Below are positions 1-64,000 of a stretch of DNA of 64,000 nucleotides, piece by piece. Each line of letters begins with the position of its first letter. Within the stretch, counting starts at the first letter, position 1. The notes under the pieces are model-generated. The model did no database searches. It saw only the letters and a list, made by a program, of their open reading frames with translations, and had not been told where the DNA came from. Both the position numbers and the translations under genes were made by a program. The stretch lies in the sequence record MW760841.1; one strand, 5' to 3'.

Positions 1-279
1 GAATGGACTGATTGTAAACCCATTGGGTAAGTGCTAAAATGTGGTCGGTGAAGTTCGCCGGAACTTTTACCTTTACCGTATTACGAAGGTAAGTAAAAGC
101 TACGAGTTCGACCTGGAGGTTTGCCTTCGCGAAGACTTGTTTGTTCTTCGCAAAAGACTTGGACAGCTCAGACAATTCACCGACGGGAGCAACCGCACCT
201 TCGGCATCATTATCAGTCAGCGCTGTAATATTGATAAAGCCTTGTATATCTAACATTATAAGAAAACTCCGAGGTGAGC

Positions 280-777
280 ATGATAGCTGGAATCGTTAAA
301 CTACTTCCATTTCTACAAATACTTCTGGAAGCCTTTCAGCCGGGCGATGGTGAGAGAGTCACCCGCGTCGGTAAAATTACTACACTCGCCTTTGTTTTGC
401 TTTTGACTTATTCGATGTTCGTTTCCTATGCATACGTGGTTCAATACCACTCTCTGGTACAAGTGCGTGAGCATGACCAATACATGGAACGTCAGTCCAA
501 CGACAAAGACAAAACTTTGCAGTTGCAAGCTGATGAGCTACGAGCGCTTTACGCGCGTATATTCGAATGTCTAAGCAGTCGGCCGCCATATGAAAGTGGC
601 AGTGGGCATGCTCAGAAACAACCGGATATGCCTGCGGCACCTGTGGCTGCCCCAGAAGCCCCAATTCATGCTTCGCCATCGCCCACGAAAAAGGAAACCG
701 TGGCGAATAAACCTGTTGGCCCTGCCGACATGAATAAGTTCCGTATGGAGATTCTTAAAAATCTTAACGAGGAGTAA
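280..777 (+). CDS. Membrane protein, candidate i-spanin (Rz-like)
   Basis: N-terminal hydrophobic segment (TLAFVLLLTYSMFVSYAYVV), then a coiled-coil-like region and a Pro/Ala-rich linker; directly upstream of a lipoprotein gene. Start moved to ATG 280 after GAGG. Confidence 0.5.
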   Translation: MIAGIVKLLPFLQILLEAFQPGDGERVTRVGKITTLAFVLLLTYSMFVSYAYVVQYHSLVQVREHDQYMERQSNDKDKTLQLQADELRALYARIFECLSSRPPYESGSGHAQKQPDMPAAPVAAPEAPIHASPSPTKKETVANKPVGPADMNKFRMEILKNLNEE

Positions 778-779
778 AG

Positions 780-1250
780 ATGAGAGCCTTGTTACTCTGC
801 ATGACACTGTTCCTGGTGGCTTGTAGTGGCATGGTTATTGATGATAGAAAGGGCGCAAGCACGGCCTCTGTATGGCCCCTGCGTAACTTGGAGTCTCCAC
901 CGACGTTGCAAATGGGGATACGGTCTACTGAAGACCCCGGTTTTCAGACCTACATCTCCGAAGTGAACGCGTATGCTTATTACGTGTTCGTCTACGCCCG
1001 GAATCTTAACGACTATGCAAAAATGCGCAATTGGCGAATCCCTCAACCGGCTCCCATTTGTGAGCGTTTTGAAGTTGGGCCATTAAACCCGATTCCGAGC
1101 AAAGTAGAACTGTCAGAGACCGCACGAAATCCTCAGGATATCAGCCGGGATTTGGCAACGCAATTGAAACGACTTCTCGGCAATTACCGCCAGGATAGAA
1201 CGGCGTTTTCACGCGCACTTGAAGCACATTATGCCACATGCATTAACTAA
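780..1250 (+). CDS. Lipoprotein, candidate o-spanin (Rz1-like)
   Basis: Signal peptide with lipobox MRALLLCMTLFLVA-C-SG; Pro-rich mature part; 2 nt after the membrane protein gene. Confidence 0.55.
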   Translation: MRALLLCMTLFLVACSGMVIDDRKGASTASVWPLRNLESPPTLQMGIRSTEDPGFQTYISEVNAYAYYVFVYARNLNDYAKMRNWRIPQPAPICERFEVGPLNPIPSKVELSETARNPQDISRDLATQLKRLLGNYRQDRTAFSRALEAHYATCIN

Positions 1251-1257
1251 AAGAGCT

Positions 1258-1294
1258 ACTCCACTACCTTCGGGTAGTGGAGTGCTTTATTTTT
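1258..1294 (+). terminator. Intrinsic terminator
   Basis: ACTCCACTACC-TTCG-GGTAGTGGAGT followed by a T-rich tract. Confidence 0.85.
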
Positions 1295-1337
1295 ACAGCA
1301 CCAACCATTCTAATGTATACCCCAAAGGAGAGTTCAC

Positions 1338-2105
1338 ATGTCTACAGACATCGCACCAGGCAGCCAACGCACGCCTTCCATTTACGAAGCAGCACCCGTT
1401 CGTGTACCTCAGATCGTCATCGGTGTTGATGGCGAAACCAAATCCATGCGTTCTGATGCTTACCTGATTTCGTTAGGTATGGCTGCGTGGGACGTGACCA
1501 CATTGCGTCTTATCGGTGCCTTCTACCAGACCATCGATCCCAACGATGAAAAAGCCAAGGCCATCTTCCATGAAGACCCGAGCACTTTGGCCTGGTGGCG
1601 TGGTGAAGGGGATAATCCTGACTATGCTCCGTGTCCGGAAGCATATAAGGAAGCATTCTCAGGCACCATGAAGATGCCCGAAGTGCTGTGGTCGGCGTAT
1701 AAGTTCCTGGAAGGGTTTAAAGCCCCGAACCGTAACGTTACCCTGACTATGCGTGGCCCAGATTTCGATCATCCGATTCTGATGAACGCATTTGCCCAGT
1801 GTGATGTCCCGACGAGCTTACTGCGTCGCTTCTCCATGCTGGATTCAGACCGTACTGCGGAGCGTATTGCTTCGGCAATGGGTCTGGAACCGAACTACGA
1901 TGCTGAGTCCCATAACTGGACTCGTGGTAAGGAAGCGTATTTGCACCACGCAGGCTACGATGCTGCGCGTGAAGGCTACATCACTGCCCGTATCTATCAC
2001 CTGGCACTGGTTGCTAAGCGTCACGGCTTTGAGCGTATGCTGGAAGCACATCATCAAATCTGTACTGGTGAATACGCCCCGATGGAATTTTTAAGAGAGG
2101 CATAA
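1338..2105 (+). CDS. DEDDh-family 3'-5' exonuclease
   Basis: Exo I VIGVDGET, Exo II RGPDFDHPIL, Exo III HHAGYDA; AGGAG RBS. Confidence 0.75.
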   Translation: MSTDIAPGSQRTPSIYEAAPVRVPQIVIGVDGETKSMRSDAYLISLGMAAWDVTTLRLIGAFYQTIDPNDEKAKAIFHEDPSTLAWWRGEGDNPDYAPCPEAYKEAFSGTMKMPEVLWSAYKFLEGFKAPNRNVTLTMRGPDFDHPILMNAFAQCDVPTSLLRRFSMLDSDRTAERIASAMGLEPNYDAESHNWTRGKEAYLHHAGYDAAREGYITARIYHLALVAKRHGFERMLEAHHQICTGEYAPMEFLREA

Positions 2106-3631
2106 TGGACATCAAAGATGTAGATGTTGCAGTCATCTACACCGATGGTAGCCACCTGACTACCCCGCCCGGAACCGGCGCGGGGATTCACGGCTATTTA
2201 TTTAATCACGGTGTACTCGAGGACACTCAGGCGTATCGCTACAACGGTGCGACTGAGCATGTCACCACGATAGGCTACAAGAAGTTCCCGCAGGATGTGA
2301 AAGTCCCTGATGTTCCGGACACAGTGGAGTTCGTGGATGCGTTCATTCCTGTTCCTGCACACTTCTGGTCTGACGTGGCTGAACTGACAGCATTCATTAC
2401 GCTGTTTGAATCTGCGCCATTCCGTGCCAAGAACTATATCGTCTACGTCGATGCCTCGTATCTGGTGAACGCCTGGAACCAGTGGATTGCTAACTGGAAA
2501 CAGAAGAACTGGACGAAAGCGGACGGCAGTCCTATCGGCAACCGGGATTTGATTATCAAAATCAGTGAAATCAAAGACCGTCTGCACAAAGAAGGCCGCA
2601 GTGTCAAGGTGATTAAGATTAAAGGTCACGCTGGACATTACGGTAACGAGCGTGCTGACCAGATGGCCGGTAAAGCGTCGGCGATGGTGGCTGCTGGGAA
2701 AGGAATTGAGTACCGTCCGTATTGGTCAACCGAAGAACTGCCGGAGGAGTTAACGCTCCAAGAGCCAGAAGAATCGATTGCGCCGGGCATTACCAACTTC
2801 CCACTGCTGACCCAGACCGTGAAGTTCTGTTACCCAATGGTCAATGAACCGCACCCCGAAGTAACGATTCACGGGGAGCAGTGGAAGTACATGTTCGGCG
2901 GTAACCACGCAAAGAACAAGGACGACGTGGTCTTCATTGGTAAGATGATTCCCGATGCACAATTTGCGGTCTTCTTTAACAAAGACGGCTGGGATAATGT
3001 CTATACCTTGGTGAACACGCACTGTGATCGTGCCTGGGACGGTGTGCCGCGCTTACAGCGCTTCGACCCGGTGGCTATCGTGTATAACGATTTCATCAAA
3101 CGTAAGAAGTTTGTTGATGCCACGAAGGACGGCTTGCCATTAAGCCATATGCCGCTCAGCGACGACCGTAACGTCTGTATGTACGATGACTTGCTGATTA
3201 CCCGTCTATTGCGTCCGGCGTTGCTGTCGTATCGTGCGCTGGAGATTCGGGACGAGTTAGCGGGCTGGTTGCGTGATGCTATCGAAGGACAGAAAGACGT
3301 GGTGTTAAACGACATCACCGACTTACTGTTTGACGAAGCAGGTAAACCGCGTAAGGACTTCTACCGTACGGTTGACCGTTCGTTCAGTGTGAAGGTCGGT
3401 TATGCGCACAGTGAGAAAACCATCCCGGTTATCTTGACGCGTGGGACTGACATTCCAGGACGTACTGAACTGAACCGCATCAAAGAGCCTACGGGGCGCT
3501 ATTACGTGGCAACACGTCGTACGCAGGAACGTTGTGTAGAATACGCGGTGGTCTATATCGGTGAGCAGCATCATGGCCTGTGGTGTGGCTATTACGCAAA
3601 CAAACGTATCTTGCAGGAGGAAGAGGTGTGA
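2105..3631 (+). CDS. rnhA: Ribonuclease HI with long C-terminal extension
   Basis: RNase HI motifs IYTDGS, AELTA, VDASY, WKQKNW, NRDL, IKGHAGHYGNERADQMA in the N-terminal ~190 aa. Confidence 0.85.
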   Translation: MDIKDVDVAVIYTDGSHLTTPPGTGAGIHGYLFNHGVLEDTQAYRYNGATEHVTTIGYKKFPQDVKVPDVPDTVEFVDAFIPVPAHFWSDVAELTAFITLFESAPFRAKNYIVYVDASYLVNAWNQWIANWKQKNWTKADGSPIGNRDLIIKISEIKDRLHKEGRSVKVIKIKGHAGHYGNERADQMAGKASAMVAAGKGIEYRPYWSTEELPEELTLQEPEESIAPGITNFPLLTQTVKFCYPMVNEPHPEVTIHGEQWKYMFGGNHAKNKDDVVFIGKMIPDAQFAVFFNKDGWDNVYTLVNTHCDRAWDGVPRLQRFDPVAIVYNDFIKRKKFVDATKDGLPLSHMPLSDDRNVCMYDDLLITRLLRPALLSYRALEIRDELAGWLRDAIEGQKDVVLNDITDLLFDEAGKPRKDFYRTVDRSFSVKVGYAHSEKTIPVILTRGTDIPGRTELNRIKEPTGRYYVATRRTQERCVEYAVVYIGEQHHGLWCGYYANKRILQEEEV

Positions 3632-4386
3632 TAAAACTCATCAGTGAAACGTTGACATTGCACAGTCAAACGTTGATGGAAGCGATGAAGGAATACGCCT
3701 ACAAAACCTGGGTCACCAACTCGGGAGAATGTGGCGTAGGGAACGTGATTCCCAACTTCGATCATGATGAGGTGAGTCGTGAAGGAATGGCGGGTGTGGT
3801 CGCCCGCATTCTCATGGATGCCATTGCGGCTATCAATGCGAACTGCGATTACATCTACCATCCCGAAATCACGTTGCCACAAATTCCTACCGAGAAGTAC
3901 CGGAAATGGCGAGAATCTGGCAATACCGGGATGTTCACCATCATGGAGATGTACGATGCTCATTGTCGTGAGTTGAAAATGTCTCCGTTGCTCGAAGGGG
4001 CGATTAAGTGGTACAGCACTCGCTTTGTCGATGAGATTTATGGCATCGTCAGTCGTAACCACGCCGACTTTGGCACGGACGGCAGTACCCTGGTGTACAT
4101 CACCCATCCGATGCTCACCAAGATGTTGTTGGACGGGCGGGTGATTCTACCGTTGCTTGAATTCGACGACTACACCTTTGGTGCCGAAGGGGATAGCATC
4201 GACGACATCCGTGACACCATCATGGCCACCGAATACGGCTTCCTGGTGCAGGACGAGATGTACGTGTTGTTCGACAGTGCCCCACGTTATATTCTGGATA
4301 ACGATGATCAGGACTCGGAAGAACGTCCGGGTGTTGAGCTTTGGACTTTGAAACCTGAGGTCATAGAGCAAATCAAAAATCTCTGA
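3628..4386 (+). CDS. Hypothetical protein
   Basis: Long ORF; GTG start overlaps the RNase H stop (GTGA). Confidence 0.7.
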   Translation: MIKLISETLTLHSQTLMEAMKEYAYKTWVTNSGECGVGNVIPNFDHDEVSREGMAGVVARILMDAIAAINANCDYIYHPEITLPQIPTEKYRKWRESGNTGMFTIMEMYDAHCRELKMSPLLEGAIKWYSTRFVDEIYGIVSRNHADFGTDGSTLVYITHPMLTKMLLDGRVILPLLEFDDYTFGAEGDSIDDIRDTIMATEYGFLVQDEMYVLFDSAPRYILDNDDQDSEERPGVELWTLKPEVIEQIKNL

Positions 4387-4406
4387 GATAGATATTATCT
4401 TAGTGA
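4387..4406 (+). promoter_or_regulatory. Putative early (virion RNAP) promoter
   Basis: GATAGATATTATCTT; recurs at 14066, 45789 and 59622 upstream of genes; resembles the phiKZ early motif TATATTAC. Confidence 0.65.
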
Positions 4407-4427
4407 TGCATTCAGAAGGAGTATCAA

Positions 4428-5165
4428 ATGCTTACCATAGAGGTACCGGAATTACGTCGGTACAATCCGGAGTTTTTCCGGCAGCTGTTTGACAGGCTAT
4501 GGCCCAACTTTCAAATTGGGCATCTTGGTGAGGGTTTGCACGTTAAGCACATCGAAGATATTTTCTACGTGGATAGCGTGTCCATTACGATGGACACGTT
4601 TACCCGCGCTATCGACGAGATGGTGCAAGCTGTTAACCTGAAACGTCCACTGGACTTGGATTACGTGACGTTTGATTACAACGATTACATGGACACGTAC
4701 TCGTTTGAAGACCCCGAGGTTCCAGCTTACGACATGCTGAGACTCGAGGGTCTTATGTTTGAATTTTTTCATTATCTCATCGAGGCCATGATTTCGCCTG
4801 AGTTCTTAGCGGTACTCACGGCACAGATGAATCGCATCTGGACCCAGTTGGCTGGGATAGTGGGGAGCTACGGCGTTGTGGGGATTTGGTACGAACCCTA
4901 CGTCGGTGGGAATAACATGTGGGTAGATGGGGATAAAGTCTTCGGTATTCAGCAGACTGATTTCCAGGTTATCCACGTAGGGGTGTGGGATGGGATGCAT
5001 TCAAACAGCACGTTCTACCCGCATTCCGATGATGCAGATAATGAGTTTTACTGGTATCAAGGCAGTATGGTTAAGGCAAGCTCCGGCAATAACATTATCC
5101 CTCGGGGTGAGACCGTGAGTCTTTGTCGTCTCAAAGATGAAATCGTCCGTTTAATGGATCAATAA
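4428..5165 (+). CDS. Hypothetical early protein
   Basis: 245-aa ORF with AAGGAG RBS just downstream of the early promoter motif. Confidence 0.75.
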   Translation: MLTIEVPELRRYNPEFFRQLFDRLWPNFQIGHLGEGLHVKHIEDIFYVDSVSITMDTFTRAIDEMVQAVNLKRPLDLDYVTFDYNDYMDTYSFEDPEVPAYDMLRLEGLMFEFFHYLIEAMISPEFLAVLTAQMNRIWTQLAGIVGSYGVVGIWYEPYVGGNNMWVDGDKVFGIQQTDFQVIHVGVWDGMHSNSTFYPHSDDADNEFYWYQGSMVKASSGNNIIPRGETVSLCRLKDEIVRLMDQ

Positions 5166-5175
5166 GGAGTATCAA

Positions 5176-5544
5176 ATGAATATTTCAACAACAGTCGCGC
5201 AGTACCTCGCAGATTTCGCACGTCCTGGTTTAACCCTGGTCTCTGTCCCCGCGACCTTAGACCTCCGCATCGACGGGGCACCGGAAACACCCACTCTCTA
5301 TTCTCTCAGTGGCGATTACCTGGAAGTACGTCGTAGGCTGGGTAAAATCCGGGCCGAAGCGGTGGCGGAAAACCAAATGCGCGTTCTCTACATCGATAAT
5401 ACCTACGACGCGGGGCGTCTCGATCAAGAGGCCGATGTCGTATTGGCCGTATCGTTCGGTATGGACTCCGGTAAGGTTGAAGTCAAGAAATACCGTGGCG
5501 CGGAGGAAAAACCGAAGGACACCTATTTCATCTACGAGGCGTAA
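5176..5544 (+). CDS. Hypothetical protein
   Basis: 122-aa ORF with AAGGAG RBS. Confidence 0.7.
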   Translation: MNISTTVAQYLADFARPGLTLVSVPATLDLRIDGAPETPTLYSLSGDYLEVRRRLGKIRAEAVAENQMRVLYIDNTYDAGRLDQEADVVLAVSFGMDSGKVEVKKYRGAEEKPKDTYFIYEA

Positions 5545-5546
5545 TC

Positions 5547-6380
5547 ATGAAACGTGTACATCTGCACTTACTGACAGGGTTACACGATCACCTTCACCGT
5601 ATGGCCGGGCCCAATTTCCGTAACGCAGCACAAACCGCGTACCTGGTTGTGGCGAGAGAGATAGCGAAACTGTATCTCCCAGATGCCCACTCGGAAATCT
5701 ACTACATGCTGACCGCCCGGTTGTTTGACATTGAACAGTCGGCGGCAGACCTGCCCCGCATGGCTCCACTCGAATATCGCGATGCTTGGATATGCCAGGA
5801 TTTATACGACACTGGCTGCATGTCCGATTGCGAAAAGGCGGTGGAGTTGGTTTCGCGGTTGTGTGGTAACTACGACTGGGCGAATCATTATCGGCGACGG
5901 CATCCACTGGATTCCAGCGAGGACGTTAATCGGGGAATGCTCCACACGCTGTACGATGTGGCGAATTACCATGACGCGTACATCACCTTCGCTCGTGATG
6001 AAGACCTGCTGAATTTTAGCATGTGGTTCGGCGGGGATATGCGTGAAGAAATGGAAGAGTTCTACGTTCGCTTCTATCACGATATCGGTGAGGATGAGCA
6101 GTACGAGGCGTTGCTTGCCGAGTTCCCGGCTAACGGTCTACCGCACAAGTACATGTGGCGGCATGACCATGCACCCTGTACGCCTGTTACCGGACAGCCC
6201 CGGTACAAGAACATCTCGATTCTCGATTTAGAGAAGTACGGGAAGCACTGCATTGATAAACTCTCCAAAGGGGACGAGTTATGCGTTGTGTTTACAGCCA
6301 CGCGCTTATGCGACTACAAGTCGGTTATAGCCGTATCCCGGTTTCAGGACAGAATGAGAAAGGTGGATGGGAATACCTGA
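5547..6380 (+). CDS. Hypothetical protein
   Basis: 277-aa ORF tightly packed in the operon. Confidence 0.7.
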   Translation: MKRVHLHLLTGLHDHLHRMAGPNFRNAAQTAYLVVAREIAKLYLPDAHSEIYYMLTARLFDIEQSAADLPRMAPLEYRDAWICQDLYDTGCMSDCEKAVELVSRLCGNYDWANHYRRRHPLDSSEDVNRGMLHTLYDVANYHDAYITFARDEDLLNFSMWFGGDMREEMEEFYVRFYHDIGEDEQYEALLAEFPANGLPHKYMWRHDHAPCTPVTGQPRYKNISILDLEKYGKHCIDKLSKGDELCVVFTATRLCDYKSVIAVSRFQDRMRKVDGNT

Positions 6381-6742
6381 TGCTGGCTACGCTGGTCATG
6401 GAGTGCGCCACCCGTGGTTACATTCTCCCCAGCGTGCGTCAACAGCATCACGTCACTGCGATACTGCGTGAGAAGTACAGCTTTATGTTCACCTCGCATG
6501 AAGTCAATTTTAAACGTATCTACGATATCGTACGAGACCATTTAGCCGAAGTCATTTACGAACTCCGCACGGAGTTACGGATGATTCTCGATACCCACAA
6601 TCTGACCCAGACCGATTTGTATTACACGCCTGCTGACTTAGTGCAGTGTCGTTATCACATCCGGTCTGTAGAAGAACAAACCATAGATGCCTTGGCATTA
6701 AGGACTAGCGATGCAGTTAATTCTCGATTTCTCGCTCTCTGA
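6380..6742 (+). CDS. Hypothetical protein
   Basis: Start moved to ATG 6380 (TGATG coupling with the upstream stop). Confidence 0.6.
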   Translation: MLATLVMECATRGYILPSVRQQHHVTAILREKYSFMFTSHEVNFKRIYDIVRDHLAEVIYELRTELRMILDTHNLTQTDLYYTPADLVQCRYHIRSVEEQTIDALALRTSDAVNSRFLAL

Positions 6743-7256
6743 TTCACGTACGGCGCTGAACAAAGTGCTGGGCGAAATGAAAGCAGAGCTGGTATTTGAA
6801 ATCAACGAAGCGGTGAGTAAGTACGAAAACAGTAAGAAGGAAGAGACCGGTAAAGCCCACTACCTGGTTGAAGCTCAAGGTGTAACGGACACCACTGTTT
6901 CGTTCATCACTGAAAAGTTGAAGAACATCCTGCAATTCCCGCACAAGATTCCCTTCCTGTGCTACGAGTCCATTGAAGAAATCATCGCATTGATTCAGTC
7001 GGGCTTTACGTCGGCTTCGTTAGCGCTGGATGAGATTGCCACCATCAACATCAACGAAGTGTATGTCTCCATTCCTCGTGAGTGCGACAAGGACTTGAAC
7101 ATGTTCGAAGTGGTTGGGATATCGGATTTGTTTGAAACCGAATCTATTCTGGCTATGGAAAACGTCGTCAAACGCGCACAGGACAAAGTCGTTCAAATCT
7201 GTCGTAACGAACTGGCTTATAACCTGGAGTGTATGCAAAAAGCGACCAGCTTATGA
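6711..7256 (+). CDS. Hypothetical protein, possible paralog 1 of tandem family
   Basis: N-terminus MQLILDFS resembles the next two ORFs. Confidence 0.65.
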   Translation: MQLILDFSLSDSRTALNKVLGEMKAELVFEINEAVSKYENSKKEETGKAHYLVEAQGVTDTTVSFITEKLKNILQFPHKIPFLCYESIEEIIALIQSGFTSASLALDEIATININEVYVSIPRECDKDLNMFEVVGISDLFETESILAMENVVKRAQDKVVQICRNELAYNLECMQKATSL

Positions 7257-7741
7257 AATTGATAATCAACTTCACACCAGATGGGTATGAAGCCGCCTGG
7301 ACGACCTTGATGGGCGACTTGTTCGCCCGTTATCTTCCGGTGGTGGAGAAGATGCTGCCGGAGGAGTCAGTAGAGAATGTCAGAGCAACCCTATTGGGGA
7401 TGCTCGACCCTCTGTACAAACCCATCGGTGATTTGTCGAAGGCTATCTTGATTTTCGAGTTTGACAAATCTGACGTGGATCGTGGCGTCATTGCAACCAA
7501 CGTAACTCAGTTTACCATGGACAACCGCTTGCAGGTCACGCTGGAAGAAATTCGCCAGAGTATCTATAGTGGACACGTTGGTGCTAATGGTGTGACAATC
7601 AAAGAGTACGGACGCGAAGAACGTGAGGCATTTTACCAGCACGTCGAAAAGCAGCTGATGGTTCTGGTGGAAGACCTGTATGAGAAAACCTTTGCTGATG
7701 TGTCGGAGATTACGTTCCAATTTTCTAAGGAGAAAAAATGA
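7253..7741 (+). CDS. Hypothetical protein, paralog 2 of tandem family
   Basis: Start at ATG 7253 (ATGA overlap); shares KMLPEE and IFEFDKS with the next ORF's KALPED and VIEFDSS. Confidence 0.7.
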   Translation: MKLIINFTPDGYEAAWTTLMGDLFARYLPVVEKMLPEESVENVRATLLGMLDPLYKPIGDLSKAILIFEFDKSDVDRGVIATNVTQFTMDNRLQVTLEEIRQSIYSGHVGANGVTIKEYGREEREAFYQHVEKQLMVLVEDLYEKTFADVSEITFQFSKEKK

Positions 7742-8247
7742 AAGTAGTCTTCCACCTAAGTAGCGAAGAGTTTCACGATATGTTCAAGAAGACTTACGTA
7801 CATATCGAGATGAACTTGCGCAACATGGTGACTAAAGCATTGCCGGAAGACGAGCACGATAACATCCCACGTATCGTCGATATCGAGATGGGCCGTGTAC
7901 GGTTGTTGATGAAACAGCTTGCCGACACCATTACGGTGATTGAATTCGACAGCAGCCTTAATGAAGAACTGGTTGGCGCAGAGCGTTGCAACCAACTAGT
8001 CTTTGGTGATGCTGCCGAACTCATCAAGATGTTCCACTACAACGACGGGGCAAATTATCCCGTCGTAGCTGACGATGTGGAAGAGACTCTTCGTCTCCAT
8101 GCGCTGTACGAGAAACTCGATAAAACGTTTATCGAGAGTGAATGGCCGAAGCTAGTTGCTATCGCCATGGCGGAATTGGCAATCTTCGTCTTTCGACACA
8201 TCACATCGTGGTTGAGCATCCAGGCGGTGCGTTTCGTGAAAAAATAA
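7738..8247 (+). CDS. Hypothetical protein, paralog 3 of tandem family
   Basis: ATGA overlap, AGGAG RBS, motifs shared with the upstream ORF. Confidence 0.7.
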   Translation: MKVVFHLSSEEFHDMFKKTYVHIEMNLRNMVTKALPEDEHDNIPRIVDIEMGRVRLLMKQLADTITVIEFDSSLNEELVGAERCNQLVFGDAAELIKMFHYNDGANYPVVADDVEETLRLHALYEKLDKTFIESEWPKLVAIAMAELAIFVFRHITSWLSIQAVRFVKK

Positions 8248-8255
8248 ATAAAGCC

Positions 8256-8291
8256 CACCACTCCGTAAGGGGTGGTGTTGCTTTTACTTTT
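8256..8291 (+). terminator. Intrinsic terminator
   Basis: CACCACTCC-GTAA-GGGGTGGTG then a T-rich tract. Confidence 0.8.
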
Positions 8292-8314
8292 TAATACCAT
8301 TAAGGAGAATCACA

Positions 8315-9202
8315 GTGAAATTTTTAACTTTGGCTGAGGCCAAACGCATTCCAGAAAGCCGTATCCAGTACCGGGAAGATATTTGGTTCGGGCTATTAGC
8401 ACAAAGTTACGATAAGAGATTTGGCATCTCTTTTGTTGACGACTACCTTAAAACCACGAACGGTGAAATCGATAACACCTTCATACCTTTCTCGTACCAA
8501 AAGACGGTGATACACGATGGTCAACCGGAAGAGTCCGCTTCCTTATCTTACGGCTACTATTACGGGGGCGTGACAGTACACATCAACCACGGGAAACTGG
8601 TTGAGGTTTTAGAAACTGAACCTTTAAAGGAAGTTCCATTAGCATGGCTTGACTATCTACCGGGCTGGACGACTCATTTCCCATTGAAAGATCCGGAAAT
8701 CTATTCTGGACTCTTTCTGGCAAGACGTGTCGATGAAAGTGGTCAGATTCTCGTCTTCGGCAAACCAAAAAACGACGGGATCACGGAAATCTTTACGTAC
8801 CGGATAAAAGAGGTTGAGGGCCGGTGCTTTACCTTAACCGATGAAGACGACGAGATAATTACACCCGAACTGTTTCGTTTCTTTCAGGCGATGCTGTTCT
8901 TCTGTTCACTGATACCTCATAAGCCAGCGCTGCCGAAGGTGTCCAAGCAGACTCGTAAAGGCGGCGTGGTGGATTACCATATCCAGCCCCTTAAAGAAAC
9001 CCGTGAAGTTCCTCTTGATGCGGTTGTAGCAGCTTACGTTGCCGAACACCAAACCGGTAACGGGCAATCGCCGAGTTCGAGAAAGGCCCACTTCCGACGG
9101 GCACACTGGCGATCTGTGTGGTTAGGTCCTCGTGACGGTGCGCGTGTTAAAGACATGCGTTGGATTCCAGCGACAGTTGTCCGGGGTTACAAGCCCGAAT
9201 AA
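8315..9202 (+). CDS. Hypothetical protein with basic C-terminal HFRRAHWR motif
   Basis: 295-aa ORF, AAGGAG RBS, terminators on both sides. Confidence 0.75.
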   Translation: MKFLTLAEAKRIPESRIQYREDIWFGLLAQSYDKRFGISFVDDYLKTTNGEIDNTFIPFSYQKTVIHDGQPEESASLSYGYYYGGVTVHINHGKLVEVLETEPLKEVPLAWLDYLPGWTTHFPLKDPEIYSGLFLARRVDESGQILVFGKPKNDGITEIFTYRIKEVEGRCFTLTDEDDEIITPELFRFFQAMLFFCSLIPHKPALPKVSKQTRKGGVVDYHIQPLKETREVPLDAVVAAYVAEHQTGNGQSPSSRKAHFRRAHWRSVWLGPRDGARVKDMRWIPATVVRGYKPE

Positions 9203-9211
9203 AATAGAAAG

Positions 9212-9248
9212 ACTACCACCCCTAACGGAGTGGTAGTTCTTTTTTTTT
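9212..9248. terminator. Terminator between convergent genes (probably bidirectional)
   Basis: ACTACCAC...GTGGTAGT hairpin, T-run on the right, A-rich on the left. Confidence 0.8.
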
Positions 9249-9249
9249 G

Positions 9250-10005
9250 CTATTTGCTTTCAGACAACTGCTTGAGCTGCACCGAAGTGGCTTCCATTGC
9301 ATTAATCAGTTCGTTGGTTTGCTTCATGAACAGACCGAACAGTTCTACCCAGTCGGAGGCCATGTCAACCATCTTGATGATTTCTGCGGCGTTAGACGCA
9401 TGGATGGTGCTTTCACTGATGCTGTCCACACTGACGCCAATCGTTTCGATGTTGCGGTCAATGTTCTTTTTCAATTTCTTGGTCAGTTCAGTGTGCAATG
9501 CTTTTGCACGGGACAGTACCGATTCGATATCCCCGGCGTTGTGGTAAACCTTTTCCAGCGGACGGCTGTCTAATGCAGTCGTGCTGTAAGACGCAGCGAG
9601 TTTCTTCACCAGGTCTTGCGGGTCTACTGTCTTTAACGGGTAACGGAAATCTTTATAGCGGAAGGTGCCCGGTACAGACAGGTCAGCTTTCGCATGGGTG
9701 AAGGCCGCCAGTTGTGTGGTCACTGGGTCTAACACCCCCGTCACGATATCCTGTAACACAGACCAGACTGACTCCAGACGCTGAACATGTTCAATCATGT
9801 ACACGTTCATACCCGGCGGTACCGGTACCAGCATACCCCGGAAATTCATGAACTTTTCTTTGCGCATCCAGCGCGCCAGTTCACCGGCTTCTTCAACAGT
9901 GGCGATGGCTTCGGTTGCTTTTGCATTGTCGACCAGCACACCTGGAAGGATAGTTGCGACCTTCGAGGCAAAAGTCGAAAGCGCAGCAATTGGATTCAGG
10001 TTCAT
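9250..10005 (-). CDS. Putative virion structural protein
   Basis: 251-aa helical ORF, GAGG RBS, preceded by a TAGTATG late-type motif; position next to uvsX recalls a phiKZ virion gene (inference). Confidence 0.5.
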   Translation of the reverse strand: MNLNPIAALSTFASKVATILPGVLVDNAKATEAIATVEEAGELARWMRKEKFMNFRGMLVPVPPGMNVYMIEHVQRLESVWSVLQDIVTGVLDPVTTQLAAFTHAKADLSVPGTFRYKDFRYPLKTVDPQDLVKKLAASYSTTALDSRPLEKVYHNAGDIESVLSRAKALHTELTKKLKKNIDRNIETIGVSVDSISESTIHASNAAEIIKMVDMASDWVELFGLFMKQTNELINAMEATSVQLKQLSESK

Positions 10006-10037
10006 TTTTTACCTCGATGGGAATAAAGGAAGGGCTA

Positions 10038-10046
10038 CATACTAAG
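10038..10046 (-). promoter_or_regulatory. Putative late promoter (TATG type)
   Basis: CTTAGTATG on the minus strand, identical to the 9-mer upstream of the tail sheath gene; phiKZ late promoters carry TATG at the start site. Confidence 0.5.
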
Positions 10047-10100
10047 TCTTTTTACAGCTGTACCCTGTGTTATGTAGACGTCCAACTGAGGTAATTGAGA

Positions 10101-10373
10101 ATGGAATTGAAAATGTTTACCCGCTCACTTCGCGGGAAAGTTGAACCAGAGATTTATACCACCCCGATTAAGAAGAACCCGGACAACTCTCAGTTAGTCG
10201 TCGGGACTATCACGGATATCACAACCCAGACTGACGGTCGTCGTCTTGTCACCATCGAAATCGATGACCGTAACAAGAACCGCTTCCGTAACCTGGAAGG
10301 CGAGCAATGGGTTGAGAACCACTTCGAAGTCTGGCACGGTCGCCGTCTGTTGTTACCAATCAAAAAACGTTAA
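10101..10373 (+). CDS. Small hypothetical protein
   Basis: GAGG RBS before ATG 10101; directly upstream of uvsX. Confidence 0.65.
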   Translation: MELKMFTRSLRGKVEPEIYTTPIKKNPDNSQLVVGTITDITTQTDGRRLVTIEIDDRNKNRFRNLEGEQWVENHFEVWHGRRLLLPIKKR

Positions 10374-10389
10374 TAAAACGGAGCGCTAA

Positions 10390-11889
10390 ATGGCAGGCCC
10401 AGCTAAACAAGTCATGGGTGAAGTAATTCGCCCACGTTTCAATGTTTTCACCATCATGGATCACGCCCTCGGTACGTACGAGCGTGGGTCTGATGGTTTA
10501 TACTACCTTAACGGTGGTTTCGCCCACATCATGGGCTTCGCTGGTCGTGGTAACACCTTCAAATCAACCCTGATGGATTTCTGTATCTTCCAGATTCTCC
10601 AACGCTATAAAGCGGCTTGGGGGTCGAAGTTCGATACCGAGGTTTCAGCAGCGCTTGACCGTTTAGAGCAAGGTTATCTCTCTGCTCAGAACGCCAACGG
10701 CATGCACGATGGTACTTCTGTTCTGTCCATGATTGAGAACCAGCAGTATAACCTGGTCGGTTCCGATATCATGCCTGGCGAAGAATACTACGCCTCGTAT
10801 ATCCGTGACGAAGTGGAAGGTCGCTTCAAAGCGTATATGTCTGGTAAAGGTGTGCGTGAAACGCCATTCCTTGACCCGGTGCGTAAAGCCTGTAAGAAGA
10901 TGAACGACCCGTGGCTGTATTCCATCGACTCCCTGTCAGAATGGCACTCTTCGAAAATCGAAGACAAGCACTCTGAAACCAAAGTCGGTGACTCTGAGCA
11001 GAACGCCCTGAACATGCGTGACAGCTTAGAGAAGTCCAACATGATGAGCCGTTGGCCGTCAGCGTTGGCCCGTGGTGGTTTCTTCCTGGCCTTCGTTGCT
11101 CAGCTGGCAGACGATTCCGGCAAAGCGATGTCACAAGGCGGTAAAGGGGCAAAACCGGCAAACGCCAAATTGCTCGACGATGCTGGTGACGATCTGAAAT
11201 TCGCGGGTATTCCGCGTCGTCAGATTTCCTTCCTGACCAACTCCCTGCTGGTAGCGACCAAGTCGGGTGAGTTGAAGCATGACAACAGCTACGATGCCAA
11301 GACTGGCGTCAACGAAGAGATGTATCCGACCAGCCGTTCGAAGGCGATGAACGCCTCCGTAAACGACTTGAAAGAAATCATCTTCACGCAGTATCGTGCG
11401 AAGGGTGGTCACACTGGCGTTAAGTTCCGCATGGTGTTCTCGCAAGAGATGGGTCTGCTGTATCACCTCTCTCTGTGGCATTACCTGAACAAAGTGTTGA
11501 AGACCGATTACGGTTTCGACAGCTCGGGTTCCGGTGGCGCAATCAAAGAATTGCACCTGCTGCCTGGCGTGAAGTTCCAACGTACCACCGTACGTGACAT
11601 GTGTGATGAAAGTGTGCGCCTGCGTCGTGCACTGGAAATCACGGTTGCTATGGCGTACATGCAGAACAACTATCACCGTCTGGAAATGAAGTACCACATC
11701 ACTCCTCGTGAATTGTATGAGAAGATCAACGAGAAGTGGGACTGGGACGAGATTCTCGACAACACGGTTGAATACTGGATGTTCAAAGACCAGGAAGTCA
11801 AAGGCGGCAAACGTTGCTTAACCGCAATGTCTCTGCTGGCGATGGCAGTTGATGGTCTGGAACCGAAGTTCTTAACCAAGAAAAAATAA
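10390..11889 (+). CDS. uvsX: UvsX/RecA-like recombinase
   Basis: Walker A GFAGRGNTFKST, FDTE and YSIDSL motifs; size and position fit phiKZ-group UvsX. Confidence 0.8.
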   Translation: MAGPAKQVMGEVIRPRFNVFTIMDHALGTYERGSDGLYYLNGGFAHIMGFAGRGNTFKSTLMDFCIFQILQRYKAAWGSKFDTEVSAALDRLEQGYLSAQNANGMHDGTSVLSMIENQQYNLVGSDIMPGEEYYASYIRDEVEGRFKAYMSGKGVRETPFLDPVRKACKKMNDPWLYSIDSLSEWHSSKIEDKHSETKVGDSEQNALNMRDSLEKSNMMSRWPSALARGGFFLAFVAQLADDSGKAMSQGGKGAKPANAKLLDDAGDDLKFAGIPRRQISFLTNSLLVATKSGELKHDNSYDAKTGVNEEMYPTSRSKAMNASVNDLKEIIFTQYRAKGGHTGVKFRMVFSQEMGLLYHLSLWHYLNKVLKTDYGFDSSGSGGAIKELHLLPGVKFQRTTVRDMCDESVRLRRALEITVAMAYMQNNYHRLEMKYHITPRELYEKINEKWDWDEILDNTVEYWMFKDQEVKGGKRCLTAMSLLAMAVDGLEPKFLTKKK

Positions 11890-11928
11890 TCGTTGACGGT
11901 GGGGCAACCCACCGTTATAGGAGCTGAC

Positions 11929-12219
11929 ATGCGTTATCAAGAGAGTATTGTCGAGCGCCTGCGTCAAGGTCTTGCAGCTATTGATCGAAATGAGAGTGAG
12001 AAGTTCGTTGAGAAATTCACCACTCCTCGACAAACGCTGAAAGAGTTCGCGGAAGAAGCGAATGCGTATTACGCCAATCTGTTTACTGATGCCACTCAAG
12101 GCCGCAGTAAAATGGCAGTAATTGGTACGCCTGAGAATGCGGACGCCATTCCGTACTGGATAGAAGATCTGGAGCGAGCAGTATATCCTGACTTACGTCT
12201 ATCGAGGTTAACCCAATGA
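11929..12219 (+). CDS. Small hypothetical protein
   Basis: AGGAG RBS before ATG 11929; stop overlaps the next start. Confidence 0.65.
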   Translation: MRYQESIVERLRQGLAAIDRNESEKFVEKFTTPRQTLKEFAEEANAYYANLFTDATQGRSKMAVIGTPENADAIPYWIEDLERAVYPDLRLSRLTQ

Positions 12220-12884
12220 GATTAGACCCTGCACGCCGTAAAAAGGCGGAAGCGTACGTGATTCAGCTGTTGAAGCTCATTGACCCCAGTGGCATTAATG
12301 CTGAGGCGATGAAGCGCCGTCTTCCGAAACTGTCGGATGACGATTTCAACAAGCTGCGCGACGGTATCCCTATTTACAATCCGGCGGGCGGGAAGGTACA
12401 GATTGACCACATGCGCAACATTGAAATTTGTCGCATCATGGGGTTAGAGCTGTGCCAGCGTTTGTATTTTACGGAGCCGAAGACGGGACTGTTACACCGT
12501 ACTCGTTGGCCTCACATTGTGATGCCGTTACCTGCCCGTAGACAGACGCAGATGCAGGAAAAGAAAATGGCCGTAGCGAAGAACGACAAAGTTCGTGATA
12601 AGCTATCTGGCCAGGTGGTGGGGCCATCGAAAGCCTCAGGGGTTTCCTTCCCGGAAGCCTACATCATGTTCTCCGATGGGTTAGACCACACATTGGAAGA
12701 GTTCCTGCATGCACGCGGCGGCAATGAAGCATTGCAACGCGCGTTCTATCAATCCATTCGTCAAACCGGTGCTGGGCGTATTCAGATTCCGGGCGCAGAA
12801 CGTACCAGTGCGAAAGCGACGCGTACGTGGAGTGCCTATCTGAAAGCCATGGGCATCGGGAACAATATAGGTAATCCTCAATGA
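12216..12884 (+). CDS. Virion RNA polymerase beta subunit, C-terminal fragment
   Basis: KKMAVAK...SGQVVGPSKASGVSFPEAYIMFSDGLDHTLEEFLHARGG aligns by eye with RpoB C-terminal KMHAR...TQQPLGG...[28 protein letters not shown]. Confidence 0.7.
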   Translation: MRLDPARRKKAEAYVIQLLKLIDPSGINAEAMKRRLPKLSDDDFNKLRDGIPIYNPAGGKVQIDHMRNIEICRIMGLELCQRLYFTEPKTGLLHRTRWPHIVMPLPARRQTQMQEKKMAVAKNDKVRDKLSGQVVGPSKASGVSFPEAYIMFSDGLDHTLEEFLHARGGNEALQRAFYQSIRQTGAGRIQIPGAERTSAKATRTWSAYLKAMGIGNNIGNPQ

Positions 12885-13612
12885 GAACTGGCCGCCGATA
12901 TCTTGCGTGTGTAGACACTATCTTCGACACCCGTATTGGGTGGGCGAGAGTAACCCACCCCAATGAGCTTGCAGCGTTTGACCTCGATGTTTATCGTGGC
13001 CGACACTCTGAGTATTGGGCTGAGTTGGCGGGCATTCCCGATTGGGATAAGCATTACCGGAAACGGGATAAGCGGGCTTTAATGAACGCCGAACCGACGG
13101 AGTTCCTGTACGGGTTGAAAAACCAGTTGCTGAGTGATATCACCCAGATTCAAATGTCCTCGCCGTTAGAGCCGCCTGTGTTAACCATCAACATGTGGCC
13201 GTATACTGATTTGACCGAAGAAGAAGCTGAACGATTCAAAGCGCACTTCCGTGTCTTCTACAACGAAGTAAAAGTCGAATTGACCTTTACGCCATTAGGG
13301 GCCCTGACTATCGGGTACCTGAACACGATGTGGGATATCTGGTATACGTACGACTGGTTCCGCTGGATAGACATTCAGGCAAAAAAATTAGAAGTAAAAG
13401 CACCGGGGTTCACTGTTGTGATCCCGGCACTTCTGGTAACTGACATGACTAACCAAGTGGCGGATGCCATCGAGCGAGACAGCGTCAACCCATTCCTGGC
13501 GTTGACGCGGTTTATGGAGGAGATTATAACCGTCGACCCGGTGGATGCGCGATTGTTTAGTATTCGTCGTCCTCGTCCCCAACCGGACGCTGGGCAAACG
13601 CCGTCTTCATAA
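12881..13612 (+). CDS. Hypothetical protein (possibly degenerate HAD fold)
   Basis: 243-aa ORF, ATGA overlap; N-terminal YLACVDTIFDT resembles HAD motif I. Confidence 0.6.
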   Translation: MRTGRRYLACVDTIFDTRIGWARVTHPNELAAFDLDVYRGRHSEYWAELAGIPDWDKHYRKRDKRALMNAEPTEFLYGLKNQLLSDITQIQMSSPLEPPVLTINMWPYTDLTEEEAERFKAHFRVFYNEVKVELTFTPLGALTIGYLNTMWDIWYTYDWFRWIDIQAKKLEVKAPGFTVVIPALLVTDMTNQVADAIERDSVNPFLALTRFMEEIITVDPVDARLFSIRRPRPQPDAGQTPSS

Positions 13613-14036
13613 TCAGCTCCACGTCGACTTTCTCGCCAACTGGTGCCAGCTCGCCTTCGCCTTGTCCCCCATCAGGGATATGTGGGATGGCGGGTTGGTA
13701 CCCTTTATTTTCGCCCTCAGGTGGGCCATCGTGGCGTTCGATACGTGCACCACGTTTATCACGCACCCAGTTGTTGAGGGCGTTAGCAACGTCTTGTTGC
13801 GCACCGGCAGACTTGCTGGCCGCTTCGGCACGTTGTTTACCGAGAACTTGTTTGTCGACACCGGCAAGCATCTTCTCCAAAGACCCAACCAAATCCTTGT
13901 CTTTGTGGACACCCTGCTCAGCCATAATTTCGTTGGCGATACGGATACGAGCCTGTCGGGTTTGGCGAAGAAGCGACTCTACATCATCTACTTCGCCGTC
14001 GAAGGCTTGGTATTTAACCACTGCTTCTTCGCTCAT
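13557..14036 (-). CDS. Hypothetical protein
   Basis: 159-aa ORF with GAGG RBS; 3' end overlaps the convergent gene by 56 nt. Confidence 0.65.
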   Translation of the reverse strand: MSEEAVVKYQAFDGEVDDVESLLRQTRQARIRIANEIMAEQGVHKDKDLVGSLEKMLAGVDKQVLGKQRAEAASKSAGAQQDVANALNNWVRDKRGARIERHDGPPEGENKGYQPAIPHIPDGGQGEGELAPVGEKVDVELIMKTAFAQRPVGDEDDEY

Positions 14037-14065
14037 GGATTATTCCTCATCTCAAAAAGAACTCA

Positions 14066-14085
14066 GACAGATATTATCTTCATGA
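14066..14085 (+). promoter_or_regulatory. Putative early promoter
   Basis: GACAGATATTATCTT, 14/15 match to the 4387 motif. Confidence 0.6.
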
Positions 14086-14110
14086 GTTACTGCTCATTAA
14101 GGATCAACAT

Positions 14111-14647
14111 ATGTCATTCAAGTGGCTCACAAATCCTTTAAAGCGATACGCCTATAAACGTCGTAGAAGCTTTTTAGAAGGCGAGTTCCATAAGAATGCC
14201 CACAACCTTCACCAACGCGTTATGGTAGGCTTAGAGCTGCTTACAGAGCCGCTGGTTTATGGTACGGAAGATTATCATCCTCTTCCCTTAACGGGGCATT
14301 TAGAACTCCGTTGCCCATCGATACGAATGGTGTTCGAACGACTGTCGTTTTTAGTTCGTGACTACAATCGTGTCATTGGCGAACCGGGACACAATCCCGA
14401 GTGGAGTCCTTATCCAACTGCTTTGGAGGCGAAAGCTGATGTTACAAACCGCAAGTGGCTAGACGATTACTTTGCTACACAGGATTCAGAGAAGGCACGC
14501 GATGCACTGCGTGAAGTCTTCTGTCTCTTAGATGTTTATCGAGAAGCTTTCAATAAAGACGACGGCGACTCTGATAAAGATGTGCTGGCCAACCGAGCAG
14601 GACATCTCTTGCGCGAGTTAGAGCGTATAGTGGAACACTACCTCTAA
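14111..14647 (+). CDS. Hypothetical protein
   Basis: 178-aa ORF with AAGGA RBS. Confidence 0.7.
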   Translation: MSFKWLTNPLKRYAYKRRRSFLEGEFHKNAHNLHQRVMVGLELLTEPLVYGTEDYHPLPLTGHLELRCPSIRMVFERLSFLVRDYNRVIGEPGHNPEWSPYPTALEAKADVTNRKWLDDYFATQDSEKARDALREVFCLLDVYREAFNKDDGDSDKDVLANRAGHLLRELERIVEHYL

Positions 14648-14677
14648 CAGACTTCCACCCTTGTAACAAGGTGAAGC

Positions 14678-15520
14678 ATGGCAAAGAAAAATGGCGACAA
14701 GGTCGATCAGTGGATACGTCAGGGGGTCGAACGTGATACCCCGATTGGTGCGTATCTACAGGAAACCTACTGGAGTATTGTTAAGGAGATGCGCCTCTCC
14801 TCTAACGACTGGAAAGATATGGCGAAGGCGTTTGCCAACGATGAACGTTATCGTGGCCGCTCTACCGCCGAACCGAACGAACGTCACTCACGACTCGCTA
14901 CCGCTCTAACCAGTGGTAACATGCCGGGGGTTGGCGTTGACCTGACCTGGAAGCGTTTCATCGAAGGTTTGGTACTTCTGGGTATTGACACGTTGACAAT
15001 AACTATGAAAGGTAAGCGAGGCAAGTTCGGATCGTCTGCCATTGTGTCTGCGTCCTGTCATCCGCATCTCGATTTATTGAAGACCTTGAATCGGGAAGAT
15101 GAGGAGACAGTCACGCGATCAGCGAGCAATGCTCTTAATCACTACTTTGAGAACCCGCGTAATACGGCGACCAAAGTGATGGAGCATATCCTCTTGAAGT
15201 TGCTCTGGGGTTTCTTTGCCGAATACGACATTCGTGCAGACATGTGGCGTCGCTTAGCGGCCGCCTACGTGAACAACCCTAAGAACTGTCCTGCGTTGTC
15301 TAACCGCCGCAGTGACATGCGCCACAATCTGGAATCAGCCATTCGTTACACGAAGAAGCTGACCTGGAAACGCTTTCTTCAGGCATTGAAAGCAATGGAC
15401 TTACGGGATGTCTCCTGTACGTTCAAAGTGCGCGACTCCAGAGGATGGGAACACGAAGTTGGGCTGACGATTGATTTAACCAAACTCGTACTACGGAGTA
15501 ATAGCGATGGCACAGAATAG
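14678..15520 (+). CDS. Hypothetical protein with internal two-fold duplication
   Basis: LTWKRF occurs twice with similar flanking segments. Confidence 0.7.
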   Translation: MAKKNGDKVDQWIRQGVERDTPIGAYLQETYWSIVKEMRLSSNDWKDMAKAFANDERYRGRSTAEPNERHSRLATALTSGNMPGVGVDLTWKRFIEGLVLLGIDTLTITMKGKRGKFGSSAIVSASCHPHLDLLKTLNREDEETVTRSASNALNHYFENPRNTATKVMEHILLKLLWGFFAEYDIRADMWRRLAAAYVNNPKNCPALSNRRSDMRHNLESAIRYTKKLTWKRFLQALKAMDLRDVSCTFKVRDSRGWEHEVGLTIDLTKLVLRSNSDGTE

Positions 15521-16790
15521 TTTTGATAACTTCACCGGTCGTATCAGTGATGTCGGTAATGCTGCCGACCAGGTGCAGTATAAAGCCACTGATGCCGTTA
15601 ACCGTGTCCAGAATACCGTCGATGGGGCGCAGCGTGGGATTGAATCTGCGTCCAACCTCTACGATAACGTTTCCGAAAAGGCCGGGGAAACCTGGAACAA
15701 AATCGGAGATACCGCAAGCGGTCTCACCAGTAAAGTAGGTAACTTGTTCGGAGGTAGCGATATCGCCTCTTCGGGCGCAGTGCAAGCAGCAGGTTCAGGT
15801 GATTCAGGTGTGTCGCCGTCCAACCGTATTGCGGGCTTTGCGAATGACCCGAAAGGCACGTTGCCAACACTTGACCCAATGAAGCGTGATGTCTCTGAGC
15901 CGTTTAAAGCGGCGAATGAAGAAGCTTCGGGGGTCATGGGTTATCTACAACCCGGTAAGGCAGGGAACTTACTGTCTCAGGGTTTCCAGAAACTGAAAGA
16001 CATTCGCGATGGCGCACTCAGCGCAGTGGGTACGGATTACGATTCAGTAAAGAAACGCTTGGAAAGCACCATGCAATTGGCGGGACAAATCTCTCGCCTG
16101 CCCGGTGAAATCCAGCAAGAGGTGTATGGCTATACGTCGGCGTTTAACAATGCCAAGTATGAAATCACTTCGGCGATTGATGGGGTAACTCACACCTTCG
16201 ACTCGTTCAAAGATTTCGATGACTATCTGGCCATCGACAATCTGATCAATAGCTTTACCGGAAAGTCTGATGACATCCGCAGTTTGGATTTCGGAACCTC
16301 ATCGGCTCTCATCTATGGTATCTCGAGCAAGCTGTCCGATTACGGATTGCCTGAAAAGACCGATCCCATGGTGGAAGCCATTACTGACCCGATTGCTAAG
16401 GCAGCGCTGTATGGCGAACTGTTGGTGCAAGCGGCAGGCATTGGTAAACTCGATTCGGTCGAGTATTACATTACCAAGCTCCAGCCGGGTCAAGGGCGTG
16501 AGTTAGCGCCGGATGTGATTCCTGCATTACTGCGGAACTTGCAGACCAATGACGGTGAGGGCTTTAAAGCACTGGGTGCGCGTGTACTGGCCCTGTGTAC
16601 CTCACTGAATCCTAACTGGGATAAGTCCACTAAGACCCCTGTGCGTACTGAACTGCTGCCGTACACCTACTGCAACAGTAACGCAATCCAGGCGTTGATT
16701 ACGACGATTAAGCGGCCGTATGTGTGTGCTGCGGGCAACCGTCGTTTAGTGACTACTGATATCCTGGTAGACCAGTTCTTTCCGATTTAA
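15507..16790 (+). CDS. Putative virion structural protein
   Basis: 427-aa ORF with a Gly/Ser/Ala/Asn-rich N-terminal half; function inferred from phiKZ-like context. Confidence 0.5.
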   Translation: MAQNSFDNFTGRISDVGNAADQVQYKATDAVNRVQNTVDGAQRGIESASNLYDNVSEKAGETWNKIGDTASGLTSKVGNLFGGSDIASSGAVQAAGSGDSGVSPSNRIAGFANDPKGTLPTLDPMKRDVSEPFKAANEEASGVMGYLQPGKAGNLLSQGFQKLKDIRDGALSAVGTDYDSVKKRLESTMQLAGQISRLPGEIQQEVYGYTSAFNNAKYEITSAIDGVTHTFDSFKDFDDYLAIDNLINSFTGKSDDIRSLDFGTSSALIYGISSKLSDYGLPEKTDPMVEAITDPIAKAALYGELLVQAAGIGKLDSVEYYITKLQPGQGRELAPDVIPALLRNLQTNDGEGFKALGARVLALCTSLNPNWDKSTKTPVRTELLPYTYCNSNAIQALITTIKRPYVCAAGNRRLVTTDILVDQFFPI

Positions 16791-16793
16791 GGT

Positions 16794-17795
16794 GTGAATA
16801 TGTCGAAGAATGAAATGCAGGCACGAATTGAGTTGGTGGAAGAAATCGTTCGTGCGGTTGAATGGGGAACGCAGGTTAAGCTGCAAATTGTAGGACGTAT
16901 TCTGCATAACCAACATTTGAAGTTCATCAGTGAAGAGAAGTTACTCAATACGTCTCTTCCTCTGCTCGAAAGGGTAGAAGCATTTCTAAGCGCCAAGCAC
17001 GATGCAATATACGGTAACGGTATGGCCCATCGTTTCGGATTCGATTCGAACGAAGGTATCATGGCGTACGATGTCTCGAAACTGCCTGCTGACCTTGAGT
17101 CAGTGAAGCGTGAGTGCTACGTGCGTTATCTGCGCTCGTTGGGCTGCCGTACGATGCACATCGACCGTAACCCAGCCAGTGACGGCCTGAACCATTACAA
17201 CATCTATTCTCAGGCGCGGACTGAGGTGGGTAAAATGGCCAGTAACTTTGAATCGGCACAGGACGTCGGCTTTGAGACGCCCCACGGTCGGTTCAAGACA
17301 CTGGAAGGCTATTACCATGTGCTGCGGGTGCTAGACTATTTCCTCGAGATGGGTGAAGGGTCGAAAGATGTTGATCCGTTGCTGCGGGATATTTGTATTC
17401 TGCAAGACCACTGTCGCGAATTCCCGGAGATAGATGAGCTGTACCACCTTGACGGTGCCACGTCTATTCGTGTGGGGCGTGAAGTGAAGCGTCGCGTCTA
17501 TGGTGGCAGTAAATACCGTCCAGGGGCGTTCTCTGAGCATGCCGAGCGTTGTTTTATGATAGCGCTGGTACGCAAGTTGCACGTCTTACAGTACGATGAC
17601 CGTTGTCTGGGTAACGTGCTGGCTGAGATTGTTCAGCAGGGTGTACCGTTAGACCACTACTACGTAATGAACGGCCGCAACATGCGTCCTAAGTTTTCGG
17701 AGTGGTTGCCTAATTTGATTACTCGGATTGTTGAGCATATCGATCCGTACTCAAACACGTTTGACCCCGAAGAGGTCATTAAACTACTGGAGTAA
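16794..17795 (+). CDS. NADAR-like (T4 gp30.3-type) domain protein with N-terminal extension
   Basis: GKMASNF...GRFKTLEGYYH...LDGATSIRVGR parallels T4 gp30.3 LSNF...QFGGLEGFLQ...LSGLAAQQAGR (alignment by eye). Confidence 0.55.
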   Translation: MNMSKNEMQARIELVEEIVRAVEWGTQVKLQIVGRILHNQHLKFISEEKLLNTSLPLLERVEAFLSAKHDAIYGNGMAHRFGFDSNEGIMAYDVSKLPADLESVKRECYVRYLRSLGCRTMHIDRNPASDGLNHYNIYSQARTEVGKMASNFESAQDVGFETPHGRFKTLEGYYHVLRVLDYFLEMGEGSKDVDPLLRDICILQDHCREFPEIDELYHLDGATSIRVGREVKRRVYGGSKYRPGAFSEHAERCFMIALVRKLHVLQYDDRCLGNVLAEIVQQGVPLDHYYVMNGRNMRPKFSEWLPNLITRIVEHIDPYSNTFDPEEVIKLLE

Positions 17796-17798
17796 TCC

Positions 17799-18458
17799 AT
17801 GTCATTACTGGATGTGTTGGATGAAGTGGAGAAGAAGATGGAGGGCGAGGTTATTAAAGTCGCTCGTGAGTCTGTCTCCACAGAGAAAGAAAAAGAATAC
17901 TGCATGTGGGTCAAGCCGACGGTTGAAGGTTGGCGTTGGCTATATGAGCAGAAGGGTGAATTCCACCTGGATGTACTGATGCCTATCGCAGGGGGTCGTC
18001 GTCGTGTGCGTATTCATACGGACAAGGCGCAGTTGACCCTCAAGCGTTGGACAGAAGAAACCGGTACAGTGGAAGAGAACTCTGACATCGGTCTGGCGAC
18101 TGCCCTGACCTTCTACGGTGACGGCCATGCCGCGCACCTGGTACGCCGCATCTCCATGGATGCCGGTGAACTGAAAGAGAAGGGCGGGAAGCACTGGGAC
18201 ATTGATGTGTTCTACGCTTACCAGGGGCGTCCAATGATTCCTGACCAGCAAGCCCTGAACGACGTCGTGAGCACTGCGGAAGCGGGTACCTCGTACGGCG
18301 AATGGGTGAAGGTGGAACTGGAAGTCGAACGCTTTGAACTGGAGACCATTCGTGATCTCATTCCGTTCGAAGTGGAAGAAGCGATGCCAAGTCGTCCGAG
18401 CAAGCAGGAAGACAAAGTGTTCCTGTCGAACTACTGGGACAACGTCATCAGTCTGTAA
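17799..18458 (+). CDS. CYTH (triphosphate tunnel metalloenzyme) domain protein
   Basis: ExExK-like EKEKEY, RVRI...LTLKR, WDIDVF and VELEVE strands. Confidence 0.65.
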   Translation: MSLLDVLDEVEKKMEGEVIKVARESVSTEKEKEYCMWVKPTVEGWRWLYEQKGEFHLDVLMPIAGGRRRVRIHTDKAQLTLKRWTEETGTVEENSDIGLATALTFYGDGHAAHLVRRISMDAGELKEKGGKHWDIDVFYAYQGRPMIPDQQALNDVVSTAEAGTSYGEWVKVELEVERFELETIRDLIPFEVEEAMPSRPSKQEDKVFLSNYWDNVISL

Positions 18459-18463
18459 GTAAG

Positions 18464-18499
18464 TCCACCCTTCGGGGTGGATTTCTTTTTTCTTTTTTC
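18464..18499 (+). terminator. Intrinsic terminator
   Basis: TCCACCC-TTCG-GGGTGGA then a T-tract. Confidence 0.85.
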
Positions 18500-18546
18500 A
18501 CGTATGGCCCGCAGTGTATGTACAAAACCTCAATGGAATAATAATC

Positions 18547-19008
18547 ATGAACAATTTGACGTTTTCCCCATCTGTTGGCTTGCTGTTAAACGGCAAACGT
18601 ATTGACTCTACCTTTAACCATCACTGGCAGGCGTTGGTAAAGCGTCTGGGTGAGAAAGCCCGTATCGTCGTGACGAACGAAATCAACCTGAACGCCAACG
18701 TTGAAAAGTGTGGACAGATGTTCGCCTTTCACGTTTCCCGTAAGACCGGTGAGGCGCTGCTCAAACACGGTGAATTCACCAGCCGAGTCAGCAGCTGGCG
18801 TATGTTGGGGGCGCTGTCGGAAGTAGCCGGTCGTCAAGTCCCACAAGGAATGGTACCGACGTTGTTAGACGACGGGGTGGTTAGCATTCTGGTCTACCGT
18901 TCGAATGAAGATAACGAGCTGTCGTACATGGTCAGCTATTCGCATGCGGTTTCTGGCTTGGCCGCCTCTTTAAATAATGCACTCGAGGTACTCGCAGATG
19001 CCGGATAA
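18547..19008 (+). CDS. Hypothetical protein
   Basis: ORF after the terminator; start uncertain (18514 or 18547). Confidence 0.6.
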   Translation: MNNLTFSPSVGLLLNGKRIDSTFNHHWQALVKRLGEKARIVVTNEINLNANVEKCGQMFAFHVSRKTGEALLKHGEFTSRVSSWRMLGALSEVAGRQVPQGMVPTLLDDGVVSILVYRSNEDNELSYMVSYSHAVSGLAASLNNALEVLADAG

Positions 19009-19906
19009 AATTCACCCGACCCTCATCCAGTTCCAACGGCTGCATGCATGGAACGAAAACGCGTTGGTCTATCGTCATGGGTCGCTGGAACAACAGTGCC
19101 TGAAAATATACCGTTACCTCGGCACGTTGGCCGAGGGCGTGCAGAAGATGAACGGATTAGATGTCGCTGCGGGTGCTGGTAATTTATTGGCGAACCTGTT
19201 CACCTGCTGTGCATTCACCGGTATCACCGCCGAAGAGTTTGAGTATCAATTCAAAAGGGATAGCACCGGCCGCTTCGGTTCGCAGTCACCGGCGATGCAA
19301 GTGAAACTGCTGGTTGCTGAAACGGTACGAGCGGTGTCAGACTTGAGCCACTGGGATTCTGTGGCCGGTACCCGCTTATCCCGTGCCGTGGCTTTGGAAT
19401 CGGTGGGTCTGGCTATCGAAGCGTTAAAGGCCGTGGCCAGTAAAAGCGGCATCTACCTTGACCGTTGTGTGGTGAACGCTGTGACTTCTATTGTTAAGAA
19501 GGAAGGACAGCTCAATGAGTTCGGTCAGTTCGGCCCACGGCCAGAACCGGAAATGATGTTCGTCGATCCGAATGGAAACCCGCCTACCGCGACTAAACCT
19601 TCGGGCTACACTATTTCTCAATACATCACTGTCTCACTGCGTAACCGTTTCGATGAACTTCGCCAGGAGATGGTGGGTGAGATACTCGTAGCACCGCTTA
19701 TCGGGAAAGTTGACCGTGAGATAAATCAACGTCTGGATGACTTGCTCGAAAAATTCATTCGTTCTGACGATGAGCGACGGAAAATGTTGTTTGAACGCAA
19801 TCCACACTTTACCGTCAAAATCGAACAGGGCGAACTCAACGTTAATGCCAACGAAGACTTGGCGTGGTTATTAGACACACTCAGTAAGGATCAGCGGAAA
19901 ATATGA
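18998..19906 (+). CDS. MazG-like (all-alpha NTP-PPase) protein with degenerate active site
   Basis: [22 protein letters not shown]...GAGNLLANL matches the MazG-like pattern without the acidic metal ligands; C-terminal part resembles 23048..23944. Start at ATG 18998 after GAGG. Confidence 0.55.
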
Positions 19907-20922
19907 ACCAGTATCTCATTCTCTTAAATCAGGTCCAACGTGACGGCCGTGTGAAGAAAGACCGTACCGGGACAGGTACCAAATCCCTGTTTGGGGCGCA
20001 GATGCGTTTCAATCTGCAAGAAGGCTTCCCGTTGGTAACAACTAAGCGCTGCCACTTACGCTCTATTATTCACGAACTGTTGTGGTTCCTCAAGGGCGAT
20101 ACCAATATCCAGTATTTGAAAGACAACAACGTCAGTATCTGGGACGAGTGGGCCGATAAGGATGGTAACCTTGGCCCGGTGTACGGTAAGCAGTGGCGGG
20201 CGTGGACAGCTCACGAAGATATGCCGGTGTTTAACCGCGAAGCCTGTGGTGCGTTAGAGGCCGATGGCTGGGAAGAATCAGGGTCATGTGGTTCTGATAT
20301 TTTGTACACCAAAGACATCGACCAGATTGCTAAGGTTATTGACCAACTGCGTAATGACCCGGACAATCGTCGAATTATCGTCAGTGCCTGGAACGTGGCT
20401 GACTTGGACGATATGGCCTTAGCGCCATGCCATGCGTTCTTCCAGTTCTACACCCGTGAACTGGACTTTGATGAGCGTTTACATTGGCTCGATGTAAACA
20501 TGCACGAGAAGTTCCTGGAACCTATCTTCCGCAATGAAGATGTGGATAATCTGGAAGCGATGCACACACGCCTGGATGACTTTGCGGTGCCACGTCGTGA
20601 ACTGTCCTGTCAACTGTACCAGCGCAGTGCGGATATGTTCCTGGGCGTGCCGTTCAACATCGCGTCCTACGCGTTGCTGATTCACATGGTGGCTCATCAG
20701 GTTAACATGACCGTTGGTGACTTTGTGTGGACGGGTGGCGATGTGCACATCTACAGCAACCACGAAGAGCAGGTTAAGTTGCAACTGTCGCGTAATCCAC
20801 GCCCACTGCCGAAGCTGAGAATTTTGCGTAAGCCGGATTCTATCTTCGACTACAAGTTCGAAGACTTCGAAATTACGGGCTATGATCCGCATCCCGGTAT
20901 CAAAGCACCGGTGGCTATTTAA
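19903..20922 (+). CDS. thyA: Thymidylate synthase
   Basis: [68 protein letters not shown]; two in-frame insertions relative to E. coli ThyA. Confidence 0.97.
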
Positions 20923-20931
20923 GGAGACCCT

Positions 20932-21393
20932 ATGGGTGACGTGTTGAAGTTCCAACCTAAGAAGTTGGACGATGCTGAAATTTGGATTCCTGGCCACCAA
21001 GGTGGGGAACCAAAAGTATTTACAGTACCGCCAACTGATATGTACTGGTGGGCATTGATTCTTGACCGAATCAGTAGCTTTAGTCGGACGTTCGAAGGTT
21101 GTGTTTACTTCTACTCCGATCCCTATGGTTTCATGAACGAATGTTACGCTAAGCGTACTAAGTTGCTCGAGATTAATGTTACTCGTGCGAACCTGGTGAA
21201 CATTCTGAAAGCCATGCCGTACACTCACGTCAGCAGCCTCAACAGTCTGCTGAATGATGATGATTACAACCTGGTGTTTGACAACGCGGTTATGCACCTG
21301 GGCGATGACCTTAACCTGATGTACGACGTAGGGTTGTTTATCACCCCTACCGATATGCCGGGTACCTTTAAAATCACATATGTGGAAATCTAA
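20932..21393 (+). CDS. Hypothetical protein
   Basis: 153-aa ORF, AAGGAG RBS. Confidence 0.7.
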   Translation: MGDVLKFQPKKLDDAEIWIPGHQGGEPKVFTVPPTDMYWWALILDRISSFSRTFEGCVYFYSDPYGFMNECYAKRTKLLEINVTRANLVNILKAMPYTHVSSLNSLLNDDDYNLVFDNAVMHLGDDLNLMYDVGLFITPTDMPGTFKITYVEI

Positions 21394-22227
21394 ATGACTA
21401 ACAAACTGTTCTTCTTCACCGACTGCGTTTACTCTGCTCCAATGTCTCCGTATTACTACGGCGCGGCCGGTGCACGCGACCTGGCTCACCTGCATGAGCT
21501 GATCGGCACCAACAAGGTCGATACCGTCGAACTGGGCGATACCAGCTTCGAAGGTCAGATTACCGTTGGTCAGTCTTTCCGTGAAGTGGAAGGGCGTACC
21601 TTTGACGAGCCACGTAAAGCACAGGTTCCGGTCTACCGTGTGAAAGAAGGCGTTGACCTGACTGAACGTCGTGCCAAACTGGTTGAGCTGCTGTGCCAGC
21701 AATACGGCTGGACACCAGAAGCGGTTATCGTACACATGGACGTAATGGATCGCATCCCGGCCGAAGCCGCCAGCTCTAACAAAGAGATGTGGCGTGGTTG
21801 GGTGAACGTTGAAATGATTCCAGAACGTATGCCGATGTTCATCACCTTCGAAGGCAACGACGAAGAGAACTTCGAACCGACTGGCGAAACGGTAGAGTAC
21901 GATTACAAAGTTATCGTTGATCGTGAACTGACCCCGCTGTGGCATATGGTCGACCTGCTGGAAGCGACCGGGCTGGATGAATTCTTCTCCGAAGCAGCCT
22001 ACCTCTGCCGCAAAGGCACTATGTCCGCTACGCCTGTAGACGGCTGGGCCGAAGTGACCGAAACATACGGCAACCACGAAATCAAACTGTGGTTGAACCC
22101 GGACTGGAAATCCCTCCAGGAAAAACTGATTGCTGGCCTGAACGAAGAAGTTGAACGTCAACAAGCAGCAAAAGCAGCCGCAGGTGAAGTCGCACCTGAA
22201 GCTGATCTCCCTAACATCGACGAATAA
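21394..22227 (+). CDS. Acidic hypothetical protein, probably highly expressed
   Basis: 277-aa ORF, TAAATG coupling, strong GAA/CTG/CGT/AAA codon bias. Confidence 0.75.
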   Translation: MTNKLFFFTDCVYSAPMSPYYYGAAGARDLAHLHELIGTNKVDTVELGDTSFEGQITVGQSFREVEGRTFDEPRKAQVPVYRVKEGVDLTERRAKLVELLCQQYGWTPEAVIVHMDVMDRIPAEAASSNKEMWRGWVNVEMIPERMPMFITFEGNDEENFEPTGETVEYDYKVIVDRELTPLWHMVDLLEATGLDEFFSEAAYLCRKGTMSATPVDGWAEVTETYGNHEIKLWLNPDWKSLQEKLIAGLNEEVERQQAAKAAAGEVAPEADLPNIDE

Positions 22228-22237
22228 GGTACATACA

Positions 22238-22690
22238 GTGTCTAAGACCCTAATCAATTACGATATTGTGGTGAAAGAACTGTCTAAAGGTTTGATTGCT
22301 TTAGACGATGAAATTGTGCTGCGTTGCAATATGTTACCGCATATCGCGCTCAGTGAATTTCGTACCATCCGCTATGGTGCAGGACGCCAGAAAGGGGTGA
22401 CGGACTACATCGCTAAATTGGCCGGTGAACACCCTGGCCCTGTACTGGTGCTGACGCATGCGGTACCGTTACGCGATGAGTTTATGTTCCGCGTCGAAGG
22501 CAAATATCCCGGTAAAGACAATACCACATCGTTATGCGGGTATTTCCCGGAGAATTGGCGGGTTGAAAAATTCAGTCTTGTCATTATCGATGAAGCTGGG
22601 TTCTTCTTCAAGAAGTTTGGCTACGATAAAATCTATCGTAGTCTGGCAACCCAAACAACTGACGATGTGGTGATTCATTTGATTAACTGA
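22238..22690 (+). CDS. Small P-loop NTPase-like protein (degenerate Walker A)
   Basis: GAGRQKGVT and VIIDEAGF motifs; GTG start after AAGG. Confidence 0.5.
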   Translation: MSKTLINYDIVVKELSKGLIALDDEIVLRCNMLPHIALSEFRTIRYGAGRQKGVTDYIAKLAGEHPGPVLVLTHAVPLRDEFMFRVEGKYPGKDNTTSLCGYFPENWRVEKFSLVIIDEAGFFFKKFGYDKIYRSLATQTTDDVVIHLIN

Positions 22691-22697
22691 GGGTGTT

Positions 22698-22982
22698 ATG
22701 TCTGGGAAAGATTTATCGCAGTATCTGGTAGAAGGCAATCGTGGGACGACCCCGCACAAAAACGATGCTGTGGTTCAGGAAGAGATGAACGCGCAGTTTG
22801 ACCGTGACATTGGTCGTGGTTTGACAGCCGAAGCATCACAAGCGCAATTCAACCAACAGAATGCACATCTGGCGGATGAGTTCGACCTGAGCCATCTCGG
22901 CTTAGAAGGTGTCACCGTAGAGGGTGGCGTAGACGCTGCAATGGACGACTCCAGTTGTCCTAGTGGTGCCTGCAAAATTTAA
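22698..22982 (+). CDS. Small acidic protein ending in an NrdA-like C-terminal redox tail
   Basis: GAGG RBS; ends DDSSCPSGACKI-stop versus E. coli NrdA QDDGCESGACKI-stop. Confidence 0.75.
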   Translation: MSGKDLSQYLVEGNRGTTPHKNDAVVQEEMNAQFDRDIGRGLTAEASQAQFNQQNAHLADEFDLSHLGLEGVTVEGGVDAAMDDSSCPSGACKI

Positions 22983-22989
22983 CGTATCT

Positions 22990-23027
22990 GGGTGTCCTTA
23001 TGGACACCCCTTTTTCTTTTCTTTTTT
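22990..23027 (+). terminator. Intrinsic terminator
   Basis: GGGTGTCC-TTAT-GGACACCC then a long T-rich tract. Confidence 0.85.
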
Positions 23028-23047
23028 CTAACAAGGATTAATAAATC

Positions 23048-23944
23048 ATGGGCGAGACTTTTGCTATTCAGATTCCTTACAACATCGTTGTGATTACCCC
23101 GGAACTGGTGCGTCAGGTAAACTACCGCATTGCGGCTATCGGCCACCAAATTCAGTTCGAGAATCTGTACGCGATGGCGCAAAACGTGGAAACCGGCGCA
23201 TACCGTGTCGAAGGTAAGGTTAAAACCGGCACCAGTGCTATCGACATTGATGATCTGGAAATTCCAATGACCTTAGAAGGTGTGGAATTCAAAGGCACCA
23301 CTACGCACCCACGTCGTATTCGTCTGTTCTCTATCAGCCAGTGTATCGCGCATGTTCTTGGTTGGTCTACTTCCCGTGGTATTATCGAGAATGGCAAGTG
23401 GACAACACAGGTCACCAAGTTCTACGAAGAAGACGGTGAAGCAGCAACCGGTATCAGCAAAACCAAACACCGTCTTATCATGGATGGTTTGGGTGATGCG
23501 CTGGTTGTTCTGGTGAACGTTCTGGCATTGACCAAATACGGCGCTGAAGAAATCAACAGCCTGTTGAGCGAAGCCCGTGAACGCATTGAGCAGAATGTGC
23601 CGTACGGTGATGCTCATCGCCTGTTCCACAAAATGCGCTTGAGCTTCACGCAGGCTAACGATGCCTTCTATCAGGGCGAAGACTGGCGTACTCGTAACAG
23701 TATCACGGTTGAAGACCAGCCTGAACTCCCAGCTATTTTCCTGCTGGATGTTGAGGCCCACCTGGTTAACGCGCTGTGGTATATGGAAGCACTGGCTCGT
23801 GCGTACAACGTGACGCTGGAGCAATGTTTCTCTCTCGCGTGGGACGAAATCAAAGACCGTAAAGGTTTCCTGAATGCTGACGGTATCTTCGTGAAAGAAG
23901 CCGACATGACCGCTGAGCAGAAAGCTGCCCAGGGTTCTCTTTAA
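23048..23944 (+). CDS. MazG-like nucleotide pyrophosphohydrolase
   Basis: TKFYEEDGEAATG...IMDGLGDALVVL and LEQCFSLAWDEIKDRKG motifs; acidic ligands intact. Confidence 0.75.
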   Translation: MGETFAIQIPYNIVVITPELVRQVNYRIAAIGHQIQFENLYAMAQNVETGAYRVEGKVKTGTSAIDIDDLEIPMTLEGVEFKGTTTHPRRIRLFSISQCIAHVLGWSTSRGIIENGKWTTQVTKFYEEDGEAATGISKTKHRLIMDGLGDALVVLVNVLALTKYGAEEINSLLSEARERIEQNVPYGDAHRLFHKMRLSFTQANDAFYQGEDWRTRNSITVEDQPELPAIFLLDVEAHLVNALWYMEALARAYNVTLEQCFSLAWDEIKDRKGFLNADGIFVKEADMTAEQKAAQGSL

Positions 23945-23970
23945 TACCTTAACTCTTGCAGGAGAGTCGC

Positions 23971-24819
23971 ATGAATCTTTACCTCATTACTGACGAGTTC
24001 AACAAGTCCGCCTTCGAGACCTCGTTCAGAGCCACCGTGATAGCGAAGGATGAAAACTCCGCTCGTTGGTTGGTCAGTCAGCGTAACCCTAAGTTCCAAA
24101 TTACGGAAGTGGCGCGCGCAACTGTGTTTTGTATTGGTGAACTCCAAACCGAAACAGAGGGTGTATTGACCATCGTCCACGATAGCGGGGCACGTTTGTT
24201 GGCCGATACGCAACTCAAGCGTTACGATGCGTCAGAAGAAATCTTCTACGAAATCGAGCTGTATGACGACAGCATTAAAACTCGCGAAGAGTTGCCGTGC
24301 ACCGAAGTCAAATGGTTTGCCGTGAAGAACCAGCCGAAGTACGTCATGTCAAGACGTCGCCTGTTTACTGACACACCGAAGCTGGTGACGCCTGGGCTGT
24401 ACAGTCAGGATTTCACTGCCCAGCAGTTCTTCCTGGTCGACCAACGTCGTGTTCTGTCAGCTGATCCGCAGTGGCGCTTTAAACCGGCGGGTGAGGAATA
24501 CAAGTCACAGTTCTTTGATTTGTACACCGCTGACTTGATGGAGATTCGTGCGGCGATTCTGCGTAGTGCGAATTGCTTACCGGGCGCAGATATCGGCGAG
24601 CGTCTGTTGCAGAAACTGTGGGGCTTTGTTCGCACCGAGAAAGGTGAAGGGGCGATTGAAGTCAAAGACCTCAACTTCTTCCCAGGACAGAAACTCTACT
24701 GGTTAGCGGAAGATGCTCGTGTGTGGGCGATGACGTTACCGCAAATCATCGCGGGGACGAAGTTCCTTGACCCCGAAGCACCGGTGGATATTCCTGGGAC
24801 AAACTGCCAAACCTTCTAA
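23971..24819 (+). CDS. Hypothetical protein
   Basis: GGAG RBS before ATG 23971. Confidence 0.7.
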   Translation: MNLYLITDEFNKSAFETSFRATVIAKDENSARWLVSQRNPKFQITEVARATVFCIGELQTETEGVLTIVHDSGARLLADTQLKRYDASEEIFYEIELYDDSIKTREELPCTEVKWFAVKNQPKYVMSRRRLFTDTPKLVTPGLYSQDFTAQQFFLVDQRRVLSADPQWRFKPAGEEYKSQFFDLYTADLMEIRAAILRSANCLPGADIGERLLQKLWGFVRTEKGEGAIEVKDLNFFPGQKLYWLAEDARVWAMTLPQIIAGTKFLDPEAPVDIPGTNCQTF

Positions 24820-24827
24820 GGAGCGTT

Positions 24828-25319
24828 ATGTTCAGTGTAGAGATTACCCAAGCTGGTTTTCTTGCTGATACGCATGACATCAAGGTGAACGGGAAACACG
24901 TCGCAACCGTTGATGAACGTACTGCTAACCTGTGGCGTGTTATCGCGGATGCTGACCAGGTGTTCGTCAGTGACGATATGGCATTGACGACCGAACGTGA
25001 GCCGTTAGTGTTGGTGCGCTTCCGTCTCGAGCAGAAAGAGATGACGGCGTTCCTGGATGCGGTGTTGTTTGATTACGATGCGCACACGGAAGGGCCATTG
25101 CATATGGGCTGGGATGAGATAGACCCGAGCCTGCGTGCGATGTACCGACTGAATGCGCAGAGTATCTTTGAATCGGACTGTTGGGAACTGGACATCGGGA
25201 ATCATTACCCGCGACACGTCCCTATCATTATCGTCCATCCTGAAAAGGTGGGTGGTATTGACATGACCCCGTTCATCGAACTGTACTACGTGATTCTCGA
25301 CAGCGAAACCCCAGCTTAA
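24828..25319 (+). CDS. Hypothetical protein
   Basis: 163-aa ORF, AAGGAG RBS. Confidence 0.7.
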   Translation: MFSVEITQAGFLADTHDIKVNGKHVATVDERTANLWRVIADADQVFVSDDMALTTEREPLVLVRFRLEQKEMTAFLDAVLFDYDAHTEGPLHMGWDEIDPSLRAMYRLNAQSIFESDCWELDIGNHYPRHVPIIIVHPEKVGGIDMTPFIELYYVILDSETPA

Positions 25320-25334
25320 AAAATATAAAGGTAA

Positions 25335-25373
25335 CACCTACCCTCGCGGGTAGGTGGCCTTTCTTTTTTTTTT
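25335..25373. terminator. Terminator between convergent genes
   Basis: CACCTACCC-TCGC-GGGTAGGTG then a T-run. Confidence 0.8.
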
Positions 25374-25374
25374 G

Positions 25375-27558
25375 CTATCGTTGAGAACCGCTGAACGCCG
25401 TGAAGATGTTCGCAGCCACACGCGCCGGTGGCAAGTCGAAGAACTTGTTCACAATCGCACCCTGTGAGAACGCAGACTTCCACGACTGGTACTGAGATGC
25501 CGCATTCATTGCCATACGGGCGATACCGCTCGTACGTTCGTGCAAGGTTGCTGCACCCAATACCGCCATGAACTCCGAGAACTTGTTATCGTCATCGAAG
25601 ACAGACTGGTCGGTAACAATCGGCATGTACATCACCCGCGACATGTCGCGGATAGTGACACTGATGTCACATGACAACGGTACACCGTCCACACGCCAAC
25701 CCATACCACCCACACCGAAGTTAAAGCCCACGTTGGTCACCATGGCATTACGCATGGAGTAACGACCACGAGAGTACGCTTCGAGATAGAATGGGTGTGT
25801 GAAGGACTGCTTACCGGTTGCCAGCGGACAGACCGCTGCTAACCAGAACGACAGGGGCAGAATCAAGTCCTGGAATACATCCAGGTCACCACCCGACCAA
25901 CAACGCAGGGGAATGGTGAAGGTGATGTCATCGCCTGAGGTGTCAGAAGAATCCCACACTTCTGGGAAGTCAATCACCGAGGAGTTATACAGCGACACGA
26001 TACCCGACAGATGAAGGAAGTCCAGTGCACCGGTGAAGGCAGACTTCAAGCCGGTAATCAACCCATCCACCGCATCAAAGCCGGTCACACCACCGGAGAG
26101 GTTAACCTCCAGGGAACGGGCTTTCTGGGTCATGGCGTTAACCGTGCCCGAGATTTCCGGTTCTTTGGTGTTGTTGCTGAAACTGCGGGAGGTGGTATCA
26201 CGACCGTTAATCTTCCAGGTCACCCACTGTGAACCGTTCTCCAGTTCTGACTTGGCCTGTTCCCCTACACCCTCAGCGAGTTTCGAGAAATCACCAAACA
26301 TGGTGGAGAAGCTTTCCTTCTGACCTTCGTTCATCCAGTTCTGGATTTTACCCACGTCACGGGCAGTGGTTTCCCCGTTTTCGTCACCGTTGTTCGCCGC
26401 ATCACTGGCCATCTGCGCTTTGACCTGACGCTCTTGCAGCTCCGCTTCGGAGGTAAAGTTTTTCTCTGTCCCTCCGGCCTGGTCGGCTGCAACCAGTGCA
26501 CCGGTCATTTGGTCAACCGCAGCGGCTTCCATGGTGTCCGGGTCAACCTTGGCTTTATAAGCGTCGGCCGTTTTCGCCATGTCCTCCAGTCGTGACAGTG
26601 AAACTTCCATTTGCCCCACGCGCTTCATGTGCACATCGCTGTACAACATCTGCTTGTAGTATTGCTGGATTTTGGCGTTCATCTCTGCTTCGTTCGCGGA
26701 GTCGGCCTGAATCTCAGCAATGCGGGCTGCCTGATAGTTCGCTAAGACGTTATAGCGGTTAATCATGCGGTAGACGTCAAACTCACCGTTGGACTTCCAG
26801 ATATCCGGCAACATCCCGTAGATATCTTTCTTGCTGGCGTTGTATTTGTTCTCCGGGTCGTTGATGTCCTTCGGTAGGTTGAACATCCCGAGAATCCCGG
26901 TCGGAACTAAACGACGGTACAGCAACTGCGTGTTGACGATGTTCTGTACCGCACGCAGATATAAGTGCATCGCAGGCTTCACGTAGTAATAGCGTGACGC
27001 TTCTTTGTTCAGCACCATCTTCATGATACGCGGGGTAATCAGAATCAGGGCGAACGCAGTTGTCCCTACTACCGCCCAGATAGCCGCTGCGGCAGTCCAG
27101 CCTGCCAGTTCACGCACCACACCCGGATAGTCACCGGTACGGGCCAGATAAGCCAATTTGGAATCGTACATGTTCGCAAAGAACGCCGCGACCCCGAGGT
27201 AGCGCGGTTTACCAAAGCGGCAATGCAGATAGAAGGCGTTCTGTTCAATCGACTCCCAGTAATACGCACCTTGGCGGTACGACCCCTGACTACTGAACGA
27301 TTGGAACATGTCGAATGCACCCTCACGATTCGGCGCATCCTCTGGAACAGCAATCGCTCCCGTTATCGGTGGGTCAGCAAAGAACGTAAACTGCGGTGGC
27401 GCATTTATCGCGATGTTCCCACCCACGGTAGTATCCGAGAAGCTGAGCACCGCATTCGAATACGTACGCAAGTTCACAAATCGGGTATCACGCGGGAGTT
27501 TCATGCCACCGAAGAGGCCGTCCACCCACGTAATATCATTTAACGAACGTGCATCCAC
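25375..27558 (-). CDS. Virion tail/baseplate structural protein
   Basis: 727-aa ORF directly downstream of the tape measure gene, the position of phiKZ gp182-like genes (synteny inference). Confidence 0.6.
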   Translation of the reverse strand: MDARSLNDITWVDGLFGGMKLPRDTRFVNLRTYSNAVLSFSDTTVGGNIAINAPPQFTFFADPPITGAIAVPEDAPNREGAFDMFQSFSSQGSYRQGAYYWESIEQNAFYLHCRFGKPRYLGVAAFFANMYDSKLAYLARTGDYPGVVRELAGWTAAAAIWAVVGTTAFALILITPRIMKMVLNKEASRYYYVKPAMHLYLRAVQNIVNTQLLYRRLVPTGILGMFNLPKDINDPENKYNASKKDIYGMLPDIWKSNGEFDVYRMINRYNVLANYQAARIAEIQADSANEAEMNAKIQQYYKQMLYSDVHMKRVGQMEVSLSRLEDMAKTADAYKAKVDPDTMEAAAVDQMTGALVAADQAGGTEKNFTSEAELQERQVKAQMASDAANNGDENGETTARDVGKIQNWMNEGQKESFSTMFGDFSKLAEGVGEQAKSELENGSQWVTWKINGRDTTSRSFSNNTKEPEISGTVNAMTQKARSLEVNLSGGVTGFDAVDGLITGLKSAFTGALDFLHLSGIVSLYNSSVIDFPEVWDSSDTSGDDITFTIPLRCWSGGDLDVFQDLILPLSFWLAAVCPLATGKQSFTHPFYLEAYSRGRYSMRNAMVTNVGFNFGVGGMGWRVDGVPLSCDISVTIRDMSRVMYMPIVTDQSVFDDDNKFSEFMAVLGAATLHERTSGIARMAMNAASQYQSWKSAFSQGAIVNKFFDLPPARVAANIFTAFSGSQR

Positions 27559-27574
27559 AATAACCTCACTTGTA

Positions 27575-27600
27575 AAGAAGAGGGGGAGTTGCCTCCCCCT
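27575..27600 (-). terminator. Hairpin/terminator after tape measure gene
   Basis: AGGGGGAG-GCAA-CTCCCCCT on the minus strand followed by CTTCTTT. Confidence 0.6.
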
Positions 27601-27604
27601 TCAG

Positions 27605-30600
27605 TTAACCCGCCTGACGAGACACATTCAGACTTGGGGTCGGTTGGGTGTACGACCCTTGGGGTTGCTGTTTAGCCGGAGGTGTTTGATTACCTCCGCT
27701 CTGGAGGCTACCACCTTGCTGCATCAGGTTGCGCATCTCTTTCAAGATATCACGCATTTCCTTCTGCACGACCAACTGCTGTTCCCCAACGGTACCCGTA
27801 CCGAAACCACCGGCCGTTGGCGAGACATCCGAGGACGGTGAACGTTGGTCAGCAACACTGGCAGACTGTGCCCGTTGCTCAGCAGCAGCACGGACTTTCG
27901 CCGCATCGGCGTCGTTCATGCCGTCGGCTTTCGCCTGGGCTTCTGCCGTATCACCAACCGACTGGATATCCCCACCACCGCCACCGGTTGGACCGGTACC
28001 ACCAGGCACAGCACCACCGCCCGATGCTGCCATGACATCATCTGCGGCGTTAGCACCTTTCATCGCGATAGCACCATCACGACGTTCAGCGTTATCCGCA
28101 GGCAAGTCATTAGCTGCTTTCGCAACCCCACCCAAGGATGGGTCGTTCGCCGCAGCACCGGCATTGACCGCAGGACTGGATGACTGAGGAGAAAGTCCCC
28201 CGGTCAGTTCTTTGGTCATTTTCGGATCGGCGTTCATGGTGTTCGCCGTTACGCTACCCATACGCCCGTTCAGTTCTTGCATCACCTCGTTCAGTGTACG
28301 CATCTTCCCGGTTTTGGTGAAGAACACGTTCTTGTTACCCGCGAGCACTTTGCGAGTAACCGAGGCAGCCGCTGTCGCCGGAGCGTTCGGGTTTTTCTTC
28401 CATGCTTGCAGGAACTGACGACCACCACCGGCACCCAGGAAGTGATACAGGTACGCCACAGCCGGAGGCGGCTTAGCCCCCAGGTCGCGTTGTGCCGATT
28501 GAATGTTATCACGGATGAACTGCAACCCGAGAATCGCATTCGCGTGTGGATCGTATTGCCCTCTGCCTGCACGGAGAGTACCCGGAATTCCGAAGTTGTT
28601 CGCGTATTTGCCCATCATGCCATCCCATGTCCCGTCAACAAACTGGAACAGACCGGCCGCAGACGCATACGGGTTCTTTGCCTTGTAGTTGAACTTGGAT
28701 TCAGCGTACGCCATCCCCAAAGCCACTCCAGGCGGAACACCCATCTTGTTCGCTACATCAACAATCATCTTCTTCACGTTTTCCGTGTTGTTCAGAGTGC
28801 TGATTGGGTACTTCTCTGCCAGTTCCTTGTAGTTGCCCTCAGCCACGTCACCGAGACTGATAGACACGTTACCGGTTGACAGTTTAGCGTAATCCGCTAC
28901 CCCACCGACTGCGTTGACATTATCTGCAATGTCATTTGGAATCCCAGTGAAGCCCTTACCACCAAAACCACCGGCGGCTTTCATCTTCTCCTGCTCTTCC
29001 GCAGTGTAGGTTGCCCGTTCAATTTCATCCTTGGTTTCGTAGATGTGCGTCCGTGGGTCTTTCTTCTGCCACTGGGCAATCTTCCGGTTGTCCGCTTTCT
29101 TCTCGTTCAGAAGGTTGCGGATGTTCAGGTCGGCTTGCTTGGACAGTTCTTTCAGCGTGATGAGTTCCTTCTCCACCGAGTTAGGGTCGGTGTTCGCGCC
29201 ATCCTCAGACCACGGCACCAACGCCACTTCCCACACAGACTGACGAATACCGGCACGCATGTTGTAAGCACGCGAGGTCAGTAAGCCCAGCTCGTACAGG
29301 TAGCCACCAGTCATCTTCACATTGAGTGGATCACCGGCAGGGTCGTAGCGTTTGAAACCGCACACGTAGAACATGAACGTTGGCAGGAAGCGGTTGACGA
29401 ACCAGTGGTGTACAGAATCGCCACGCGGGGTCTGCCAGACTTGTGGGGCGACAATATCCGTTGCCTCCGTCCACTTACCGTTGTACGAACCGGTCTTGGT
29501 GTTGATTTGCGGCAAGACGAAGCGTTCCATCTCTTTCAGCATTGCCACGTAGCCCGAATCCAGATTCTTCAACCCGTAGGTCTTCATCCTTACGGACTCC
29601 AGCGCATCGACATCTCGCTGGTTCAACGTCCCCAGGGCATCCACCTGAATCGTAATCGACTCGGTACCGTCTTCCCAACCTTCTTTCTTCACATAGTTCT
29701 TTTCAGTGTCAGCATCCATGGTGTTCAGGGCCGCAAAGGCATCTTTCACCCCGGTGACTTCCTGACCCTTGGCAAGCAAGGTACGCATCTGACGGTTTTT
29801 CTTCGTGTCCATACGCTTGTTGATTTCTCGCAGCGTATCTTCCTGCACTTCGATAACTTCCGAAGCATCGAGGAACTGAGGTGAGGTAAAGGTTACCGTA
29901 TCCCAGGCTTTAGACATGAAGCCCTGGTTGACCTTACGTGGGTCTTCCAGAGAACGCAGTTGGACGGCGTCTTTCGTCAGCGCAGTTTTCGCATGGATGG
30001 CTAACATCTCTTCTTTGGTGACTTTCGAGGCATCCCCCACTTCCGACAACTGGATATCTCTATCCATCGCTTTTAGCGTGGTCAACCAACGCAAGTAGAC
30101 CGGGATGAAGCGCTGGAGCATGTGGGCTTGGAACGCCAACATTTCCCCTTTATCCTCGACATTCAGGCCGTAGCCTTCTGCCAAGGTCTGCACTTCTTTC
30201 CCACCCAGACCACGACAGCTGGCCTGGCCTTCACCGTTGAAGGCAATGAACTGTTTCAGGTTGTCTTCCAGGTAGCGTACTTTTGCCCCGTCTTCCGAAG
30301 ACCACTTGTCGTAGTCACGGTAACCATACTGCGCAATACGCATGGTATCGAGGTACGAGGTGTAGGTTGAGGTTGCAATGCGATACGCCGCAATCCCCGT
30401 ACCCACCACAGCGCCCACCAACAGCGTGACTGGCCAACCTAAGGTGGCCACCACACCGGCGGCCGCAGTGGCCACTGGAGCAATCAGCGAACGAGCCACG
30501 AACGGCAGTGCTCGTGTGACTGCGAACTTACCGAGACCCCACGCGCCTTGTGCTAACAGTTTCCCAGGTTTGAAAATCCCCCATTTCGCAACGGTACCCA

Positions 30601-33600
30601 GGATACTGCCGACGCTACCCAACACAGACACCAATGGCCCGATTAATGGCAAGGACTTGAAGAAGTCCATAATCCCTTTACCCTTGCCTTTACCGCCGCC
30701 ACCAGAACCGGCAGCAGCCCCATCATCGTGTTCCCCACGACGACGGCGGAACCATTGGAAGTAGTCACGTTTCTCACCACCGCTGTTGAACTTCACTCGG
30801 CGAGAGAACTTGCTCATCATGCCCCGCACGAAACCTTCATTCGCGCCATTGTTCTCCAGAGAAGAACGCATGGTGTTGAACCAGGTGACTTCTTGCAGGT
30901 CAACCATCTTGTTCAGACGGTCAAGCACGCGTGACCCTACAGATTGAACTTTCTTACGCCCGGTGTTAATCACGTTACCGGCGGCGTCTTTCATGTCCTC
31001 CACATCGTCCATAGCTGCTGAACGAATCTTGGCTTTCGAGAACCCACCACGGCGATGCAAACGGTCACGATAGAATGCTGCTACGTCGTCGTCACGACCC
31101 ATCAGATGCTTCTCGATCATGTAGCGGGTGCCAATGTCGTGTTCTGCGCCACGGAAGGAATCCAGGACGTTATTCGCTCGACCGCCCATCCGGCTGAACC
31201 AGCCTTTCAGAGCGTCACGCTTTCCACCGAACCAACTCTTACCTGAATCGATACGTCCGCCAAAGCGGTTACGGAATCGACGTTTCATCAGACGGGCAGC
31301 CACCTTCCCTTTGCGCATGGCATTAGAAAGAGACTTCGACCCACCGGTGTTCTTCTCCATCTCCTCTGTCCAGGAATCGTCTTCCGGTTCACCCGGTAAA
31401 CGCTGGTTCAGAAGTTTGTAGATGCGAATCAGGATGTGGTTAGTCTTACGGCCAGTCGATCCACCAAACATGGTGTTCCCGCTCAGGAACCCACCGCCAC
31501 CTTTGCCACCTTTAAACCAGTTGGCAATCGGGTTATTGAGCGCAAGGTTCTTCAGTTTCGCTCCGGCATCACGTAAACGTCCAGGAATACCCATGATCAG
31601 GTCGCGACCCCAACCAGCGATACGTCCTATACGTCCTACAATGCGCCCTAACGGACTTTTAACCTCACGGCCCCACTTGTCTACCAGTTTGAACTCGGGG
31701 TTCTGTAACTCGCTGGCAGAGATGACGTTATTGCCGTTGATATCATCGATCGGACCGGAAATGTCCGCGACTTTGTACACCGGCTGTTTGGTGGCTGTGT
31801 TAATGTAATGGCCCTGACGCATCAGGTTGGCATACAGACGAGGCTGCGTGTCACCCTTAACGTAAATGTCAGGGATGTTAGTGAACCACTCCCGTGCGGA
31901 TTTAAAGCGGGGGGCAATTTTGTCGAGGATACGTTTCGGGGCACCCAGTACCTTGTTACCTAACTCACCGCCCTTACGAGCAATGGCTTGGAACAGGCTC
32001 TGAATCTTGCCACCTTTATAGTAGCTCAACTTCCCAGCAGCGGCTAAGTCCGCCGCACTCAGGATAATGTTACCTTCGGAGTCAACGATGTCACGACCGA
32101 GACGAATGTCATCCAGGGTCTTCAGCTGCACCGGCTTAGCGCCTTGGCCGTTAGAAGACATCTGGTAGTATTCGCCCGCTTCCAGTTTACTGCCCTGGAG
32201 CACCACACGGCCTTTCTCATCGAAGATATCTTTGATGCCCAACAGTCCCTGGCCAAAAGCCAGCGCAGAGTTAAAGGCACCACCGACCCCACCGGTCACC
32301 AACCCTTTCATGCGTTCGAACATACTCGGCCCCGTGGACGGACCGCCGAACTTGCCACGTACCCAACCGCCGAATTTACCCAGACGGTCTTTCGCACCCA
32401 ACACACCACGCTTCCCGAGGTTGAACGCACCCCCTGCGGTGTCGGCTAAGATACCACCCCAACGACGCAACAGGCCGGTTTCACCCAGCACGATACGACG
32501 ACGGCGTGGGCCTGCACCCGGACGTGGTGGCCCCATCTCATCGGTACCGCCGCTACCACCACCCTCACCACCGGCGAGAGAGGCCAACAGGACACCCTGT
32601 TCATCCATGGACTTCACATGCGCCAGGATTTTCTCCTGAATCTCGGTTAACGAGTGCATGTTAATGCCACGGACGGCTTCGACGATACGGTCGGTTTCTG
32701 TCCCGGCATTGCTGCCGTTACCTTTCAGCAGGTCGACAAAGTTGGTTTCGGTTTCGCCGTACAGGACACGCGCCAGTTGTACTGGGGACATACCTTTACC
32801 GCGACCTTTACCACCGCCACCACCTCCTTTCGGTCCACCGCCGAGTGGACTGCCCTCGGCCAATGGGTCATCGTAATCCCCACCGTTGAACTTGCGACGC
32901 AGTAAGTCAGCTAATGCCGAGTTACCTTTCAGTTTCTCCTGAATCGCCTGGTCAATGGTCAAGGCTTTCCCGCTACGGGTTTTGCCCATCCGGGTATCGT
33001 TGAACAAGGTGAACGGGTCGGCGAAGTCTTTGTCCACGCCAAAGGTGTCGTTCTTTTTATCGTACGTGAAGATACCCGCATCACGTAACGCACGCTCACC
33101 GTAGATTGCGGTGGCTTCGTCAATGTTGCGTTGGTAGCCTTTCACGGCCGAGCGGGCGGAAGAGAATTTGTCTTCCAGATGGTTCGACAGTTCGTACGTC
33201 CCACCGGTCATGCCATCCGATTTCGCACGCAGCAAATCCACCACTTTGTCAGCCGTACCGGACGGCATGTAGCGCATTAAGTGGTTGCTGTCTTTGAGGA
33301 TGCTCTCGACGTTCATGGAGCGACCCAGCGAGACACGGCTTTCTAAATAGTTAGCCAGACCTTGACGGTCTTTCTCACTCAGGGTCTTTTTGTCATCCAG
33401 GTAGTTAACGATTTCCCAGATGTTCTCCTGCTGCTTGAGACGACCTTTGTCATCCGCCACACCCTTACGGATACGGTCAGACAACTGACGACGTGACGTA
33501 AAGCCACGGGTCGTGATGTCGTATTCCTGGTCAGCATGTTCGCCGTAGCCTCGACGGATAGATTTGTTAATCTCGGATAACCAGGCCGGGATAACTTCGA

Positions 33601-34966
33601 CCAACGCCAAATGCGCACGACGGTCGAACTTAGCAACCCGGTTTAAGGCTTCACCGTCTCGAGTATCCAGGAAGGCTTTCTCACGGCCATGTGGATTGAT
33701 AATCCCGAAATCCCGCCCCATGCGAAACACATCAGCCGCTGTGCCGTCTTCTTCTCCAGCGATGGATGAGTTAGAGATTGTGCCTTGCGTCCAGCCACGG
33801 GCTTTAAATTGCGCCTGGTGGAGCTTTGTCATGTACTCGGGACGTTCTTCCAACCACTGCTTGGTTTTCCCTTGCGCTTTGGCAAGTTGTGGGCCAATCA
33901 GTTTCTTGGTGAGGAAGCTGGTTAACCAACCCACCCCTTTATCACGGCTGTTCTTCTTCCGGCTGTCTGGCGACAGGCTGGAGCCATCCTCCATCCCGAA
34001 GTCATCTTCGACTGCACCACCCATGAGCATCTCAAGTGCCATTCGGCCATCGCCAAACGCCTGTGAGATTTTCTTGGTCATGTTGTCGCGGATGCCGTTC
34101 ATGAACTCTTCGCCGTAACGAAGTGGGTTCATCCATTCAGCCGCTTTACGTTTAATGTTCGCCCAGTGAATTTCCGAGAACTCTTCTTTCGCATAGTCCG
34201 GCAACGCGGTGTTCTTCACAATCGCTTCGAGGGCTGGAGTATTACGGTCGAACTCGGTTTGTTTCAGCTTGGCAATATCTTGCAAGGCAAACAACGTACG
34301 GTATTGCAACTCGAGCTTCTTACGCTCGATGTTTAAGAACACGCCTTTGGAAAGTCCGGTTTGCATGTGCACGTCACGGGCGATACCCAGAACCGTGTTC
34401 ATCAATGCATCGGATTTCATTTCCTTGACGGCATCACGCAGACGATCTTCCGTTGCCGTTTCACGCGCTTCTTGCTGTTGCTCGGCGGTCATTTGCTGAC
34501 CGGCACCGAACACCTCACCCATCATGCGGTCGAGGCCAGCCTGCTGTGGATCGTACTGATCGTACTGGGCGTCTTCGCCAGTGCGTGCCCATTTGTTAAT
34601 GCGGTTGGTCAGGCTATCGGGCAGATAGCGCTTTAAGGTTGGGCCTAATTGACGGGCTTGTTGCTTGACCAGACGCTCAGTCTTGATGATCTCGTCTTTG
34701 GTATGAGCGTACACGTCTTTTGCTACACCCTGCGCGTTCTGATAGCCCTTGTAGGCTTCGGTCGCAGGCTGTGGCATACCTTTTAAGATGACCTGGTCGC
34801 GCTTACCTCGCGGCCATATGGTCGCCAGAGCAGATTTGCGCACTTGCTTCGCGGTATCGAGTATCGGGTTGCGCGATTTACCGTTGTTCTGGCGGGGCGG
34901 TTCGTCGAAATCATCCCAATCGACATCATCAAAACCGAGATCGTCGAAATCGTCTTTTTTTGCCAT
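27605..34966 (-). CDS. Tail tape measure protein with C-terminal lytic transglycosylase domain
   Basis: ~2450 aa; SLT motifs AYAESKF...ASAAGLFQFVDGTW and YLYHFLGAGG; hydrophobic Ala/Gly/Val segment near the middle; phiKZ gp181-like position. Confidence 0.8.
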   Translation of the reverse strand: MAKKDDFDDLGFDDVDWDDFDEPPRQNNGKSRNPILDTAKQVRKSALATIWPRGKRDQVILKGMPQPATEAYKGYQNAQGVAKDVYAHTKDEIIKTERLVKQQARQLGPTLKRYLPDSLTNRINKWARTGEDAQYDQYDPQQAGLDRMMGEVFGAGQQMTAEQQQEARETATEDRLRDAVKEMKSDALMNTVLGIARDVHMQTGLSKGVFLNIERKKLELQYRTLFALQDIAKLKQTEFDRNTPALEAIVKNTALPDYAKEEFSEIHWANIKRKAAEWMNPLRYGEEFMNGIRDNMTKKISQAFGDGRMALEMLMGGAVEDDFGMEDGSSLSPDSRKKNSRDKGVGWLTSFLTKKLIGPQLAKAQGKTKQWLEERPEYMTKLHQAQFKARGWTQGTISNSSIAGEEDGTAADVFRMGRDFGIINPHGREKAFLDTRDGEALNRVAKFDRRAHLALVEVIPAWLSEINKSIRRGYGEHADQEYDITTRGFTSRRQLSDRIRKGVADDKGRLKQQENIWEIVNYLDDKKTLSEKDRQGLANYLESRVSLGRSMNVESILKDSNHLMRYMPSGTADKVVDLLRAKSDGMTGGTYELSNHLEDKFSSARSAVKGYQRNIDEATAIYGERALRDAGIFTYDKKNDTFGVDKDFADPFTLFNDTRMGKTRSGKALTIDQAIQEKLKGNSALADLLRRKFNGGDYDDPLAEGSPLGGGPKGGGGGGKGRGKGMSPVQLARVLYGETETNFVDLLKGNGSNAGTETDRIVEAVRGINMHSLTEIQEKILAHVKSMDEQGVLLASLAGGEGGGSGGTDEMGPPRPGAGPRRRRIVLGETGLLRRWGGILADTAGGAFNLGKRGVLGAKDRLGKFGGWVRGKFGGPSTGPSMFERMKGLVTGGVGGAFNSALAFGQGLLGIKDIFDEKGRVVLQGSKLEAGEYYQMSSNGQGAKPVQLKTLDDIRLGRDIVDSEGNIILSAADLAAAGKLSYYKGGKIQSLFQAIARKGGELGNKVLGAPKRILDKIAPRFKSAREWFTNIPDIYVKGDTQPRLYANLMRQGHYINTATKQPVYKVADISGPIDDINGNNVISASELQNPEFKLVDKWGREVKSPLGRIVGRIGRIAGWGRDLIMGIPGRLRDAGAKLKNLALNNPIANWFKGGKGGGGFLSGNTMFGGSTGRKTNHILIRIYKLLNQRLPGEPEDDSWTEEMEKNTGGSKSLSNAMRKGKVAARLMKRRFRNRFGGRIDSGKSWFGGKRDALKGWFSRMGGRANNVLDSFRGAEHDIGTRYMIEKHLMGRDDDVAAFYRDRLHRRGGFSKAKIRSAAMDDVEDMKDAAGNVINTGRKKVQSVGSRVLDRLNKMVDLQEVTWFNTMRSSLENNGANEGFVRGMMSKFSRRVKFNSGGEKRDYFQWFRRRRGEHDDGAAAGSGGGGKGKGKGIMDFFKSLPLIGPLVSVLGSVGSILGTVAKWGIFKPGKLLAQGAWGLGKFAVTRALPFVARSLIAPVATAAAGVVATLGWPVTLLVGAVVGTGIAAYRIATSTYTSYLDTMRIAQYGYRDYDKWSSEDGAKVRYLEDNLKQFIAFNGEGQASCRGLGGKEVQTLAEGYGLNVEDKGEMLAFQAHMLQRFIPVYLRWLTTLKAMDRDIQLSEVGDASKVTKEEMLAIHAKTALTKDAVQLRSLEDPRKVNQGFMSKAWDTVTFTSPQFLDASEVIEVQEDTLREINKRMDTKKNRQMRTLLAKGQEVTGVKDAFAALNTMDADTEKNYVKKEGWEDGTESITIQVDALGTLNQRDVDALESVRMKTYGLKNLDSGYVAMLKEMERFVLPQINTKTGSYNGKWTEATDIVAPQVWQTPRGDSVHHWFVNRFLPTFMFYVCGFKRYDPAGDPLNVKMTGGYLYELGLLTSRAYNMRAGIRQSVWEVALVPWSEDGANTDPNSVEKELITLKELSKQADLNIRNLLNEKKADNRKIAQWQKKDPRTHIYETKDEIERATYTAEEQEKMKAAGGFGGKGFTGIPNDIADNVNAVGGVADYAKLSTGNVSISLGDVAEGNYKELAEKYPISTLNNTENVKKMIVDVANKMGVPPGVALGMAYAESKFNYKAKNPYASAAGLFQFVDGTWDGMMGKYANNFGIPGTLRAGRGQYDPHANAILGLQFIRDNIQSAQRDLGAKPPPAVAYLYHFLGAGGGRQFLQAWKKNPNAPATAAASVTRKVLAGNKNVFFTKTGKMRTLNEVMQELNGRMGSVTANTMNADPKMTKELTGGLSPQSSSPAVNAGAAANDPSLGGVAKAANDLPADNAERRDGAIAMKGANAADDVMAASGGGAVPGGTGPTGGGGGDIQSVGDTAEAQAKADGMNDADAAKVRAAAEQRAQSASVADQRSPSSDVSPTAGGFGTGTVGEQQLVVQKEMRDILKEMRNLMQQGGSLQSGGNQTPPAKQQPQGSYTQPTPSLNVSRQAG

Positions 34967-34995
34967 TTTCATTACTTCCAATTCAGGAGCTTAAC

Positions 34996-36609
34996 GTGAA
35001 GAAGCTAAACTGGGTTGACATTTACCTGTTAAACGTCAACAAGTCCCTGGTGTCACATTTGAAGCCGGTGACTACGACCGACACCTTCCAGGGTATGACG
35101 AAAAACTTTCACCCGGAAGGTCTTTACTCTACCGATATATTCGGCTTAACAGGTAGCGAAGAGCGTGACGCTACGTTCGCATACATCGATGTAAAACTCG
35201 ACATTATTTCACCTACCGTTTGTTTAGGGTTGTTTGGTTTAAAGCAACTCTACGAGGAAATCTGTTCCGGGAAACGGTTTGCACAGTGGGATGAGAAACA
35301 AAAAGATTTTACGCCAGCGCTGCCCAGTGATAAAGGTGCAGACACCGGCATGAACTTCTTCTTGCGTCACTACAAAGAGTTGTCGCCAGCGCGCAACGAC
35401 TCGATGCGTCGCGATGACTCTCTTGACTTCTTCTTCAAATTCCGCGACGTCAGCGTTAACCGCCATGTCTTGGTCTTGCCCGCAGGTCTGCGTGACCTGA
35501 TTGTGCGAGACGATGGCCGTGACCAGGAAGAAGAAATCGGCGGTATGTACCGTCGTCTCATCTCTTTAGCCCGTGCTGTTCCAGACCGCAATATCCAAAC
35601 GGAACTGACTGACCCACTGCGTTGGAAACTCCAACAGGCGTACAACGACATCTGGATGTACTTCTTTAACATCCTGGATGGTAAGGGCGGCTTTACCCGC
35701 CGCAAAGTGACTTCCCGTAAGTTAATGAACGGCACACGTAACGTGCTGTCGTCGTTCTCAACCGGGTCGAAAGTCATGGGTCGTGAAGACCAGGTGCGGG
35801 CGACCGACACGCGTGTCGGTTTGTTCCAGGGGTTGAAGTCACTGTTGCCGGTAGCGCAGTATAACATTCGCGAACGTTATCTGAGCAATATCCGAGCGGG
35901 TGACGGGAACCTGTACGGTATCAACACCAAAACCCTGCGAAGGGAACTCCTTGAAGTCCGTGGGAAGGTCTATGACCTGTACACCACCGGCGACGGGATA
36001 GAGAAGTTGATTAACCGTCTGGAAGCGCGTGAGTTGCGCCATGCTCCACTGATGATTGACAAAGACCACTACGTGGCTCTGATCTATCAGGACGCCAAAC
36101 ACTTTAAAGTGTTCTTTGACATTGAGGATTTGCCTGCGAAGTTTGACCGTAAGAACGTTCGTGGTATTTCACTCGGCGAGTTGTTGTACCTATCCGGGTA
36201 TGAACTCTGGAATAATTACTTCATGTTCGTCACGCGCTACCCAATCATTGGGCGCGGTTCGACGTACTCCTCGACCATAAGATTGGAGACCACGGTCTCT
36301 TCCTTGTATCTCCACGAGCTGGAAGATGACTGGGAAACCACGAAGGAGAAGGGAGCTGTGAGCTTCCCGGATCGTAATGTTCCGACGTGGGTTGAATCTA
36401 TGGCACCGCACCCTTCACGACTGAAAGGGTTGAACGGTGACTACGACGGCGATACCGGTTCCGGTAACGTTCCGTTCTCGCAGGAAGCAATGGAAGAAAA
36501 CCAGCGCTGGGTGAACTCCAAGAACTACTGGTTCACAACTAACGGCAAGTTTAAAGTAGCCCCCGTTAACGACGTTATTGAGCGTGCGATCAACTCGCTG
36601 CTCCAGTAG
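34996..36609 (+). CDS. Virion RNA polymerase beta' subunit, N-terminal/catalytic part
   Basis: EGLYSTDIFG, LVLPAGLRD, GKGGFTR and catalytic NGDYDGD; GTG start after AGGAG. Confidence 0.9.
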   Translation: MKKLNWVDIYLLNVNKSLVSHLKPVTTTDTFQGMTKNFHPEGLYSTDIFGLTGSEERDATFAYIDVKLDIISPTVCLGLFGLKQLYEEICSGKRFAQWDEKQKDFTPALPSDKGADTGMNFFLRHYKELSPARNDSMRRDDSLDFFFKFRDVSVNRHVLVLPAGLRDLIVRDDGRDQEEEIGGMYRRLISLARAVPDRNIQTELTDPLRWKLQQAYNDIWMYFFNILDGKGGFTRRKVTSRKLMNGTRNVLSSFSTGSKVMGREDQVRATDTRVGLFQGLKSLLPVAQYNIRERYLSNIRAGDGNLYGINTKTLRRELLEVRGKVYDLYTTGDGIEKLINRLEARELRHAPLMIDKDHYVALIYQDAKHFKVFFDIEDLPAKFDRKNVRGISLGELLYLSGYELWNNYFMFVTRYPIIGRGSTYSSTIRLETTVSSLYLHELEDDWETTKEKGAVSFPDRNVPTWVESMAPHPSRLKGLNGDYDGDTGSGNVPFSQEAMEENQRWVNSKNYWFTTNGKFKVAPVNDVIERAINSLLQ

Positions 36610-36630
36610 CGCGAGTAATTAAGGACCATC

Positions 36631-39600
36631 ATGCTTCTCCTTAAACAGTTTAACCAACGCTTCTCCGTTCGTAAGACGGATGAGTTCGGGAAACCGCGTA
36701 TTATCCCGCTGGAGAAATTCCAGATACCACGCGGCTCGGTATTCCATACCGTGGACTTAGACCAGGTGGTGCTTGCGCCACCGGTCAATACCCCGTACTT
36801 CCAGGAACTGGAAAAGCCTGCGCAAGTTCGTCACCACTTCAAGCTGCCAGAAGACGGGATTTCTGGCCGCCCGATTCCGGTTCCGGTACAAGGTCAAGAA
36901 CGTCAGATTCTGGCGTACCACCGTGCCAACCGTCGCTTCCGTCGTCTGTCCCAGTCAGACGAGTTAGTGCGTACCGATCCAAAAGTGCTGCTCATCGAGA
37001 ACTACACCCCGATGCTGCCGCACTACCGTTACCCGGACACCATGATGTCTTGGTACGATCGTCTGCGTAACGTGCAGGTATTAATGAGCAACCAGCTCAA
37101 GTACGACAGTGCGGAATACCTGCGTCAGAACTACATGATTATCGAAATCGGTTCGACGTTACCGGCGTATGACAAATTCAAGAACACCTTCAACGACCGT
37201 GTGAAGACCAAACTGGAACGCTTCCAGTCCTTCAACCTGCTGTGGCTGCTCGAGCTGTTTGCTTGGGCGATTGGTCAGCAAGAGTCGTCGCTGTTTGCAG
37301 GTATGGACATGACCCAACTGTCCCGTACCAACTTTGTGTTCGTCCACAACTCCGGGTTCAGTGTAATGAACATGGGTGTGGTTGAGAAGATGCGTAAATC
37401 CGTCGGCGGCCGTCTGAATGACGAGCAAATGGCACGCGCCTTCTACCGTACCCTGATTCGCGTCATGACCGCTAAGCCAGACATGGTGTCTGAGCTGGAA
37501 GTGATTGACGAAGAAACCGGCGAAGAGAAAGTGATTGTTCAGGATGTCGAGAACGACGATATCGTGGATGGTGCAGATGACCTGGTAGGTGACGAGGATA
37601 TCGTCAACGAGGTCGATGTGCCAGAAGACGACTTCGACACCAAGGAAGACTTGGTCATCGACACCCCGAAAGAAGATGTGAAGCCCACGACGATTGTGGT
37701 GGAGAAAGCGATTAACCACGCTGACGTTATCAAACAGGAAGTCGAGAAGCTGGCAGAAGCCGGTCGTGTCTCGGCGAAGCAGTACAAGTTCCTGAATGAT
37801 GCCACCGAGCGCTTTGAAGCGCTGCCTAACCCGTACAACCCGAAAGAGTCGTACGGCGAAGCCATGGTCGTGGATGCGAAAAGAATTGAAATTAAACCCG
37901 TTGAGACTCTGCGGGAACCTGTCGTAACCACCACAGACTGGACGCAGTCTACCGTGGATGCGATGGACAAACGCTACAACACCGAAATCCTGCCAAAAGA
38001 CATTCTGGCGGCAGTGGCATCGTCTCAGCGCCTGGGCCTCGCGGTCCACAACCACACGGTCGAGAAAGAAGTTTCTGTAACCGGCAGTATCGAACACCAC
38101 ACCCTCCGTGTTCAGCCAATCGGCGGGGAACCAGTAACGGTCCGTTTCCAGGTTCCTGCATTGACTGAAGATGGTACGTGGGTAGCGAATGGTACCGAGT
38201 ACACCATGCGTCGCCAACGTGTCGATATTCCGATTCGTAAAGTTGACCACGAGACCGTGGCCCTGACAACTGCTTATGGTAAGAACTTCGTCCGCCGAAG
38301 TGACAAAGTCGTGAACGACTATGGTCGCTGGCTGACGAATGCGATTATCGTGCGGGCGGTTGACCCGAAAGACACGACGATTACCGATGCCAAACTGGCT
38401 AACGTGTTTGACCCGCTGGCAACCTTACCGCGTCAGTACACGATGGTGTCTCGTCGTATCTCGACCTTTAACGCCATTGGCTATCAGTGGAACTTCGATT
38501 CGAAAGCGATGGCTTCCTTCTTTGGGGAAGACACCGTCAAAGCGATGACGAAGAAAGAACTGATACCGGTCGCGAAAGGACGGGCTGGGGTGCTGCTGGG
38601 AATGGATGACCATTCGCAGATGTACAAAGTGAACGGGGACAAGATTGAACCGTTGGGAACGCTGGCCGATGCCTTAGGGGTTGACCAGACGAAGACCCCA
38701 CGGGAAATGACGGAACTGTCGTTGATGGGGAAATCCCTGTCGCTCGGTTTCATCTTTGCCTTCTATCTCGGCCTGACCGGCATGATGCGCTACTTCGGTA
38801 TTCGCTTCGAAATTCTCCCGCCGGGTCAGCGTATTGACAAATCTACCTACGATTCCATCTTCCGTTTGTCAGATGCGAAAATCGTAGTCATGTGTGATAA
38901 CGACAAACAACGCATGATTCTTAATGGGCTGGACAAGTACGTTAAGCACTTGACCACCTACACGGAATCCGAAGTTGACCGTGAAGACATTTACCTCAAC
39001 CTTATTCGTGATGCAGATGGCCTGACCCCTCGGTACATCAATGAGCTTCGATTAATGCGGACCGCATTCGTCGATGACATGCACGCGCGTATCTTGCGGA
39101 AGATGGGCGAACCGGAAACCTTCATTGGCCTGTTGGAACGTTCCAACGAACTGTTGCAGAACGACCACACCCTCCCGGAAATCAACGGCGATGAAATGAT
39201 GTTTGTGGGCAATCAGCGTATTGCGTACCACATCTACACTGCACTGGTGAGAGCCCAGCGTAACTACATCAACGCCCCAGGCAGTAACCGCAAGTTCGAG
39301 CTGTCCCAAGACATGATCTGGGGGGCCATTAACTCCGACCCGTCAGTCTTGCTGGCACCGGGGGCCAACCCGATTCAGTTCATTAAGGAAAAAGACGTTA
39401 TCACCATGGGTGGTACCGGCGGACGTAACCGTAAGACCATGGTGTACCACACGCGTGAATTCCAGAAATCTGACCTGGGTATCGTGTCCGGTAACACCGT
39501 CGATAACGGGGACGTAGGTATCACAGCCTTCTTAACGAATAACCCGCGCTTCGACTCAGTCGATGGCACCACTAAGCCCCTGGAGGGGGGAGGTAAGCCG

Positions 39601-40806
39601 GGTGAGCTGCTGTCCTTTATTGACGGCCTGGCACCTGACACCCTGATGGACGATGCGAAGCGTCAAAACTTCGTTGGGATTCAAATGGGGTCAGCCACAA
39701 CGTGTATTGGAGCCGGTGTTGCTCCGTACCGTACCGAACAGGAGAAAGCGGTAGCGCACCGTACATCGGTGAAACACGCACGCGCCATTGATAAGCCGGG
39801 TAAAGTAACCCGCGTAACCGAAGATACCATCACCATCAAATACGACGACAAGACGGAAGAGACTTTCGAACTGGGTCGTTGGTTCGGTGCGCACGAAGGT
39901 ACCTTCTATCCTCACACCGTTGTGACCAAATGGAAGGCAGGTGACAAACTCCCCGCTGGGGCTATCATCACGTATAACGACCAGCACTTCGAACCCGACT
40001 TGCTCGATCCTTACCAGGTGAACTGGAAAGGTGTCATCATGGCCAACGTGGCGTTGATTGAATCTGAAGAGGTAATTGAAGACTCGAATGCTATTAGCGA
40101 GCGGTTCGCTGCGAACGCACAGTCTGACGTTACCAAAATCAAAGAAGTCACCGTTACGTCTACCCAGAATCTGATGGAGATTGTGAAGAACGGCGAGCAC
40201 GTCGACGTGGACACAATTCTATGCACCTTTAGCGACAACCTGAGCGAAGATATGAGCGGGTTCAGTAACGAAGCCGCTGCAACCCTGTACGAACTGAGTG
40301 CTTACTCTCCACAAGCCGGTGTACGCGGCCACATCGATAAAATCGAAGTGGTGTACCACGGTGACCCGGAAGACTTCACAGCCTCCGTACAGACCCTGAT
40401 TAACCAACACGACCGCCAACGTCGCAAAATGGCAAATGCCCTGGGCGACCACATTCCGAAGTCTGGGAGTGTGAACGGCGACTACCGTGTTGACGGTGTT
40501 CCGTTAGCCTACAACAGCATGGTGATTCGATTCTACATCACTCACCGTGTCGAAATGGCGGCAGCGGATAAGATGGTTATTGCTAACCAGCTGAAGACCA
40601 CCGTCCAGGAAGTTATGCGTGGTGTTAACCGGACAGAGAACGGCGAAGACATTGATATCATCTTTGGTCGTAACTCGGTTGATGCGCGTATCGTAGGTTC
40701 ATTGATGCGTATCGGTACCTCGAACGGTGCTGCTATGCAGGGCGGTATCATGATTGGGAAGATTTTGGATGGCGAGAGTGTTCCTGCTCTGCCTGCCAAG
40801 ATTTAA
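36631..40806 (+). CDS. Virion RNA polymerase beta subunit, N-terminal/large part
   Basis: 1391 aa; RpoB-like motifs DDAKRQNFVGIQMGSA, EDSNAISERF, ADKMVIANQLKTTV, DIIFGRNSV. Confidence 0.85.
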   Translation: MLLLKQFNQRFSVRKTDEFGKPRIIPLEKFQIPRGSVFHTVDLDQVVLAPPVNTPYFQELEKPAQVRHHFKLPEDGISGRPIPVPVQGQERQILAYHRANRRFRRLSQSDELVRTDPKVLLIENYTPMLPHYRYPDTMMSWYDRLRNVQVLMSNQLKYDSAEYLRQNYMIIEIGSTLPAYDKFKNTFNDRVKTKLERFQSFNLLWLLELFAWAIGQQESSLFAGMDMTQLSRTNFVFVHNSGFSVMNMGVVEKMRKSVGGRLNDEQMARAFYRTLIRVMTAKPDMVSELEVIDEETGEEKVIVQDVENDDIVDGADDLVGDEDIVNEVDVPEDDFDTKEDLVIDTPKEDVKPTTIVVEKAINHADVIKQEVEKLAEAGRVSAKQYKFLNDATERFEALPNPYNPKESYGEAMVVDAKRIEIKPVETLREPVVTTTDWTQSTVDAMDKRYNTEILPKDILAAVASSQRLGLAVHNHTVEKEVSVTGSIEHHTLRVQPIGGEPVTVRFQVPALTEDGTWVANGTEYTMRRQRVDIPIRKVDHETVALTTAYGKNFVRRSDKVVNDYGRWLTNAIIVRAVDPKDTTITDAKLANVFDPLATLPRQYTMVSRRISTFNAIGYQWNFDSKAMASFFGEDTVKAMTKKELIPVAKGRAGVLLGMDDHSQMYKVNGDKIEPLGTLADALGVDQTKTPREMTELSLMGKSLSLGFIFAFYLGLTGMMRYFGIRFEILPPGQRIDKSTYDSIFRLSDAKIVVMCDNDKQRMILNGLDKYVKHLTTYTESEVDREDIYLNLIRDADGLTPRYINELRLMRTAFVDDMHARILRKMGEPETFIGLLERSNELLQNDHTLPEINGDEMMFVGNQRIAYHIYTALVRAQRNYINAPGSNRKFELSQDMIWGAINSDPSVLLAPGANPIQFIKEKDVITMGGTGGRNRKTMVYHTREFQKSDLGIVSGNTVDNGDVGITAFLTNNPRFDSVDGTTKPLEGGGKPGELLSFIDGLAPDTLMDDAKRQNFVGIQMGSATTCIGAGVAPYRTEQEKAVAHRTSVKHARAIDKPGKVTRVTEDTITIKYDDKTEETFELGRWFGAHEGTFYPHTVVTKWKAGDKLPAGAIITYNDQHFEPDLLDPYQVNWKGVIMANVALIESEEVIEDSNAISERFAANAQSDVTKIKEVTVTSTQNLMEIVKNGEHVDVDTILCTFSDNLSEDMSGFSNEAAATLYELSAYSPQAGVRGHIDKIEVVYHGDPEDFTASVQTLINQHDRQRRKMANALGDHIPKSGSVNGDYRVDGVPLAYNSMVIRFYITHRVEMAAADKMVIANQLKTTVQEVMRGVNRTENGEDIDIIFGRNSVDARIVGSLMRIGTSNGAAMQGGIMIGKILDGESVPALPAKI

Positions 40807-40814
40807 CTCACACC

Positions 40815-40842
40815 CCAGACGGGTCGCTCCCGTCTGGTTTTC
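40815..40842 (+). terminator. Intrinsic terminator
   Basis: CCAGACGGG-TCGCT-CCCGTCTGG-TTTT. Confidence 0.7.
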
Positions 40843-40860
40843 TAACTCCCGGAGTTTACA

Positions 40861-41154
40861 ATGAGTATCTTAGATGACATCCGCGCACGTCACAACATTC
40901 CGAAGCGTGGGAATACCCAGGCTCAGGAAACTGACAGCTTCTCACCCCAACAGCGCATGAATGCGATTACCCTGGGTAACGTAGTTGAGCTGACCACCGA
41001 AGTGGTGTATGACCTGATGAAAGGCAGCAATGGCCTGAGCAGCCAGGTCGGTGAACAGCGTCTGCTGAAACGCGACATTGCCGATATGGTCGGTAACCGT
41101 CTGGCAGCACGTATCCAGGAAGTAGCAAGCTCTGAGAAAGGGGGTCAAGCGTGA
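40861..41154 (+). CDS. Small putative head protein
   Basis: GGAG RBS; contains AQE, a candidate prohead-protease site. Confidence 0.6.
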   Translation: MSILDDIRARHNIPKRGNTQAQETDSFSPQQRMNAITLGNVVELTTEVVYDLMKGSNGLSSQVGEQRLLKRDIADMVGNRLAARIQEVASSEKGGQA

Positions 41155-42608
41155 TTCGTTTATATTCCTTGAATGCCTGCACCAATGCACTGCGCATTCT
41201 GAAACAAAGTGGCCTTCGCCTGAGCGCCGATGCCGACTCCCCGGTTGCGGTACTGAACCGTGCAACCACCCAACAGTCTGTGCTGGACAGTTCCATCACT
41301 GACGAGCAGTTCTTCCAGGAACTGCCAAACATCACCGCACTGGCCCAACCGGCCCAGGGGACGGGTGATGCTGCCGTGATTGCTGACGGTGCCGCTGGCG
41401 TGAACGTGTTGAACGTGGAAGACCACGAACCAACACTGTTCGAGCTGAAGAAAATGGCCGTGGGCCGTTGTGCTGGTCTGCTCGACTTCTCCCGTAACGT
41501 GGTACAACCGTTTATTCAGAACGTGATTCAGAATAACGACTCGTCTCCGGTGGAAGAAGTGAAAGAAGACTGGGCACTGGTTCCGGTTGATTCTGACCCG
41601 GCGATTAACGAACCGATCGTGCAAGCCCTGATTAACCGTCTGGACAACCCAGCGGGTGCAGGCTTTACTCACGAGCGTATCGATGCGCGTGTGCCGGATG
41701 TGCTGGAAGTTCCAGAAACCGGTAAGGCATCCTTCGACCGTCTGGTAGGTCGTCTGCTGGAAGAACTGGGTCTGTCTGTCTCCGACGCGACGAAGCTGCT
41801 GGTTGAGCCACTGGTGATTGTCCCGAACTCTGACCAGGCTCCGAAAGAAGTTAAAAAGAACGTGCTGTTCCTGCTGCTGTCTGCCTACTGGCTGGACAAC
41901 CCGTGGGCGAACTCTGATCTGAATTCCGACAAATGGAAAACTCAGTTCCAGCGTGCGCATTACTCCCTGTGTGGTTGGTTGTACCTGTACGCCGAAGCCA
42001 TCGTGACACGCGTCAAGCTGGGGAATATCGTGTTCTCCTTCGATAGCCAGGAAAAGCAAGTCTTCATCTGTCAGGAAGCATTTGACGATTACGCCTCTGC
42101 GGGTGGTACCGTTGAAGCGCTGCTGGGTGCAGTCTATGCGCTGGATGACGGGGAAGATGCTGCCACCACCAAAACTGCGCTGCTGGATAACGCCGCTGCC
42201 TTTACTCAGGCATGGTCACGTCGTAGTTCTGTGCGTCGCATGAATGCCGACACTGACTGGCTGCACCGTAACCGTGAATCGCTGAAAGTGGCCTTTGCCA
42301 CGGCTATCGATACACTGGACCCAGGCTACCTGAATGCCGGTGACGAAGCGCAGCGTACTCCGGCCGAAGTGAAGAAAGGTGTTAACAGCGCCATCGATCA
42401 CCTGTTCGGTAAATCCACTACCGATGTCACTGAATTCATTATCCAGGTTTCTTCTGGTGAAGTCTTCGGTGAGTATGACGCTGCCAACCTGTTGACCGCT
42501 ATCCACCACGGAATGATTAAAGGCGTTAAGCCAGAAGTCACGGCCAGTGATTGGATTGTCAACTACGCCATGGACTGGATGCTGGCTGGCGTTCTTATCG
42601 AAGCTTAA
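41151..42608 (+). CDS. Putative internal head/ejection protein
   Basis: 485-aa ORF with strong codon bias, between the vRNAP beta and protease genes (SPN3US gp243/phiKZ gp177 position; inference). Confidence 0.55.
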   Translation: MIRLYSLNACTNALRILKQSGLRLSADADSPVAVLNRATTQQSVLDSSITDEQFFQELPNITALAQPAQGTGDAAVIADGAAGVNVLNVEDHEPTLFELKKMAVGRCAGLLDFSRNVVQPFIQNVIQNNDSSPVEEVKEDWALVPVDSDPAINEPIVQALINRLDNPAGAGFTHERIDARVPDVLEVPETGKASFDRLVGRLLEELGLSVSDATKLLVEPLVIVPNSDQAPKEVKKNVLFLLLSAYWLDNPWANSDLNSDKWKTQFQRAHYSLCGWLYLYAEAIVTRVKLGNIVFSFDSQEKQVFICQEAFDDYASAGGTVEALLGAVYALDDGEDAATTKTALLDNAAAFTQAWSRRSSVRRMNADTDWLHRNRESLKVAFATAIDTLDPGYLNAGDEAQRTPAEVKKGVNSAIDHLFGKSTTDVTEFIIQVSSGEVFGEYDAANLLTAIHHGMIKGVKPEVTASDWIVNYAMDWMLAGVLIEA

Positions 42609-42624
42609 TTAACAGGAGGCGGAA

Positions 42625-43347
42625 GTGAGTGCTATTGAAACCGCACGTCGCGACCCGAAAAAGGTTCACGCCGATTTAGTTGATACCGGGGCCGCCACCA
42701 TCACCAAAGGGGGATGTTACTTATACATCCCCGTTGGCTTTACCTCGAAAGAACTGGCCTTTATTTCTTCGACTGTCGAAATCGTTGGCTTGTTTGCCAT
42801 CTCGACAGACCGGAAAACTTACGGGGTGTCGAACGTAACCACGTTCATTGAAATTACCCCGTCATCGTTTGAAGAAGTGGATGTCAACGGCGAGCCTTAC
42901 TACGAGTTCCGCTTTGATCCGGGGACGGTAGTCTTCCCGAACCGGATGTTACAGGTGGTTTCCAACCCGGTGTACAACATTGCATCTTACATCTACGACT
43001 TCGGTAACCGACCTTTCTGGTTCACCGTGGTCGAGGATGCTGAGCTGCTGTCCGATGCACCGCTCTGGAACGGTTTCCAGGTCTTTGCTGACCAGATTAC
43101 CGCAGACTGTTACGCGGCACACACCCAACGCAAATGGGGTGACCCACGTACATTCTTCCGTGCTTCGCTGAAGAAAGACAGCGACATCTTTGGCGCTTGT
43201 CAGTTTATCCCTCTCCGTGACGGATCTCTTAACAAAACTTCCCGTTTGGCGAAGCTCGCTGATGTTGAACTGAAACGCGGTATCCGCTCTGCGTTGTCGG
43301 TTGACCCAGTTCGTGCTGAGCCACTCGAGGATCTCTTCATGCGATAA
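42625..43347 (+). CDS. Putative fifth virion RNAP subunit
   Basis: 240-aa ORF immediately upstream of the prohead protease, the position of phiKZ gp176/SPN3US gp244 (synteny from memory). Confidence 0.5.
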   Translation: MSAIETARRDPKKVHADLVDTGAATITKGGCYLYIPVGFTSKELAFISSTVEIVGLFAISTDRKTYGVSNVTTFIEITPSSFEEVDVNGEPYYEFRFDPGTVVFPNRMLQVVSNPVYNIASYIYDFGNRPFWFTVVEDAELLSDAPLWNGFQVFADQITADCYAAHTQRKWGDPRTFFRASLKKDSDIFGACQFIPLRDGSLNKTSRLAKLADVELKRGIRSALSVDPVRAEPLEDLFMR

Positions 43348-43355
43348 GGTGCATT

Positions 43356-44159
43356 ATGGAAAACTTAACGATGCGCTACAACTGCGTAGCGTTGGCCGGG
43401 GTAAACAAAGGGGCAACCCTGAAGAAAGACGCGGACGGTTACTACTACGTCCTGCTGGGGGCGTTGAACATCTTCAACTCCGAAGGTATCTTCTATGCCT
43501 TCAATGAGTCGAAGCATGTGTTCGACCGTTCAAGCGTCTTCATGCGTAAGATTCAGGCAGGGAACCTGTTTGGTGAAGAAGACCATCCTCCGTACGAGCA
43601 GGGGATGTCTGATGCGCAATGGATTGAGCGTAACGAATGGATTGAAACCAAGAACGTGGCCATGCACATCCGTGAAATCGAGCTGAAGCCGACTGACCAG
43701 ATGTGTAACAACTTGCCAGTGGTGGAAATCTGGGGATGGATTAAGCCGAACCGCGATCGCGGTCCGCTGTTGGCGGAAGCGTTAGAGAACCAGCACCAAA
43801 ACGTGTGCTTCTCTCTGCGTGCGATTGTGCGTGAAGGGTTTGTTGGTGGGGTGCGTACCCGTCGTATTGACCGTATGGTTACTTTCGACTGGGTTATCGA
43901 AGACGGTCTGCAAATCTGTAACAAATACTCCGCTATGCAGCGTGGTAGTCAGGTTGCGCAAGAATCGACCCGCACATACGTTGACCGCCCTATCTCTCGC
44001 CAGGCGCTGGAAGATATCATCTTCAAGCCAGAGGCCGCACAGACGGTAGCGACGGAATCCCGTCGTGGTAATCTGCGAGAAATCGCTCGTGAGTACCTGA
44101 CCATTGACAGCCAACAGTCCAATGTGAAGGTCATGGGGTTAGGCGCGGGGAAATGGTAA
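43356..44159 (+). CDS. Prohead (maturation) serine protease
   Basis: GEEDHPP (His), CFSLRA (Ser, FSxR motif), TFDWV (Asp); phiKZ gp175/SPN3US gp245-like size and position. Confidence 0.8.
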   Translation: MENLTMRYNCVALAGVNKGATLKKDADGYYYVLLGALNIFNSEGIFYAFNESKHVFDRSSVFMRKIQAGNLFGEEDHPPYEQGMSDAQWIERNEWIETKNVAMHIREIELKPTDQMCNNLPVVEIWGWIKPNRDRGPLLAEALENQHQNVCFSLRAIVREGFVGGVRTRRIDRMVTFDWVIEDGLQICNKYSAMQRGSQVAQESTRTYVDRPISRQALEDIIFKPEAAQTVATESRRGNLREIAREYLTIDSQQSNVKVMGLGAGKW

Positions 44160-44780
44160 ATGGCTGACTACGACGTTTCGTTAGTGAAGTGGTTCGAGAA
44201 TCAAATGCCGAAGGTGGCCAAGAAATTGGCCCTGAAAGGTGTCGACTCTCCACCACTGCATATCGGGGGTAAGGTGCGGATGTTCTCGCCCCGTATCCCG
44301 TATTCACCGGCTGACGGTGAAGATTTAACTATCCCGCGTATTTGTTGTTCGCTGGCGTTGAAGAATTGTATCATCGGTGCCCGTCACAACTTTCGCTCGC
44401 TGGATATTCAACAGCGTATTTATCTGTACGCTTTTGACGAACGCAGTGTAGTCCAGCCATCTGTTGACGTTACCAAAGAACCTAACCGGGCTGGCGAAGT
44501 GTGGATTGTTCCACACCGGATGGCCAATTGGGAAATCAAACCCAGGGTTATAGGGGAGATGCGCCTCGTCATGCTCAGTCACGATAGTTCTGAGTTTATG
44601 TACGCGGTGCAGGTGGGCGAGACGATTGCATTCGATTCCGGTACGAAACTGGAAGCGGGGCAAACGTATCTGGTTCGCATCACTATTAAAATGGGTGAAG
44701 TGGCTAACGTTGCCGATCCTGAACCTACGTCCGTGGATCATTTCCACGGTGCGTTAAACGCTTACACTGTCGCCTCCTGA
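44160..44780 (+). CDS. Hypothetical protein, possible ADP-ribosyltransferase-like fold
   Basis: PLHIG...FSPRIP...EDLTIPRICCS...GEVWIV pattern; TAAATG coupling to the protease gene. Confidence 0.45.
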   Translation: MADYDVSLVKWFENQMPKVAKKLALKGVDSPPLHIGGKVRMFSPRIPYSPADGEDLTIPRICCSLALKNCIIGARHNFRSLDIQQRIYLYAFDERSVVQPSVDVTKEPNRAGEVWIVPHRMANWEIKPRVIGEMRLVMLSHDSSEFMYAVQVGETIAFDSGTKLEAGQTYLVRITIKMGEVANVADPEPTSVDHFHGALNAYTVAS

Positions 44781-44826
44781 TGTCAGTTCGTGGTCTGCAA
44801 ATCACTACTAGCACTGGAGGCATTGG

Positions 44827-45123
44827 ATGAAAGCTGTGAACATTGTCATACCTCCGACCCTTACAATCCTGGCCCCCGATGAGATTAAGGCGATTGCCTT
44901 TAATGCGATTCAGGGACGGGTTGGTAAAGACGTACTGGCAGTTGTGCTGTCGAGTCGTCTGGATACCAAACGCAAAATCAATAATGCGATTGCGGGTTTG
45001 TCTACTCATGACTTGACGGAGTTTTACCTGGCACTACAACAAGCCGGTGTAGAGATTGACTACACCCGCACCTACTTCCTCTTGACTGAATCGTATCGGA
45101 GCATTCTGACTGTCAAGCAGTAA
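44827..45123 (+). CDS. Hypothetical protein
   Basis: 98-aa ORF, GGAGG RBS. Confidence 0.6.
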   Translation: MKAVNIVIPPTLTILAPDEIKAIAFNAIQGRVGKDVLAVVLSSRLDTKRKINNAIAGLSTHDLTEFYLALQQAGVEIDYTRTYFLLTESYRSILTVKQ

Positions 45124-45147
45124 TTTTTTACGCTGGGCGTTCTTAAT

Positions 45148-45729
45148 GTGAACGTGAGAATACGAAGGATAAAAAGGATGGTCAATTTAGATAGCGACGG
45201 AGTGTTTGCGGTATGGAGTGGGTACGTCGTACCTAAATACTTCCCTACCATGACGCTCAAGGAATTCAATGCGATTCCTGAAATCAAACGGCGAGCATTG
45301 GTGCGCGACATTTACCAAAAAGAACCGAACCTGTTCTACAACCTTCCGGCATTAAAGGAAATGGCAGTAGTGTTGGACGCGTTAGAGAAATCCGGTGCAC
45401 CGTGGTGTATCCTGACTTCTGGCGCAGAAGACCACTTCGACCACGAGTTAGTGGTGGAGTGTAAGCAGCGTTGGTTTGATAAACATTTTGGTGTGCCTGC
45501 GGATCGAATCATTGTCACGGAAACTTCCGGACAGAAAAAGGACTACGCTGGACGAGGGTTGTTACTTGTTGATGACTTTGGTCGAAACTGTCGCGAATGG
45601 GCACTCGCCGGTGGAACGGCTTTCTGGGTTCGTACCGAGAAACCGAACACCCGTGACCTCATCCGACACATTGGTCACTTTGTGGAAATGCCGCATGACA
45701 GCGCTGGCTCCATTCTGCAAATCCAATAA
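45148..45729 (+). CDS. HAD-family 5'(3')-deoxyribonucleotidase-like protein
   Basis: Motif I NLDSDGVF, motif II ILTS, motif III K, motif IV LVDDF...W..AGG; start may be 45178. Confidence 0.75.
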   Translation: MNVRIRRIKRMVNLDSDGVFAVWSGYVVPKYFPTMTLKEFNAIPEIKRRALVRDIYQKEPNLFYNLPALKEMAVVLDALEKSGAPWCILTSGAEDHFDHELVVECKQRWFDKHFGVPADRIIVTETSGQKKDYAGRGLLLVDDFGRNCREWALAGGTAFWVRTEKPNTRDLIRHIGHFVEMPHDSAGSILQIQ

Positions 45730-45737
45730 TCACTCAT

Positions 45738-45777
45738 GGTGACCACGTTCCTCTTTGGAATGGGTCACCCTCTTTCT
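45738..45777 (+). terminator. Hairpin/terminator
   Basis: GGTGACC-ACGTTCC-tcttt-GGAATG-GGTCACC then CTCTTTCT. Confidence 0.55.
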
Positions 45778-45788
45778 AATATTTTTTG

Positions 45789-45808
45789 GATATATATTAC
45801 CTAGGTGA
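45789..45808 (+). promoter_or_regulatory. Putative early promoter
   Basis: GATATATATTACCT containing an exact TATATTAC (45793-45800). Confidence 0.7.
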
Positions 45809-45852
45809 ACTTGCATCAGTAAGTTTTTAAATCGACTATCAAGGAGTACCTT

Positions 45853-46524
45853 ATGAACCCGAACGAAGTACGTAAACTGCATGACCGTCTTATCAAACAC
45901 TTCTACGATTTCTATCGTTACACCGATAGCGCGCATCGTATTGACCATATCCGCAGTGTGATGTCGAATGTGATTCGCATCTGTTACATGCAGGGTTGGC
46001 AGGAACATTTGAAGTTGGCATTGATTGCTGCGGCAGCACATGACATCTTCTCCACCAAAGAACATCGGACTGACCACCACATCAAAGCCTTCACCTGGAT
46101 TATGGATAATAAGCCAGTGATGATGCGCAAGTATAAGTTGAACTACGAAGAGTGTTACACCGTGGCTTACGCTGCGATGGAGCATCGTGGTTCATTCAAA
46201 GGGAATTACAACAGCATCGTTTCTGAGATAGTGGCTGCCGCTGACCGTGGTATCCCATCGAAAGAAGACGTGGTGTCGTATCTGTCACGCAGTTATCTGT
46301 ATGCGCGTGACAGTCAATGCAAGAGCATTACCGACGCGAAGTTCCATGCGGTGAACCACATCCAGGATAAGTTCGGTCGTAATGCATACGCCAAAGTGCC
46401 AGATTGGTACGGTGAGATATTCGCTGCACAGTTGGCTGAACGTCTCGAAATCATCGAACATCTCGATATCGACTTCTTCACCGCTGAAATGGTTGAAGAG
46501 TTGGAACAACGTCTTAAACACTAA
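45853..46524 (+). CDS. HD-domain phosphohydrolase
   Basis: AHRIDH, AAAAHDI, MEHRGS, VAAADR motifs. Confidence 0.8.
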   Translation: MNPNEVRKLHDRLIKHFYDFYRYTDSAHRIDHIRSVMSNVIRICYMQGWQEHLKLALIAAAAHDIFSTKEHRTDHHIKAFTWIMDNKPVMMRKYKLNYEECYTVAYAAMEHRGSFKGNYNSIVSEIVAAADRGIPSKEDVVSYLSRSYLYARDSQCKSITDAKFHAVNHIQDKFGRNAYAKVPDWYGEIFAAQLAERLEIIEHLDIDFFTAEMVEELEQRLKH

Positions 46525-46543
46525 ACCCATGTAAGGATAAATA

Positions 46544-47056
46544 ATGACTACCAAAATTCACTCAGTAAAAGACCTGATTGCCGCTATCAACAACGATGCA
46601 AAAGCACCGGTCGAGCTGGACGCGGAACACGCGTATAGCGCAGACACTGAAAACAAACTGTTGGCTGACTTCTCCGCCAACATGCCGACCATCAAAGTCG
46701 AGCCTAACGACAAAGGTGAGCATCAGCTGACCATTGAAAACATGGACTCGCTGGATAAGTATCGTGCCAACTTCCACGAAGCGCTGGGTACCGTAACCGC
46801 GCCACTGATTGCAGAGAAGGCGAAAGCTGACCCAGAAATCGGTGCGATGGAAGTGAAACTGAAAGTGGGTGAAACCACCTTCTCCACTGCCTTCGCTCGC
46901 CCGACCGGCGATGCGCCAACGCAGAAAGAACTGGCCGCTTCCATCGGCTTCGGTTACAGCACCATCAAGAACAAAGGGCTTGAAGGTAAAGTGCGTAAAG
47001 ACTTCGCCAAGCTGTGGCTGGAAACGGAAGAAGAAGACGAAGGCGATGACGAGTAA
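46544..47056 (+). CDS. Highly expressed hypothetical protein with acidic C-terminal tail
   Basis: AAGGA RBS, strong codon bias, ends ETEEEDEGDDE. Confidence 0.75.
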   Translation: MTTKIHSVKDLIAAINNDAKAPVELDAEHAYSADTENKLLADFSANMPTIKVEPNDKGEHQLTIENMDSLDKYRANFHEALGTVTAPLIAEKAKADPEIGAMEVKLKVGETTFSTAFARPTGDAPTQKELAASIGFGYSTIKNKGLEGKVRKDFAKLWLETEEEDEGDDE

Positions 47057-47079
47057 TCGTCAAATCGCTTAACGTATTG

Positions 47080-47110
47080 GGGTGGTCTTATGACCACCCT
47101 CTTTTTTTTT
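47080..47110 (+). terminator. Intrinsic terminator
   Basis: GGGTGGTC-TTAT-GACCACCC then a T-run. Confidence 0.85.
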
Positions 47111-47127
47111 GATCTCAGGAGTAAGTT

Positions 47128-47661
47128 ATGCACCCCGATTTCCAGAACGAGCCCCGTGGTAGTAAACCACTGGACTGCATCCTCAACCGTCAAGAGATTA
47201 TCACCCGTATCGGTATCCTGGCAGAAACCCATCTGATGGCACTGCGCAATACCGTGGATGAAGAAATCTTCAATTCCCTGGCTGATTTCCCAGTTGAACT
47301 CATCAACAACTCCGTGAACGGTTACCAACGCTTCCTGTCAGACATTTCCGATACTGGCAACAACGCGGGTGCGATTGTAGCGGGTATGGCACTGCGTTTC
47401 AAAACGGCACTGGCGTACGAGTTCGGTCCTAAAGTGTTGAACGATTTGAAAGATGAAATCTTCAACAACATGACGGATACCCAATACACCGACGCCTTCG
47501 GGAAAGATGGGGACTTCACGCTCTGGGGTGTCGCGAACCCGACGCTGGAAAAGACCCCGGTGAGAAAGGAGTTCGATATCGTCAGTGTGTGGTTGTTCAT
47601 CAACCATGCCAAGTGGTTAATCGTGCGTGTCGGTGCTGCGCTCGAACCAGAGAAAAAATAA
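47128..47661 (+). CDS. Hypothetical protein
   Basis: 177-aa ORF, AGGAG RBS. Confidence 0.7.
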   Translation: MHPDFQNEPRGSKPLDCILNRQEIITRIGILAETHLMALRNTVDEEIFNSLADFPVELINNSVNGYQRFLSDISDTGNNAGAIVAGMALRFKTALAYEFGPKVLNDLKDEIFNNMTDTQYTDAFGKDGDFTLWGVANPTLEKTPVRKEFDIVSVWLFINHAKWLIVRVGAALEPEKK

Positions 47662-47667
47662 AAGACA

Positions 47668-47706
47668 ACCCACTCCCGAAGGAGTGGGTACATCTTATTT
47701 TTTTTT
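47668..47706. terminator. Bidirectional terminator
   Basis: ACCCACTCC-CGAA-GGAGTGGGT (TTCG loop on minus), A-run left and T-run right, between convergent genes. Confidence 0.8.
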
Positions 47707-47708
47707 GC

Positions 47709-48584
47709 TTAACGCATCTGGTTAGCCATGAACTCATCAGACACAGTGTTGAAGCCACCGGAGGTAGCGTTAACATCTGGGTTGATGCCGTCATTCTGCT
47801 GAGACGGAGTCAGCCACAGTTTACGTTCCATAGGACGCAGACCGTACAGCTTCATACGTTCCAGTTCAGACTGAGCAGCCTGCATCGGGCCCCAACCTGT
47901 CCATTGCTGGGAGGTGAAGCTGATAGACAGTTCGTTCGTCTGTGGACCGGCGTTCGGATCACGTTCGCCGATATCCTGGCCAGCAGTTTCCGGAATCATG
48001 TTGGTCAACCACCAGGCGTTCTGCGCTTTACGCTGATACGCGTCCGGTTCGATATACAGCACAGTTAGGCTGTACATGTCCGGCAGGTGGTCTGGCACGT
48101 TCGGGTTGATTGCCGCAATCCCTGGGTGACCAGTTTGCGGGTCACAGAGACCGTAGATGAGCCATGCAGCCAGCATGTTCTGGAACACCTTACCATACTT
48201 ATCCGGCGTGGTGTGGGTTACAGAAGACAGAGCTTCCGTTACCAGACCTGCTTCGTACTGAACACGGTTGTTACGACCCTGTTGGGTCTGTACCGCTTCG
48301 TGGCTCAGGGTCTTATCCAGACCAGTGATGGTGGTGTGCACCTCGATGAAGGACTTGATTGCCTGACGCCAGATCGACGGGTTCGGCATGTAGTCCACCC
48401 AACGTGGGAATTCCATTACGCGCGCAATTACGTTACGGCGCAGACGGTGGGCGTTCGTTACAAACTTGCCAACCTGGCCAACGGGACCGTTCTGGCCGGA
48501 GCCGAACGCGTTGACCATGTCGTACTTACCACCGTCGAGATGGAAGCCCTGGTTAGGCTGAATCAAACGTTCTTTAATCGCCAT
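47709..48584 (-). CDS. Tail tube protein
   Basis: 291-aa ORF directly downstream of the sheath gene; beta-rich tube-like C-terminal half (ELSISFT). Confidence 0.7.
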   Translation of the reverse strand: MAIKERLIQPNQGFHLDGGKYDMVNAFGSGQNGPVGQVGKFVTNAHRLRRNVIARVMEFPRWVDYMPNPSIWRQAIKSFIEVHTTITGLDKTLSHEAVQTQQGRNNRVQYEAGLVTEALSSVTHTTPDKYGKVFQNMLAAWLIYGLCDPQTGHPGIAAINPNVPDHLPDMYSLTVLYIEPDAYQRKAQNAWWLTNMIPETAGQDIGERDPNAGPQTNELSISFTSQQWTGWGPMQAAQSELERMKLYGLRPMERKLWLTPSQQNDGINPDVNATSGGFNTVSDEFMANQMR

Positions 48585-48587
48585 TTA

Positions 48588-50645
48588 TCAGTTCTCCCGA
48601 CGGTAAACTTTGATGGTGGTGTTGAACTGAGTCAGCAACACACCGCCGTACGCGTTCAGATCCAGAGTTACAGAGTAACCGTTGGAAATGTCTTCCGCTG
48701 TGAAGTACGCGTTTGGAGTCACGTCGGCGATACCGTCGAGTTTACCGTTCAGGCGCTCGATGATACGCTTATTGATTTCCTTCGCGACTTCATCACGAGT
48801 CAGACGGCTTTCACCAGACATGTCCGCCCACACACGGTCAGAGACACGGTAGACGTAAGCCATGATGAAGTTGAACAGCGCGTTGTTCAGCACCGAGCGT
48901 TCTTCGTCGTAGATAGACTGGATCGCTGGGATGAACAGACGGTAGTAGTCGTAGGAACGGGCAGTGACCAGTGACACATCCCAGTCGGATGCATATACGT
49001 CGTTACCTTTCCACGGCATGCTCAGGTCTGCCAGGTCTTCGATGACCGTCTGCTCACCACGGCTGAAACGCATTGCCGGATCGGCAGACCCTTCCGCAGC
49101 ACCGAGGTACTTGGAGAAGAAGTTCGCCAGGGTGTAGTTCATCGGCACAGGCTTCTTGTAAGAAGACCCACGGATGAGCGCAGTCTGACCAGTCACCATC
49201 CCACGCGCTGCGGCAGTGCCGTAACGTGCAGATTCCGGAACGGAAGTGATGAGTTCGATCAGGGCAATCTTCGCGCCTTCTTCGGTCTGTAGGTCATTAC
49301 GGCCTTGATCGTAGACGTGGGTTGCCAGAGTCAGGAAGGTGTTGCGAGACTTACCAATGAAGTTCACGCAGGCAGCTTTGGTGTCGAAGCTGAAACCGGA
49401 ATCCCAGAAACAACCCAGGGAGTATTTCAGTTCGTTGTCGTAGCTGACTTTACCGCCGTCCGGGAACAGCAGCATTTCGCGACGCACCAGTTCATCATAC
49501 GCATCGTTACCGAGCGTACCATCGCTACCACCTTGCAGGTAGTGGATGTTGCTGCCGCTGAAGACCGTTTTACCGGTTTCAGTTGCAGGGTTAACCTGGA
49601 AGCCGTCGTACGGCTGGCCGGTCAGATCCATACCACCGAACAGGTCGATGAGGTACGGGTCAGCAATCGGCGATGCAGTGTTCGCAGCATTAACTGCCGC
49701 TTGTGCCAGTTTCAGAACCTTCTCGAGTTCGTCATGATAAACATGGAAACCTTCGAACGGACCGTAGTTTGGCAGCTGGCCGACGTCAGGCGTAGTCTTA
49801 CGATACGCGTCCGCAACGACTTCTTCGAAGTCCAGCGGTGTTCTCATCGGCTGATAGTATGCATCGGGCTTAAAGCTGAAGTTGATGCTGGACATGGAGG
49901 TCAGTGTCTTCCAGATAACCGGAGACGTAACCCCTGCCAGAGTTTCAAACCACTGGAGCGTGTAAACACGACCACCTACCGCCTGCTGGTATGCAGAGGT
50001 GAGTGCCGGAGATGTTTTCTCGTTCAGCGGGATCAGCTTATGGCCGAAGCCGTTACAGTCTGCGCCAGCATACGGTGCTTTGATGTCGTAAATCGGATAC
50101 ATCTTAGACTTCGCACCACCGGTGCCAGTCAGGGTACCTTCGATTTCAACCGCAGTGCCGAATTCAGGTGCAGTGTTGTCAATCAACAGACTGCGCAGCA
50201 CGACCAAGACGCCATCCACCTGAGCGGAGACTTTCGGTTTGCCTGCGGCGTCGTACACAACTTTGCCACCTGCATCGCGTTCGTACTGTGGCACTTTCGT
50301 GGCCAGTACGTCAGCGTACAGACGGAAGGTCGCGGTTTTCGCATCGTCTGGGACCAAACGTTGGTACATACATTCGTTGCCGTTCGCGTTGAACATCGCC
50401 TGGTAAGGTGAGTTGAACGTCGCGTACGGACCACGAAGGTCGAACACGCTGCGGCCAAGCAGATCGAAAGCATTATCCCCGAATAACGGGAACGCTTCGT
50501 TATCTACCCCACGCGCAGCGAAGGTGAAGATCAGCGGCTTATGAATCGGGTCGCCCGTAGGCGTCCGTACAAGTGGGGGTACAGAGTTATCTTGCATCCC
50601 TTCCTTGTAGTTCAACGGCGCAGCGTTACGTGGAATATAGGTCAT
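48588..50645 (-). CDS. Tail sheath protein
   Basis: ~685 aa, FTFAARG and YLQGGSDGTL...FWDSGF motifs of phiKZ-like sheaths; start moved to ATG 50645 after GGAG. Confidence 0.8.
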   Translation of the reverse strand: MTYIPRNAAPLNYKEGMQDNSVPPLVRTPTGDPIHKPLIFTFAARGVDNEAFPLFGDNAFDLLGRSVFDLRGPYATFNSPYQAMFNANGNECMYQRLVPDDAKTATFRLYADVLATKVPQYERDAGGKVVYDAAGKPKVSAQVDGVLVVLRSLLIDNTAPEFGTAVEIEGTLTGTGGAKSKMYPIYDIKAPYAGADCNGFGHKLIPLNEKTSPALTSAYQQAVGGRVYTLQWFETLAGVTSPVIWKTLTSMSSINFSFKPDAYYQPMRTPLDFEEVVADAYRKTTPDVGQLPNYGPFEGFHVYHDELEKVLKLAQAAVNAANTASPIADPYLIDLFGGMDLTGQPYDGFQVNPATETGKTVFSGSNIHYLQGGSDGTLGNDAYDELVRREMLLFPDGGKVSYDNELKYSLGCFWDSGFSFDTKAACVNFIGKSRNTFLTLATHVYDQGRNDLQTEEGAKIALIELITSVPESARYGTAAARGMVTGQTALIRGSSYKKPVPMNYTLANFFSKYLGAAEGSADPAMRFSRGEQTVIEDLADLSMPWKGNDVYASDWDVSLVTARSYDYYRLFIPAIQSIYDEERSVLNNALFNFIMAYVYRVSDRVWADMSGESRLTRDEVAKEINKRIIERLNGKLDGIADVTPNAYFTAEDISNGYSVTLDLNAYGGVLLTQFNTTIKVYRREN

Positions 50646-50683
50646 GGAACATCTCCATAAATCGTCTTTTAAGACCAATTGGT

Positions 50684-50692
50684 CATACTAAG
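50684..50692 (-). promoter_or_regulatory. Putative late promoter (TATG type)
   Basis: CTTAGTATG on the minus strand, 39 nt upstream of the sheath start; identical to 10038-10046. Confidence 0.55.
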
Positions 50693-50702
50693 GTAGCATC
50701 TC

Positions 50703-51611
50703 ATGGCACTCGAAAACGCATACACAGGTAATATTTTCCGCAGCTTTGACCTGGTGAGCCTGGCGGCCAGCCTGGAATTAGCCCGCAAACTCAATCAAAC
50801 CAGACAGCAGTCTGAGGAAGTTCACTACGTAGTTGAGACTGCCGATGTGAAACCATTTCCTTTACCGATTGTTATCGGCGACGACGTGTATGTTGATGCA
50901 CGTACGTTTACCACGCTGGACAAATCCGGCGAGCTAAAAATTCGTAACCCGATCGAGCACGCATTGCGACTCGACCAGGCACGTTGGGAACTGGTGTGGA
51001 AACGGAACAATGGGAAGCATGGTTCCTTGATGGCGCAACTTCCCTACCACCATGAGATTTACAGTAAATGGGTGGGGGATGCGATCACTCACGCGCATTC
51101 ACTCACTCCATATCAAAGTGGGCAAATCCGCGCAGCGGCTGCTTTGTTCTCTGTAGGTCAGTTCTACAACAACTTCGAGGACGAGCTGAAGATGATGCGT
51201 TTACAGCAAGAGCTGTCGCGTCAACTCGGTTATCCTATCGAAATGTTCGAGGCCGTGACCGGTCACACCGAGTTCCTGTACCCACGCAACGTCGAAGAAT
51301 TTGTTGAGATGGTGAGAGCGGCTGACATTACGCCACGTCTCGCAGAGTTCAGTGTGCTGGGTCTGCAACAGTTGCTCGGTACCAGTTTCTTCGGCATCAG
51401 CTACGACAAACAACTGTGCACCAGTGCGTTGGAATATCCACCGTCTCTGCTGGTCATGATTGCGGCGTCGCTGGAGAACAACATGTTTAACCGCTCCCGC
51501 TTAGGTGGCACGGTGAAGAAGTCAGACACGGCGAAACGGAAAGATAAGTTCCTGTTCACCTACAACCTGATCATGAACCAAAACACCAAGCCACCGAAAG
51601 TACAAGACTAA
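50703..51611 (+). CDS. Putative virion structural protein
   Basis: 302-aa ORF divergent from the sheath gene in the conserved sheath-terminase block. Confidence 0.6.
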   Translation: MALENAYTGNIFRSFDLVSLAASLELARKLNQTRQQSEEVHYVVETADVKPFPLPIVIGDDVYVDARTFTTLDKSGELKIRNPIEHALRLDQARWELVWKRNNGKHGSLMAQLPYHHEIYSKWVGDAITHAHSLTPYQSGQIRAAAALFSVGQFYNNFEDELKMMRLQQELSRQLGYPIEMFEAVTGHTEFLYPRNVEEFVEMVRAADITPRLAEFSVLGLQQLLGTSFFGISYDKQLCTSALEYPPSLLVMIAASLENNMFNRSRLGGTVKKSDTAKRKDKFLFTYNLIMNQNTKPPKVQD

Positions 51612-51621
51612 GAGGTTCGCT

Positions 51622-54132
51622 ATGGAGAACTGGCTGGTCGCTCATGCGGTGCGAAACGCATGGCAGCGTCCAAGTAACGATGGGGTGCTTAACATCGCCC
51701 CTAATCGCATCACTCCGAATTCAGGGGCTATCGGTTTTATCCGTGATGGACGAGCGTCCATGCCACTCCCAGGTGAAGGTTGGTGGCACGTCTACACGGT
51801 AGACAAACTGCACCTTAATTTCGGTAACATCAAACTCCCACCCGACCGCTGGAAGAAACTCAGCACTTGCGTGAACGCGATGAGCGCTTTCATGCTGCTG
51901 TACAATGACCGGGGCACTACTTTCCCGCTGAGTAAAGCACGGGTCATCAAACGGGCTTCGGGTCAGATTCTGTTGGCCTTGCCGCAAAGCGAACGCTACA
52001 GCTGGCTGGATACCGAAACCTTGTACTGGCGTATCTACGCCGGGTATGACGGTGGGGACTATGCGGGCTTGCCGTTGCCGACGTTCGTGGAACCTTGGGA
52101 TACGCCGAATGGCACCCAGATTCAACGAGCCTGTGATCGTTACCGTGCACTGCAAGCGGCGAAACAAGGTCATGTGACGTTCTGGCTGAACGGGGTGCTG
52201 ACCGAGTCTCCGGTACCGGGTGACATTGCGACCTGGGACGATGTGGAGATTCACGTCGATGGTCGTGTGAAGCGTGTGGTCGATTTCCGTTGTGGGGATT
52301 TACCGACCTTCCAGTCTACCCTGGACAGTAAACGTAAGTATCTGCTGCACCTGCCGAAAGGGTCAGAGAACTGGACGTTCAACAACGACGTCGAGATTCA
52401 TGTCCTGCGTCAACGTGACGGCCGCTACTACTGGAAGCATCGACATCTGTCGGTACGTCAGGTCACGTTCAATGACTTGAGCATTCCGACCGAACGTATC
52501 AGTCAGCTGCGCAACAGCTTTAAGAATCTGAACGACATCGATGACCTGGTGATTCGTGTGGTGATTCGCGATGACTATCTGCGTACGCCGGTGCTGTTCA
52601 ACTCGCAGCATGTGCACGACTTGTATCGTCTGGAAGACCCGTTGATTATCTCGGCCATGACGGGGGTGAACTCCACCATGCCGGAATGGCTGGCGAAGAA
52701 CCTCGAGCAAGCGGCGTACAACAAAGTTGCAGCAGCCCAGTTCCAGAACATCACCCGTGACCTCTGCACGGAGGCGTACGGCTATAACGCGACGTCTCGC
52801 TACACGGCAGATACTCCACAGCACCTGATTCTGGATAACGGCGTTTGGCGTTGTACGTTGCCTGACCTGTTAGCCGTCCGTTCCGTTGTCTATGAGTACG
52901 ACGGAAACGGTATGCTGTTAGGCTGGAGCCGTCACAGCGGTACCACCGATTACCGTGCGAAGAATCCTGCTGCTCGTATTGCGGAAGCCATCGCGGGGGA
53001 TGTGGATGATGCGGTTCACATCGTGGACAATGCTCCGGACTTTGATATTCCGGAAGGCATTAACGTCACGCTGTGGCTACGTAAGCTGGTCAGTGGGGTC
53101 GGCACCAACGAGTACACGCTGGCAGTCGAAGGCACGGATTACACCCGCATTGGGGCAGCCATTACCTGGACGGTTGACCGAACTCGTCGTTGGCCAACGG
53201 TGATTTACGATGATGTGCACCTGCTGTTTGAGCAGACCATCAATGTGAACCAGGGACAGATTCGTGTTCCGATTCTGGGACGCAGTGCCTCCGAGCCGAT
53301 TCGTACGCTGTGGACGCCGATGGAAACCGTCGAGGTCTGGCTGAACGATCATCCGCTGGTCTTCGGGATTGACTACGTCGTGGTCTGGCCGGAAATCGTG
53401 GTGGTGTCGAAAGCGTGGATGTCCGATGGGCAAACCAACAAGGTGACGGTGCGTGCGCGTGGTGTCACTGGGGTCACGCGAGCACCGAAGACGGGCTTTG
53501 TGTCCAGTGGGTTGTTCTCGAACAACAGTCACTTCGACGTGCGGGATGACAAAGTGATTCGTGTGGTCGCTGGGGGTGGGATTCTGACGCGGAACGATGT
53601 GGTGTTCCGTGAAGACAACAGTGTGGGGACGGACGTTGTTCCCGACGGGTTCCCATTCTCGGTTGACGACCCAACGATTCCGTTGCGTACCTTGGTCAGT
53701 CAGGACACCTATGCCATGCGAGACACTTCGCGTGACCTGGATGCCCGTACGGAAGAATACCTGACGACCTTCTTCCCAACGCCACCGCCGGTTAACCCGG
53801 TACCGCTGCAAGGCTGGTACCACTTGTTCAGTCCGCTGCTGAATAAACTGCTGTGGGACTACAAGAATAAAAATCTGATACTGGTGGAAGACGATCCGAA
53901 TTATCGTATCTCAACTGCCCAGCTGGATAGAGTCATGGAAGGTTACATTAGCCTCCTGCAATTTGACCCGGCTTACATCGGCTATGATAAAGCCTTTGTG
54001 CGTATGCACCCGCATTCGCTGTACCAGGTTGTAGAAGTTGATGAGTTGGGCTTTGCTTTCTTAGACCGTGTGAATGCCCGGTATCTGAACAGTGAGATTC
54101 AGCTGAACCAGTATCTGAAAATCAAAGGTTAA
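51622..54132 (+). CDS. Virion structural protein (baseplate-type)
   Basis: 836-aa ORF, GAGG RBS, conserved block upstream of terminase (synteny inference). Confidence 0.6.
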   Translation: MENWLVAHAVRNAWQRPSNDGVLNIAPNRITPNSGAIGFIRDGRASMPLPGEGWWHVYTVDKLHLNFGNIKLPPDRWKKLSTCVNAMSAFMLLYNDRGTTFPLSKARVIKRASGQILLALPQSERYSWLDTETLYWRIYAGYDGGDYAGLPLPTFVEPWDTPNGTQIQRACDRYRALQAAKQGHVTFWLNGVLTESPVPGDIATWDDVEIHVDGRVKRVVDFRCGDLPTFQSTLDSKRKYLLHLPKGSENWTFNNDVEIHVLRQRDGRYYWKHRHLSVRQVTFNDLSIPTERISQLRNSFKNLNDIDDLVIRVVIRDDYLRTPVLFNSQHVHDLYRLEDPLIISAMTGVNSTMPEWLAKNLEQAAYNKVAAAQFQNITRDLCTEAYGYNATSRYTADTPQHLILDNGVWRCTLPDLLAVRSVVYEYDGNGMLLGWSRHSGTTDYRAKNPAARIAEAIAGDVDDAVHIVDNAPDFDIPEGINVTLWLRKLVSGVGTNEYTLAVEGTDYTRIGAAITWTVDRTRRWPTVIYDDVHLLFEQTINVNQGQIRVPILGRSASEPIRTLWTPMETVEVWLNDHPLVFGIDYVVVWPEIVVVSKAWMSDGQTNKVTVRARGVTGVTRAPKTGFVSSGLFSNNSHFDVRDDKVIRVVAGGGILTRNDVVFREDNSVGTDVVPDGFPFSVDDPTIPLRTLVSQDTYAMRDTSRDLDARTEEYLTTFFPTPPPVNPVPLQGWYHLFSPLLNKLLWDYKNKNLILVEDDPNYRISTAQLDRVMEGYISLLQFDPAYIGYDKAFVRMHPHSLYQVVEVDELGFAFLDRVNARYLNSEIQLNQYLKIKG

Positions 54133-54135
54133 CAC

Positions 54136-55779
54136 ATGACGACTTTGAAAACTGATATCATCGATCTCGATCGTGGTTGGCGGAATTGGGGTCTTCCTGA
54201 CCTTTACGACGTTAACAAACCGACGGGATTTGTGCCGAACCCCAAAGACTGGATTACCGACCCCGACACGAATATCATTTATCGTGTTGAGACCGTTAAC
54301 TATTCGGTTCCTTCGTGGACGACGAAAGTTATCAACGGTATTCCGGCCAACAACACCAACAAAGTGTTGGGTGGGCACTATCCGCTGCGTTCCGACAAGT
54401 ATCGCATTTATGTTGATACCACGAAGAACCCAGCCAGCATGGTGGTGGATAACAACCTGACCTGGAACGGTCCGGACATCGACGGGATTCGTATCTTCCG
54501 TGGAGCGGACGTTTCCGACAAGGCAGAGATTCTGTCGGGCTTCTACAAAAACGGTCGCCTGGACAAAAACTACCTGCCGATGCAAACCATCTCCAAAGAC
54601 GATGTCGACACTGTGGTCAAATCGCCGTTGCCGGGTAGCTGCCTGGCTCCGGTGAAGCACGGTGAAGAGTTCTCGTACGTTGTGTACGCCGACTCCGGTG
54701 AAATCGTCGACATGGGGACGGGGTACATTATCCTGACCAACCTGGTAATGGCGCAGGAAACTCCGTCACGTCAGGTGGTGGATATTCGCCTCGACTCACC
54801 GTTTATCGTGGACGACAACTCCACGGTGCTGACGTTGCCAATCAACCTTCCGTTGGATTCCATTCCACTGAAAGCGATTGTCCGTTACACCGATGGCCAG
54901 AAAGTCCTGCCGATTGACGGTGCCCGTGTGAAACTGAACGGCCTGCGTAACGCCGGTGCCCACGACACGTACTACATCGCGTCTAACGCCGGTGCAGAAC
55001 TGCCGTTGCTGCTGAGTTACCAACTGGCGAAAGGGGAGAGCTTTGTCGGGCCGAACGTCACCGATGGGATGGTCTGGAAAGACTACACCGCGGTGACCGA
55101 AGCGACCGATGGGGCGTACTCGATGAAACTGTTCGTGGTACCGAAGTGGCTTGATGCTTCTCGCGGCTACCGTTTGCAGTTCTTCCTGTACAGCCTGACC
55201 CGTGGCATTGTGTATGACGCTACCGCAGCGGTTGCCTTTACCACCGGGACACTGTTCGACCCACTCCTGATGGGTGTCAAGCAGCGCTTAAACGTGCAGT
55301 GCGACATCAGTAAGGTTGATCCGAAGTTCGTGGCCTTTATTCAATCACAGTCGTTTGCCATTACCCTGATTAACCCAGGTAATGAGCTGAACACCAACTA
55401 CCTGATTGAGTATCTGCCGGATGGTCTGAAGTACGGCCAGAACGTATGGGCGGAGTTCACTTACTCCAACGTCACTTACTCCAAACTCGATGTCTCTATC
55501 AAAGCGACCTCGAAGGCGCAGTGGCTGCAAACCCTGTACGATCCGATTTACCCGCTGTATGACCGTCGTAACGAAACCGGGCCACTCGAACCAACCCACT
55601 TCGAAATCCACGTTGGCGGACAGGTGTATACCTATTCGGTCGATGACTGGATGACCGCGAAGGAAGTTGACTACCGGGTAGCGCTGGACGATGTGTTGGT
55701 AATCCGTTGGATTCGCCGCACACCGACGGACGACCTGCAATTAGGTTGCTCGCCAATGTTGGCGCACAACATCACGTAA
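54136..55779 (+). CDS. Virion structural protein (baseplate-type)
   Basis: 547-aa beta-rich ORF directly upstream of terminase. Confidence 0.6.
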   Translation: MTTLKTDIIDLDRGWRNWGLPDLYDVNKPTGFVPNPKDWITDPDTNIIYRVETVNYSVPSWTTKVINGIPANNTNKVLGGHYPLRSDKYRIYVDTTKNPASMVVDNNLTWNGPDIDGIRIFRGADVSDKAEILSGFYKNGRLDKNYLPMQTISKDDVDTVVKSPLPGSCLAPVKHGEEFSYVVYADSGEIVDMGTGYIILTNLVMAQETPSRQVVDIRLDSPFIVDDNSTVLTLPINLPLDSIPLKAIVRYTDGQKVLPIDGARVKLNGLRNAGAHDTYYIASNAGAELPLLLSYQLAKGESFVGPNVTDGMVWKDYTAVTEATDGAYSMKLFVVPKWLDASRGYRLQFFLYSLTRGIVYDATAAVAFTTGTLFDPLLMGVKQRLNVQCDISKVDPKFVAFIQSQSFAITLINPGNELNTNYLIEYLPDGLKYGQNVWAEFTYSNVTYSKLDVSIKATSKAQWLQTLYDPIYPLYDRRNETGPLEPTHFEIHVGGQVYTYSVDDWMTAKEVDYRVALDDVLVIRWIRRTPTDDLQLGCSPMLAHNIT

Positions 55780-55782
55780 CAA

Positions 55783-55817
55783 TACTCCTCCTCCCCGCAA
55801 GGGGAGGAGTGAGGAGG
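55783..55817 (+). promoter_or_regulatory. GNRA-capped hairpin abutting the terminase RBS
   Basis: CTCCTCCCC-GCAA-GGGGAGGAG; the stem can extend into the GAGGAGG Shine-Dalgarno. Confidence 0.6.
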
Positions 55818-55821
55818 ATTT

Positions 55822-57933
55822 ATGATTCTACGCGAATCGGACTGGGGCTACTATCCGGGAGCCATTGTCGATGACACCACCAAGAATAAACACTTTATCC
55901 GTTTTGCGGATAGTCTGCGTAAGCTTGGCGTACGGCACTGGTATTTGGTGCTGGCTTTACACAATCCGGAACTGCAAGGCGTTGACCCCCACGCTCCTGA
56001 CCTGACCCTGCAACAGCAAGGGATGATTGTCGAAGAGTGTGCCGAGAACCCGTGGTATTACCTGCGTGAATGCGTCAGGGTGCCTGCGGATGGTACCGAC
56101 GGGGTACCGTTCAAGATTGACCGTGGTAACTTTGCGATGTTCTGGATTTTCTTCAACAACATCGACTCCGGTATCGAGTTCCTCCGTCAGCACGGTAAGA
56201 CGGTCGGTATGTGTTCCTTGATGAGTTGGTTGCTGCGCTTCCTGGAGAAGTCACGTACCATTCTGGTTACCAAGGGGCCGGTGCTGCGTGAAGAAACCAT
56301 CACCAAACTGAAAGAGCTGCGTAACAGCTTACCGAAGTATCTGTGGCCAGTCCATCCGGATGACCCGGATAACAAAGAAGCCTTTGCCTGCATGGCGCAG
56401 GGTAACAAACTGATTACCGCCATCGGTCAGAACGATGAGCAATCAGCAAATGGTGTGGGCCGTGGCTTAACCGCCGGTCGTCTGTTCTCGGATGAAGGCC
56501 CCTTCACCAACAATATCCACATCATCTTACCTGCGGCACTGGCATCCGGTACGGCGGCGCGTAACATCAACGAAGCTAACGGCGTGCCTTACGGTAACGT
56601 GTTCGCTACAACACCTGGGGACTTAGCCACACCGGAAGGCGCGTACATGTACGAGCTGATGAACTCCGGCATCGTGTGGGATGAACGCTTTATCGATATC
56701 CCAACGCGTGAACGTTTGATTGCGCTGATTCTGAAGAACTCCATGCGTCCGAAGATGCCGCGTGTCATGTTCTACGTGAAGTTCAACCATCGTCAGTTAG
56801 GCACCTCGGATGAGAAGCTCGCTGCGATGATTGCCAACGCCACCGGTAGTGGTGATCAGATTCGTCGTGACTTTGGTGGGGAATGGACAACGGGTGGTTT
56901 CAACAAACCGTTCTCCGGGGAAGATGCGAAGCGCATGAACGGCTCGCGTATTCGTCCGATATTCAAAGACGTCAGTCCGTCAAACTACATCACCGACTGG
57001 TTCTACAAAGAAGAAGACATGACTATCAAACTCCAGGATCGGCATATCCTCGGACTCGATACGTCAGAAGCGGTTGGTCGCGACGCCATCGCTATGTCTA
57101 TCGTCAACTCGGTGACGGCAGAGTATGCCGGGAAATTGACCATCAACGAAACCAACGTTATCGGCTTTGCGATACACCTGGCGGAGTTCATGGTGAAGTA
57201 CAGCAACACCGTGTTGATTCTGGAACGACGCTCGACCGGGTCATCGGTCGCGGATGCGATTATCCTCCAGTTGCAATCCAAGGTACCGGACCTCCACCGC
57301 CGTCTGTATGTGAAGATTACGCAGGACTACAGCCGCAACGACGAATTGTATAAGGAGTACGCCCGTGGACCTGGGAATCGACCAGAAATCTTCTGGGATA
57401 AATTCCGAAAATATATCGGGTTTGCGACCGATGGCGAAAAACGTAAGAAATTATATGGTGAGGTATTCACCATGGCCCTGCGACTCTCGGCACACCTGTT
57501 GCGCAGTGGCGAATTGATCGACCAAATCCTGAGCCTGGTGGAGCGGAACGGACGTATCGACCACCAACGGTCCGGTCACGATGACTTAGTCATTTCGTGG
57601 CTACTGGCGATGTGGTTACTAATCTTCGGCAAGAACTTGAACCACTATGGGATAAGTAACAACCGACTGATGATTCGTAACCGTAACATGCTTACTGGTG
57701 ATGGAGAAGACAAGGACGAGGACGCGCAGGTCGAGCAAGAGGAGCGGCAACAAGAACTGATGGGAGAAATCGAAGTCGTCATGAAACAAATGGTCGGAGT
57801 TAGTTGCCCAGTCCGCCAGATGTCCATGCGGGCACGATTGCAGTCCCTCATCGATCAACTTGAAACTGACGTGAGAAACGTCGCATCGATGGAGAGCTTG
57901 AAAGAGCTTATCCAGCGCCAGAGGATGAAGTGA
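55822..57933 (+). CDS. terL: Terminase large subunit
   Basis: ENPWYYLRE, Walker A RQHGKT, Walker B LFSDEGPF, coupling motif ATTP, nuclease LGLDTSE and HDDLVISWL. Confidence 0.92.
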   Translation: MILRESDWGYYPGAIVDDTTKNKHFIRFADSLRKLGVRHWYLVLALHNPELQGVDPHAPDLTLQQQGMIVEECAENPWYYLRECVRVPADGTDGVPFKIDRGNFAMFWIFFNNIDSGIEFLRQHGKTVGMCSLMSWLLRFLEKSRTILVTKGPVLREETITKLKELRNSLPKYLWPVHPDDPDNKEAFACMAQGNKLITAIGQNDEQSANGVGRGLTAGRLFSDEGPFTNNIHIILPAALASGTAARNINEANGVPYGNVFATTPGDLATPEGAYMYELMNSGIVWDERFIDIPTRERLIALILKNSMRPKMPRVMFYVKFNHRQLGTSDEKLAAMIANATGSGDQIRRDFGGEWTTGGFNKPFSGEDAKRMNGSRIRPIFKDVSPSNYITDWFYKEEDMTIKLQDRHILGLDTSEAVGRDAIAMSIVNSVTAEYAGKLTINETNVIGFAIHLAEFMVKYSNTVLILERRSTGSSVADAIILQLQSKVPDLHRRLYVKITQDYSRNDELYKEYARGPGNRPEIFWDKFRKYIGFATDGEKRKKLYGEVFTMALRLSAHLLRSGELIDQILSLVERNGRIDHQRSGHDDLVISWLLAMWLLIFGKNLNHYGISNNRLMIRNRNMLTGDGEDKDEDAQVEQEERQQELMGEIEVVMKQMVGVSCPVRQMSMRARLQSLIDQLETDVRNVASMESLKELIQRQRMK

Positions 57934-58160
57934 TGACCGAACTTTATTACCTTGCAGTCGTAATCCTGTGGGTCGCACTGTTCATGTGCATACGCCACAT
58001 GTACGGTGTGGTGGTTGACCACGCTACTAAGAACAACATCTCGGTAATGGCTACCAGACGTTCGCTGACGTTTGTAGTTGGATGCATGATGATGTTAGGT
58101 TCCGCAGCAACCTATGGGATGAGTCACGTATACACGTTACATCAACTGTCTGTATTGTAA
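57933..58160 (+). CDS. Small two-TM membrane protein
   Basis: TGATG coupling to terL; two hydrophobic segments. Confidence 0.6.
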   Translation: MTELYYLAVVILWVALFMCIRHMYGVVVDHATKNNISVMATRRSLTFVVGCMMMLGSAATYGMSHVYTLHQLSVL

Positions 58161-58183
58161 AGCTGGCAAAAAATAAAGAGAAC

Positions 58184-58227
58184 TAGGTACCTACCCGTCG
58201 CGGGGTAGGTACCTATTATCTTTTTTT
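58184..58227. terminator. Bidirectional terminator
   Basis: 13-bp stem TAGGTACCTACCC/GGGTAGGTACCTA, A-rich left and T-run right. Confidence 0.85.
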
Positions 58228-59599
58228 AGCTGGCAATCCCACGAATGAGGAAATACAGCAGTAACGCATTACGCACTGCCGCGAGGGCAGCGTTGTTGGT
58301 GAGGTGGGTTTCCTTCTTCACCAGTTTCTCAATGCGCTCACGCAAGGACAACACGTATTCGTTGGTGGACTTCGAGGATTGGTACAGCGCCCGCATCCGG
58401 TTCAGCAGGAAGGCCACGTCTTTGAAGTTGATGCGGTTCGAGACAATCAAGTCAAAGGCATGAGCCAGGGCATCTTCCATAATCGACTCCATGTCCTTGC
58501 GAGTCTTGCCCAACGGTTGACTGGCGATATACACCAACACCGTCTTCATGGCCACGGGAGACGCCTTAGGTACCATTTCCAGACACACCCGAGCTAACTC
58601 CTCCTTGTAGAAGTTGTTGATGTCCCACGAGGCATCCAGGAGCGTTTGCTTGGCAGTGTTCAGGGCGGTCACTTTGTCACGGATGATGGTATCGCCATCG
58701 AGGTCAATCTTCGAGGACTGGTTCACCACACGCGAGTTCTCCCGACGCACACGGTCGAGTACAGCGTAGTAGTCCTTCACCGTTTGTTTGGTACGGGTGT
58801 TGAGGTCGGTGATAAAACGAATCAACAGGTCAGGATGGTTGAACGCTTTCACTTCGTTGTAATGCGGGCACTCCTTCGACACGAAGTATTCGGCACGTTC
58901 GGTCAGGTGCTGACCCCAGTTGCCCATGCGACGGATGTCAAACTTCAACGACAACATCGAGTACGCCGCGTCGGCGGCATTCATGTCCACCGGCTTCGGG
59001 AAGAAGTGGTAGTAGATACTGGAATAGAATTTGAACTGGAGCAGCTTCACCAAATCGACACAGGCGTTGTAGATATCCCGGTCGGCAAACTTCGGTAACA
59101 TCCGGTGTACCATGTAGGTGACCGTCAGGTTGAAGGTGTTCCCGGCGACTGCCCATTCGCCGTTGATGGTTTTGGTTTGGTCGATGTTGGCTTGCAATAA
59201 ATCTTCATCAACCTCCAGCACCTGGTCAAACAGTTTGTTACGGTCGCTGTCAAAGAACCGAATGGTGTGAACCCCTAAGAGGTTTGACCCGAACCATTCC
59301 ACGTTCCCTTCTCGGCTAAACACCCCATCCACGTAGGAGCGGATGGCCGTGGCCAAACGTTTATCAAACGTGACTTTCTTAAACGCTTCATCGAAGGCTT
59401 TGCGCAGCGCATCGGTTTTAATGGCTTCCGATGCGACTATCTGCCGGGTGGGTAAGTATCCGCCAAATCCGTAATCGTAATAGAGCCCATCAACGGCATC
59501 GTCCTCGTCATCAAAGAATCCCCGACGAGCTTCGTGGGCCACCTGCCCACTGGACTCTATATACATGCCTTTGTCGAAATCAAAAATTAATTCTGACAT
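58226..59599 (-). CDS. Putative head protein with acidic propeptide-like N-terminus
   Basis: 457 aa, GAGG RBS; N-terminal AHE and ASE candidate protease sites around DDEDD. Confidence 0.55.
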   Translation of the reverse strand: MSELIFDFDKGMYIESSGQVAHEARRGFFDDEDDAVDGLYYDYGFGGYLPTRQIVASEAIKTDALRKAFDEAFKKVTFDKRLATAIRSYVDGVFSREGNVEWFGSNLLGVHTIRFFDSDRNKLFDQVLEVDEDLLQANIDQTKTINGEWAVAGNTFNLTVTYMVHRMLPKFADRDIYNACVDLVKLLQFKFYSSIYYHFFPKPVDMNAADAAYSMLSLKFDIRRMGNWGQHLTERAEYFVSKECPHYNEVKAFNHPDLLIRFITDLNTRTKQTVKDYYAVLDRVRRENSRVVNQSSKIDLDGDTIIRDKVTALNTAKQTLLDASWDINNFYKEELARVCLEMVPKASPVAMKTVLVYIASQPLGKTRKDMESIMEDALAHAFDLIVSNRINFKDVAFLLNRMRALYQSSKSTNEYVLSLRERIEKLVKKETHLTNNAALAAVRNALLLYFLIRGIAS

Positions 59600-59621
59600 G
59601 CTAAACCTCTAAATTTTTACG

Positions 59622-59642
59622 GATAGATATTATCCTTGTGAC
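59622..59642 (+). promoter_or_regulatory. Putative early promoter
   Basis: GATAGATATTATCCT, near-identical to the 4387 motif. Confidence 0.65.
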
Positions 59643-59665
59643 TATACCATAAGGAGTTTTAAGCC

Positions 59666-60793
59666 ATGAATAACTTACAACGCAAAGCTGTTTGGCGTAG
59701 ACAGTACGCCACCCCCGGTTATGACCGCGACAAGTCCGTTACCATGTGGGTATTACCACACGGCTGCATGTGCACCTTGCAGCAGGTTGGGGGTCAACCT
59801 ATCCTGGATAATGGAACGTATTCAGCCGCGAACTCGCTGCTGGCGAATCTGTTGAATGATGCTGGTATTACCGGCTCGGTGATTGTTTATTCCACCGAAG
59901 TGATTCCACAGAACACATCACGTTGGCTCACCTGGTGGATGTCCACCAACCCAACGCTGGATGATCCGCTTATACGAACTATTACGGTAACTTCGTTTGG
60001 CCAGATTCCGACTAAGAGTCTGCCGTTCCAGGTTAACGTGATTGATCCGATACACTTACGGGCATGTGAGGTGCTGGATACTATCCGATCCCAGTCCCGT
60101 AATCCTGCGGTCTCTATCTTCATTCTTGAAGATGAGGGTGTGAAGTACCGAATGGAACCAGAAAGACGAATGGACGCCAAGGTGATCGATTGCACCAGAT
60201 ACGGGTACGTGCTACGTACTCCATCGAATCACGTCTTCCTCTCGTCTATGGTTTCCCGTCGTGTACAGGGACAGTTGGCCCATCATGGCCTGCGTCCCGA
60301 AGACCTTATCGGTGCAACCGTAAAGGTCGAGTACACAATGTTCACCGACGGTAATCGCTTGTGCAATTACAAGTCGCCCATTGTGTACCGCTGCGTGTCA
60401 CTCGATAACATGAGTGACGGTGTCGTCCCCCCATACCATGGCCCCTATCTGTTTATCTCGAACGCACCGGAGGAAAAGGCGCTGCTGACCGCCACCCGTT
60501 GTAGTCGCGCGAAGATAAACGCTGGTGATGAGTCCATTGTGGGGCGTGATGACGAAACCGACTTGAACCTGTTCGCCTTCCGTAAAGGAGCGGAGGCAGG
60601 GTTGTATTCTGCAACCCTTATGCGAAATGGCAAGACGGAAGAATGGCGTTTCGATTCTGACTTTGCGATAGATGCCCTAGACCCTGAGGCTTTCATCCGC
60701 TGCGTGGACAGTAACCTGTTTTACGCTACCGGATATAACGTCGTTGAGATTGGACTCCGTTACGTCGATCATACACAGTCGCCGATACCATAG
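59666..60793 (+). CDS. ATP-dependent DNA ligase-like fold protein lacking the catalytic KxDG
   Basis: WVLPHGCM at the motif I position; EDLIGATVKVEYTMFTDG...YKSP resembles the ligase OB-fold C-terminal motif. Confidence 0.45.
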   Translation: MNNLQRKAVWRRQYATPGYDRDKSVTMWVLPHGCMCTLQQVGGQPILDNGTYSAANSLLANLLNDAGITGSVIVYSTEVIPQNTSRWLTWWMSTNPTLDDPLIRTITVTSFGQIPTKSLPFQVNVIDPIHLRACEVLDTIRSQSRNPAVSIFILEDEGVKYRMEPERRMDAKVIDCTRYGYVLRTPSNHVFLSSMVSRRVQGQLAHHGLRPEDLIGATVKVEYTMFTDGNRLCNYKSPIVYRCVSLDNMSDGVVPPYHGPYLFISNAPEEKALLTATRCSRAKINAGDESIVGRDDETDLNLFAFRKGAEAGLYSATLMRNGKTEEWRFDSDFAIDALDPEAFIRCVDSNLFYATGYNVVEIGLRYVDHTQSPIP

Positions 60794-60802
60794 GAGTGCG
60801 TT

Positions 60803-61312
60803 ATGTTCACTGCACCGACCATCAGTTCCGTACAGGAGTTGCGTGTAGTCTGCCAGGACAATCGTCTCGCTCAGCTATGCGACGAAGCTATCATCACTGC
60901 GATGATGAGCTATAACCCGAATGGGAACTACAGTAATACAGTCGAAATCTTGACCGTAGCTGCTGTCTTGAAACGTCTAAAGGGTAACCTCACGGTTGAA
61001 CACCTTTGCATGTTCCTGGACAACCACGGTGCGTTGGCCAAAGGCATGTTGGCATTAGTGCAAGACGGAGTGTCTACTTTCGATAACAGTATTGGTAATT
61101 TCCTGGACATCAGCTCAGGTTTCGAAAATGGCAAGTTCTTCGTTAGCAAAGAGCGGTACGATAGTGTGTGGACGTATCTGGGGATGTGCGGCGTTGCCGT
61201 CCCTCAGGGCGTCCGAAACTTCCAGCTGTACGACGTCAACGTCTTCGGCGAACCAGGACTCTGGATTGAGCCGGTTACCTTAGGGCTTGATGGCTACAGC
61301 ATCCGTGCCTGA
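60803..61312 (+). CDS. Hypothetical protein
   Basis: 169-aa ORF, AGGAG RBS. Confidence 0.7.
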   Translation: MFTAPTISSVQELRVVCQDNRLAQLCDEAIITAMMSYNPNGNYSNTVEILTVAAVLKRLKGNLTVEHLCMFLDNHGALAKGMLALVQDGVSTFDNSIGNFLDISSGFENGKFFVSKERYDSVWTYLGMCGVAVPQGVRNFQLYDVNVFGEPGLWIEPVTLGLDGYSIRA

Positions 61313-61317
61313 CCTAT

Positions 61318-61355
61318 AACCTGTACTGCTTCGGCAGTACAGGTTTTATTTTATT
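61318..61355 (+). terminator. Intrinsic terminator
   Basis: AACCTGTACTGC-TTCG-GCAGTACAGGTT then a T-rich tract. Confidence 0.85.
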
Positions 61356-61377
61356 TATTTACCATTGAGGATTAACC

Positions 61378-61899
61378 ATGTACCAACTCGTTGACATTAT
61401 CGATATCATGGTGGGCGACTACGACCATTGCCCTACCTGGAAAGAATTGAACCTCAGTACCCGTGCGGTACTGGACGTCGGTCACAGTTACAAAAACAAT
61501 CCGGTGCTCGTGCACTTGGAAAACGGTCGGGCTACCGATTTCCAAATCCTGGAGACGATCGGTGACAGATTGCCTGTTTACATCAATGAGCCGTTCTCAG
61601 CGCCGCTGAGAGACGAGTTAGCGAAAGTCCTACACGTACAGACCCTGGTGGAGAAAGACGCTGTGATAGCCGTTGTAGGCGTCGAGAACGCGGCCTCCGA
61701 TATACGTGCCAATCTGGTTTCCATGTCGGTGCCAGGATCAGTGCAAAAGGATGCCAAATTCCGGGATTACTGTGCCAAGCTTATCAACCAGCAACCCGAT
61801 GACACCACCATGATTATCGTGGTGCCGTACACCGAAGAGAACATGCACGAATTCCTGCCTCGCGGCTTCGTGATTATGGATTACGTTTATTTCCTCTAA
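61378..61899 (+). CDS. Hypothetical protein, paralog A
   Basis: 173 aa, GAGG RBS, similar to the next ORF. Confidence 0.7.
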   Translation: MYQLVDIIDIMVGDYDHCPTWKELNLSTRAVLDVGHSYKNNPVLVHLENGRATDFQILETIGDRLPVYINEPFSAPLRDELAKVLHVQTLVEKDAVIAVVGVENAASDIRANLVSMSVPGSVQKDAKFRDYCAKLINQQPDDTTMIIVVPYTEENMHEFLPRGFVIMDYVYFL

Positions 61900-61922
61900 A
61901 CCCAGCCTGTCAAGGAGTACCT

Positions 61923-62462
61923 ATGTTCCTGTTACAAACCCACACCGATATTCTCACTAACCCAATCTACCGCACCTGCAAAGAGGCGAAAGAATTCCTG
62001 TTCCCCGTTAGCATGGCGCATATGGAAGCCTTACGTCAACGTCGTTACCTGGCAACGATTGAGAACGGGGTAGCCGTCCGTCTGCAAATGCTGACCGCCG
62101 TGGATAACACCATCTACATCTACGTCGACAAATATTCGCCGTTGATTGAGAAAGAGCTATCAATGGCCCTGCGTCGTGATCTCCATGAATACCCAGGGAA
62201 TTTCTTCGTGGCCTGTGAGGCAGAGGGACGTGACCGGAACATGCGGGCTGCGACGTTTGGCTTTACCATTCCGGAAGAACTCCAGTCACTGAATGCGTTG
62301 ACGCCTATCATCGGTGAAAAGAATGCGCGGGAGCAAATGCAATTCATTAGCCAACTCCAACCGGGTCATGAATTGGTGATGAACTGGACACCGGATGAAT
62401 TGATGGCTGAGCACTTCACGACGATGGGTCTCAAATTCGTCACGGTGTTTTATCCGCTGTAA
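61923..62462 (+). CDS. Hypothetical protein, paralog B
   Basis: 179 aa, AAGGAG RBS, similar to the preceding ORF. Confidence 0.7.
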   Translation: MFLLQTHTDILTNPIYRTCKEAKEFLFPVSMAHMEALRQRRYLATIENGVAVRLQMLTAVDNTIYIYVDKYSPLIEKELSMALRRDLHEYPGNFFVACEAEGRDRNMRAATFGFTIPEELQSLNALTPIIGEKNAREQMQFISQLQPGHELVMNWTPDELMAEHFTTMGLKFVTVFYPL

Positions 62463-62466
62463 AATC

Positions 62467-62497
62467 GGGGAGCTTCGGCTCCCTGTTTTTTTTGTTT
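62467..62497 (+). terminator. Intrinsic terminator
   Basis: GGGGAGC-TTCG-GCTCCCT then a T-run. Confidence 0.85.
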
Positions 62498-62521
62498 CAA
62501 GCCTTGGTACTGCTCACTTTT

Positions 62522-62552
62522 TAACCAGATATTGGTTACAAAATAACCAGTG
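62522..62552. repeat. Palindromic repeat copy 1 (TGGTTA-N5-TAACCA) with an extra half-site
   Basis: TAACCA-GATAT-TGGTTA-CAAAA-TAACCA-GTG. Confidence 0.8.
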
Positions 62553-62800
62553 TGAAATACCGTCTAGAATCGCTCAGAAAGCGTTGTTACCCTAACCCGG
62601 TACACTTGGGTTCCCAAGGGGTCATTCTCTTCACACAGAGCGATACAGAAAGAATTAGCGCCATCCCCGACCCACCGTTCCGCCTCCGACGTCATCCGCC
62701 CGCGCCGAATCGCCGATCTAAATCTGGGTACCGCTTTGCGGAATTGGGGATTTAAAACAGGGAAATCTGACAAACGAATCTTCGTGAGTTTGTCCTGGAT

Positions 62801-62820
62801 TTGGTTATTTCTTGACCAGT
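62801..62820. repeat. Palindromic repeat copy 2 (one mismatch)
   Basis: TTGGTTA-TTTCT-TGACCA-GT. Confidence 0.65.
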
Positions 62821-62979
62821 TTGACTAGCCAGCCTCCAGCTGGCTTAAACTCATTCAAACAAAAAAATTCTCTTTTAAAAACAGTTACTTACATTCTATC
62901 TACCCTACCCCTCCGGGGGTAGGGAGAAAAATCCTTCTATTAGACGCGATCACGCGTCACGCGTTTCCTCCAGGATCTT

Positions 62980-63072
62980 TTAAAAGAATATATTTATATT
63001 AATTATAATTATCCCGTAGGGATAATAATTAAATATAATTAAAACTAATAAACTCTTTGAGTTATAAATTAC
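62980..63072. other. Extremely AT-rich segment with a central inverted repeat (origin/unwinding-element-like)
   Basis: Nearly all A/T around ATTATCCC-GTA-GGGATAAT (63008-63026), unlike the roughly half-GC coding DNA. Confidence 0.6.
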
Positions 63073-63119
63073 TATCGCGGGCACGTAGGCGCGCGTGCGA
63101 GTCCTTAGCTGCCGAAAAG

Positions 63120-63140
63120 CTGGTTAAAAAATAACCAGTG
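63120..63140. repeat. Palindromic repeat copy 3
   Basis: CTGGTTA-AAAAA-TAACCAG-TG; 63121-63140 matches 62533-62552 at 19/20. Confidence 0.8.
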
Positions 63141-63168
63141 AAAATCCAATTACAGATTTCCCCAGTGT

Positions 63169-63773
63169 TATGCTCGCTGGCATGACTCGACCCGTGCCGG
63201 TACCAGATACCCCTGGCTGGAAAGTTTGGCCAGGGGGCTTTTCGAGCCCAACTCATCAACAGGGTGAGACGCGATTTGCTGGCGAACGTTGCCGGGTACG
63301 GTCCCGCTGTGTCGATCCCACAGCGGGTATTTTTCTCATCCTGACTGGATTGCTGTGTTCGCCTCGGTAACTCGGGGCGCTTTTTCGAGAGTCCTCACCA
63401 GGGTTGTCGACAAAGCGAAATACGTTCGACCTAACACCGACGTGATTTTGTTTTAGTATGTTCAAGAGTTTCAGGTGCCCGTTACAGGGTTCCGCGGTAG
63501 CCCCAGGCAGAGCCTTGCCCTGGCGGACCGTCATCCGTCGTCCTTGCCGGTGAACTTACCACTGGCCTATCGTCGGTGAGCGTTCTCCTGGGGTGCGACC
63601 GAATTCGGCGTTGCGTCGAAAAACTCCCAGCGTGTAGAACCGCTGGGTTGGGGGAATATCTCCGAAGCGAGGTGGTCCATTGGTCTTGGCGGCTCGGAAA
63701 GACGAGAGGGGGGTGTCTGCACTCTGCGAAGCGTTCGGACATCGCTGAACCAAATTCTAACCAGGAGATAACC
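63169..63773 (+). ncRNA. Candidate structured ncRNA(s) or long 5' leader
   Basis: No credible ORF; hairpins at 63210-63236, 63235-63249, 63303-63327, 63360-63379 and CCCAGCG/CGCTGGG near 63630; TATG-type motifs at 63166 and 63453. Confidence 0.4.
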
Positions 63774-64000
63774 ATGAGCGCTATGACGCTTGAAGAGCTA
63801 CTACCAACGCGAATGCCTTGCGAGGTATTCTTCCCACGTAACGGCGAACCGGTGCCAGTTGCCGAGGTTGTCACCTGGTTACGTACCGGATGTCCGAAGA
63901 TTCACCACCTGCACGCTGCCTGCCTCGAGAAAGTTTTCGAGACGGTTGCATTCCAGCCATTCCCCAACGGGGAAGCGATGGCGGTTGTCGGTATGACCCG
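63774..64000 (+). CDS. Hypothetical protein, 3'-truncated by window end (not in ORF track)
   Basis: AGGAG RBS at 63763-63767, then ATG 63774, open to the end: MSAMTLEELLPTRMPCEVFFPRNGEPVPVAEVVTWLRTGCPKIHHLHAACLEKVFETVAFQPFPNGEAMAVVGMT. Confidence 0.7.
   Translation, partial: MSAMTLEELLPTRMPCEVFFPRNGEPVPVAEVVTWLRTGCPKIHHLHAACLEKVFETVAFQPFPNGEAMAVVGMT

What the first reader, a model, noticed from the sequence alone, without database searches (positions are those of the whole stretch)
22698..22982. Stand-alone 94-aa protein carrying a near copy of the ribonucleotide reductase (NrdA) C-terminal redox tail
Seen: the ORF ends ...AAMDDSSCPSGACKI-stop, and the rest is acidic, probably disordered and has no RNR catalytic motif. 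Established: E. coli NrdA ends ...QDDGCESGACKI, and this CxxxxC pair (C754/C759) on a flexible tail carries electrons from thioredoxin/glutaredoxin to the active-site cysteines. The last six residues (SGACKI) and both Cys are identical. The gene lies between thyA and a MazG-like hydrolase. Inference: it could be a trans-acting redox shuttle that speeds RNR turnover, a decoy that blocks host NrdA or titrates Trx/Grx, or a partner of a tail-less phage RNR encoded elsewhere. I know of no described free RNR-tail protein.
Basis: partly seen in the sequence, partly recalled or inferred. Interest (0 to 1): 0.85.

Follow-up and report, generated by a model that had tools for sequence, protein, structure and literature searches.

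The report
Free-standing RNR redox-tail protein family
A giant phage of the fire-blight bacterium encodes a small, floppy protein whose last dozen residues copy the electron-carrying tail of its host's DNA-precursor enzyme (ribonucleotide reductase), and it belongs to a large, so far undescribed family found in many phages and in bacteria such as Neisseria.

Summary
ORF 22698-22982 (94 aa) of Erwinia jumbo phage pEa_SNUABM_4/8 ends CPSGACKI. Annotated E. coli and Erwinia NrdA end ...DDGCESGACKI, with Cys754/Cys759. A profile of the ORF's relatives hits only class Ia RNR alpha chains in the whole PDB, aligned C-terminus to C-terminus.

It is not an nrdA remnant. The 249-kb phage has no RNR, and the ORF is under purifying selection with its own Shine-Dalgarno sequence and terminator. 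It belongs to a family of at least 383 clusters, all labelled "hypothetical", in many phage lineages and in Neisseria, Moraxella, Eikenella and Rheinheimera. The Cys pair is kept in 122 of 122 retrieved members.

Phage copies sit near thyA, mazG, dCMP deaminase or dNMP kinase. Bacterial copies sit near thioredoxin, peroxiredoxin, catalase or inside the isc operon. The module is also fused to a deoxyribonucleotidase and to a MazG-type pyrophosphohydrolase.

The deoxyribonucleotidase fusion lies directly upstream of the only tail-less NrdA among 81 relatives. That implies the module can serve NrdA in trans.

Best reading (0.45): an auxiliary trans-acting redox tail plugged into the host Trx/Grx-NrdA relay. 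An inhibitor/decoy or a docking tag remain live rivals. Function is untested.

The parts
22698..22982 (+). Gene for the 94-aa free NrdA-tail protein (pEaSNUABM8_00263, annotated 'hypothetical protein'), stop codon included
   Evidence: ORF list and sequence; annotation; homologs and synteny; purifying selection
22689..22693 (+). Shine-Dalgarno-like GAGGG 5 nt before the ATG. It overlaps the TGA stop (22688-22690) of the upstream gene, so the two genes are probably translationally coupled
   Evidence: Sequence read directly
22698..22736 (+). N-terminal 13 residues, invariant among the closest relatives (a lineage-specific motif of unknown partner)
   Evidence: Alignment A1
22737..22874 (+). Variable linker with lineage-specific insertions and deletions; predicted helical but at low confidence
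   Evidence: Indels in A1; AlphaFold pLDDT 49-71
22875..22904 (+). Acidic-hydrophobic motif (residues D60-L69, DEFDLSHLGL), a family-wide second motif
   Evidence: Alignments A2 and A3; a motif of this type is present in 102 of 122 members. Likeness to the NrdB C-terminus is not significant for this protein (p = 0.36)
22911..22934 (+). V72-D79 (VTVEGGVD) hydrophobic patch preceding the tail, shared with Neisseria and many phage members
22944..22979 (+). NrdA-type redox tail, residues D83-I94 (DDSSCPSGACKI). Cys87 is at 22956-22958 and Cys92 at 22971-22973
   Evidence: Identity with E. coli and Erwinia NrdA ends; PDB profile hits only RNR alpha C-termini; per-column conservation
22990..23019 (+). 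Intrinsic terminator-like hairpin (8-bp stem, 6 G-C pairs) plus a T-run, 8 nt after the stop codon
22238..22690 (+). Upstream co-travelling gene (150 aa, phrog_2586, unknown function; weak RecA-like/P-loop fold)
23048..23944 (+). MazG-type nucleotide pyrophosphohydrolase gene, the immediate downstream neighbour
   Evidence: PHROG 7855 at E = 5e-112; annotation
19903..20922 (+). Thymidylate synthase gene heading the same-strand gene block
   Evidence: Pfam PF00303 at E = 3e-117

Best explanation
The ORF encodes a real, expressed, largely disordered small protein. Its last ~12 residues are a working copy of the class Ia NrdA C-terminal redox tail. It acts in trans on the host's thioredoxin/glutaredoxin -> NrdA tail -> NrdA active-site electron relay.

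My committed reading is as follows. The reduced Cys87/Cys92 dithiol is regenerated by host Trx or Grx, as NrdA's own tail is. It can enter the NrdA active site and reduce the catalytic disulfide. This gives a phage that has no RNR of its own an auxiliary or 'spare' tail that sustains host NrdAB turnover and so dNTP supply. The upstream acidic-hydrophobic motif provides docking.

Shown: the tail identity, the family, its conservation, the absence of a phage RNR, the genomic contexts, the fusions, and one natural case of a tail-less NrdA paired with a trans module.

Inferred: reduction by Trx/Grx, entry into the NrdA active site, and the direction of the effect (support rather than inhibition).
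For: (1) The tail equals the NrdA tail. E. coli and Erwinia NrdA end DDGCESGACKI and the ORF ends DDSSCPSGACKI. The family profile hits only RNR alpha chains in the PDB, plus the isolated 25-residue R1 tail peptide 1qfn_B, always C-terminus to C-terminus.
(2) Both Cys, their spacing and the terminal K-I are kept in 122 of 122 members, as full redox cycling would require. Purifying selection is strong: 13 synonymous against 2 non-synonymous changes over the last 36 codons.
(3) A natural split exists. A deoxyribonucleotidase carrying the module (P0154) lies 55 nt upstream of an nrdA-nrdB pair whose NrdA stops right after the YYHNTRDG motif, without any Cys tail. This is reproduced in 3 independent assemblies. 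All 80 closest viral relatives of that NrdA carry a Cys-pair tail in cis.
(4) The phage has thyA, DHFR, dTMP kinase and MazG but no RNR, so it depends on host NrdAB.
(5) Free tails lie near thyA in at least 4 phage lineages, and near dCMP deaminase, a dNMP kinase and MazG.
(6) Bacterial copies lie 70 nt upstream of a thioredoxin gene, next to a peroxiredoxin, upstream of catalase, and inside the isc operon.
(7) Established mechanism: the tail cysteines reduce the active site and are in turn reduced by thioredoxin (PMC11903788), and the tail of the adjacent subunit enters the catalytic site (PMC3618301). A spare-part precedent shared by E. coli and phage T4 exists in YfiD/Y06I (PMC8683613).
Against: The host NrdA already has its own tethered tail, so the benefit of an extra free tail is not obvious. 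No direct evidence shows binding, reduction or any effect on RNR. The only experimental precedent for an isolated RNR large-subunit C-terminus acting in trans (Neurospora UN-24 fragment in yeast) was toxic and formed a non-reducible complex with Rnr1p (PMC3618301), which points toward inhibition. The tail-less NrdA case is a single lineage from one sampling project, and there the module is fused to an enzyme rather than free. Fusions to a nucleotidase and to a MazG-type enzyme are explained better by a docking-tag role. The NrdB-like docking motif is not significant in this particular protein (p = 0.36).
Confidence: 0.45

Rival explanations
1. Decoy or competitive inhibitor. The free tail, helped by its acidic-hydrophobic motif, occupies the NrdA active-site channel and/or titrates Trx/Grx. 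It slows re-reduction and lowers dNTP synthesis, like the yeast disordered inhibitor Sml1. In bacteria it would act as an oxidative-stress brake on replication.
For: It is small, acidic and disordered like Sml1-type inhibitors (PMC11941123). An isolated RNR large-subunit C-terminal fragment is toxic in trans and forms a non-reducible complex with Rnr1p (PMC3618301). Some lineages carry a near-perfect NrdB C-terminal octapeptide, which would compete with NrdB docking (L143 scores 19.1 against an NrdB median of 21.8, p = 5e-4; L214 p = 0.002). Bacterial contexts lie in stress regulons. The fusions are to enzymes that lower dNTP/dNMP pools.
Against: A phage without its own RNR would starve itself by blocking host RNR. 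Strict retention of both cysteines (122 of 122) is not needed for simple blocking. The tail-less NrdA with the adjacent module makes no sense for an inhibitor.
Confidence: 0.2
2. Portable docking tag or adaptor. The two-motif module tethers cargo (dNTP-pool enzymes, or whatever the lineage-specific N-terminus binds, such as the neighbouring MazG or the phrog_2586 protein) to host NrdA or to Trx/Grx, assembling a dNTP-metabolising complex around host RNR.
For: The module occurs as a C-terminal appendage on a 5'-3' deoxyribonucleotidase, a MazG-type pyrophosphohydrolase, an N4 gp49-family protein and several unknown domains. In the window it is a conserved N-terminal 13-mer, a variable linker and the module. 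It shows tight synteny with mazG and phrog_2586 across three genera.
Against: The 42-50-aa bacterial members have no room for a cargo-binding part beyond the two motifs. Absolute conservation of a redox-active Cys pair suggests chemistry, not only binding. Interactions of the NrdA tail with its partners are transient by nature.
Confidence: 0.15
3. Thioredoxin-addressable redox switch for a neighbouring enzyme (for example MazG), analogous to CP12 and the GapB C-terminal extension in chloroplasts, and unrelated to RNR itself.
For: It is adjacent to mazG in the Machinavirus, Seoulvirus and Derbicusvirus lineages. A MazG-type enzyme occurs fused to the module. The CP12 analogy rests on my own knowledge.
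Against: Many lineages and all bacterial members lack a nearby MazG. This reading does not explain why the tail copies NrdA residue for residue. The fused MazG-type enzyme is unrelated by BLASTP to the window's MazG.
Confidence: 0.06
4. Iron-sulfur, persulfide or metal carrier. A small acidic Cys-pair protein working with IscS/IscU, like IscX or CyaY.
For: In Neisseria the gene is embedded as iscR-iscS-[gene]-iscU-iscA-hscB. The protein is very acidic (median 28% D+E).
Against: The isc context is limited to Neisseriaceae. Other bacteria and all phages show other contexts. This reading does not explain the identity with the NrdA tail or the tail-less NrdA case.
Confidence: 0.05
5. Ribosomally synthesised peptide precursor (one UniRef entry is labelled 'FxLD family lantipeptide'): an F-x-L-D leader followed by a Cys-containing core.
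For: One UniRef name. An F-D-L-D-like motif lies upstream of a Cys-containing C-terminus.
Against: No NCBIfam model hits any of 9 members, even at E <= 10. 78 of 122 members have no Ser or Thr in the last 12 residues, so no lanthionine could form. No LanB/LanC/LanM-like or radical-SAM maturase appears next to any of the contexts examined. The core is identical to the NrdA tail.
Confidence: 0.02
6. Decaying fragment of a captured nrdA gene, or a chance ORF.
For: The tail is identical to that of NrdA.
Against: There is no other NrdA or NrdB similarity anywhere in the 249-kb phage genome (best E = 0.37). There is no DNA-level match to E. coli nrdA, and the tail codons differ from Erwinia and E. 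coli nrdA almost only at synonymous sites. The ORF has its own conserved N-terminal and middle motifs, a Shine-Dalgarno sequence and a terminator. The family has at least 383 clusters. Chance expectation is 0 in 100 shuffles.
Confidence: 0.01

Closest known systems
C-terminal redox tail of class Ia ribonucleotide reductase alpha (NrdA; E. coli Cys754/Cys759)
   Same: The last 11-12 residues are shared: an acidic pair, C-x4-C, and a terminal K-I at the extreme C-terminus. NrdA is the only kind of PDB hit for the family profile. The tail is flexible and disordered.
   Different: There is no ATP-cone, all-alpha or barrel domain. It is a stand-alone protein of 42-94 aa with its own upstream motif that NrdA lacks. 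In this phage it occurs with no RNR at all.
Spare-part proteins GrcA/YfiD (E. coli) and Y06I (phage T4) for pyruvate formate-lyase
   Same: A small protein, encoded by both bacteria and phages, that duplicates the functional C-terminal element of a large radical enzyme and has a disordered N-terminus (PMC8683613). The bacterial copies sit in oxidative-stress contexts.
   Different: The enzyme and the chemistry differ (a dithiol relay rather than a glycyl radical). There is no sequence relationship. Rescue of damaged RNR is not shown.
Sml1 (yeast) and related small disordered RNR inhibitors
   Same: A small disordered protein aimed at the RNR large subunit (PMC11941123). By my own knowledge (Zhang et al. 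2007 PNAS, which is cited in PMC3618301 but was not readable here), Sml1 competes with the Rnr1 C-terminal domain.
   Different: Sml1 does not copy the tail, and no homology was detected. The direction of the effect here is unknown.
Neurospora UN-24 C-terminal incompatibility domain
   Same: An isolated RNR large-subunit C-terminal fragment acts in trans on Rnr1p (PMC3618301).
   Different: It is a 135-aa eukaryotic fragment, expressed artificially or as an allele product, and toxic through a non-reducible complex. It is not a dedicated gene family.
NrdB C-terminal peptide that docks on NrdA
   Same: Some family members (L143, L214, L139) carry an octapeptide that scores like genuine NrdB C-termini.
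   Different: The motif is internal or N-terminal rather than C-terminal. It is not significant in the window protein (p = 0.36).
Modular rearrangements of the RNR reductant chain (for example a glutaredoxin domain fused to NrdB, cited as ref. 47 in PMC10897161)
   Same: They show that parts of the Trx/Grx-RNR electron relay can be moved between polypeptides.
   Different: In that case a reductant is fused to the enzyme. Here the enzyme's own relay tail is detached, or attached to other proteins.

Membership tests
Class Ia RNR alpha subunit (NrdA) | ATP-cone, all-alpha and ten-stranded barrel catalytic domains | tested here: not met
   Pfam finds none in the 94-aa ORF. The same search finds all three domains in bacterial NrdA controls.
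Class Ia RNR alpha subunit (NrdA) | C-terminal C-x4-C redox pair at positions -8 and -3, followed by K-I | tested here: met
   The family profile aligns to residues 741-761 of E. coli R1 chains.
Free NrdA-tail small proteins (PHROGs 14561, 24014 and 38753, function unknown; otherwise unnamed) | Small size (about 40-100 aa) with the tail at the extreme C-terminus | tested here: met
   PHROG hits at E = 7e-8 to 4e-5 on residues 62-94. 118 of 122 members end with the tail, and the other 4 read through the stop.
Free NrdA-tail small proteins (PHROGs 14561, 24014 and 38753, function unknown; otherwise unnamed) | Upstream acidic-hydrophobic motif | tested here: met
   Residues D60-L69 align with the family motif. 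The motif is present in 102 of 122 members.
Spare-part proteins (GrcA/YfiD type) | Homology to the glycyl-radical domain | tested here: not met
   No Pfam or NCBIfam hit. The resemblance is in concept only.
Spare-part proteins (GrcA/YfiD type) | Restores activity to the damaged parent enzyme | not testable with these tools
   The only indirect support is the tail-less NrdA with the adjacent module.
Sml1-type disordered RNR inhibitors | Sequence homology to Sml1, Spd1 or Hug1 | tested here: not met
   No family hit in Pfam. The PDB profile search returned only RNR alpha chains.
Sml1-type disordered RNR inhibitors | Intrinsic disorder and binding to the large subunit | tested here: inconclusive
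   Disorder is supported (pLDDT 58). Binding cannot be tested here.
Class I lanthipeptide precursor (FxLD family) | Match to the curated family model | tested here: not met
   NCBIfam gives no hit at E <= 10 for 9 members, including the UniRef-labelled one.
Class I lanthipeptide precursor (FxLD family) | Ser/Thr plus Cys in the core peptide, and a maturase gene nearby | tested here: not met
   78 of 122 members lack Ser and Thr in the last 12 residues. No maturase appears in any examined neighbourhood.
NrdB C-terminal docking peptide | Octapeptide matching the NrdB C-terminal profile beyond what composition would give | tested here: not met
   Window protein: score 2.3, p = 0.36. The feature is met only in some other lineages.
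Thioredoxin/glutaredoxin-fold redoxins | Trx fold with a CxxC active site | tested here: not met
   No Pfam hit. The Cys spacing is C-x4-C. There is no folded domain.

The most novel reading that the evidence does not exclude
A widespread, undescribed class of portable 'RNR redox-tail' modules exists in two forms: free disordered mini-proteins, and C-terminal tags on dNTP-pool enzymes. They act in trans on class Ia ribonucleotide reductase. Phages that lack RNR use them to take over or sustain the host enzyme. At least one phage lineage has moved the tail off its NrdA altogether. Bacteria, including Neisseria meningitidis, deploy them with thioredoxin, peroxiredoxin, catalase and isc genes as an oxidative-stress spare part or switch for RNR.
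Probability: 0.45. Interest if true: 0.9.

Novelty: new variant of a known kind. Interest (0 to 1): 0.8.

Why it matters
The C-terminal tail of NrdA has always been treated as a built-in part of the enzyme. A large gene family that encodes the tail alone would add an unrecognised layer of control over dNTP synthesis. That family is found in many jumbo and mid-sized phages and in the core genomes of Neisseria, Moraxella, Eikenella and Rheinheimera. It also occurs fused to other dNTP-pool enzymes and, once, next to an NrdA that has lost its own tail.

For phage biology, it suggests how phages without RNR may still manipulate the host enzyme with a gene of about 150-300 nt. For RNR enzymology, it offers a natural 'split' system that bears on how the tail reaches the active site and the reductants. 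For bacterial physiology, it links RNR re-reduction to oxidative-stress and Fe-S regulons. The family is currently invisible to annotation: every named member is 'hypothetical', and there is no Pfam or NCBIfam model.

Tried and rejected
- Single-sequence phmmer of the ORF against the PDB found nothing. Only the family profile recovered NrdA.
- The tail DNA against E. coli genomes gave no match, so there was no recent capture.
- The first genome-scan pattern had too few specified bases. The rerun fixed the stop to TAA, so members with other stop codons were missed.
- The idea that the upstream motif mimics the NrdB C-terminus was tested with a PSSM and shuffles. It is rejected for the window protein and true only for a few lineages.
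- Pfam on 20 neighbours of viral free-tail ORFs was mostly uninformative.
- N-terminal domains of the 263-, 296- and 360-aa module-bearing proteins, and of P0187 and P0190, have no Pfam or PHROG assignment.
- Relatives of the deoxyribonucleotidase fusion in IMG/VR: none found.
- BLASTP of the MazG-type fusion against the window MazG showed no similarity.
- PDB sequence searches with the two fusion proteins were uninformative.
- Literature: the tail strings do not occur in the searchable papers, no paper on free RNR tails was found, the Neisseria locus tags are not mentioned anywhere, and Zhang et al. 2007 is not held.
- A first regex for NrdA ends missed 70 of 80 loci and was replaced by tblastn coordinates.
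- The upstream gene's fold search gave only generic RecA-like/P-loop matches.
- A search for free proteins carrying the other NrdA tail type (C-x-x-C-K-I) found none in 120 hits.
Full report
OBSERVATION. The ORF at 22698-22982 (+) is present exactly as described: 94 codons plus stop, ending ...AAMDDSSCPSGACKI. A degenerate DNA pattern for C-x-x-G-A-C-K-I-stop, back-translated from the window's own residues, occurs once in the window (22956-22982) and in none of 100 dinucleotide-preserving shuffles. The window is the last 64 kb of Erwinia amylovora jumbo phage pEa_SNUABM_4 (100% identity, also to pEa_SNUABM_8). This is a phiKZ-related Machinavirus of 249 kb, and the ORF is annotated 'hypothetical protein'.

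IS IT THE NrdA TAIL? I did not use any NrdA letters from memory. About 100 of these are the ends of ORFs of roughly 760-800 aa. Two of those ORFs were confirmed by Pfam as class Ia NrdA, with ATP-cone, all-alpha and barrel domains, and the barrel model ends about 30 residues before the C-terminus. The 3' end of Enterobacter nrdA matched annotated nrdA in all 5,426 complete E. coli genomes. One copy (761 codons) ends ...VPSIQDDGCESGACKI. That gives Cys754 and Cys759, and a last six residues identical to the phage ORF's. NrdA of three Erwinia species, the host genus, ends the same way. A profile of the ORF's relatives searched against all PDB sequences returned 14 hits. All of them are class Ia RNR alpha chains or the isolated 25-residue R1 C-terminal peptide (1qfn_B), and each aligns the profile's C-terminus to the chain's C-terminus, with E between 0.001 and 0.04. 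By my own knowledge, 1QFN is glutaredoxin-1 in a mixed disulfide with that peptide; PMC10897161 lists it among glutaredoxin structures.

A FAMILY, NOT A FRAGMENT. The complete phage genome has thyA, DHFR, dTMP kinase and MazG but no annotated RNR. A tblastn with bacterial NrdA and NrdB against all 249 kb gives only noise, with a best E of 0.37. The tail DNA has no match in E. coli. Its codons differ from Erwinia and E. coli nrdA almost only at synonymous sites, and between the window and phage ChrisDB the last 36 codons show 13 synonymous against 2 non-synonymous differences. The ORF has a GAGGG Shine-Dalgarno sequence overlapping the stop of the upstream gene, and a strong terminator 8 nt after its own stop.

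Syntenic ORFs of 51-94 aa, next to mazG (directly upstream of it except in Derbicus, where one gene intervenes), occur in Machinavirus, Seoulvirus and Derbicusvirus phages, and all end with the tail. Three PHROG families of unknown function match only the C-terminal 23-33 residues.

Every one that carries a name is 'hypothetical protein'. They come from Erwinia phages and from Neisseria (including N. meningitidis), Eikenella, Alysiella, Moraxella, Rheinheimera and Alishewanella. An exhaustive HMMER scan of 1.84 billion cluster representatives gave 82 clusters at 50% identity. Nearly all are 36-120 aa with the match ending at their C-terminus, and NrdA itself is not among them. A viral-contig scan gave 104 pattern hits: 43 NrdA-type ends and about 55 free ORFs of 40-86 aa, on contigs of 30-360 kb.

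Among the 122 retrieved proteins, Cys occupies positions -8 and -3 in 118. The other four keep the whole tail and read on past the usual stop. Shares by column are: D at -11 in 105, D at -10 in 108, G at -5 in 118, A at -4 in 117, K at -2 in 119, and I at -1 in 117. As a control, the other NrdA tail type (C-x-x-C-K-I) gave 120 of 120 NrdA ends and no free ORF. The search method therefore does not itself generate 'free tails'.

ARCHITECTURE. The AlphaFold2 model is low-confidence throughout (mean pLDDT 58, pTM 0.26). The closest relatives share the N-terminal 13 residues and the last ~35 residues, while the middle varies by insertions and deletions. Across the family there is a second motif upstream of the tail: an acidic-hydrophobic stretch, which in the window is D60-L69, present in 102 of 122 members.

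I tested whether this stretch mimics the NrdB C-terminal peptide that docks on NrdA. I used a PSSM built from 44 distinct NrdB ends taken from the same loci and 2,000 composition-preserving shuffles per cluster. A few lineages carry a near-perfect NrdB octapeptide (score 19.1 against an NrdB median of 21.8, p = 5e-4; another at p = 0.002). The window protein does not (score 2.3, p = 0.36). The idea is therefore not supported for this protein.

CONTEXTS. In phages, thyA lies 1.5-5 kb from the free-tail ORF in at least four lineages whose ThyA proteins are only distantly related. MazG and the phrog_2586 gene flank it in the SPN3US/Machinavirus lineage. A dNMP kinase follows it in a ~60-kb lineage. 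dCMP deaminase and ThyA bracket it in the pEa_SNUABM_14 type. Endonuclease I and ThyA flank it in a 194-kb phiKZ-like contig.

In bacteria:
- N. meningitidis and relatives have iscR-iscS-[gene]-iscU-iscA-hscB.
- Moraxella bovoculi has an FMN oxidoreductase, then the gene, then thioredoxin 70 nt downstream on the same strand.
- In Alysiella the gene is divergent from an AhpC/TSA peroxiredoxin.
- In two Rheinheimera loci the gene lies directly upstream of catalase.
- One member sits next to a YfbR-like 5'-deoxynucleotidase.

These bacteria also have NrdA with an intact tail. In Neisseria sp. CCUG12390, both occur in the same genome.

FUSIONS AND A NATURAL SPLIT. The module also ends longer proteins. 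P0154 is a 5'-3' deoxyribonucleotidase (PHROG 2643, E = 3e-15) followed by the tail family (E = 1e-8). P0174 is a nucleotide pyrophosphohydrolase of MazG type (PHROG 671, E = 2e-30) followed by the tail. There is also an N4 gp49-family protein and several proteins with unknown N-terminal domains.

P0154 is encoded 55 nt upstream of an intein-containing nrdA followed by nrdB, beside DHFR. That NrdA stops eight residues after the conserved YYHNT motif (…RDGSGDQL-stop) and has no cysteine tail. Only 46 nt separate it from nrdB. The arrangement is identical in three independent assemblies. All 80 of the closest viral relatives of this NrdA have a Cys-pair tail in cis, and the two nearest (64% and 62% identity) have the C-x4-C type. 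So the one NrdA that has lost its tail sits beside a gene that supplies the module.

MECHANISM. [quoted passage not shown] In the dimer, the tail of the adjacent subunit enters the catalytic site (PMC3618301), so the tail already works 'in trans' between subunits.

Inference: a free polypeptide that ends with the same residues shares the tail's partners. The complete retention of both cysteines and of the terminal residues points toward genuine redox relay rather than mere blocking. So do the thioredoxin and peroxiredoxin neighbours, the dNTP-metabolism neighbourhoods, the lack of a phage RNR, and above all the tail-less NrdA beside the module. I put this reading at 0.45.

It remains possible that the free form inhibits (0.20). 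The only experimental precedent for an isolated large-subunit C-terminus in trans was toxic (PMC3618301), and some members carry an NrdB-like peptide that would compete with NrdB. It is also possible that the module is mainly a docking tag that gathers dNTP-pool enzymes on host RNR (0.15), which is the reading that best explains the fusions. Minor rivals are a redox switch for MazG, an Fe-S or persulfide carrier, a lanthipeptide precursor, and an nrdA remnant. They are weighed in their own sections; the last two are effectively refuted.

COMPARISON AND NOVELTY. The protein is not a member of the NrdA family, because it has no catalytic domains. It is a member of an unnamed family whose only existing handles are three function-unknown PHROGs. 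In how it may work, the closest known things are the following:
- NrdA's own tail.
- The YfiD/Y06I spare-part proteins of E. coli and phage T4, of which the authors say only these two have been validated (PMC8683613).
- Sml1-type disordered inhibitors (PMC11941123).
- The UN-24 C-terminal domain (PMC3618301).

I found no paper that mentions the tail strings or describes free RNR tails. I rate the finding a new variant of a known kind, with high interest.

LIMITS AND A DECLARED SLIP. No function was tested. The tail-less NrdA case is one lineage from one sampling project. The genome scans were limited in rows and restricted to TAA stops. Absence of RNR was shown only for this phage.

Noticed in passing
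L250:1944-4970 (also L251, L252): A class Ia NrdA of 1008 aa with an intein ends eight residues after the YYHNT motif, with no Cys-pair tail. All 80 of its closest viral relatives have one. The adjacent upstream gene is a deoxyribonucleotidase carrying the tail module.
   Followed up: yes
window 22238-22690: The upstream gene (150 aa, phrog_2586) co-travels with the tail ORF across the SPN3US/Machinavirus lineage and is probably translationally coupled to it. Its AlphaFold model (pLDDT 77) gives only weak generic RecA-like/P-loop matches (best E = 1.4e-3), and it is not a redoxin.
   Followed up: partly
window 19903-20922: The thymidylate synthase is 339 aa, while the Pfam model of 266 positions spans residues 2-339. 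It therefore carries about 70 extra residues as insertions relative to typical ThyA.
   Followed up: no
window 20479-22257 (- strand): A 592-aa antisense ORF overlaps the 3' end of thyA and three other + strand genes. It is unannotated in the record and is most likely a non-coding shadow ORF.
   Followed up: no
L236:6001-6210; L248:8001-8129; L016:500-625: Neisseria species, including N. meningitidis, carry a 42-aa free-tail gene (annotated as 69 aa) inside the isc operon, between iscS and iscU. No paper mentions its locus tags.
   Followed up: partly
L238:6001-6660: In Moraxella bovoculi the free-tail gene and a thioredoxin gene lie 70 nt apart on the same strand, after an Old-Yellow-Enzyme-type oxidoreductase. 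They may form an operon.
   Followed up: partly
P0093 (Alishewanella tabrizica): UniRef names this family member 'FxLD family lantipeptide'. The current NCBIfam models do not hit it even at E <= 10, so it is probably a mislabel caused by the F-D-L-D-like motif.
   Followed up: yes
L103 (MAG 'bacterium CG10_46_32'): A 166-aa cysteine-rich ORF ends CSSGACKI but otherwise looks unrelated to the family.
   Followed up: no
L089 (778-bp contig labelled Terrabacter sp. 28): It encodes a Neisseria-type free-tail ORF with a run of N. This is probably contamination of an actinobacterial assembly.
   Followed up: no
L165, L168, L176, L183 (IMG/VR): Several large-phage contigs have NrdA C-terminal halves as separate ORFs of 416-554 aa, i.e. 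a split nrdA, and these halves still end with the tail.
   Followed up: no
L335-L454 (IMG/VR): Many marine-type phage NrdA proteins end with a C-x-x-C-K-I tail. None of the 120 hits for that pattern is a free small ORF, so free tails seem specific to the C-x4-C type.
   Followed up: yes
P0179: A 570-aa cadherin/Big_9 repeat protein scored E = 8e-5 against the family profile through six acidic repeat stretches and has no tail. It is a false positive of the profile.
   Followed up: yes

Follow-up and report, generated by a model that had tools for sequence, protein, structure and literature searches.

The last 64 kb of the 249,193-bp genome of Erwinia phage pEa_SNUABM_4 (MW760841.1; Machinavirus, SPN3US-like) contain a gap between genes in which a short inverted repeat recurs, raising the question of which factor recognizes these dyads and what the DNA around them does. 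This 64,000-nucleotide stretch is the window to which coordinates refer unless record positions are given. The gap spans 62463–63774 (1,312 bp) and carries no annotated gene, nor any ORF of at least 75 amino acids across 62463–63255. Elsewhere in the genome, only the tRNA cluster has a longer ORF-free stretch. An initial annotation of the window, made from its sequence alone, had assigned every copy of the repeat to a single large gene-free stretch, which is borne out, and had placed terL about 5 kb away; the gene (55822–57933) ends about 4.6 kb upstream of the gap.

Three copies of TGGTTA-N5-TRACCA are present exactly where they had been reported as copies 1 to 3. These are site 1 (TGGTTACAAAATAACCA, TGGTTA-CAAAA-TAACCA, 62533–62549), site 2 (TGGTTATTTCTTGACCA, TGGTTA-TTTCT-TGACCA, 62802–62818) and site 3 (TGGTTAAAAAATAACCA, TGGTTA-AAAAA-TAACCA, 63121–63137). 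Sites 1 and 3 are identical at 19 of 20 positions (62533–62552 versus 63121–63140), and the start-to-start distances of 269 and 319 bp agree with the earlier estimates of about 270 and 320 bp. The additional half-site TAACCA noted 5 nt upstream of site 1 (62522–62527) is also present, and forms the right half of a fourth, degenerate site, site 0 (TGCTCA-CTTTT-TAACCA, 62511–62527), whose centre is 22 bp from that of site 1. The dyads are confined to this locus, as established by the genome-wide scan that the initial annotation had proposed. Perfect TGGTTA-N5-TAACCA occurs in the genome only as sites 1 and 3, and the only other one-mismatch matches, at record positions 42288 and 51337, fall within annotated coding sequences and have spacers rich in G/C, leaving the three copies in the gap as the only ones with an A/T spacer. 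In 100 dinucleotide-preserving shuffles of the window, the mean number of such dyads is 0.00.

The closest known match to the dyads, judged by sequence, is the binding consensus of the DNA-bending host nucleoid protein Fis, a candidate absent from the functions listed in the initial annotation. The information-theory consensus for Escherichia coli Fis is TGGTTAAATTTTAACCA, with ATTGGTTAAATTTTAACCAAT as the strongest possible site (14.9 bits) and GGTTAAATTTTAACC as the core used in EMSA; the 21-bp consensus is reported to be missing from the E. coli genome (Shultzaberger et al. 2007, PMC2018646). Fis sites follow a set of rules, namely G/C at ±7 (contacted by Arg85), Y-R steps at ±3–4, an A/T-rich centre and T/A at ±8, with T at +4, A at −4 and G at −8 disfavoured (Hancock et al. 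2016, PMC4784862). The four sites of the gap satisfy every one of these rules. Each has G at −7 and C at +7 bounding the 15-bp core, TA or TG steps at both ±(3–4) positions, and a centre (−2 to +2) of CTTTT, CAAAA, TTTCT or AAAAA with at most one G/C. Each also combines T at −8 with A at +8, a pairing found in just 2 of the 25 other matches in the genome. Their half-sites agree with the consensus at 10/12 (site 0), 12/12 (site 1), 11/12 (site 2) and 12/12 (site 3) positions. The motifs of PhoP, ArcA, CRP, FNR, LexA, DeoR, HipB and T4 MotA-type proteins appear not to fit in repeat orientation, spacing or bases and were set aside on inspection.

The clustering of such sites is a property of the gap. 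The strict Fis rule finds 29 sites genome-wide against 35 ± 5 in shuffled sequence, and 4 in the 1,312-bp gap against 0.15 expected; shuffling the gap itself yields four sites once in 2,000 trials. The outer consensus GNTYA-N5-TRANC has seven matches in the window, of which the four in the gap have A/T-rich centres and the three elsewhere are G/C-rich. As a positive control, the same rule recovers 15-mers at −69, −100 and −141 upstream of E. coli rrnB P1. The classical Fis sites I–III, which we take to lie at −71, −102 and −143, are displaced from these by a uniform 2 nt because the transcription start site used was approximate. With moderate confidence, we interpret the four dyads as putative high-affinity Fis-type bending sites that would organize a conserved non-coding control region, a reading to which we assign about an even chance of being correct.

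We compared orthologous sites in 13 isolate genomes (alignments A1, A2 and A4) and 6 IMG/VR relatives. The orthologues were located using the Fis rule itself, so their agreement with 7/7 rules is partly circular. G−7, Y−4, R−3, the A/T centre, Y+3 (T in every scanned site except one), R+4 and C+7 are retained across the isolates and IMG/VR relatives, whereas position −6 drifts through all four bases and +6 through three. Left halves occur as GGTTA, GCTCA, GTACA, GTTCA, GTTTA, GATTA, GGTCA, GGTTG and GTATG, and right halves as TAACC, TGACC, TAATC, TAGCC, TGGCC and TGAAC. Some orthologues have G at +8, which equals C at −8, a base that is merely moderately unfavourable for Fis (PMC4784862). Set against these known preferences, the variation among orthologues appears confined to positions at which Fis tolerates change.

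A rule-conforming site stands at the aligned position of site 1 in 13/13 isolate genomes, with a nearly constant right half and T-tract and a variable left half, and the six IMG/VR relatives likewise have a Fis-type site at the gap head. Site 1 forms an information island of about 17–19 bp at 1.44 bits per position, compared with 0.68 and 0.90 in its flanks. Site 0 is kept in ChrisDB, SNUABM_9, Caitlin, Asesino, phiEaH2, SPAsTU, SaP7 and L140/L141. Site 2 is found in all nine Machinavirus genomes compared and is missing from phiEaH2 and Asesino, and site 3 is found only in SNUABM_4/8, ChrisDB, SNUABM_9 and Caitlin. Close relatives carry between one and four dyads. The earlier proposal that the dyads bind a dimeric protein is supported by the conserved islands of about 17–19 bp, the restriction to a single locus and the bracketing of the AT-richest 100 bp of the genome.

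The gap has a two-part layout, in which the upstream half contains this AT-richest segment and the downstream half encodes + strand structured RNA, with a cluster of 12 tRNA genes beyond it. Sites 0 and 1 stand at the gap head directly after the intrinsic terminator of the upstream operon (GGGGAGCTTCGGCTCCC followed by T8; 62466–62493, + strand), which shows compensatory changes in relatives, and sites 2 and 3 flank the AT-richest segment. A conserved block follows each of sites 1, 2 and 3. About 54 bp from the centre of site 1 lies a nearly invariant hairpin, AACCC-GGTACACTT-GGGTT (62593–62611; columns 73–89 of alignment A4); this distance hardly changes across three genera, although the intervening sequence varies. 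Site 2 is framed by two further conserved hairpins: GACAAAC...GTTTGTC just upstream (62769–62794), with compensatory substitutions in Erskinevirus and Seoulvirus, and AGCCAGC-CTCCA-GCTGGCT just downstream (62827–62845), in which relatives have swapped the stem and kept the pairing. Beyond these is a conserved, promoter-like A/T block with invariant alignment columns (AAAAAAATTCTCTTTTAAAAACAGTTACTTAC; 62858–62895, + strand). It is the first of two conserved promoter-like TCTTTTAAAA units, one just upstream of the AT core and one at the edge of the core.

The AT core (62972–63075) includes AGGATC, the palindrome TCTTTTAAAAGA (62976–62987) and the hairpin ATTATCCC-GTA-GGGATAAT (63008–63026). It is the lowest-GC 100 bp of the genome, at 15% GC against 24% for the next-lowest 100-bp window, giving more definite form to the AT-rich core that the initial annotation had described between the dyads. 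The core is nearly invariant in close relatives, and its anchor motif is kept across three genera. Distances from site to core differ by genus (−438, −450, −404 and −424), and the differences are no multiple of a helical turn, which argues against a rigid architecture around the core.

Two modules make up the RNA-encoding half. Module B (63140–63385, + strand) comprises three tandem terminator-like hairpins (approximately 63210–63242, 63303–63335 and 63360–63385), the first and third of which are followed by CTTTT(T)CGAG; its first stem has a compensatory change in SNUABM_9. The Parshik group lacks site 3 along with some 185 bp of module B, linking the presence or absence of the two. Module C (63381–63756, + strand) is a conserved structured RNA of about 375 nt that ends just before the ORF starting at 63775. 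Folding of its alignment gives 65 predicted pairs, 24 of them with compensatory changes, at −58.7 kcal/mol. Alignments with shuffled columns yield on average 10.6 pairs, with 1.9 compensatory changes and −2.1 kcal/mol, and the reverse strand gives −26.8 kcal/mol. Searches of Rfam 15 at E values up to 1 returned no match besides tRNAs in this gap or the gaps of four relatives, and ARAGORN detected no tRNA or tmRNA in the gap. Module C is a new + strand structured RNA that lacks an Rfam match. With Fis-type sites, the AT-richest segment and this RNA beside a tRNA cluster, the gap is the best candidate in the genome for a control hub.

Fis is identical to that of E. coli K-12 at 98/98 residues in Erwinia tasmaniensis, E. 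piriflorinigrans, E. persicina and others among the 80 loci listed, which do not include E. amylovora. We infer that Fis itself would be the ligand in infected cells. The relatives Asesino and SPN3US form a phage nucleus (PMC13282480), and Chimalliviridae DNA is enclosed in an early vesicle and then in the nucleus, which excludes host defence factors. Such enclosure makes access of host Fis doubtful and perhaps unlikely.

The dyads might instead be operators or recognition sites of a dimeric DNA-binding protein that the phage itself encodes and brings into the nucleus, with a preference for GGTTA/TAACC that coincides with or mimics that of Fis. Nucleus-forming phages import their own proteins and exclude host defence factors, which makes a phage protein the natural ligand on cell-biological grounds. 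Moreover, perfect palindromes are restricted to one subclade, suggesting co-evolution with a clade-specific protein. A scan of IMG/VR with TGGTTAAAWWWTAACCA also finds the palindrome, among the matches listed, in many unrelated viral contigs, including low-GC ones, and in some of these as repeated arrays. Its occurrence there means that the dyad alone is no proof of Fis and, since the contigs are unrelated, the matches carry no information on function. Against a phage-encoded ligand, tblastn (best E = 3) and phmmer (best E = 7.5) detect no Fis-like protein in the phage. The eight proteins encoded next to the gap show no DNA-binding domain in Pfam or PHROG, where the one weak match is HslV-like, and no helix-turn-helix gene was detected among them. 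The gene directly upstream of the gap also differs between phages that share the dyads. For these last two reasons, the operator array suggested by the initial annotation appears to be a poor fit. A phage ligand further requires that the 12/12 consensus match, the length and composition of the spacer and the Fis-like degeneracy all be coincidental. We consider such a ligand unlikely, and this operator reading, like the RNA-hairpin, iteron and pac readings below, is weaker than that of Fis-type bending sites.

A further idea is that the dyads act in transcripts of the gap, as UGGUUA-loop-UAACCA hairpins on the + strand that would direct RNA processing, affect stability or bind a protein. RNA is clearly encoded on the + strand in the downstream half of the gap, and substitutions in the closest relatives mostly keep + strand pairing through G-U wobble. 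At site 2, pairing is 6/6 on the + strand in 9/9 Machinavirus genomes compared with 4–5/6 on the other strand, and RNAalifold run on Machinavirus only predicts a hairpin there. However, the site 1 orthologues of the form TGTACA...TAACCA pair at just 3/6 positions in 8 of 13 genomes and yet are invariant there. Sites 1 and 3 have A-rich loops and sites 0 and 2 T-rich ones, a mixture that suits an orientation-free DNA dyad and not a single RNA-binding protein. In addition, the dyad-bearing half shows no strand preference in folding (−10.9 versus −10.4 kcal/mol), and its compensatory changes fall within the range of shuffles. A role in RNA is thus very unlikely.

The AT core bears on another proposal of the initial annotation, that the dyads are iterons of a replication origin. 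In the form considered here, a phage initiator would bind them and melt the adjoining AT-rich DNA. The core is the GC minimum of the genome, is deeply conserved and lies between sites 2 and 3, and according to literature searches an origin is so far undefined for SPN3US-like and phiKZ-like phages. However, with spacings of 22, 269 and 319 bp, the inverted dyads form no tandem array of direct repeats, and the core-bracketing sites 2 and 3 are missing from Erskinevirus and Seoulvirus, which retain the core. In 12 of 13 genomes the gap lacks any DnaA or IHF consensus, no initiator-like gene was found among the eight neighbours and GATC is not enriched in the phage. The comparison with GC skew that had been suggested gives no origin signal, as both GC and AT skew follow gene orientation throughout the genome. 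Iterons are therefore a poor fit, and we judge this reading highly improbable. Equally hard to credit is that the dyads are boxes of a pac signal bound by the terminase complex at the start of headful packaging: terL lies 4.6 kb upstream, many deposited records of the phage family begin or end in or beside the gap and every relative has one conserved box at the gap head, but record starts in the family seem arbitrary or copied from relatives, MW760841.1 itself breaks within an ORF, the number of dyads varies among close relatives as described above, and the agreement with the Fis consensus would have to be fortuitous.

Returning to Fis-type bending sites, we considered how they might act on transcription. 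The early-promoter motif of the phage, ttcAG-ATAGATATTAT-CttaGGTGA, has about 25 + strand copies, none of them in the gap or the tRNA cluster, where transcription must therefore depend on other promoters. A partial match to it between sites 0 and 1, AGATATT, is unconserved in relatives. The A/T block at 62858–62895 was rejected as an early promoter because it differs from this motif, and TCTTTTAAAA was rejected as a general promoter because it recurs at just one further locus in the genome. At 60–75 bp downstream of the sites, a promoter scan found no sigma-70-like promoter, and such promoters are not overrepresented (2 against 1.3 expected in the gap, and 3 against 4.9 in the tRNA region). 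Candidate −10/−35 elements picked out manually downstream of each site are unconserved in relatives, and sigma-70 and early-motif scans of the gap identified no promoter overlapping the dyads. Classical activation through contact with the alpha subunit of host RNA polymerase is thus unsupported, as no sigma-70 promoter stands at the distance it needs.

A Fis dimer would bind each 15-bp core and bend the DNA by about 65–70 degrees, and the bends may serve as upstream or architectural elements of the control region. We think that they would make the AT-rich core easier to open or activate, together with the promoters of the stable RNAs beyond it, first the structured RNAs and then the tRNA cluster; the same architecture could alternatively serve an origin. 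The region may accordingly be a promoter hub or an origin. In its boldest form, the proposal is that a family of nucleus-forming jumbo phages has kept host-Fis consensus sites at its single large non-coding hub over at least three genera. Fis would reach the sequestered DNA, whether in the early vesicle or nucleus or at an exposed stage, and would help to fire the first defined Chimalliviridae origin or a stable-RNA control region, tying phage development to the growth state of the host. We regard this full version as speculative and quite unlikely.

Literature searches on the SPN3US origin and on jumbo phages together with Fis returned nothing relevant, and in a 2026 jumbo-phage review neither 'origin of replication' nor 'replication origin' occurs. 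In these searches no origin, pac site or regulatory cis-element is defined for SPN3US-like or phiKZ-like phages, in agreement with what the initial annotation had assumed, and a conserved non-coding control region marked by dyads is undescribed for nucleus-forming phages. Should Fis be the ligand, the isolation of DNA from host proteins in these phages would have an exception, and expression of phage stable RNAs, or phage replication, would be tied to the growth phase of the host. Should the ligand be a phage protein, the dyads provide the bait with which to find it. In either case, the locus offers a concrete and cheap test of Fis involvement.

Several known systems combine elements seen here. 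The recombinational enhancers of Hin, Gin and Cin consist of two Fis sites 48 bp apart beside an invertase gene. They resemble the phage locus in placing paired Fis-type sites on a phage or mobile element, but the pair at the gap head is 22 bp apart and has no adjacent invertase. E. coli oriC and DARS2 use Fis together with IHF. The phage gap lacks DnaA boxes, an IHF site and an identified initiator, but like them it presents the easiest-melting segment of its genome flanked by putative bending sites. In the primary origin of T7, an AT-rich unwinding element is combined with promoters, an arrangement that the two promoter-like TCTTTTAAAA units beside the AT core may resemble.

The rrnB P1 promoter combines Fis sites with an A/T-rich UP element, and tRNA promoters such as tyrT are comparable. 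The phage locus differs in that its sites lack a sigma-70 core promoter at the right distance, that its dyads stand 269 and 319 bp apart, much further than the sites in rrn and tRNA upstream regions, and that phiKZ-like phages use their own polymerases for transcription. In common with the upstream activating regions of rrnB P1 and tyrT, it has a stable-RNA region headed by a cluster of three to four Fis-type sites and a segment very rich in A/T, and about two helical turns separate its sites 0 and 1.

The nearest parallel at the level of individual sites is with the high-affinity Fis sites of the Enterobacterales. The phage sites match these by sequence, but they reside in a lytic jumbo phage with nucleus-forming relatives, and it is doubtful that host proteins can enter such a nucleus. 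They share the half-sites, an A/T-rich centre of 5 bp, T/A at ±8 and the Y-R steps at ±3–4, and their orthologues show the same pattern of conservation and variation, in phages of a host genus with an identical Fis. When checked against the rrnB sites, the phage sites are nearer to the Fis consensus.

The three dyads of the form TGGTTA-N5-T(A/G)ACCA described in the initial annotation lie at 62533, 62802 and 63121 (sites 1, 2 and 3), and shuffles of the window contain none. Sites 1 and 3 are identical at 19 of 20 positions, and the copy-to-copy distances are 269 and 319 bp. The region matches Erwinia phage pEa_SNUABM_4 (MW812338.1; 249,193 bp, Machinavirus) at 100% identity over record positions 247593–248993 by BLAST, which places the window at the final 64 kb of the record (window position = record position − 185193). 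Across this genome, rebuilt from the public record, the perfect dyad TGGTTA-N5-TAACCA occurs at sites 1 and 3 only, and the remaining one-mismatch matches have G/C-rich spacers and fall within annotated genes. The dyads do sit in a gene-free stretch with terL (55822–57933) nearby, as had been claimed: a 1,312-bp gap (62463–63774) opens with a strong terminator, which follows the ORF at 61923–62462, and closes at an ORF whose start is at 63775 and which extends beyond the record end. Comparably ORF-free DNA is found elsewhere in the genome only in the tRNA cluster. The 'extra half-site' noted beside site 1 is present, but is really the right half of a degenerate fourth site, site 0 (62511–62527, TGCTCA-CTTTT-TAACCA), with a centre-to-centre distance of 22 bp from site 1.

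Judged by the published consensus sequences, TGGTTA-N5-TAACCA equals positions −8 to −3 and +3 to +8, counted from the dyad centre, of the consensus for Fis, a host nucleoid DNA-bending protein. The Fis motif is written GNTYAAAWTTTRANC in a review (PMC6907758); the strongest possible site in an information model spanning −10 to +10 is ATTGGTTAAATTTTAACCAAT, at 14.9 bits, and the gel-shift probe core in the same study is GGTTAAATTTTAACC (Shultzaberger et al. 2007, PMC2018646). Fis sites have a 15-bp A/T-rich core with G/C at ±7 touched by Arg85, pyrimidine–purine steps at ±3–4 and a preference for T/A at ±8, with G at −8 being inhibitory (Hancock et al. 2016, PMC4784862). Half-site agreement is 12/12 for sites 1 and 3, 11/12 for site 2 and 10/12 for site 0; the 5-bp centres are A/T-rich, as the consensus requires, and the variable base in T(A/G)ACCA is the purine at +4 of the motif.

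The outer consensus GNTYA-N5-TRANC matches seven times in the window (3.6 expected); of these, the four in the gap alone have A/T-rich centres. A stricter rule (G−7, Y−4, A−3, a centre with no more than one G/C, T+3, R+4, C+7) returns 29 sites in 249 kb, with no excess over shuffles (35 ± 5), yet four fall in the gap against 0.15 expected. T at −8 together with A at +8 characterizes all four gap sites and 2 of the 25 others. When the gap alone was dinucleotide-shuffled, the mean was 0.22 sites and four were reached in 1 of 2,000 shuffles. As a positive control, a seven-feature version of the rule recovers 15-mers at −69, −100 and −141 upstream of E. coli rrnB P1, the start site being approximate; with a uniform 2-nt offset these are the classical Fis sites I–III at −71, −102 and −143. 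Judged by sequence, the element passes every in silico test for membership of the Fis-site class.

The region is also present in the Machinavirus phages ChrisDB, pEa_SNUABM_9, Caitlin, the Parshik/Huxley/Machina group, pEa_SNUABM_6/10/43 and pSal-SNUABM-04, in the Erskinevirus phages phiEaH2 and Asesino, and in the Seoulvirus phages SPN3US, SPAsTU and SaP7. We built a gap alignment from 13 isolate genomes and scanned these for Fis-type sites. The gap head carries one in 13/13 genomes, 404–450 bp upstream of an anchor motif in the AT core (62972–63075) that is kept in three genera. The SNUABM_4 clade and Erskinevirus have a second copy 22 bp upstream of this one, and Seoulvirus has its second copy ~200 bp upstream. 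All Machinavirus genomes compared carry site 2, which is absent from Erskinevirus, and site 3 is confined to SNUABM_4/8, ChrisDB, SNUABM_9 and Caitlin. Six more relatives, drawn from IMG/VR by an invariant RNA motif, all have Fis-type sites: two or three at matching offsets from the AT-core anchor (contigs L140 and L141), or TGGTTATTTTTTAACCA (L124 and L147) and TGGTCACTTTTTAACCA (L148 and L149) 1.3–1.9 kb upstream of the RNA motif.

Across all genomes the left halves read GGTTA, GCTCA, GTACA, GTTCA, GTTTA, GATTA, GGTCA, GGTTG or GTATG, and the right halves TAACC, TGACC, TAATC, TAGCC, TGGCC or TGAAC. G−7, Y−4, R−3, Y+3, R+4 and C+7 are constant across orthologues, with T at +3 in all but one site found by the scan; all four bases occur at −6, and three at +6. 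This is the same degeneracy as in the Fis motif. Site 1 forms a conserved island of 17–19 bp at 1.44 bits per position, against 0.68 and 0.90 bits in its flanks. The compliance of the orthologous sites is partly by construction because they were located with the rule; what is non-circular is that every lineage satisfies, at the aligned position, a rule with a chance of ~7 in 10,000 per position, despite diverged left halves.

With E. coli Fis as query, no Fis relative was found in the phage (best E = 3 by tblastn and 7.5 by phmmer), and the eight proteins neighbouring the gap gave no informative domain in a search that remote or novel DNA-binding folds would escape. Phages with the dyads in common do not all have the same gene immediately upstream of the gap. 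Nothing in these comparisons points to a phage-encoded ligand. Several Erwinia species, E. tasmaniensis and E. piriflorinigrans among them, encode a Fis identical to the E. coli protein at 98/98 residues, and the E. coli binding data therefore apply to the host genus. On balance, we lean slightly towards the dyads being Fis-type sites selected for binding by Fis.

The four near-consensus Fis-type sites lie in the upstream half of the gap (62490–63140) and are unique to this one conserved non-coding hub. Sites 1, 2 and 3 each stand just upstream (+ strand) of a conserved block, and sites 2 and 3 bracket the easiest-to-melt segment of the genome. With 15% GC, the AT core has the lowest GC content of any 100 bp in the 249-kb genome (next lowest, 24%); it contains a perfect palindrome, TCTTTTAAAAGA, a hairpin, ATTATCCC-GTA-GGGATAAT, and a sigma-70-like TTAAAA-18-TATAAT, a kind of match that is common in AT-rich DNA. 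Short conserved palindromes with compensatory changes occur at 62593–62611, 62769–62794, 62827–62845 and ~62900–62926, and the hairpin at 62593 is invariant and lies at an almost constant distance from site 1 though the intervening sequence varies. Two TCTTTTAAAA units (62858–62895 and 62976–63000), 105 bp apart and conserved in all relatives, are each followed ~30 bp later by a hairpin ending GTAGGGA; TCTTTTAAAA recurs at one other place in the genome, record position 43489.

Module B (63140–63385, + strand) comprises three tandem terminator-like hairpins (~63210–63242, 63303–63335 and 63360–63385), the first and third followed by CTTTT(T)CGAG. Site 3 and ~185 bp of module B co-occur or are jointly missing, the latter in the Parshik group. 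A predicted pairing of the third hairpin's U-tract with part of module C hints at alternative terminator/antiterminator folds or a string of small RNAs. Module C (63381–63756, + strand) is a conserved structured RNA of ~375 nt, and past the gap come small ORFs and 12 tRNA genes. RNAalifold on 12 genomes gave 65 pairs, 24 with compensatory changes, at −58.7 kcal/mol, against 10.6 pairs, 1.9 compensatory and −2.1 kcal/mol for column shuffles and −26.8 kcal/mol for the reverse strand. A long-range helix pairs CUUUUUCGAG (63381–63390) with CUCGGAAAG (~63693–63702), and the stretch UCUUGGCGGCUCGGAAAGACGAGAGGGG is invariant. Module C has no match in Rfam, is probably a new RNA family and may be a more novel object than the dyads.

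The ORF from 63775 has a good ribosome-binding site (AGGAGATAACCATG), runs off the window and record end and continues at the record start; it is unannotated in MW812338, and its orthologues are annotated in pEa_SNUABM_9 (125 aa, phrog_20200) and, across the record junction, in pEa_SNUABM_10. Other ORFs overlap the RNA/control region (63256–63534 and 63482–63874, both − strand), where 'hypothetical proteins' are annotated in relatives (ChrisDB gp287, Parshik gp278–279, Asesino gp287–289 and small phiEaH2 CDSs within the gap); indels that are not multiples of three and RNA-type covariation suggest that these are not genes. At 61378–62462 and equivalents in relatives, one to four genes immediately upstream of the gap differ among otherwise collinear phages, the ORF at 61923–62462 (179 aa) being shared with Caitlin only, and this stretch looks like an accessory-gene hotspot.

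A recurrent motif upstream of genes, (a/t-rich)-ttcAG-ATAGATATTAT-CttaGGTGA, has ~25 + strand copies (window 59623, 4388, 14067 and 45790, plus ~20 elsewhere in the genome). It fits the AT-rich motif near −10 of jumbo-phage virion polymerases (PMC7598289) and is very likely an early promoter for the virion RNA polymerase. No copy was found in the gap or the downstream tRNA cluster, so other promoters must make those RNAs.

We propose that a Fis dimer, or a protein of the same specificity, would bind each site and bend the DNA by roughly 65–70 degrees (Hancock et al. 2016, PMC4784862); bends at sites 0 and 1 would add up because the sites are about two helical turns apart. The most likely role of such bends would be as upstream or architectural elements in the transcription of both the non-coding RNA modules and the stable-RNA cluster downstream, the parallel being Fis sites that precede rRNA and tRNA promoters. 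The layout of an AT-rich unwinding element with bending sites would suit an origin too; within the Fis reading, we rank a promoter hub somewhat above an origin. The proposal has weak points: a search for sigma-70 promoters at activation distances from the sites found none, site-to-core distances shift between genera by non-multiples of the helical turn, and an identical palindrome occurs in unrelated viral contigs among the matches listed. Host proteins may also be kept from the DNA of a nucleus-forming phage, and a phage nucleus has been demonstrated for Asesino and SPN3US (PMC13282480).

A minor rival is that the dyads, mainly site 2, act as + strand RNA hairpins. The dyads of this phage can form 6/6 pairs as such hairpins, site 2 retains 6/6 pairing in 9/9 Machinavirus genomes, and most changes in the closest relatives preserve + strand pairing via G-U. 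However, site 1 in 8/13 genomes (TGTACA...TAACCA) forms at most 3/6 pairs yet is invariant, and A predominates in the loops of sites 1 and 3 and T in those of sites 0 and 2, a mix that suits an orientation-free DNA dyad. In the dyad-bearing half of the gap, the two strands fold with near-equal consensus energies (−10.9 and −10.4 kcal/mol), and compensatory pairs do not exceed the shuffle range. Together, these observations favour recognition at the DNA level. The iteron origin suggested in the initial annotation fits poorly, as the dyads are not tandem direct repeats and neither DnaA or IHF sites nor a nearby initiator were found.

The element type is already known; our searches found no report of its occurrence as a conserved cluster in a nucleus-forming jumbo phage family. 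Its occurrence in nucleus-forming phages is moderately surprising, and the locus makes both the location of a control hub or origin and host-protein contact with phage DNA open to simple experiments. An unrelated 4-kb viral contig (L044, IMGVR_UViG_3300025769_012489; 40% GC) has two exact TGGTTAAAAAATAACCAGTT copies (2188–2204 and 2325–2341), at a distance of 137 bp within a divergent ~700-bp intergenic region, and among the matches listed three further contigs (L026, L049 and L099) carry the same palindrome within longer repeats. Paired consensus Fis-type dyads may be a wider phage feature. Among known systems, the gap differs from an rrn-type upstream activating region in having no core promoter. 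In a Hin-type enhancer the Fis sites are 48 bp apart, whereas the site pair here is spaced at 22 bp.

Follow-up and report, generated by a model that had tools for sequence, protein, structure and literature searches.

A predicted small-RNA gene with stacked terminators, possibly also the leader of a conserved structured RNA, in the jumbo phage pEa_SNUABM_4

We propose, with a probability of roughly 0.55, that the non-coding interval starting at 63150 in Erwinia phage pEa_SNUABM_4 holds a prematurely terminated small-RNA gene, which at the same time acts as an attenuating terminator-cascade leader of a conserved structured RNA located further downstream. In the proposed model, a phage RNA polymerase would read the interval as a non-coding transcription unit, with promoter P1 starting transcription near 63172 and with the terminators T0 near 63243, T1 near 63335 and T3 near 63386 each stopping part of the polymerases. 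These stops would release 5'-derived small RNAs, for which lengths of about 70 nt (T0), 163 nt (T1) and 214 nt (T3) are predicted from a start at 63172. Polymerases moving past T3 would enter a folded RNA of about 365 nt (63381-63746) and then the gene at 63775, and the terminator cascade would set how much of the downstream RNA is made. We infer the start site, termination, the read-through fraction and the function of the short RNAs from sequence and from comparison with related phages. The initial annotation of this DNA had described a discrete small RNA or an attenuator, and both descriptions fit: the presence of an own phage-type promoter and of intrinsic terminators is backed by sequence and comparison, and since the unit runs into a conserved RNA whose first helix uses the U-run of T3, a role as leader or attenuator is suggested in pEa_SNUABM_4.

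All positions refer to the window, i.e. the whole stretch of 64,000 nt that was analysed, unless record positions are named. The window matches record positions 185194-249193 of MW812338.1, the record of pEa_SNUABM_4, with 100% identity, and its last base is the last base of that record. With a genome of 249,193 bp, pEa_SNUABM_4 is an SPN3US-like jumbo phage of the genus Machinavirus. The features discussed below are the following.

63150 to 63172, plus strand: promoter P1, class TTAC-N15-TATG, with the predicted start site at G 63172
63176 to 63201, plus strand: 5' stem-loop, stem 1 (CUGGC/GCCGG), -13.1 kcal/mol
63210 to 63243, plus strand: T0, hairpin 63210-63236 (CCCCUGGCUGG/UUGGCCAGGGG) followed by GCUUUUC, -20.1 kcal/mol
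63260 to 63343, plus strand: invariant arms CAGGGUGAGA (63260-63269) and UCUCAUCCUG (63334-63343), a helix predicted by RNAalifold that could enclose T1
63303 to 63335, plus strand: T1, predicted intrinsic-terminator hairpin 63303-63327 followed by UAUUUUUC, found in the terminator scan, -15.9 kcal/mol
63349 to 63359, plus strand: conserved single-stranded motif AUUGCUGUGUU, directly 5' of the T3 hairpin
63360 to 63386, plus strand: T3, hairpin 63360-63379 followed by CUUUUUC, found in the terminator scan, -11.3 kcal/mol, the last predicted terminator
63380 to 63415, plus strand: helix H-A, with the T3 U-run as its 5' arm, -10.6 kcal/mol
63381 to 63746, plus strand: conserved structured non-coding RNA of about 365 nt (the block), assigned from covariation in 13 sequences
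63775 to 64000 and on to record positions 1-150, plus strand: next protein gene, with its ORF open at the window end

The small-RNA interval lies inside a gap of 1.3 kb without annotated genes (62463-63774), which is flanked by gene _00291 on one side and by the unannotated gene starting at 63775 on the other. The latter is absent from the annotation of MW812338, apparently because its ORF spans the record origin; its orthologue in SNUABM_9 is annotated (pEaSNUABM9_00094), and the product of that orthologue matches phrog_20200 (function unknown) with E = 3.8e-47; all translations were made with genetic code table 11. ARAGORN returned no tRNA or tmRNA gene in the window, and an array of 12 tRNA genes starts about 1.2 kb past the gap in pEa_SNUABM_4. 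Comparison with relatives showed that the non-coding gap is conserved better than the 3' end of the neighbouring gene. Upstream of the small RNA, an AT-rich island (62944-63100) is located between conserved boxes, whose sequences in relatives are UCCUCCAGGAUCUUUUAAAA (left) and GCGCGCGUGAUCCUUA (right), and holds a small conserved hairpin (UAUCCC-GUA-GGGAUA); boxes and hairpin are common to SPN3US and Erskinevirus. Additionally, a palindrome (CTGGTTA-AAAAA-TAACCAG) is found at 63120-63138, 12 nt 5' of P1, which is kept in ChrisDB and SNUABM_9, altered in Caitlin and missing in the IMG/VR contig L053.

The signal at 63150-63172 reads TTACAG, 13 nt and TATG, so that the TGTTATG noted at 63166-63172 by the initial annotation is indeed present and constitutes the end of a longer TTAC-N15-TATG signal. 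The likeness which had been seen there to a site before an upstream operon (window 10052-10074) is real as well; however, the identity of the gene at that site as uvsX is unconfirmed by Pfam. TTACAG-N13-TATG occurs at window 10052-10074 and at record 915-937, and around the latter copy 30 nt (record 907-939) are near-identical to the P1 site, at a distance of 37 nt before the phage tRNA-Trp gene. Within the genome, TTAC-N15-TATG is found at 21 sites, compared to 2-6 sites at each of seven other spacings (Poisson p of about 3e-8), and 10-12 of the 21 sites fall into the approximately 7% of the genome outside ORFs (p of about 7e-7 to 3e-9, based on a crude ORF map). The majority of these sites display a T-run ahead of TTAC and GTG ahead of TATG. 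P1 is 83-100% identical in relatives and has a positional homologue in every lineage examined, and the other copies in the genome comprise the promoter only, without a further small-RNA paralogue.

Late promoters of phiKZ, which are used by its non-virion RNA polymerase, carry the motif T(-3)ATG(+1) with G as position +1, and its middle promoters carry an AT-rich element near -24 (PMC7598289). Because of this late-promoter motif, we place the predicted start of P1 at G 63172 (PMC7598289). P1 resembles the phiKZ promoters in the TATG at the predicted start and in a T-rich element ending in TTAC at about -26 to -19, whereas, unlike in phiKZ, both promoter elements occur together in pEa_SNUABM_4, at a fixed spacing of 15. 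Judged by these elements, P1 is a phage-type promoter of the phiKZ-like non-virion polymerase type, with a predicted start site. A host sigma-70 promoter at P1 was rejected, since a consensus scan of 63100-63180 gave no site and the spacing between TTACAG and TATGCT amounts to 13 nt and not 16-18. A third exact GTGTTATG in the window (22693-22700) was likewise rejected as a promoter copy: a GAGG ribosome-binding site is located 5' of it, TTAC is lacking 15 nt upstream, and the ATG at 22698 is the start codon of a 94-aa protein.

Apart from the class of P1, we observed a second, AT-rich motif class, AGATAGATATTA(T/C)C..GTGA with the variant ATATATATTACCTAGGTGA, at 16 plus-strand sites, most of them immediately 5' of genes (window 4388, 45793 and 59623 and 13 other record sites). 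It is probably an early class read by the virion polymerase, and it is absent from the P1 locus. Outside the window, divergent TTAC-N15-TATG promoters are located at record 165773 and 165974 (minus strand) and 167089 (plus strand), and about 1.6 kb without a long ORF follow the minus-strand pair according to the crude ORF map; this region may be another non-coding locus. Also outside the window, a gene-free gap of 770 nt (record 3101-3868) precedes the main tRNA array and contains a TTAC-N15-TATG promoter at record 3709, with tRNA-Tyr following after about 140 nt.

The ATG inside the TATG of P1 opens a frame of 66 aa (63170-63370), and the interval could on this ground be read as a small protein gene, to which we assign a practically negligible probability. 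No ribosome-binding site precedes this ATG, and the predicted start site of transcription lies inside it. Moreover, stops or frameshifts disrupt the 66-aa frame in three of the four relatives (ChrisDB, Caitlin and L053), which refutes the protein reading and agrees with the earlier view that no credible ORF is present. Alignment indels are not multiples of three.

The body of the small RNA was compared in five sequences, namely pEa_SNUABM_4, SNUABM_9, ChrisDB, Caitlin and L053. It was found only in this closest subclade, comprising four distinct sequences besides that of pEa_SNUABM_4, which match with 72-89% identity; a search of IMG/VR for more homologues returned only Caitlin, ChrisDB and the more distant L053, and a metagenome scan contributed nothing beyond members of known lineages. 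Among these close relatives, the RNA body is 46-94% identical, below the values for the promoter and the downstream block. Folding of the 225-nt stretch yielded z = -2.94, with 1 of 200 shuffles being as stable, and the scan of 62300-64000 returned 6 terminator-like sites, compared to 2.1 +/- 1.5 in shuffles.

Both the hairpin at 63210-63236 and the CUGGC/GCCGG stem (63176-63201) proposed in the initial annotation could be located in the sequence with the energies given above. Of the two terminator-like hairpins with T-tracts described there, both are real and display compensatory changes in relatives, but their count has to be raised to three, since the hairpin at 63210-63236 has its own U-run and therefore represents a third terminator-like unit, T0. 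Across the five sequences the U-run of T0 has 4-6 U, with 4 in pEa_SNUABM_4 and 5-6 in Caitlin and L053; T0 is likely a weak terminator or pause site. T0, T1 and T3 are all kept with compensatory changes in SNUABM_9, ChrisDB, Caitlin and L053. In the T0 stem, C-G at 63211-63235 is replaced by U-A in two lineages, and L053 has C-G instead of U-A at 63214-63232; for T1, pair 63308-63322 is present as U-A, G-C or A-U across relatives. T3 consists of a hairpin of variable sequence followed by an invariant CUUUUUCGA in 13 of 13 aligned sequences, with double changes at two stem pairs. In stem 1, pair 63177-63200 is C-G in two and A-U in three of the five sequences, and the upper part is broken in two of the five. 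Compensatory base changes, for which the earlier annotation had asked, are thus seen in T0 (two pairs), T1, T3 and the 5' stem.

For the whole small RNA, 95.6% of the cells are paired in the five sequences, compared to 41-43% with slid partners. Double changes occur at 4 pairs only, a number that is reached in 83 of 500 shuffles, with five sequences and with controls that carry no correction for phylogeny; pair counts as well as slid and shuffle controls were computed by script from RNAalifold output. The helix formed by CAGGGUGAGA and UCUCAUCCUG displays no covariation for or against it, because all of its pairs are invariant in the five sequences, and a local hairpin of 63252-63257 with 63263-63268 constitutes an alternative to it. 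Within the single-stranded motif AUUGCUGUGUU, the five close sequences agree at each of the first 9 nt (AUUGCUGUG), and L053 deviates at the last two. We additionally observed that the flanks of T0 and T1 (63237-63275 and 63288-63302) resemble those of T3 (63380-63415 and 63349-63361), with CUUUUCGAG..CUCA..CAGGGU shared by the 3' flanks of T0 and T3 and UUGCnGnGUnCG by the 5' flanks of T1 and T3. The terminator cascade therefore seems to have grown by local duplication.

The mutually exclusive stems described in the initial annotation had been taken as a hint of a switch, and under this reading in its full form, the interval would control the gene at 63775 as a terminator/antiterminator switch responding to a ligand or factor. 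The hairpin at 63235-63249 is present in pEa_SNUABM_4 (-7.5 kcal/mol) and overlaps T0 by two bases; however, it is broken in three of the five sequences. When the nascent RNA is folded to minimum energy, a pairing of 63281-63287 with 63357-63363 occupies four bases of the T3 5' arm, but this anti-T3 pairing is cut to 5 bp or lost in relatives and shows no covariation. The long-range pairing of 63188-63200 with 63292-63303, which had also been suggested, is not kept in relatives. Since the alternative pairings are not or only partly kept, the comparison lends no support to a switch. The proposed Rfam check gave no match at gathering score in the window and chance-level matches only at E up to 10 in 62300-64000, with no riboswitch family among them, and the conserved block precedes different genes in different genera, with a new promoter in SPN3US. 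We therefore consider a switch highly improbable.

All Seoulvirus, Erskinevirus and Machinavirus lineages examined share the arrangement of promoter, terminators and T3 hairpin with CUUUUUCGA, and the same layout followed by the conserved block is also found in Parshik-like phages and in uncultured contigs. In more distant contigs, the promoter displays a spacing of 17 and is sited 180-345 nt before the hairpin with CUUUUUCGA. In Asesino and phiEaH2 (Erskinevirus) and in SPN3US (Seoulvirus), the homologous promoter leads into an RNA with terminators at about 95-110 and 210 nt, the second of which is preceded by CUGCUGUGUG on its 5' side, and a second promoter of the same class, P2, leads into an RNA of about 95 nt ending at a hairpin with CUUUUUCGA. 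Since this second promoter follows the homologous RNA, the RNA appears to behave as a discrete gene in Erskinevirus and Seoulvirus. The RNA is homologous in three genera, though strongly diverged, as shown by two motifs common to them, CGAUGGCAU close to the 5' end and UGCUGUGUG immediately ahead of a terminator. In the Parshik group (Parshik, pSal-SNUABM-04 and SNUABM_6), the promoter is kept and the RNA body is missing, with the P1 start located about 45 nt before a single hairpin with CUUUUUCGAGAAUCC; this weighs against the proposed unit, as the RNA body is consequently dispensable or replaceable.

These lineages bear on the question whether the RNA might be a stand-alone trans-acting sRNA, e.g. 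a base-pairing or protein-binding regulator, for which adjacency to the downstream RNA would be incidental. The own promoter and terminators are compatible with such a function, as are the two terminators followed by the separate promoter P2 in Asesino, phiEaH2 and SPN3US and the presence of CGAUGGCAU and UGCUGUGUG in three genera. The near identity of P1 to the tRNA-Trp promoter furthermore points to co-expression with stable RNAs. However, the RNA is lost in the Parshik group, its body is less conserved than the promoter and the downstream block, and nine-mers complementary to phage gene starts are not enriched (16 compared to 10.3 +/- 4.1 in shuffles). Weighing both sides, we regard a purely trans-acting sRNA as rather unlikely.

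Downstream of the T3 hairpin, a block of 270-530 nt follows in every lineage examined, closing with an almost invariant core about 30 nt long. The genome of pEa_SNUABM_4 contains a single copy of it. For the block, 13 distinct sequences with 42-94% identity could be aligned, originating from Machinavirus, Erskinevirus, Seoulvirus and uncultured jumbo-phage contigs. The consensus contains 61 pairs, of which 95.8% of the cells are paired, compared to 38-51% with slid partners. Double compensatory changes are found at 22 of the 61 pairs, and none of 500 shuffles reaches this number (13 sequences, controls without phylogeny correction). The alifold energy amounts to -56 kcal/mol on the plus strand, compared to -26 kcal/mol for the reverse complement, and 112 G-U cells are present on the plus strand. 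On this comparative evidence, the block at 63381-63746 is a plus-strand structured RNA that constitutes a new family. No Rfam family matched the block in seven phages, and the block region of six homologous loci gave no common Rfam match, with one match at chance level (E 0.038, contig L061). Seven matches to a 19-base core in bacterial genomes are about as many as expected by chance, and none was confirmed with the block profile.

The first helix of the block, H-A, connects the structured RNA to the terminator cascade, as its 5' arm is the U-run of T3. Its inner pairs covary (C-G with U-A and A-U; U-A with C-G), and the outer pairs are invariant or changed on one side only. Neither promoter class has a motif in the stretch from P1 to the block. 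Given this and the use of the T3 U-run by H-A, the block would be reached by polymerases that read through T3. The T0 of pEa_SNUABM_4, with just four U, speaks against the cascade, and if all three terminators were efficient, little read-through would remain.

The surroundings of P1 also suggest an origin-associated unit, in which transcripts from P1 would activate or prime replication in the 1.3-kb non-coding region and the terminators would define or limit primer 3' ends. In agreement with this, the unit adjoins the AT-rich island, which is dense in inverted repeats and includes three palindromes, conservation of the entire gap exceeds that of the flanking gene, and the downstream RNA carries an invariant G-rich core. 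However, the AT-rich island is located upstream of P1, so that transcription runs away from it, GC skew tracks gene orientation and marks no origin, and the G-U pattern on the plus strand together with the covariation points to a folded RNA and not to a DNA signal. We consequently judge an origin-associated unit to be distinctly unlikely. Similarly speculative is a combination of both ideas, in which the cascade would meter the large RNA (63381-63746), this RNA would organise or prime replication at the AT-rich island and the short RNAs would be abortive or regulatory by-products. If true, this long shot would mean that relatives of the nucleus-forming phiKZ-like phages have an origin under RNA control.

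Our preferred reading remains a small-RNA gene that may double as the attenuating leader of the downstream RNA. Public sequencing runs, compared over 881 bases, contained only DNA-like contigs of relatives, mostly ChrisDB-like, and no RNA run, and a literature search found no paper on the locus or on any transcriptome of the SPN3US group. SPN3US-like jumbo phages, which are related to the nucleus-forming phiKZ group, rely on polymerases of their own for transcription, and hardly any of their promoters and non-coding RNAs have been mapped. The locus yields a testable promoter rule for this group, TTAC-N15-TATG, plus a second, AT-rich class, and represents a clear candidate for a small RNA ending at stacked terminators. 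It is accompanied by a strongly covarying RNA family that is present in all sampled Seoulvirus, Erskinevirus and Machinavirus lineages and listed in no database. For phages of Erwinia amylovora and Salmonella, knowledge of such control regions aids annotation and engineering.

Several known systems can be compared to this arrangement. Species 1 and 2 of phage T4 are small stable RNAs that are encoded together with tRNA genes and processed from a tRNA precursor made by the host polymerase. The RNA described here is likewise phage-encoded, non-coding and co-located, and probably co-expressed, with phage tRNAs; unlike species 1 and 2, it has a predicted promoter and terminators of its own and lies 1.6 kb upstream of the tRNA array. 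Primer or regulator RNAs at origins include RNA II and RNA I of ColE1, T4 ori(uvsY) and the T7 primary origin. With these, the locus shares a promoter-driven, structured RNA in a conserved non-coding region beside an AT-rich element, whereas in pEa_SNUABM_4 this element is located upstream of the promoter and no antisense partner was found. Like ROOL and GOLLD, which are large, ornate RNAs known from phages and prophages, the block is a large non-coding RNA with strong covariation that a phage encodes close to its tRNA genes. Unlike these two, which are Rfam families, it has no Rfam match here or in six homologous loci, and with about 365-530 nt it is smaller.

A further setting to be compared is that of the 5'UTR-derived and intergenic sRNAs from the nucleus-forming jumbo phages 201phi2-1 and phiKZ, which have their own RNA polymerases and display termination within 250 nt of the start (PMC11512511). 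As an experimental precedent, 11 sRNAs of 201phi2-1 have been defined by termination just after the start site, one of them before a tRNA (PMC11512511), and in phiKZ one sRNA has been predicted only and is unconfirmed (PMC8244752). For pEa_SNUABM_4, the in silico analysis likewise places predicted terminators less than 250 nt after the start, with no conserved ORF in between. The RNAs of 201phi2-1 were defined by sequencing, whereas that of pEa_SNUABM_4 is a prediction by sequence analysis and comparison among relatives. In contrast to the sRNAs of 201phi2-1, the unit predicted here features three stacked terminators and leads into a large conserved RNA.
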